Positions 1-10,212 of a DNA stretch of 10,212 nt are shown one piece after another. Where the stretch lies: contig NZ_FUWK01000059.1 of assembly GCF_900167395.1 (NCBI RefSeq), positions 1 to 10,212 on the forward strand, read 5' to 3'. The translations under genes were made by a program, and so were the position numbers. Origin of the DNA: Nitrosomonas europaea. GTDB taxonomy: Bacteria > Pseudomonadota > Gammaproteobacteria > Burkholderiales > Nitrosomonadaceae. Numbering within the stretch: the first letter of the stretch is position 1; every line of letters begins with the position of its first letter. The notes beneath the pieces were generated by a model. That model ran no database searches, was not told the origin of the DNA, and worked only from the letters and a program-made list of their open reading frames with translations.

Positions 1-1
1 A

Positions 2-406
2 TCGATTGTCATTACAGATGCTAACTATGACGTACCGGGACGTGCACTGCGTGTCACCATGGAAGTAACCAATAATGGCGACATACCTGTCACATTTGGT
101 GAGTTCACCACGGCAGGCATACGTTTCATCAACTCTACTGGCCGTAAATACTTGGATCCTCAGTATCCTCGTGAACTGATCGCTGTCGGTTTGAATTTCG
201 ACGATGAAAGCGCAATTCAACCTGGTCAGACCAAGGAACTGAAAATGGAAGCCAAAGATGCATTGTGGGAAATCCAACGTCTGATGGCGTTGCTGGGTGA
301 CCCGGAAAGCCGTTTTGGTGGATTATTGATGTCTTGGGATGCAGAAGGTAATCGCCATATCAACAGTATTGCTGGTCCGGTGATTCCTGTCTTCACCAAA
401 CTCTGA
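2..406 (+). CDS. amoB: Ammonia monooxygenase subunit B, C-terminal part (5' end lies outside the window)
   Basis: The frame is open from the window edge (codons phased from nt 2) to TGA 404-406. The translation [43 protein letters not shown]...[32 protein letters not shown] is colinear with the C-terminal cupredoxin domain of PmoB/AmoB. From memory, M. capsulatus PmoB reads YRVPGRAMRM..ITNHG..GEFYTA..RFL...DPDSRFAGLLFFFDATGNR..APLIPSF. The AMO assignment, rather than pMMO, rests on the downstream amoE-amoD-copCD synteny. Confidence 0.93.
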
Positions 407-441
407 TAAACAGTACTGAGTACTGAGTATCAGTTGAAAGA

Positions 442-487
442 TACCGGTACATCACTGTCGTAAGGCAGAGGTGTACCGGTTTTTATT
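442..487 (+). terminator. Rho-independent terminator downstream of amoB
   Basis: A perfect 9-bp stem pairs ACCGGTACA (443-451) with TGTACCGGT (472-480). An inner helix 455-459/464-468 closes a GTAA (GNRA-type) tetraloop at 460-463. A T-run follows directly (TTTTTATT, 480-487). It lies 36 nt after the amoB stop codon. Confidence 0.75.
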
Positions 488-569
488 ACACAGTCTTGGT
501 TTTGAACGAAGCATCAATTAGCCTGTCGAATTTAGTATTGCGGATACTGAATTGAAAGGGATTGTAAAA

Positions 570-1205
570 ATGAGAAGAGAGAGTTTGCTGAAAAAGCATG
601 AAGGTGTTGTAAAAAGTACTGGGGGGGGTGTCGTGTTGAAGCAATCCCTGTACTCGATTGTTACAGCATTTGTTTTCGTAATTCTGTGTTCCGCAAGTAC
701 AGTCTGGGGACATGGTCGTGTATCTCTGGAAGAAGATAACTGTGTGCGTCAGGTAGGCGAGAATATGGTGCACTTAAATACCTATCAGCCTCAATATGAT
801 CAGGCGGGGCATTATTGTACAGAGATTCCGGCGGCGGGAGATACTTACCTGGTGGTAGATCTGATTGATCCAGCCTTACGCAACATGCCAGTGAGCATGA
901 AAGTATTCAGGGGTGAAGAAAAGGGAGGGGAAGCGATTCTTCAGGTAAAAGCCGATTATCACCCTGATGGTGTCATCAATGGAATAGGTAAACTGGACAA
1001 GGGGTTATATTCGGTAATGGTGACCGCAGAAGGTGTTCCCCCACTGAATTATTATTACCAGCTTCGGGTTGAAATGGTTGATTATGGCAAGCTGGTACGT
1101 ACCTGGGCAGGTCCGGCAGTCGCAATACTGTTTTTGGGCTGGTTGATGTATAAACTGGTGCAATCTGGTCGATTGAGAAGCTGGTTCAAATCTCAGGATG
1201 ATTAA
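570..1205 (+). CDS. amoE: AmoE (orf4), a membrane-anchored periplasmic AmoD/PmoD-family putative copper protein
   Basis: The ORF ends at TAA 1203-1205. ATG 570 is preceded by AAGGG (555-559). The TTG 552 start used by the ORF track is less likely. In-frame GTG 633 or TTG 636, just after a G8 run (621-628), would give a more canonical signal peptide (KQSLYSIVTAFVFVILCSASTVWG|HG). There is a C-terminal TM helix (WAGPAVAILFLGWLMYKLV). The mature N-terminus is 25/59 identical, ungapped, to the next ORF. Being the first ORF after amoB, and a paralog of the second, fits orf4/amoE of betaproteobacterial ammonia oxidisers. Confidence 0.85.
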   Translation: MRRESLLKKHEGVVKSTGGGVVLKQSLYSIVTAFVFVILCSASTVWGHGRVSLEEDNCVRQVGENMVHLNTYQPQYDQAGHYCTEIPAAGDTYLVVDLIDPALRNMPVSMKVFRGEEKGGEAILQVKADYHPDGVINGIGKLDKGLYSVMVTAEGVPPLNYYYQLRVEMVDYGKLVRTWAGPAVAILFLGWLMYKLVQSGRLRSWFKSQDD

Positions 1206-1271
1206 ACTGGATCATCCTGCGTTAGCGATGTGATTCACAACAAGAAAATCAAGGAGAGGGAGGATGGTTAA

Positions 1272-1844
1272 ATGGTAAAAGGGTGGACAATGACAAGTAT
1301 CAAGTGGCTTGGAGGGGTACTGCTGGGAATGGTCTGTTCAATCCAGGTGCAAGCACATGGTGGGTTATCATTGGCGGAAGATATGTGTAAGCTGACCATT
1401 GGTCCTTATACCATGCACTTTACGGGTTATCAGCCTGAAAGCACACAGGAAAAAGAATTCTGTGAAGACATACCGAATATTGGCCGGACAATTGTAGCGC
1501 TGGACTACATAGATGAGGCGTTACGTACGATGACGACAGAAGTGCGGATTATTCGTGATACAGGAGCTGAACCGGGTTCAGAAGGAAATCTTGATGAGCT
1601 TACTGTTTTTCATTCACCACCAAAGGTATATATGAATGGATCGGTAACTTTTGAACACGATTTTCCTGCGGAAGGGAAGTTCGTGGGACTGGTGACGATC
1701 AGAGACAATGGTACCGAGCATATTTCCCGTTTTCCATTTGCTGTAGGCACTGGAGGTAAGCCTGATATGCTGTATATCCTCGGAGCATTAGCCCTTGCAG
1801 CAGGTGCCGGCATCTTCTTCTTCAAAAAGAAACAAAACCCTTGA
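1272..1844 (+). CDS. amoD: AmoD (orf5), a membrane-anchored periplasmic AmoD/PmoD-family putative copper protein
   Basis: ATG 1272 lies 7 nt after a strong SD (AAGGAGAGGGAGGA, 1251-1264). ATG 1290 (MTSIKWLGG..) is an alternative start. The signal peptide is ..MVCSIQVQA|HGG, and the C-terminal TM helix MLYILGALALAAGAGIFFF is followed by KKK. It shares this motif string with AmoE: HG-x2-SL-x-ED-x-C, H-x3-YQP, C-x-[ED]-IP-x2-G, D-x-ID-x-ALR-x-M. Confidence 0.87.
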   Translation: MVKGWTMTSIKWLGGVLLGMVCSIQVQAHGGLSLAEDMCKLTIGPYTMHFTGYQPESTQEKEFCEDIPNIGRTIVALDYIDEALRTMTTEVRIIRDTGAEPGSEGNLDELTVFHSPPKVYMNGSVTFEHDFPAEGKFVGLVTIRDNGTEHISRFPFAVGTGGKPDMLYILGALALAAGAGIFFFKKKQNP

Positions 1845-1937
1845 GGATAAAGCATCTCACACAATATTGCATAACACTATTTAAGTAAGTATCAATGTTC
1901 TTGTATATTTATTTTTAAATATTAGAAGGGTAATAAG

Positions 1938-2360
1938 ATGAAAAGAGAAAGTTTTGTTGAGTTGTTCATAGAAAAAATTGTAACAAAGGTGAAGATAAGC
2001 AGTTTTGTAATGGGATTAATTTCTTTAGTTTTATTGTCAAGTTCAAATGTAGTGTTTGCACATGCTGCTCTAACAAAAGCTGAGCCAGCACGTCGAGCAG
2101 TTCTTACTGCTTCCCCAAAACAAGTTAGGTTATGGTTTAACGAAGAAATTGAAGCCGACTATGCATCTTTGTCACTGCATGATGCAAATGGTAAGGCACT
2201 CACTGAAAAAAAACCTTTAGTTCATCCTGATGATGCTAAATCGATTTACCTTGAATTGCCCGAGCTGATTGGTGGTCAATATACGGTCAAGTTTCGTGTT
2301 TTGTCTGTAGACGGCCATGTAGTAGATTCAGAATATAAATTTACAGTTAAAAATAAGTAA
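1938..2360 (+). CDS. copC: CopC-family periplasmic copper-binding protein with the Cu(II) site only
   Basis: ATG 1938 lies 7 nt after AGAAGGG (1924-1930). The signal peptide ends ..SSSNVVFA|HAALTKAEP, so the mature protein starts with His (codon 2061-2063). A D-G-H motif sits near the C-terminus (2310-2318, ..RVLSVDGHVVD). The overall pattern H-x2-L..P....L.F......S.L.L.D..G......YTV.(F/W)RV.S.DGH is typical of CopC. The mature sequence contains no methionine, so the Met-rich Cu(I) site of classical CopC is absent. Confidence 0.9.
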   Translation: MKRESFVELFIEKIVTKVKISSFVMGLISLVLLSSSNVVFAHAALTKAEPARRAVLTASPKQVRLWFNEEIEADYASLSLHDANGKALTEKKPLVHPDDAKSIYLELPELIGGQYTVKFRVLSVDGHVVDSEYKFTVKNK

Positions 2361-2378
2361 CAAAATAAAAAATAAGTA

Positions 2379-4526
2379 ATGGAAATCGTTGCGATATTAG
2401 CTAGATGGTCACAGCTTGTTGCCAATCTAGTATTACTTGGAAGTTGTCTTTATCTAGCCATAGCAGGTACCAGGCGAGAGTTATTCGATAATGCGTGGGT
2501 CATACGTTTGGAGAAATTATTCCCTGTATTGACTGCTATAGTTTTAGTTGGGCTTATTGGAGTTCTGGCTACGACTACAGGTAAAGCAACCGGAATTGAG
2601 TCCAATACTTGGAAGCTTGATGCATGGATTGAGATTGTCAGGCATACCAATATGGGACATATGTGGGCATTACGTGCTATTTCTGCCCTATTTTTGATGG
2701 CTGTTTCAGTATTCATATACGTGAAACGTGAACGGGCCAGATGGCATTACGTTATGGGAGCTTGCATAGCATCCTTGCCCTTGGTAGCTTCGGCGATGGT
2801 GAGCCATGCGGGTGCAGATGAAAATTTCATGGTGTATGTGCCTATTTATGCAATTCATATCCTGATGGCCGGAGCATGGTTTGGTGCACTTCCGGCATTT
2901 CTATTAATCGTTTTCGATCGACACAATTGTGATGCTAAAGGCATACAGCTCGTATTGAACGTAGACAGCCTGAAAAGATTTTCGGTCATTGCGCTGCCCA
3001 TCATGGTTGCAATAGTACTAACTGGCCTGATTCTAACGGATCGGATGGTGGAAGAAGATTATCATGCATTGGTAGCTAGTACTTATGGTTGGGCTCTGGT
3101 TACGAAAATCGCTTTGTTGATAGCAATATTGTTTATAGCGTACCAGGCGCGTTCAAAGTGGTTGCCGTCATTTGAGCGTGTATGTGATTCTATAGACCGT
3201 TCCAGTCTGGATAAAGAAGAGAAAATTAATCAATCTTTCTTCTCTAAGTGGGTGCATAAAACTACTCAGGTTGAGAACTACGGTTGTGCGGAGGAAGGTG
3301 CCCCAGATTCTGGAGTAGCTAGATTGCGTAAATGGGTTCGAGTTGAATTTGTATTGGCGTTGCTTCTTGTACTATTTGCAACAATACTTTCCAACTCAGT
3401 GCCCGCCAAGCATGCAATGGTGGAAAATTGGCCATATCCATTCCGTTTTACTATTGATGGATCGATAGGTGCAGGAGCATGGAATGATCCAACAGTTCAA
3501 TTCTTCTTGGGGTTAGGAGTAGTTTTACTTGTTGCCGCATTTGGTCTATTTTGGTTGGGTAAAAAGAAGGATTGGAATTTTAGAAAACGTGCTTTGGTTA
3601 CAAGCGTATTAGTAGTTAGTGGTATCGCTGCGATTTTGCCACAATTTGCAGTTGTTGCTTATCCTGAGACGTATCGTAATACACCTGTTCCATTTGATGC
3701 TATTTCAATTTCGAATGGTTCGGTGCATTTTTCAGAATTTTGCACCAGTTGTCATGGTCCTCAAGGGAAAGGTAACGGTATATTAGCTAAAACTTTGTCA
3801 ATGCCACCTGCAGATTTGCTGACAGAACCGCATACCGCGAGACATACTGCCGGTGATTTTTTTCACTGGTTAGGGTATGGTATTGAAAATACAGGGATGC
3901 CTGGCTTTATAAATAGTTTGTCTGAAGAGGATCGATGGGATACGGTCAACTACATTCATGCAATGTCACGTGGCTACCAGGCGAGACTACTGGGTCCTGC
4001 AGTTATACCGGATAAACCTTCTATGGGTCCACCGGTTTTTCAGTTCACTGCTTATGATGGCACTACTGGCACACTCAAAGATTTTCGACAAACAGCAAAT
4101 GTATTGTTGGTATTTTTTAGCTGGCCAAATTCATTGGATAGATTAAAGGAGTTAAGCGAAAGCTATGAGAAGCTGAGAAGCCTAAAGACAGTTGTACTCG
4201 CCGTTCCTTTGGATGGGTATAGCGAGGCAGCGGTAGCTGGCTTTGCTGCTGATACCCCACTTGAAGTAGTAAGAGATGGATGGTTTGAAGTAAAAAACAG
4301 CTATATCCTTTACAGGCGTACTCTCAAATATCCCGATATCTTGGGTTCAGGTAATATTCCCGATCATATGGAGTTTTTAGTCGATCGTTTTGGATATTTG
4401 CGTGCCCGCTGGATACCATCCTTGGATCAGTCTGGCTGGAGTGATTTAAACTTGCTTACCAGTCAACTTTTGCAACTTAATCAGGAAAAGGAGATATTGC
4501 CACCACCGCGAGATCATGTACATTAA
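2379..4526 (+). CDS. copD: CopD-family inner-membrane copper transport protein fused to a class I c-type cytochrome domain and a C-terminal thioredoxin-fold domain without cysteines
   Basis: A single uninterrupted 715-codon ORF starts 18 nt after copC. Residues 1-440 contain about 10 hydrophobic helices with a CopD-like N-terminus (ILARWSQLVANLVLLGS..). A heme c motif C455-T-S-C-H459 lies at nt 3741-3755, with a GMPGF distal-Met motif (M507, nt 3897-3899) and LSEEDRWDTVNYI, as in class I cytochromes c. Residues about 551-715 follow the AhpC/TlpA/Sco-like beta-alpha-beta pattern (TLKDFRQTANVLLVFFSWPNSLDRLKEL...TVVLAVPLDG...MEFLVDRFGYLRARW). The redox motif position reads SWPNS (nt 4119-4133) and has no cysteine. 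No clear SD precedes ATG 2379, so translational coupling to copC is possible. Confidence 0.88.
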   Translation: MEIVAILARWSQLVANLVLLGSCLYLAIAGTRRELFDNAWVIRLEKLFPVLTAIVLVGLIGVLATTTGKATGIESNTWKLDAWIEIVRHTNMGHMWALRAISALFLMAVSVFIYVKRERARWHYVMGACIASLPLVASAMVSHAGADENFMVYVPIYAIHILMAGAWFGALPAFLLIVFDRHNCDAKGIQLVLNVDSLKRFSVIALPIMVAIVLTGLILTDRMVEEDYHALVASTYGWALVTKIALLIAILFIAYQARSKWLPSFERVCDSIDRSSLDKEEKINQSFFSKWVHKTTQVENYGCAEEGAPDSGVARLRKWVRVEFVLALLLVLFATILSNSVPAKHAMVENWPYPFRFTIDGSIGAGAWNDPTVQFFLGLGVVLLVAAFGLFWLGKKKDWNFRKRALVTSVLVVSGIAAILPQFAVVAYPETYRNTPVPFDAISISNGSVHFSEFCTSCHGPQGKGNGILAKTLSMPPADLLTEPHTARHTAGDFFHWLGYGIENTGMPGFINSLSEEDRWDTVNYIHAMSRGYQARLLGPAVIPDKPSMGPPVFQFTAYDGTTGTLKDFRQTANVLLVFFSWPNSLDRLKELSESYEKLRSLKTVVLAVPLDGYSEAAVAGFAADTPLEVVRDGWFEVKNSYILYRRTLKYPDILGSGNIPDHMEFLVDRFGYLRARWIPSLDQSGWSDLNLLTSQLLQLNQEKEILPPPRDHVH

Positions 4527-4641
4527 TTCTGTCCAAAGAAACTGAGAAGACAGCCTAAAGTAATCGTTAAGAGTAAGAAGTTTTATAATAAATTTATGAA
4601 GCTTGTTAAGTAGTTTTTAACCAGTGATAGGGAGAACAGTA

Positions 4642-5199
4642 ATGAAAAAATATCTGACGGGTGTGGTTCTTTTTGGATTGCTAACTTTATTTACAGGGTC
4701 GACTTGGGCACATTCAGATGAACAATTGGATGGGGTGGCTGCTCCACATGGCGGACAATTAAGAATGGCAGGTCCGTATCATTTGGAACTGGTTGCCAAG
4801 GATGGTGAATTACGTTTATATGTAACGGATCACATGGATCATGAGGTTCTTACTAAAGGTGGATCAGGTAAGGCAAATGTTTTTGATAAAGATGGGAAAA
4901 AGGTATCGGTAACATTGATACCGGTTTTTGCAAATTTCATGAAAGGGACGGGAGAGTTTACAATTACACCGGAAACCGTAGTTTCCGTATTTGTAGTATT
5001 GGATGGGGCAGAGACACAAGCTGCTCGTTTTACTCCGTTGAAGAAAGCTTCTGCTAAGGCTGAAGATGAAGAAGAGCACCACCATGGAGATGCTGATCAA
5101 GGTGAGCACCATCATCACGGAGATGTTGAACACGAACAACAACCTACTGATCAAAGTGATGCCGCAGAAAGTGAAGAAAATGAAGAGCATCATCACTAG
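4642..5199 (+). CDS. Secreted protein of unknown family with an acidic, histidine-rich C-terminal tail (putative periplasmic metal-binding protein)
   Basis: ATG 4642 lies 6 nt after AGGGAGA (4629-4635). The GTG 4624 start used by the ORF track is less likely. The signal peptide is MKKYLTGVVLFGLLTLFTGSTWA|HSDEQ. The core looks beta-rich (APHGGQLRMAGPYHLELVAKDGELRLYVTDH..). The tail at nt 5062-5196 reads EDEEEHHHGDADQGEHHHHGDVEHEQQPTDQSDAAESEENEEHHH and ends in HHH at the C-terminus. A terminator follows the gene. I cannot name the family from memory. Confidence 0.78.
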   Translation: MKKYLTGVVLFGLLTLFTGSTWAHSDEQLDGVAAPHGGQLRMAGPYHLELVAKDGELRLYVTDHMDHEVLTKGGSGKANVFDKDGKKVSVTLIPVFANFMKGTGEFTITPETVVSVFVVLDGAETQAARFTPLKKASAKAEDEEEHHHGDADQGEHHHHGDVEHEQQPTDQSDAAESEENEEHHH

Positions 5200-5259
5200 T
5201 ACTGATTCCTTGTAAGCCAATTTTACGTAAATCGTGTATATGGCTGAAAATAGGTGTAG

Positions 5260-5296
5260 AAAGGATAGTTTAGATGTTTTAGACTATCCTTTTTTA
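5260..5296 (+). terminator. Rho-independent terminator closing the amoED-copCD-His-rich gene string
   Basis: A perfect 10-bp stem pairs AAAGGATAGT (5260-5269) with ACTATCCTTT (5283-5292), with a 13-nt loop. It runs into TTTTTT (5290-5295). It lies 60 nt after the stop codon at 5197-5199. Confidence 0.8.
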
Positions 5297-5623
5297 TATG
5301 AGGGGATGAGTAGTCAGGTATCGGCTTGATTGAATTTTTGGCTCATAATCATCCATCTCGAACAATTTCGGGATTATTCCTGAGGTAAACGGTTCTGTAA
5401 GCCGGGGGTTTACGGAGTGAGTCGTTTACCAGTAACATTCTTGGGTTATAGAGTTTTCACAGCAACAGTCAGCGGTAACCAATCGAATCGTATTGTATCC
5501 ATACACCATCTCTGCCCCTCCACCAGGAAATTTCGGTAGCAATGAGCCTACTCTGTATAACTAAAGATGATACGACAATCAAAGTGTCGTCGTTAGACGT
5601 ATCTCATTAGCACGTTCGATTGT

Positions 5624-6172
5624 ATGAAATACTGGTTGTATACGAGTCTATTTCTTGCCCTGATATTTTCGTTTCGGAGTTACGCAAATTCAGACATATG
5701 GATTCTGATAGATACTCTGGAGCAACGACTTAGTGTTATGCGTGGAGACAAGGCGCAATTGGCTTTTAATAATATTGCGATTGGCCGATACGGTGCTAGT
5801 AGCTCGAGAATGAAAGGCGATAACCAGACTCCGCTCGGCTCATTTCAAATTAGCTGGATTAAGCAGCATCATCGCTACTATCGGTTTTTTGGAGTTGATT
5901 TTCCCAATCAGGAAGCGGCAGATCTGGCTTTGGCTGAAAAAAGAATTTCACGACAAGCCTGGTTGAGTATAACCAAAGCCATTGAATCTTCAAGGTTGCC
6001 TCCCCAAGATACGCCGCTTGGGGGCTATATAGGGATTCATGGTATTGGTCGAGGAGATCGTACAGTTCATGCACGTTTCAACTGGACTAATGGATGTGTA
6101 GCTCTGACAAATGCGCAAATTGATGAATTAAGTTCATGGATAAAAATAGGCACGAAAGTTGTAATACGATGA
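5624..6172 (+). CDS. L,D-transpeptidase family protein (YkuD/ErfK domain), secreted
   Basis: The signal peptide is MKYWLYTSLFLALIFSFRSYA|NSD. The catalytic-site pattern matches the YkuD fold: ..GGYIGIHGIG.....NWTNGCVALTNAQIDEL (His...Gly-Cys-[VI]-x-[LM]-x-N). No obvious SD precedes ATG 5624, so the start is less certain than the gene call. Confidence 0.85.
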   Translation: MKYWLYTSLFLALIFSFRSYANSDIWILIDTLEQRLSVMRGDKAQLAFNNIAIGRYGASSSRMKGDNQTPLGSFQISWIKQHHRYYRFFGVDFPNQEAADLALAEKRISRQAWLSITKAIESSRLPPQDTPLGGYIGIHGIGRGDRTVHARFNWTNGCVALTNAQIDELSSWIKIGTKVVIR

Positions 6173-6363
6173 TTCGTAATGACTAATTTTACTACATTAG
6201 GACATTGTCTTTTATATCATGCCTAACTTAATCAAGATTTATATGTTGGGTCAAGAAACTGTTGATGAGCAATACCTGAAAGGATGAGAAACAACCAGTC
6301 TTCATTGAGGTGAATTAACTTAAATAGCAGAGCAGGCTGACTAAGCATCAGGTGGTTTATACC

Positions 6364-6392
6364 TTGACATGTAAATCATAACACCATAAAAT
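6364..6392 (+). promoter_or_regulatory. Candidate sigma70 promoter of the str operon
   Basis: A consensus -35 TTGACA (6364-6369) is separated by exactly 17 nt from the -10 TAAAAT (6387-6392). It sits about 165 nt upstream of the rpsL ATG, in a 385-nt intergenic region. This is predicted from sequence only. Confidence 0.6.
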
Positions 6393-6557
6393 TTGCAGTC
6401 TTTTTAGCTGCGTATCTGTCAAATAGGCAGTGCTGTACTAAGGTACAAGAGCAATTGTAGTAGATAAATTACTGCGCTGAGGTTTGTGCCATAGTAGAGG
6501 CGAATAACAAGGGTTAGCTTAAGGAAATAATTAAACAGATGGGATATTAGGAGCAAA

Positions 6558-6935
6558 ATGCCGACGATCAGTCAATTAGTACGTAAGCCGCGTAAAGCAA
6601 AAAGAACGAAAAGCAAGGTGCCTGCTCTTGAGAGTTGCCCGCAGAAAAGAGGGGTATGTACGCGTGTTTATACTACGACTCCTAAGAAACCAAATTCTGC
6701 CCTCCGGAAAGTGGCTAGGGTCAGGTTAACAAACGGCTATGAGGTAAGTAGTTATATCGGTGGCGAAGGGCATAATTTGCAAGAGCACTCGGTTGTGTTG
6801 ATACGGGGTGGAAGGGTCAAGGATTTGCCGGGTGTTCGCTATCATACGGTTCGTGGTAGTTTGGATACAGCTGGTGTAAAAGATAGAAAACAAGCTCGCT
6901 CAAAATATGGGTCAAAGCGGCCGAAGAGCGCATAG
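6558..6935 (+). CDS. rpsL: 30S ribosomal protein S12
   Basis: The start [13 protein letters not shown].. and the motifs ..[13 protein letters not shown].. and ..[14 protein letters not shown].. are canonical S12. The SD TAGGAG (6548-6553) precedes the ATG. The protein is 125 aa. Confidence 0.98.
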
Positions 6936-6951
6936 CCACGGTCAGTATATG

Positions 6952-6980
6952 TGCGCAGCTTAGCGCTGCGCATTTTATAT
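6952..6980 (+). promoter_or_regulatory. GC-rich hairpin plus T-run in the rpsL-rpsG intercistronic spacer (candidate S7 operator or attenuator)
   Basis: An 8-bp stem pairs TGCGCAGC (6952-6959) with GCTGCGCA (6965-6972), with loop TTAGC, followed by TTTTATAT (6973-6980). It lies inside the 76-nt rpsL-rpsG spacer. The function is inferred by analogy with S7 autoregulation of the E. coli str operon. Confidence 0.4.
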
Positions 6981-7011
6981 CGTTTAAAAGAGAAATATAG
7001 AGATAAGTAAA

Positions 7012-7482
7012 ATGCCGAGACGAAGAGAAGTGCCGAAAAGAGAAATACTGCCAGATCCCAAATACCATAATATAGAGTTGGCGAAGTTTGTGAATGTGCT
7101 GATGACACGGGGAAAAAAGTCTGTCGCTGAGCAAATTATATATGGTGCTTTAAATCATTTGGAGAAAAAAACGGGAAAGGATCCTGTCGAGGTATTTACA
7201 CAGGCTTTGTCAAACATCAGACCAGTTGTTGAGGTTAAAAGCCGGCGTGTGGGTGGGGCAAACTATCAAGTGCCTGTGGAAGTTAGATCTATTAGGAGAA
7301 GTGCTTTGGCGATGCGTTGGTTGCGAGATGCTGCTCGTAAACGGAGCGAGAAGTCAATGGATTTAAGATTGGCGAGCGAATTGCTGGAAGCTTCGGAAAA
7401 TAGGGGGGCGGCAATCAAGAAGCGTGAAGAAGTGCATAGAATGGCTGAGTCTAATAAAGCATTCTCTCACTTTAGGTTTTGA
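7012..7482 (+). CDS. rpsG: 30S ribosomal protein S7
   Basis: The start [18 protein letters not shown].., the motif ..[20 protein letters not shown].. and the C-terminus ..AFSHFRF are canonical S7. The protein is 156 aa. Confidence 0.98.
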
Positions 7483-7554
7483 GGAAATTTTCGCATATGA
7501 GTGCATATGCGTGTAAATGAGTATCTCGACAGTAAAATAAACTAGGAAATAAAA

Positions 7555-9645
7555 GTGGCAAAGAAAACACCGTTAGAGCGATATCGTAATATAGGTATCA
7601 TGGCTCATATCGATGCAGGGAAAACGACAACCAGTGAGCGTATACTGTTTTATACGGGGGTTTCTCATAAGTTGGGAGAGGTGCATGACGGTGCTGCTAC
7701 TATGGATTGGATGGAGCAGGAGCAGGAACGGGGGATTACGATTACATCCGCTGCTACAACGTGCTTTTGGAGGGGGATGGCGGGAAATTATCCTGAGCAT
7801 AGAATCAATGTAATTGATACCCCGGGGCACGTAGACTTTACAATTGAAGTGGAACGCTCGTTGCGTGTGTTGGACGGAGCTTGTACGGTATTTTGTGCAG
7901 TTGGTGGCGTTCAGCCTCAAACGGAAACAGTTTGGCGTCAGGCTAATAAATACGGGGTCCCGAGACTTGCCTTTGTTAATAAGATGGATAGGTCGGGCGC
8001 TAATTTTATGCGTGTTCGTGAGCAAATGATTAGCAGGCTTAAGACAAATCCGGTTCCGATTCAGTTGCCAATCGGTGCTGAGGATGGATTTGCTGGAGTC
8101 ATTGATCTCGTAAAAATGAAGGCTATTTATTGGGATGATGCGAGTCAAGGTACGAAATTCGAGGAGCGTGAAATTCCTGCTTCAATGCAGGCTGATGCGG
8201 CCATCTGGCGAGAAAAAATGGTTGAGTCGGCTGCCGAAGCAAGTGAAGAGTTGATGAACAAATATCTGGAAACGGGTGATTTGTCTATAGAGGATATTAA
8301 ACAAGGGTTGCGCGTAAGAACAATAAATAATGAGATTGTCCCAATGCTTTGTGGGACCGCGTTCAAAAATAAAGGTGTTCAGGCGATGCTTGATGCGGTA
8401 CTTGATTATCTACCGTCGCCACTGGATATTCCGGCAATAAAAGGGACAAATGAAAATGGTGTTGAGGATGAGCGTGAGCCGAGTGAGGATAAGCCATTTT
8501 CTGCGTTGGCATTTAAGATTGCAACCGATCCGTATGTAGGGCAGTTAATTTTCTTTCGCGTGTATTCCGGAACGATTAAATCGGGAGACACGGTATTTAA
8601 TCCGGTTAAGGGGAAAAAAGAAAGAATTGGTAGATTGCTCCAGATGCATGCCAATCAGCGTGAAGAAATCAAGGAGGTTGGAACTGGGGATATTGCTGCT
8701 GCTGTGGGTTTGAAAGAGGTCACGACAGGAGATACTTTGTGTGATCTGGATCACATAATTACACTGGAGCGGATGGATTTCCCGGAACCGGTCATTCATG
8801 TGGCCGTTGAGCCAAAAACTAAGATTGATCAGGAAAAGATGGGGATTGCACTGAATCGCTTGGCACAGGAAGACCCATCTTTTAGAGTTAGAACAGATGA
8901 GGAATCAGGGCAGACGATCATTTCTGGGATGGGTGAACTTCATCTGGAAATCATTGTTGACCGGATGAAGCGAGAATTTGGAGTGGAAGCGAACGTAGGA
9001 GCTCCTCAGGTTGCATATCGTGAAGCAATAAGAAAGCAAGTTGAAATTGAAGGTAAGTTCGTTAAACAAAGTGGTGGTCGCGGCCAGTATGGTCATGTGT
9101 GGCTGCGGATGGAGCCTAACGAGGCGGGTAAGGGGTTCGAATTTCTTGATGAGATTAAAGGTGGTGTTGTTCCGCGAGAATATATTCCAGCCGTTGAAAA
9201 AGGATTGCAGGATTCATTGGCAAATGGTGTTCTTGCCGGATATCCAGTAGTAGATGTGAAAGTTGCTCTGTTTGATGGGTCATATCATGATGTCGATTCT
9301 AATGAGAATGCTTTTAAAATGGCTGCATCTATAGCATTTAAAGATGGTATGAGAAAAGCTAACCCTGTTTTGTTAGAGCCAATGATGGCAGTCGAAGTAG
9401 AGACACCATCCGATTTTATGGGTAATGTAGTGGGCGATTTATCTTCTCGCCGTGGAATAATTCAGGGAATGGATGATATTCCGGGATTCAAGGTAATTCG
9501 TGCAGAGGTGCCGTTAGCTGAAATGTTTGGGTATTCAACGATACTACGCTCTGCTACTCAGGGGAGAGCGACGTATTCAATGGAATTCAAGCATTATTCC
9601 GAAGCACCAAAGAATGTGGCAGAGGCAATCATTAATAAGAAATAA
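7555..9645 (+). CDS. fusA: Translation elongation factor G
   Basis: The gene uses GTG start 7555, 7 nt after AGGAA (7543-7547). The N-terminus [26 protein letters not shown] is typical of EF-G. G-domain motifs are [16 protein letters not shown] and NKMD. The 696-aa protein is colinear with bacterial EF-G throughout. Confidence 0.98.
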
Positions 9646-9675
9646 TACTACTCAAATCAATAAGAGGTTGACGTA

Positions 9676-10212
9676 ATGGCGAAGAGTAAATTTGAGCGGG
9701 TGAAGCCGCATGTGAATGTGGGAACGATTGGTCATGTGGATCATGGAAAGACGACGTTGACGGCGGCGATTACGACGATACTGACGAAGAAGTTTGGTGG
9801 AGAAGCCAAATCATACGATCAGATTGACTCGGCGCCGGAAGAACGTGCACGCGGAATTACTATCAATACATCCCACGTTGAATACGAAACAGACAAGCGC
9901 CATTACGCACACGTAGACTGTCCTGGTCATGCTGACTATGTGAAGAATATGATTACCGGAGCGGCACAAATGGATGGTGCCATTCTGGTGGTATCAGCAG
10001 CTGATGGTCCGATGCCGCAAACGCGTGAGCATATTTTGCTGGCTCGGCAAGTGGGGGTGCCCTACATCATCGTTTTCATGAACAAAGCGGACATGGTAGA
10101 CGATGCTGAATTGCTTGAACTTGTCGAAATGGAGATACGCGAACTATTGTCCAACTATGATTTTCCGGGTGACGACACACCTATTATCATTGGTTCGGCA
10201 TTGAAAGCGCTG
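9676..10212 (+). CDS. tuf: Translation elongation factor Tu, N-terminal 179 codons (3' end lies outside the window)
   Basis: This gene is not in the ORF track because it has no stop codon in the window. ATG 9676 lies 8 nt after AAGAGG (9662-9667). The translation is [33 protein letters not shown]...[63 protein letters not shown].. and is nearly identical in pattern to betaproteobacterial EF-Tu. The frame is open to nt 10212. Confidence 0.97.

What the first reader, a model, noticed from the sequence alone, without database searches (positions are those of the whole stretch)
711..4713. Four consecutive secreted proteins all predicted to mature with an N-terminal histidine
Applying the -3/-1 signal peptidase rule by eye gives these cleavage sites:
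- AmoE: VWG|HG, His codon 711-713
- AmoD: VQA|HGG, His codon 1356-1358
- CopC: VFA|HAA, His codon 2061-2063
- His-rich protein: TWA|HSD, His codon 4711-4713

An amino-terminal His, which binds through both the amine and the imidazole, is the established Cu(II) ligand in CopC. It is also the histidine brace of PmoB and the LPMOs. Four such proteins in a row directly downstream of amoB is unlikely by chance. It suggests a relay of N-terminal-His copper sites in the periplasm, possibly passing Cu between the proteins and on to AMO.
Basis: partly seen in the sequence, partly recalled or inferred. Interest (0 to 1): 0.65.

Follow-up and report, generated by a model that had tools for sequence, protein, structure and literature searches.

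The report
Amo-cluster copper proteins starting with histidine
Every exported accessory protein encoded after the ammonia monooxygenase genes of this nitrifier is predicted to start, once its signal peptide is removed, with a conserved histidine, a known copper-gripping arrangement that has never been tested in three of the four.

Summary
CAT codons sit at 711, 1356, 2061 and 4711, each just after a signal-peptidase-type site in amoE, amoD, copC and an unnamed His-rich ORF. The His is near-invariant in orthologs: AmoE 58/59, AmoD 83/84, CopC 51/52, His-rich 27/27. In 50%-identity representatives of the whole PmoD/AmoD family it is 118/132, more conserved than the published CuA ligands.

CopC His1 aligns to residue 1 of solved CopC structures. 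AmoB, just upstream, also matures at A|HGER, and solved AMO chains start there. Background His at +1 is about 2.6%, so chance is excluded.

- **Known:** the CopC and AmoB N-terminal His sites.
- **Untested:** AmoD and AmoE. Published PmoD constructs carried an extra Ser-Met, and the crystallised PmoD has Glu at this position.
- **Undescribed:** the His-rich protein. It has no Pfam or NCBIfam match, a predicted beta-sandwich core and a disordered His/acid tail. It is linked to copper monooxygenase clusters in two lineages.

Caveats:
- copD, a membrane protein, lies between copC and the His-rich gene.
- AmoD and AmoE are paralogs.
- The AmoE cleavage site here (VWG|H) is the least certain.
- The proposed copper relay is plausible, with a YcnI/YcnJ precedent, but unproven.

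The parts
2..406 (+). 3' end of amoB (Monooxygenase_B). The N-terminus is outside the window.
   Evidence: Pfam PF04744, E=1.2e-43. Full-length orthologs in related loci all read xxA|HGE[RK]. Solved AMO chains 9CL6_A and 9PXF_A begin at that His.
570..1205 (+). amoE / orf4. PmoD-family protein: signal peptide, cupredoxin-like periplasmic domain, C-terminal transmembrane helix. The start is uncertain (ATG 570, or GTG 633 / TTG 636 just after a run of 8 G at 621-628).
   Evidence: PDB PmoD 6CPD, E=9.5e-9. Ortholog alignment. Start codon list. G run.
711..713 (+). AmoE predicted mature residue 1, His (VWG|HGRVS).
   Evidence: CAT verified. His in 58/59 orthologs, with A or G at -1. In this window the site ranks second in a crude cleavage score.
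741..818 (+). AmoE Cys11-x7-Met19-x-His21 ... Cys36 in mature numbering. This is the Cx7MxHxnC motif that forms a CuA-like site in PmoD.
   Evidence: Residue positions. Motif definition in PMC6189053.
1272..1844 (+). amoD / orf5. PmoD-family protein: signal peptide, cupredoxin-like domain, C-terminal transmembrane helix.
   Evidence: PDB PmoD 6CPD, E=1.4e-23. AF2 model mean pLDDT 85.7, with best fold match 6CPD at TM 0.86. A GGAGG sequence precedes ATG 1272.
1356..1358 (+). AmoD predicted mature residue 1, His (VQA|HGGLS).
   Evidence: CAT verified. Top-ranked cleavage site. His in 120/120 close homologs, 83/84 locus orthologs and 118/132 family representatives.
1386..1463 (+). AmoD Cys11-x8-Met20-His21 ... 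Cys36 in mature numbering. This is the Cx8MH motif class, not the CuA class.
   Evidence: Residue positions. Motif classes in PMC6189053.
1938..2360 (+). copC, periplasmic Cu(II)-binding protein.
   Evidence: Pfam PF04234, E=2.1e-22. PDB 5ICU, E=7.2e-18.
2061..2063 (+). CopC mature residue 1, His (VFA|HAALT), the N-terminal Cu(II) ligand.
   Evidence: Aligns to residue 1 of solved CopC chains 5ICU, 6TPB, 7BK5-7 and 9C14. His in 51/52 orthologs.
2310..2318 (+). CopC Asp84-Gly-His86 in mature numbering, the partners of His1 in the Cu(II) site. The mature protein has no Met, so there is no Met-rich Cu(I) site.
   Evidence: Residue positions. Aligned to 'sDgH' of 5ICU.
2379..4526 (+). copD fusion: CopD membrane domain, a cytochrome c domain (CTSCH at residue 455) and a weak thioredoxin-like C-terminal region. 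Polytopic membrane protein with no cleaved signal peptide expected.
   Evidence: Pfam PF05425 (E=5.8e-15), PF00034 (E=4e-11) and a weak PF00578 match. CxxCH position.
4642..5199 (+). Unnamed His-rich exported protein: signal peptide, predicted beta-sandwich core and a disordered His/acid-rich tail.
   Evidence: No Pfam or NCBIfam match. 343 homologs, all unnamed or 'hypothetical'. Follows copD in 21 of 32 beta-AOB loci.
4711..4713 (+). His-rich protein predicted mature residue 1, His (TWA|HSDEQ).
   Evidence: CAT verified. Top-ranked cleavage site. His in 27/27 locus orthologs, in at least 90% of a 71-sequence alignment, and in a divergent gamma clade.
4741..5046 (+). His-rich protein beta-sandwich core (mature residues 11-112), carrying invariant His13, His24 and Glu26 and nearly invariant Asp40 and His41.
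   Evidence: AF2 pLDDT above 90 over this stretch, with 8 strands. Conservation. Weak fold matches to H. pylori CrdA 9LL2/9LL4 and to CopC 5ICU.
5047..5196 (+). His-rich protein C-terminal tail (mature residues 113-162): 11 His and 18 Asp/Glu, predicted disordered.
   Evidence: Composition. pLDDT below 50.
5624..6172 (+). YkuD-type L,D-transpeptidase. It is the next exported protein and serves as a negative control (predicted SYA|NSD, Asn at +1). It is not part of the feature.
   Evidence: Pfam PF03734, E=6.3e-23. Cleavage heuristic.

Best explanation
The window is the tail of a Nitrosomonas-type amoCAB-amoE-amoD-copC-copD cluster, followed by an unnamed His-rich gene.

Each exported product (AmoE, AmoD, CopC, His-rich protein) is cut by signal peptidase I immediately before a conserved His. 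The same holds for AmoB, whose 5' end lies outside the window. Each mature protein therefore begins with His.

A free alpha-amine plus the His imidazole forms a bidentate Cu(II) chelate, the core of the histidine brace. This is shown for CopC-family proteins and for the CuB site of PmoB/AmoB.

The most likely reading is that AmoE, AmoD and the His-rich protein also carry N-terminal Cu(II) sites. Candidate partner residues are Asp9 and His21 in AmoD and AmoE, and Asp3, His13, His24 and His41 in the His-rich protein. On this reading the cluster encodes a set of membrane-proximal periplasmic Cu(II)-binding sites. These would capture scarce copper and hand it to CopD for import and/or to AMO during assembly.

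Shown here: the gene identities, the His codons, their conservation and the CopC and AmoB precedents.

Inferred: actual cleavage in AmoE, AmoD and the His-rich protein, copper binding by their His1, and any transfer between the proteins.
For: - Coordinates and context are verified.
- Family assignments: PF04744, PF04234 and PF05425. PmoD 6CPD matches AmoD at 1.4e-23 and AmoE at 9.5e-9.
- CopC His aligns to residue 1 of solved CopC chains, with Asp84 and His86 present.
- AmoB orthologs read A|HGER, and solved AMO chains start there.
- His+1 is conserved in four sequence-unrelated families. hhalign finds no relation between the His-rich protein and either CopC or AmoD.
- In PmoD-family representatives, H1 (118/132) and Gly2 (126/132) are more conserved than the CuA ligands His (97/132) and Met (81/132). 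H1 is kept in 26 of 35 members that lack that His.
- Proteomics in PMC6189053 detected PmoD soluble domains and C-terminal helices but not signal peptides.
- All published PmoD constructs carried an extra N-terminal Ser-Met, and the crystallised PmoD has Glu at the H1 column. An N-terminal site has therefore never been testable.
- YcnI has the same architecture (signal peptide, cupredoxin fold, C-terminal helix) and binds Cu(II) at its N-terminal His (PMC8424229).
- Cu(II) exchange between two such sites has been demonstrated (PMC12362106).
- The His-rich gene is tied to copper monooxygenase clusters in two lineages. In one it overlaps the amoD-like gene.
Against: - No signal peptide predictor or N-terminal proteomics was available. 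For this window's AmoE the crude score prefers CSA|S, which would put the His at +6.
- AF2 gives pLDDT below 50 for AmoD residues 1-5 and about 59 for the first 10 residues of the His-rich protein, so no pre-organised site is visible. Model coordinates could not be inspected.
- The operon-type PmoD of alpha-methanotrophs, which is needed for copper-dependent growth and forms the CuA site, lacks H1. H1 is therefore not universally required in the family.
- The His-rich gene is absent from this position in 11 of 32 beta-AOB loci.
- N-terminal His sites in other families prefer Ni (DUF4198), so the metal is not fixed by the motif.
Confidence: 0.55

Rival explanations
1. The sites are independent and there is no relay. 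Each protein uses its N-terminal His for its own job. CopC feeds CopD. AmoD and AmoE are redox or assembly partners of AMO, and His1 only tunes or completes a Cys/His/Met copper centre. The His-rich protein is a copper buffer or store. The shared His1 reflects convergent use of a good Cu(II) chelate, not a pathway.
For: - AmoE carries the full Cx7MxHxnC CuA-type motif and AmoD the Cx8MH motif.
- PmoD forms a CuA-like site without H1.
- The His-rich gene is dispensable in 11 of 32 loci.
- The histidine brace review notes that such proteins simply cluster with copper transport genes (PMC10952591).
Against: - Tight, conserved co-location and co-orientation of all the genes with amoCAB.
- Translational overlap of the His-rich gene with the amoD-like gene in a second lineage.
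- Demonstrated Cu(II) exchange between analogous sites.
Confidence: 0.25
2. In AmoE, AmoD and/or the His-rich protein the conserved His is not the mature N-terminus. The leader is not cleaved, or is cleaved elsewhere. The His is then an ordinary internal ligand or a structural residue next to the membrane.
For: - The crude score prefers CSA|S for this AmoE.
- IMG predicts two transmembrane helices and no signal peptide for the long annotation of N. europaea AmoE, NE0942.
- AmoE has Gly rather than Ala at -1 in this window and in several orthologs.
Against: - The only conserved small-x-small motif lies directly before the His, while the rest of the c-region drifts.
- In 117 of 118 family representatives with H1, the -1 residue is A, G or S.
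- Shorter AmoE annotations are predicted to have a signal peptide.
- Signal peptides were not detected in PmoD proteomics.
- Fisher et al. designed constructs that start at this His (primers).
Confidence: 0.1
3. The His-rich protein is not a copper protein. It would be a Ni, Zn or general divalent-metal binder or chaperone that happens to lie after copD.
For: - His/acid-rich tails are typical of Zn and Ni proteins. Weak sequence hits go to the His-rich loop of ZnuA.
- N-terminal His proteins such as DUF4198 prefer Ni.
- There is no homology to CopC or AmoD.
Against: - It is found next to copCD or amoD-like genes in two copper monooxygenase lineages.
- Its best fold matches, though weak, are the copper proteins CrdA and CopC.
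Confidence: 0.1

Closest known systems
CopC family (PF04234), Cu(II)-only type, e.g. Methylosinus trichosporium OB3b CopC (PDB 5ICU)
   Same: The window CopC is a member. It has a Pfam hit above threshold. His1 aligns to residue 1 of 5ICU, Asp84-x-His86 are present, and a copD gene follows.
   Different: None for CopC itself. It has no Met, so it lacks the Cu(I) site of the Pseudomonas and E. coli CopC/PcoC type. Its CopD partner is fused to a cytochrome c domain.
PmoD/AmoD family (PmoD from Methylocystis sp. Rockwell, PDB 6CPD; Fisher et al. 2018, PMC6189053)
   Same: AmoD and AmoE are members. They have a signal peptide, a cupredoxin-like domain with two invariant Cys, and a C-terminal helix. 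AmoE has the CuA-type Cx7MxHxnC motif.
   Different: The characterised PmoD has Glu, not His, at the first mature position and was studied without its native N-terminus. The N-terminal His-Gly conserved in about 89% of the family was tabulated there as 'H1' but never discussed or tested as a ligand. AmoD has Cx8MH, a class reported not to form CuA.
YcnI / DUF1775 mono-histidine brace protein of Bacillus subtilis (PMC8424229) and its Cu(II) exchange with the CopC domain of YcnJ (PMC12362106)
   Same: YcnI has the same architecture as AmoD and AmoE: signal peptide, cupredoxin-type domain, C-terminal membrane helix and a conserved His at the cleavage site. It is encoded next to a CopC-CopD protein. 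Cu(II) passes between the two N-terminal-His sites.
   Different: AmoD and AmoE give no hit to any copper-domain Pfam model, DUF1775 included, in a full Pfam-A scan at E<=0.1. Copper binding at His1 is shown for YcnI and only inferred here.
Histidine brace of PmoB/AmoB (CuB site) and of LPMOs
   Same: An N-terminal His is exposed by signal peptide cleavage. AmoB, AmoE and AmoD all start His-Gly, as many AA10 LPMOs do (the LPMO point is from my own knowledge). AA10 LPMOs recur among weak fold neighbours of the AmoD model.
   Different: The fold matches to LPMOs are below significance (TM 0.33-0.38). No second His has been placed in a T-shaped geometry. Nothing suggests catalysis.
Helicobacter pylori CrdA (PDB 9LL2/9LL4), a CopC-like periplasmic copper resistance protein
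   Same: Best structural neighbour of the His-rich protein's predicted beta-sandwich core (TM normalised by target 0.58-0.65).
   Different: E-values are only about 1e-3 and identity is 8-11%. There is no sequence or profile similarity to CopC. The N-terminal His, the four conserved His and the long His/acid tail define a separate, undescribed family.

Membership tests
CopC (PF04234) | CopC domain detected above the curated threshold | tested here: met
   PF04234, 80.4 bits against a cut-off of 23.3. It falls below the NCBIfam equivalog cut-off (79.7 against 95), so it is a family member rather than a strict equivalog of the Pseudomonas CopC.
CopC (PF04234) | Cu(II) site made of the N-terminal His plus Asp and His near the C-terminus | tested here: met
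   His at 2061-2063 aligns to residue 1 of 5ICU, 6TPB and 9C14. Asp84-Gly-His86 aligns to the 'sDgH' of 5ICU.
CopC (PF04234) | The mature N-terminus really is that His (signal peptide cleaved there) | not testable with these tools
   Top-ranked site in a crude score and conserved in 51/52 orthologs. No SignalP or proteomics was available.
PmoD/AmoD family | [quoted passage not shown] | tested here: met
   AmoD and AmoE both have Cys11 and Cys36 (mature numbering) and a C-terminal hydrophobic helix. 6CPD matches at E=1.4e-23 and 9.5e-9. The AmoD model matches 6CPD at TM 0.86.
PmoD/AmoD family, CuA-forming subgroup | Cx7MxHxnC motif | tested here: met
   Met for AmoE (Cys11, Met19, His21, Cys36). 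Not met for AmoD, which has Cx8MH (Cys11, Met20, His21). N. europaea orthologs are classified the same way in Supplementary Data 2 of PMC6189053.
Histidine brace (LPMO / PmoB CuB / CopC type) | N-terminal His supplying both the amine and an imidazole N to Cu | not testable with these tools
   The predicted N-terminal His is conserved in all four proteins.
Histidine brace (LPMO / PmoB CuB / CopC type) | A second His completing a T-shaped N3 site | tested here: inconclusive
   Candidates exist: His21 in AmoD and AmoE, and His13, His24 and His41 in the His-rich protein. AF2 leaves the N-terminal residues at low confidence.
ATCUN motif (NH2-X-X-His) | His at mature position 3 | tested here: not met
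   Mature sequences start HGR, HGG, HAA and HSD. Position 3 is R, G, A and D.
YcnI / DUF1775 | Sequence match to the DUF1775 model | tested here: not met
   A Pfam-A scan of AmoE and AmoD at E<=0.1 returned only SurA_N_3 and Gram_pos_anchor noise. The shared architecture is a resemblance only.
LPXTG cell-wall anchored proteins (the database label of many AmoD records) | LPXTG sortase motif in a Gram-positive host | tested here: not met
   TIGR01167 matches only the transmembrane helix plus basic tail (residues 160-189, E=1.7e-4). The tail reads ...GTGGKPDMLYIL..., with no LPXTG, and the host is a proteobacterium.
CusF-like copper/silver binding proteins (considered for the His-rich protein) | Significant sequence or fold match to CusF | tested here: not met
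   phmmer E of about 0.9 to 2VB2, 2QCP and 1ZEQ. CusF is not among the top 50 fold matches.

The most novel reading that the evidence does not exclude
The physiological copper site of most PmoD/AmoD/AmoE proteins is an N-terminal His-Gly Cu(II) site of the histidine-brace kind, possibly completed by Asp9 and His21. It would have been missed because every recombinant construct blocked or lacked the native N-terminus. Together with CopC, AmoB and a previously undescribed His-rich beta-sandwich protein, these would form a cluster-encoded chain of His1 sites. The chain would capture Cu(II) at the membrane surface and deliver it to the CuB site of AMO or to CopD. This would make the long-unknown role of orf4 and orf5 directly testable and would define a new accessory protein of copper membrane monooxygenases.
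Probability: 0.25. Interest if true: 0.8.

Novelty: new member of a known kind. Interest (0 to 1): 0.55.

Why it matters
How ammonia and methane monooxygenases acquire their copper is an open question, and so is the function of the conserved orf4/orf5 (AmoE/AmoD, PmoD) proteins. These enzymes also matter for nitrification control and greenhouse gas budgets.

The analysis gives a concrete and inexpensive experiment. Remake AmoD, AmoE and the His-rich protein with authentic His1 N-termini and compare them with H1A and N-terminally extended forms. The only biochemical study of the family could not have seen such a site.

The analysis also flags an unnamed protein family, tied to copper monooxygenase clusters in two lineages, as a candidate new accessory factor.

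The underlying chemistry is well known. The CopC and AmoB cases are textbook. The gain is therefore new members and a testable hypothesis, not a new principle.

Tried and rejected
- **Family search for the His-rich protein.** Pfam and NCBIfam scans found nothing, even at E<=10. PDB sequence hits were only low-complexity His-rich loops and CusF at E of about 0.9.
- **Remote homology.** hhalign of the His-rich family against the CopC and AmoD profiles gave probability 0.2%. The families are treated as independent.
- **ATCUN motif.** Rejected, because His is at position 1, not 3.
- **Structure-based test of a pre-formed site.** This failed. Both AF2 models leave the N-terminal residues at low confidence, and the tools return no coordinates.
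- **LPMO-like fold for AmoD.** AA10 LPMOs recur among the fold hits, but at TM 0.33-0.38. That is generic beta-sandwich similarity and is not used as evidence.
- **LPXTG anchor hit of AmoD.** Spurious.
- **Transcription signals.** The scan found no convincing terminators or promoters between the genes. Counts were at or below shuffle expectation, so nothing could be said about operon boundaries.
- **Literature.**
  - No held paper contains both 'histidine brace' and PmoD.
  - There were no hits for the presumed N. europaea locus tags of copD or the His-rich gene.
  - The Lawton 2016 CopC paper and the Fisher 2019 PmoF paper are not held.
- **Divergent His-rich homolog.** A homology search seeded with it found only 9 relatives.
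- **Home-made cleavage score.** It is crude and is used only as a sanity check.
- **Internal background estimate.** It rests on only 22 ORFs.


Full report
**What the window is.**

The ORFs and domain scans give this gene order, all on the + strand:
- the 3' end of amoB (2-406, PF04744)
- amoE/orf4 (570-1205)
- amoD/orf5 (1272-1844)
- copC (1938-2360, PF04234)
- a 715-residue copD fused to a cytochrome c domain (2379-4526)
- an unnamed His-rich ORF (4642-5199)
- a YkuD L,D-transpeptidase (5624-6172)
- rpsL, rpsG and fusA

AmoD and AmoE match the only solved family member, PmoD 6CPD, at E=1.4e-23 and 9.5e-9. The closest public relatives are Nitrosomonas sequences.

**Checking the observation.**

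The codons at 711, 1356, 2061 and 4711 are all CAT.

Each protein has a basic n-region and a hydrophobic core. A crude -3/-1 score of my own puts the site before His first for AmoD, CopC and the His-rich protein. For this AmoE it is second, behind CSA|S. No dedicated predictor was available, so I relied on conservation instead.

I took 80 genome loci that encode an AmoD relative and labelled their ORFs with the window's proteins. The column aligned to the predicted +1 His is His in:
- 58/59 AmoE
- 83/84 AmoD
- 51/52 CopC
- 27/27 His-rich orthologs

The residues before the His drift freely, except for small residues at -1 and -3.

A whole-library profile search returned 150 representatives at 50% identity. 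Of the 132 with a complete N-terminus:
- 118 have His at this column
- 126 have Gly next to it
- 117 of the 118 have A, G or S at -1
- 112 of the 118 have exactly 10 residues from the His to the first invariant Cys

This His is more conserved than the published CuA ligands, His (97/132) and Met (81/132). It is kept in 26 of the 35 members that lack that His.

Published background for His at +1 is 2.6% (PMC12537917). Three unrelated families in one cluster are therefore far beyond chance. A small internal control gave 1 His in 22. The next exported protein, YkuD, is predicted to start with Asn.

**Corrections to the observation.**

- The four are not strictly consecutive genes. CopD, a polytopic membrane protein, lies between copC and the His-rich gene.
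- AmoD and AmoE are paralogs and count once.
- The AmoE start codon is doubtful. ATG 570 gives a 47-residue leader. GTG 633 or TTG 636, just after a run of eight G (621-628), gives a normal 25-27 residue signal peptide, and orthologs often have Met there. This matches the supplementary table of Fisher et al., where short AmoE annotations are predicted to have a signal peptide and the long N. europaea one is not.
AmoB orthologs all read xxA|HGE[RK], and solved AMO chains 9CL6_A and 9PXF_A begin at that His.

**What is known and what is not.**

*CopC.* The window protein aligns from its His to residue 1 of the solved CopC chains 5ICU, 6TPB, 7BK5-7 and 9C14. It keeps the Asp-x-His partners (mature Asp84 and His86) and has no Met at all. 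It is therefore a Cu(II)-only CopC with the classical N-terminal site. This part of the finding is already known chemistry (PMC10952591).

*AmoD and AmoE.* Fisher et al. 2018 (PMC6189053) described the family as a signal peptide, a periplasmic cupredoxin-like domain with two invariant Cys and a C-terminal helix. They showed a CuA-like site formed by Cys41, Met49 and His51 of a PmoD dimer. Three points from that paper matter here:
- All constructs carried an extra vector-derived Ser-Met at the N-terminus. A site using the free amine of His1 could not form.
- The crystallised PmoD belongs to the alpha-methanotroph operon subgroup, which has Glu rather than His at this column (...APLRA|EGGAG...). 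The model starts only at residue 37/38.
- Their Supplementary Data 2 contains an 'H1' column that records exactly this His. The text as searched with the terms, and the legend of their Supplementary Figure 7, give no discussion of it as a ligand. Homologs whose constructs began Ser-Met-His-Gly bound copper without CuA features.

No held paper contains both 'histidine brace' and PmoD. A 2026 AMO review and the 2020 modelling paper do not mention an N-terminal His in AmoD or AmoE.

*The His-rich protein.*
- It has no Pfam or NCBIfam match. Its 343 homologs carry no name beyond 'hypothetical'.
- AF2 with a 71-sequence alignment predicts an eight-strand beta-sandwich for mature residues 11-112 (pLDDT above 90) and a disordered tail with 11 His and 18 acidic residues.
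- His13, His24 and Glu26 are invariant. His1, Asp3, Asp40 and His41 are at least 90% conserved.
- The best fold matches are the H. pylori copper protein CrdA and CopC itself, but only at E of about 1e-3 to 2e-2. Profile comparison with CopC and AmoD shows nothing.

*Genomic linkage of the His-rich gene.*
- It follows copD in 21 of 32 beta-AOB loci with enough downstream sequence, including all such Nitrosomonas loci. It is absent from that position in 11 Nitrosospira/Nitrosovibrio loci.
- A divergent clade occurs in gammaproteobacterial metagenome contigs. There it overlaps the end of an amoD-like gene directly after amoCAB, with copCD nearby. It keeps A|H(D/T)(D/E), His24 and His41.

**Mechanism.**

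The best-supported account is that all exported products of the cluster are cut before a conserved His and expose an N-terminal Cu(II)-chelating unit.
- Shown: the genes, the codons, the conservation, the CopC and AmoB precedents, and the absence of signal peptides from PmoD proteomics.
- Inferred: cleavage at these sites in AmoE, AmoD and the His-rich protein, copper binding by their His1, and handover of copper.

Candidate partner ligands are Asp9 and His21 in AmoD and AmoE, by analogy with His/Asp/His in CopC and His/Glu in YcnI. In the His-rich protein they are Asp3, His13, His24 and His41.

The closest working analogy is B. subtilis YcnI. It has the same signal peptide, cupredoxin and C-terminal helix layout, binds Cu(II) at its N-terminal His, and exchanges Cu(II) with the N-terminal-His CopC domain of the CopD-type importer YcnJ. 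The YcnI authors had to use a SUMO fusion to obtain the authentic His1. This underlines why the PmoD work could not have detected such a site.

**Evidence against, and limits.**

- AF2 leaves AmoD residues 1-5 below pLDDT 50 and the first ten residues of the His-rich protein near 59. I could not inspect coordinates.
- The alpha-methanotroph PmoD works without H1.
- The His-rich gene is not universal.
- N-terminal His sites can prefer Ni.
- The AA10 LPMO hits among fold neighbours of the AmoD model have TM 0.33-0.38 and are not evidence.
- The relay to AMO is a hypothesis, not a result.

**Verdict.**

The chemistry is a known kind. The new content has three parts:
- the near-invariant and untested N-terminal His-Gly of the AmoD/AmoE/PmoD family
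- an undescribed His1-bearing family linked to copper monooxygenase clusters
- the fact that the pattern covers every exported product of the cluster, including AmoB

Noticed in passing
window 552-640: The amoE start codon is ambiguous. ATG 570 (or TTG 552) gives a 47-residue leader. In-frame GTG 633 / TTG 636 directly follow a run of eight G (621-628) and would give a standard 25-27 residue signal peptide. Orthologs often have Met at that position. The long annotation probably explains why some databases predict no signal peptide for AmoE.
   Followed up: partly
window 2379-4526: CopD is a 715-residue fusion: a CopD membrane domain, a c-type cytochrome domain (CTSCH at residue 455) and a weak AhpC/TSA-thioredoxin-like C-terminal region. 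A haem domain on the importer suggests that Cu(II) taken from CopC is reduced to Cu(I) before transport. The same CopD plus cytochrome c architecture appears in the divergent locus L081.
   Followed up: partly
window 1749-1841 (AmoD C-terminus): The transmembrane helix plus basic tail of AmoD matches the LPXTG_anchor model TIGR01167 (E=1.7e-4), although there is no LPXTG motif. Many public AmoD records are consequently named 'LPXTG cell wall anchor domain-containing protein'. For a Gram-negative nitrifier this is a misannotation.
   Followed up: yes
L001 (whole locus, 4250 bases): A contig 100% identical to the window's amoD-copC-copD-His-rich stretch is filed under an 'Actinomycetota bacterium' MAG (KLAP143). 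Several other amo-type contigs are filed under Klebsiella pneumoniae, Flavobacteriales or Rhodanobacter MAGs. These look like binning errors.
   Followed up: no
L082 4421-5411; L081 1254-2247; L060 and L078: A divergent gammaproteobacterial copper monooxygenase cluster (amoC-amoA-amoB, a 182-residue amoD-like gene, then a His-rich homolog) has the His-rich gene overlapping the end of the amoD-like gene by 17 bases. copC and copD lie divergently next to it. This suggests translational coupling of the two proteins.
   Followed up: partly
L061-L080 (e.g. L073, L074 Bradyrhizobium; L072 Nevskia; L080 Rhodoferax; L065 Methylibium): AmoD-like genes with the same A|HGG start follow AmoB-like genes in genomes not known as nitrifiers or methanotrophs. 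These are presumably hydrocarbon-oxidising copper monooxygenase clusters. The His-Gly N-terminus therefore travels with the enzyme family as a whole.
   Followed up: no
window 741-818 versus 1386-1463: The two paralogs differ in motif class. AmoE has Cx7MxH, the class shown to form a CuA-like site in PmoD. AmoD has Cx8MH, a class reported to bind copper without CuA features. The duplicated genes are unlikely to be redundant.
   Followed up: partly
L022, L024, L027, L029, L031, L039, L046, L050, L052, L054, L056: In 11 Nitrosospira/Nitrosovibrio loci the His-rich gene is missing after copD, despite about 4 kb of downstream sequence. I did not check whether it lies elsewhere in those genomes.
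   Followed up: no

Follow-up and report, generated by a model that had tools for sequence, protein, structure and literature searches.

Three-domain CopD of Nitrosomonas europaea: a copper permease-family protein fused to a cytochrome c and a cysteine-less peroxiredoxin-like domain, with a possible role in redox-coupled copper hand-off

What would a copper permease do with a heme and a thioredoxin-type fold of its own? The question is raised by a window of 10,212 nucleotides from Nitrosomonas europaea (the whole stretch of DNA analysed here; contig NZ_FUWK01000059.1, forward strand), in which the original prediction had read copD as a permease, a c-type cytochrome and a redox-dead thioredoxin fold in one polypeptide, the heme being a candidate reductant of CopC-delivered Cu(II).

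The three-domain fusion itself is not new, being in print since 2025 and also present in databases. When the full-text literature was searched for an earlier description, a single sentence turned up, in PMC11923076 (Commun Biol 2025), according to which about 4% of CopD sequences carry a cytochrome and a Sco1/thioredoxin-like domain, with CopD of Methylosinus trichosporium OB3b named as an example. The subfamily described there shares with the window protein the order CopD, cytochrome c (cbb3-type), Sco1/thioredoxin-like domain, as well as a gene that stands together with copC next to an operon for a copper membrane monooxygenase; it differs in that the window protein is of a Nitrosomonas type with a lineage-specific cytoplasmic insert, and that single sentence comes without residue-level or functional analysis. 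Added here are a map of conserved histidines, the replacements at peroxiredoxin active-site positions and two recurring gene contexts. With the architecture already on record in the literature and in databases, what the present analysis contributes of value is a mechanistic hypothesis and a residue map, not the discovery of the fusion.

One reading frame, ten helices and a cytochrome c

The features of the gene and its product are as follows.

2379..4526, plus strand: copD, 715 aa, with CopD core, two further TM helices, cytochrome c, Cys-less peroxiredoxin-like domain and HxH tail
2379..3398, plus strand: CopD core, TM1-TM8 (aa 1-340), from alignment with E. coli YebZ
2805-2807 and 2856-2858, plus strand: His143 and His160, flanking the periplasmic TM4-TM5 loop
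3150..3335, plus strand: hydrophilic TM7-TM8 insert of about 60 residues (aa 258-319), holding Cys269 and Cys303
3399..3491, plus strand: periplasmic loop after TM8, motif P342-A-K-H345...W351-P-x-x-F-R356
3492..3659, plus strand: additional TM9 and TM10 (aa 372-427), from hydrophobic segments and AlphaFold, leading the chain back to the periplasm
3684..3983, plus strand: class I mono-heme cytochrome c domain (aa ~436-535), from Pfam, PDB and Foldseek
3741-3755, plus strand: CTSCH heme motif (aa 455-459)
3831-3833 and 3843-3845, plus strand: His485 and His489 (HxxxH) inside the heme domain
3894-3908, plus strand: GMPGF (aa 506-510), with the codon of axial Met507 at 3897-3899
4011..4493, plus strand: Cys-less thioredoxin-fold (peroxiredoxin-like) domain (aa ~545-705), from profiles, Foldseek and AlphaFold
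4119-4133, plus strand: SWPNS (aa 581-585), with Ser585 at 4131-4133
4365-4367, plus strand: His663, at the peroxiredoxin Arg position
4500..4523, plus strand: C-terminal tail PPPRDHVH, ending in His-x-His-COOH

The gene had been read as a single frame without stop or frameshift, and its 715 codons indeed contain no internal stop; likewise, the positions assigned to CTSCH, the Met of GMPGF and SWPNS were confirmed. An assembly or sequencing artefact joining separate genes deserves practically no credence and is already refuted: an independent contig (L001) is 100% identical, and the uninterrupted architecture was found in 470 distinct full-length sequences, from isolates as well as metagenomes, with 120 of 120 top homologues among its carriers. 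The three-domain form is, as the survey of CopD architectures revealed, widespread. Conservation is given below for these 470 members or for 118 representatives less than 70% identical. Among the latter, eight periplasmic histidines are conserved at 91-100%.

The CopD core was recognised by Pfam CopD (PF05425) with 56 bits (cut-off 32.1); the NCBIfam copper_CopD equivalog NF033808 scored 98.3 bits, below its cut-off of 195. In the alignment with E. coli YebZ, His143 corresponds to His135 and His160 to His154 of that protein, two residues on which Cu uptake depends in E. coli (PMC11923076). His160 was found in 470/470 members and His143 in 468/470. The YebZ-type pair is thus intact in the window protein, for which copper transport itself is predicted. 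YebZ and Pseudomonas CopD share with it the homologous eight-helix core, both required histidines and a copC-type partner upstream, whereas YebZ stops after TM8 and the window protein goes on with a conserved periplasmic loop, two TM helices and about 290 periplasmic residues. The extension begins at the post-TM8 loop, where YebZ terminates, and in this loop Pro342, His345 (97%) and Trp351 are near-invariant.

The insert between TM7 and TM8, to which attention had been drawn for its two cysteines, does exist, but has no evident significance: it is confined to near relatives of the window protein, Cys269 and Cys303 vary among these, and the loop, which was modelled with pLDDT below 50 and carries 11 K+R, is predicted to be cytoplasmic by the positive-inside rule.

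Ten hydrophobic segments were counted, and the full-length AlphaFold model contains ten long helices. TM9 and TM10 are joined by a strongly positive loop, KKKDWNFRKR. Lysines and arginines number 28 in odd loops vs 7 in even loops, which by the positive-inside rule gives an N-out/C-out topology. From this charge bias both soluble domains are predicted to be periplasmic, in agreement with the original prediction, and so placed where heme can be covalently attached. The copD product is, as predicted from these features, an inner-membrane CopD-family copper permease with two fused periplasmic soluble domains.

The first of these domains matched Pfam Cytochrom_C (44.5 bits, cut-off 21.3) and Cytochrome_CBB3 (35.7 bits, cut-off 27), and PDB searches returned the c552 entries 9vr0/7o9u at E 2e-15. 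It was modelled poorly in the first, full-length AlphaFold run (pLDDT 30-50) and with pLDDT of about 90 in a second run restricted to aa 425-715 with a more diverse alignment; Foldseek superposed it on c552 9vr0 with TM 0.81, rmsd 1.8 A and 37% identity. The heme motif, C455-T-S-C458-H459, and Met507 are each kept in at least 99% of members. The domain is a complete class I cytochrome c, with covalent heme predicted. All cysteines of the protein (23, 129, 184, 269, 303, 455 and 458) lie between residues 23 and 458, so that the heme motif is the last Cys-bearing site.

His485 and His489 are each present in 107/118 representatives. It should be added that some Nitrosomonas sequences carry Tyr in place of one or both, and that loss of this pair showed no consistent pattern of co-variation with loss of the HxH tail.

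A peroxiredoxin-like domain without its catalytic residues

With the window sequence alone, the C-terminal domain gave only weak AhpC-TSA matches (15.4-17.5 bits, below the cut-off of 26). At family level the assignment is solid: AhpC-TSA (PF00578) was matched by 21 of 26 diverse members, with a best E of 6.6e-10, and a profile of the domain searched against the PDB found the peroxiredoxins Bcp1 (2e-8) and AhpE (2e-7). Foldseek returned Bcp, ResA, AhpE, DsbE, Sco and TlpA, all with probability 1.0. The domain was modelled with pLDDT 86-98, and as one rigid unit with the cytochrome (pLDDT 89 and pTM 0.89 for aa 425-715). Profile, PDB-profile and Foldseek matches therefore bear out the predicted three-domain anatomy, CopD and cytochrome above cut-off in the window protein itself and AhpC-TSA through its relatives. 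Pfam SCO1-SenC (PF02630) matched none of the 26 members, and on these profiles the domain is closer in sequence to the Bcp/AhpE peroxiredoxins than to Sco1.

The predicted loss of the redox cysteines was verified by alignment with Bcp1 and AhpE, in which the peroxiredoxin Thr corresponds to Trp582, the peroxidatic Cys to Ser585 and the catalytic Arg to His663. Across the family these positions are conserved as Trp (Leu), Ser and His, while Arg588, Glu665, Asp669, Arg675 and Arg677 are invariant. Among long members, 283/294 have no Cys in the domain at all, and CxxC or CxxxC occurs in 0/294. An active thiol peroxidase or thiol-disulfide oxidoreductase of peroxiredoxin, TlpA/ResA or Sco type, for which the fold and profile likeness to Bcp, AhpE, ResA and TlpA would speak, is by these counts and substitutions refuted as far as sequence allows. 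Some database records nevertheless call the domain "peroxiredoxin" or "redoxin", though every catalytic residue has been lost.

In comparison with Bcp/AhpE and TlpA/ResA/Sco, the fold is shared (TM 0.6-0.8; up to 0.79 with TlpA/ResA/DsbE) together with a recognisable sequence profile, but the window domain lacks their defining cysteines, including the CxxC of TlpA/ResA/DsbE, and possesses a conserved HxH tail in addition. His663, 95% conserved, directly precedes the strand MEFLVDRFGY, a placement that may correspond to that of the distal His copper ligand before the beta-hairpin of Sco. The tail residues His713 and His715 are present in 114/118 and 113/118 representatives, and about 290 of the 294 long members end in HxH, in the form (D/E)HxH-COOH. 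The tail is probably flexible, because model confidence is low there.

When only the C-terminal domain was used as query in a word-indexed search for homologues, nothing but fragments of the three-domain CopD family came back. Apparent stand-alone domains of about 200 aa were rejected as truncated or miscalled genes, since all of them start at the Met of GMPGF.

Gene neighbourhoods

The genes around copD in the window are the following.

59-406, plus strand: 3' end of amoB (Monooxygenase_B at 1.2e-43)
552-1205, plus strand: amoE/orf4-like gene
1272-1844, plus strand: amoD/orf5-like gene
1938..2360, plus strand: copC (Pfam CopC at 2.1e-22), predicted periplasmic Cu(II)-binding partner
4624..5199, plus strand: conserved ORF of 191 aa, candidate periplasmic metal-binding partner

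The amo operon has been described (PMC6189053), and the order amoCAB-amoE-amoD-copC-copD recurs in Nitrosomonadaceae loci. CopC has a predicted cleavage site VFA|HAAL, giving a mature N-terminal His, and a VDGH motif, and is devoid of Met and Cys; by these features it is of the Cu(II)-only type, as had been proposed. The copC gene lies directly 5' of three-domain copD in 52/87 loci, and likewise in 46/80 loci of the soil set. Orphan copD paralogues with no adjoining copC were also observed, one of which (L077) is immediately followed by a 197-aa ORF unrelated to the 191-aa ORF of the window.

The 191-aa product has a signal peptide, a mature N-terminal His, HGGQ and HxE motifs and an acidic His-rich tail. 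Its type was found 3' of copD in 41 loci, the distant L084 included, and no relatives were found in Pfam, NCBIfam or PDB; "Pizza" matches in the PDB were rejected as an artefact of summed short motifs. A promoter/terminator scan of positions 1-6600 gave nothing above shuffled expectation.

Two contexts recur in the family: copper membrane monooxygenase operons, and the copC-copD-cusF clusters of a large soil clade, where copD is immediately followed in 46/80 loci by a CusF_Ec gene, whose His/Met/Met motif is of the Cu(I) type. The monooxygenase operons adjoin even members only 29-38% identical to the window protein, and 4/6 distant loci had hinted at a subfamily specific to such operons. This was rejected, as was the idea that the architecture is special to ammonia and methane oxidisers: no monooxygenase gene occurs within 8 kb in any of the 80 soil loci.

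Since the gene shares operons with amoCAB/pmoCAB-type genes even in distant lineages, and since the physiological reductant of AMO/pMMO is debated, one could suppose that the tethered cytochrome c feeds electrons to the monooxygenase, with copper handling secondary. We consider this highly improbable, as the protein is conserved in many monooxygenase-free loci with CopC and CusF and has retained its transport histidines and extra His sites; furthermore, CopD abundance in ammonia-oxidising bacteria is very low vs AMO (PMC5960693).

A proposed hand-off of copper by the permease

The reading that we favour, at a probability of roughly 0.4, is a redox-coupled hand-off of copper at the permease mouth. 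CopC would bring Cu(II) to histidine sites at the periplasmic face, candidates being His345, the His485/His489 pair, the tail with His713 and His715, and His663, which sits where the peroxiredoxin pocket used to be. Heme c, supplied by the periplasmic c-cytochrome pool, would convert the bound Cu(II) to Cu(I), which would then enter the cell by way of CopD and its His143/His160 gate or be handed to a carrier of Cu(I) in the periplasm. Candidates for this carrier are CusF where soil clusters are concerned, the His-rich ORF product in the window, and PCuAC for the operons of methanotrophs. The Cys-less fold, comparable to Sco in this respect, would hold copper or provide docking and would not be a redox enzyme, and the end use would be the loading of AMO and related copper monooxygenases.

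In support of the hand-off we count the architecture and its conservation, the predicted periplasmic topology, the intact YebZ histidine pair, the complete cytochrome c and the conserved Trp/Leu, Ser and His at peroxiredoxin active-site positions, together with CopC upstream, CusF_Ec downstream in soil loci and monooxygenase operons at distant members. A heme acting as Cu(II) reductase for CopC-delivered copper, as the original prediction had it, is plausible, and it gains circumstantial support from the conserved histidines and the copC-copD-cusF order of the soil clade: with CopC of the Cu(II)-only type encoded on one side and CusF of the Cu(I) type on the other, upstream and downstream respectively, copper could well change between Cu(II) and Cu(I) at the heme. 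Moreover, eukaryotic cell-surface heme reductases turn Cu(II) to Cu(I) before import (PMC7558416).

Several observations stand against it. Only one mutant has been published for a protein to which this architecture is ascribed (by PMC11923076), that of copCD in M. trichosporium OB3b, and copCD was reported as not critical for Cu uptake or the copper switch (Gu 2017, cited in PMC7558416); current models of YcnJ and YebZ have CopD take over Cu(II) from CopC and invoke no external reductase (PMC13344008); and CopD is barely detected in proteomes of ammonia-oxidising bacteria (PMC5960693). The Tyr replacements at His485 and/or His489 and the orphan paralogues also count here. Finally, c-cytochromes with His/Met ligation usually have high potentials, so that the reduction of Cu(II) may be energetically unfavourable without a strong stabilisation of Cu(I); oxidation of Cu(I), i.e. 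the opposite reaction, is equally conceivable.

In that reverse direction the protein would be a heme-dependent cuprous oxidase for copper tolerance: Cu(I), e.g. from CusF, would be turned by the heme into Cu(II), which is less toxic, and left on CopC, a part otherwise played by multicopper oxidases such as PcoA and CueO. The gene order copC-copD-cusF reads equally well this way, and high-potential His/Met hemes are good oxidants. CopC and CopD were, moreover, first described in copper-resistance operons (PMC7558416). We nevertheless regard such an oxidase as improbable: members reside inside amo/pmo-type operons of copper-hungry organisms, CopD homologues act as importers (PMC11923076, PMC13344008), and no multicopper oxidase or efflux pump was found among the neighbours checked.

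A heme with no role in import is also conceivable. CopD would then anchor and gate a metallochaperone or insertase, whose His-tailed fold would hold copper like Sco or the YtkA domain of YcnJ and directly load AMO/pMMO or other envelope cuproenzymes, the heme only keeping the copper oxidation state right or sensing the redox state. Bacillus subtilis YcnJ (CopC-CopD-YtkA) and Corynebacterium CtiP (CopD-CtaG) resemble the window protein in combining CopD with a copper-chaperone domain that lies outside the cytoplasm and works for a cuproenzyme of the membrane; in YcnJ this C-terminal domain acts in CuA assembly and the CopC and CopD domains in import (PMC13344008), a precedent that lends itself to the hand-off as well. 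The fused modules are, however, different ones (YtkA, CtaG), neither with heme or another redox cofactor. The Sco-, TlpA- and ResA-like fold with conserved His663, the tight linkage of distant members to copper monooxygenase operons and the unimpaired bulk Cu uptake reported for the copCD mutant (PMC7558416) all agree with a metallochaperone. Against it stand the monooxygenase-free soil loci, the full conservation of the transport histidines, which argues for retained transport, and the presence of the heme motif in about 100% of members, which suggests that the heme is central and not accessory. On balance we hold it to be unlikely, less so than the oxidase.

The hand-off may be taken one step further, with more doubt: the subfamily as a whole could be a periplasmic heme c-dependent cupric reductase mounted on a copper permease, a counterpart in function of the eukaryotic pair Fre/Steap plus Ctr1, which we find somewhat unlikely. 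Electrons of the respiratory c-cytochrome pool would convert CopC-bound Cu(II) on a histidine relay, made up of HxxxH, the pocket inherited from peroxiredoxins and an HxH-COOH tail that swings, and the Cu(I) would be imported or loaded directly into copper membrane monooxygenases. With CcoG, to date the one specific cupric reductase described from bacteria (PMC7558416), and with Fre/Steap/Dcytb the window protein would share Cu(II) reduction coupled to delivery or import, and Fre/Steap/Dcytb are likewise heme proteins acting outside the membrane before import (PMC7558416); there is no homology, however, as CcoG uses Fe-S clusters and the eukaryotic enzymes b hemes in the membrane. Another parallel is offered by cytochrome c/FTR1 iron permeases (e.g. 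Cupriavidus oxalaticus WP_151073256.1), in which a homologous class I cytochrome c (28% identity, E 3e-15) tethers heme to a transporter of a redox-active metal, but there the permease is of the FTR1 family, the cytochrome is N-terminal and lacks the His485/His489 pair, and a thioredoxin-fold domain is absent.

These results bear on copper delivery to AMO/pMMO and on CopCD function, as well as on the oxidation state in which CopD proteins transport copper (PMC11923076). With its own predicted periplasmic heme and near-invariant histidines, the permease would lend itself to expression as a compact test system for redox-coupled copper uptake, in which its soluble fragment could be brought together in vitro with CopC and a CusF-like partner.

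Operon and domain architecture of the long CopD

The genes recognised in the window follow the order of the extended betaproteobacterial amo operon (PMC6189053) and are listed below.

59-406, + strand: 3' end of amoB (Monooxygenase_B, 1.2e-43)
552-1205, + strand: amoE/orf4-like gene
1272-1844, + strand: amoD/orf5-like gene
1938-2360, + strand: copC (PF04234, 2.1e-22)
2379-4526, + strand: long copD
4624-5199, + strand: His-rich ORF of 191 aa, directly 3' of copD
5624-9645, + strand: YkuD L,D-transpeptidase gene, then rpsL, rpsG and fusA

The adjacency of the amo-cop cluster to the YkuD gene and the rpsL-rpsG-fusA operon was found in only three of 87 related loci (L002, L004, L005). A 4250-nt contig, L001 (CAUJDU010000030.1), is 100% identical to the copD region of the window and carries the MAG label Actinomycetota bacterium KLAP143; because of its gene content (amoE, amoD, copC and copD) and its Nitrosomonas homologues, this label almost certainly results from misbinning. 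L042 (“Clostridia”) and L058 (“Chloroflexota”) look like further cases of this kind.

The copD gene is a single uninterrupted reading frame of 715 aa, as had been proposed, and all motif coordinates of the original prediction were correct. The expected set of about ten TM helices was recovered both as ten hydrophobic segments in the sequence and as ten long helices in the AlphaFold model. Pfam CopD (aa 198-336) and Cytochrom_C/Cytochrome_CBB3 (aa 445-529) were matched over curated cut-offs, and the modelled cytochrome domain superimposed on Thioalkalivibrio cytochrome c552 with TM 0.81 and rmsd 1.8 Å at 37% identity. The thioredoxin fold suggested for the C-terminal domain is secure across the family but weak in the window sequence taken alone (AhpC-TSA 15-17 bits, cut-off 26). 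AhpC-TSA was matched by 21 of 26 diverse family members (best E 6.6e-10), and a profile of the domain retrieved from the PDB the peroxiredoxins Bcp1 (2e-8) and AhpE (2e-7), then ResA and TlpA. Foldseek gave probability 1.0 to Bcp, ResA, AhpE, DsbE, BsSco and TlpA (TM 0.6-0.8), and the periplasmic part (aa 425-715), modelled with a diverse alignment, reached pLDDT 89 and pTM 0.89.

Lysine and arginine number 28 in loops 1-2, 3-4, 5-6, 7-8 and 9-10; the N-terminal segment together with loops 2-3, 4-5, 6-7 and 8-9 holds seven. The protein is therefore predicted to be N-out and, with ten helices, C-out, which places both soluble domains in the periplasm, the side required for covalent heme attachment. 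The insert between TM7 and TM8 (62 residues, two Cys) is present as described, but it is confined to close relatives and its Cys are not conserved; predicted cytoplasmic by the same charge rule and modelled as disordered, it is a lineage-specific loop of no evident significance.

Each of the 120 best homologues, at 49-94% identity and from Nitrosomonas, Nitrosospira/Nitrosovibrio and one Nitrospiraceae, shows the three-domain architecture, and the C-terminal-domain profile matched 302 clusters at E<=1e-10 among 1.84 billion representative proteins. Most of these proteins are 630-700 aa long and carry the domain at their C-terminal end; among those with a named source are Methylomirabilota and Gammaproteobacteria MAGs. 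Matches of ~200 aa, considered as stand-alone C-terminal domains, proved to be truncated calls whose first residue is the Met of GMPGF. The architecture is real, ancient and widespread. Three-domain CopD has already been mentioned in the literature (PMC11923076) and is annotated in source databases, and the fusion itself is therefore no discovery. Full-text literature searches returned neither a residue analysis nor a mechanism proposal for it; the residue map below is new in this analysis.

Residue map of the subfamily

Conservation was assessed in an alignment of 470 distinct full-length members; filtering to <70% identity left 118 representatives, to which the percentages refer. In the CopD part, His143 (98%; 468 of the 470 members) and His160 (100%; all 470) align with His135 and His154 of E. 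coli YebZ, both of which are needed for copper uptake (PMC11923076), and Trp167 (100%) and Lys243 (99%) are likewise kept. By this alignment the CopD core is intact, with its transport histidines present. YebZ stops after TM8, whereas the window protein adds a conserved periplasmic loop (P342-A-K-H345...W351-P-x-x-F-R356; Pro342 98%, His345 97%, Trp351 99%), TM9, TM10 and the two soluble domains.

The heme domain retains Cys455 and Cys458 (99%), His459 (100%) and Met507 (99%), together with a His485-x3-His489 pair (EPHTARHTAGD) at 91% each. A small Nitrosomonas group (P0012, P0014 and P0020; 62-69% identical) carries Tyr in place of His485 (TDLYT...); in one member His489 is replaced as well, and in one the tail is degraded (SYAH). 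The group may represent natural variation in the copper site.

Conserved positions of the C-terminal domain are Arg588 (99%), Glu665 (99%), Asp669 (100%), Arg675 (100%), Arg677 (98%), His663 (95%) and Ser585 (78%), and the protein ends in His713 (97%) and His715 (96%). This HxH terminus is found in ~290 of 294 long members, usually preceded by Asp/Glu and a Pro-rich spacer. Across the subfamily, eight periplasmic histidines are conserved. HMM alignment to Bcp1 pairs “swPesqerl” with “DTPGSTREA” and “PdhleflvD” with “PARITFVID”, so that Trp582, often Leu in other members, stands at the position of the peroxiredoxin Thr, Ser585 at that of the peroxidatic Cys and His663 at that of the catalytic Arg. 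No Cys is present in this domain in 283 of the 294 long members, and CxxC or CxxxC occurs in none of the 294. The proposal of a redox-dead fold is borne out, and a thiol enzyme is ruled out, at the level of sequence, by the replacement of the peroxidatic Cys and the catalytic Arg; as aligned, the peroxiredoxin pocket is retained but refitted.

A possible redox-coupled copper hand-off

The idea that the tethered heme reduces CopC-delivered Cu(II) was, as far as our literature search showed, unpublished; it appears reasonable and can now be tied to more specific residues and putative partners. CopC, encoded upstream, is predicted to be Cu(II)-only as proposed, its mature form starting with His and containing neither Met nor Cys, and the putative partner encoded downstream is often of Cu(I) type. 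In such a scheme, the heme would change the redox state of copper bound at the histidine sites, most plausibly reducing Cu(II) to Cu(I) and so feeding import or periplasmic delivery. Reduction is favoured over the reverse reaction, oxidation of Cu(I) by the heme, because CopD homologues act in acquisition, because the host operons encode copper-demanding enzymes, and because precedents exist: in YcnJ a chaperone domain is fused to CopD, and eukaryotes place heme reductases at the cell surface.

The tethering of a heme to a transporter of a redox-active metal has a parallel, by homology, in the “cytochrome c/FTR1 family iron permease” of a Cupriavidus oxalaticus plasmid (L168, 2635-4560), a label also found on Xanthomonas and Variovorax plasmids. 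Its cytochrome domain is homologous to that of the window protein (28% identity, E 3e-15), but these permeases lack the His485/His489 pair.

Several points count against a hand-off. The potential of His/Met hemes may be too high, and the His485/His489 pair is imperfectly conserved. The copCD mutant of M. trichosporium is reported to have a mild phenotype (PMC7558416), CopD is scarce in AOB proteomes (PMC5960693), and current models of Cu(II) import by YcnJ need no external reductase (PMC13344008). Rival explanations are oxidation of Cu(I) by the heme, a purely chaperoning function and the supply of electrons to AMO. Weighing these together, we consider redox-coupled copper hand-off a tentative reading, with a probability of about 0.4.

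Gene context of three-domain copD

The order amoCAB-amoE-amoD-copC-copD was found in Nitrosomonadaceae and one comammox Nitrospira. In 41 loci, the distant L084 among them, a homologue of the His-rich ORF comes next as a conserved operon member. Its product has a signal peptide, an acidic His-rich tail and invariant positions (mature N-terminal His in WA|H-T/S-D/E-E, H42-G-G44-Q45, H53-x-E55 and D69-H70), and found no relative in Pfam, NCBIfam or PDB. It may represent a copper protein of the periplasm, so far undescribed, that is encoded in amo operons. Nitrosomonas genomes with this operon frequently hold a second three-domain copD, an orphan paralogue at 47-53% identity that has neither copC nor amo genes in the 6 kb around it. 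Near the paralogue of N. ureae Nm13 (L077), ~1.7 kb upstream, lies a gene of DUF326, the Csp copper-storage family.

Orphan copD paralogues: L022-L025, L037-L046, L077 and similar, match at ~6001-8019
Recurring cluster of a large soil clade: e.g. L101 6139-10435 and L145 7992-10785, (cytochrome c + Iron_transport/P19-like) - copC - three-domain copD - cusF-like - rhodanese

Four distant members (L084-L087; 29-38% identity to the window) adjoin copC and a complete divergent AmoC/AMO/Monooxygenase_B set, to which L086 adds a MimR-like sigma-54 activator and a Toluene_X porin; this neighbourhood points to copper monooxygenases that oxidise hydrocarbons.

In Burkholderia arboris (L081, NZ_CP101525.1, ~4620-5837), a ~405-aa protein combines two TM helices, cytochrome c and a degenerate C-terminal domain 26% identical to that of the window; the CopD part is absent and ABC-transporter genes are adjacent. 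This suggests that the block of two TM helices, heme and thioredoxin fold is a mobile module.

A separate scan seeded with distant members was evaluated in its best 80 soil-metagenome loci (L088-L167). Among these 80, copC lies directly upstream of three-domain copD in 46 and a CusF_Ec gene directly downstream in 46 (Pfam confirmation in two); the CusF gene of L101 contains IDHENIPGLMEAMTMAF, a motif that matches the site, His/Met/Met, at which CusF binds Cu(I). Some soil loci also encode a rhodanese, or have a gene of the cytochrome c/P19-like type upstream. A monooxygenase gene was found in none of the 80, and the idea that the architecture is confined to ammonia and methane oxidisers has to be given up. 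Taken with the monooxygenase-linked loci, these soil contexts therefore identify the subfamily as a general copper module, repeatedly recruited to copper monooxygenase operons and not specific to them.
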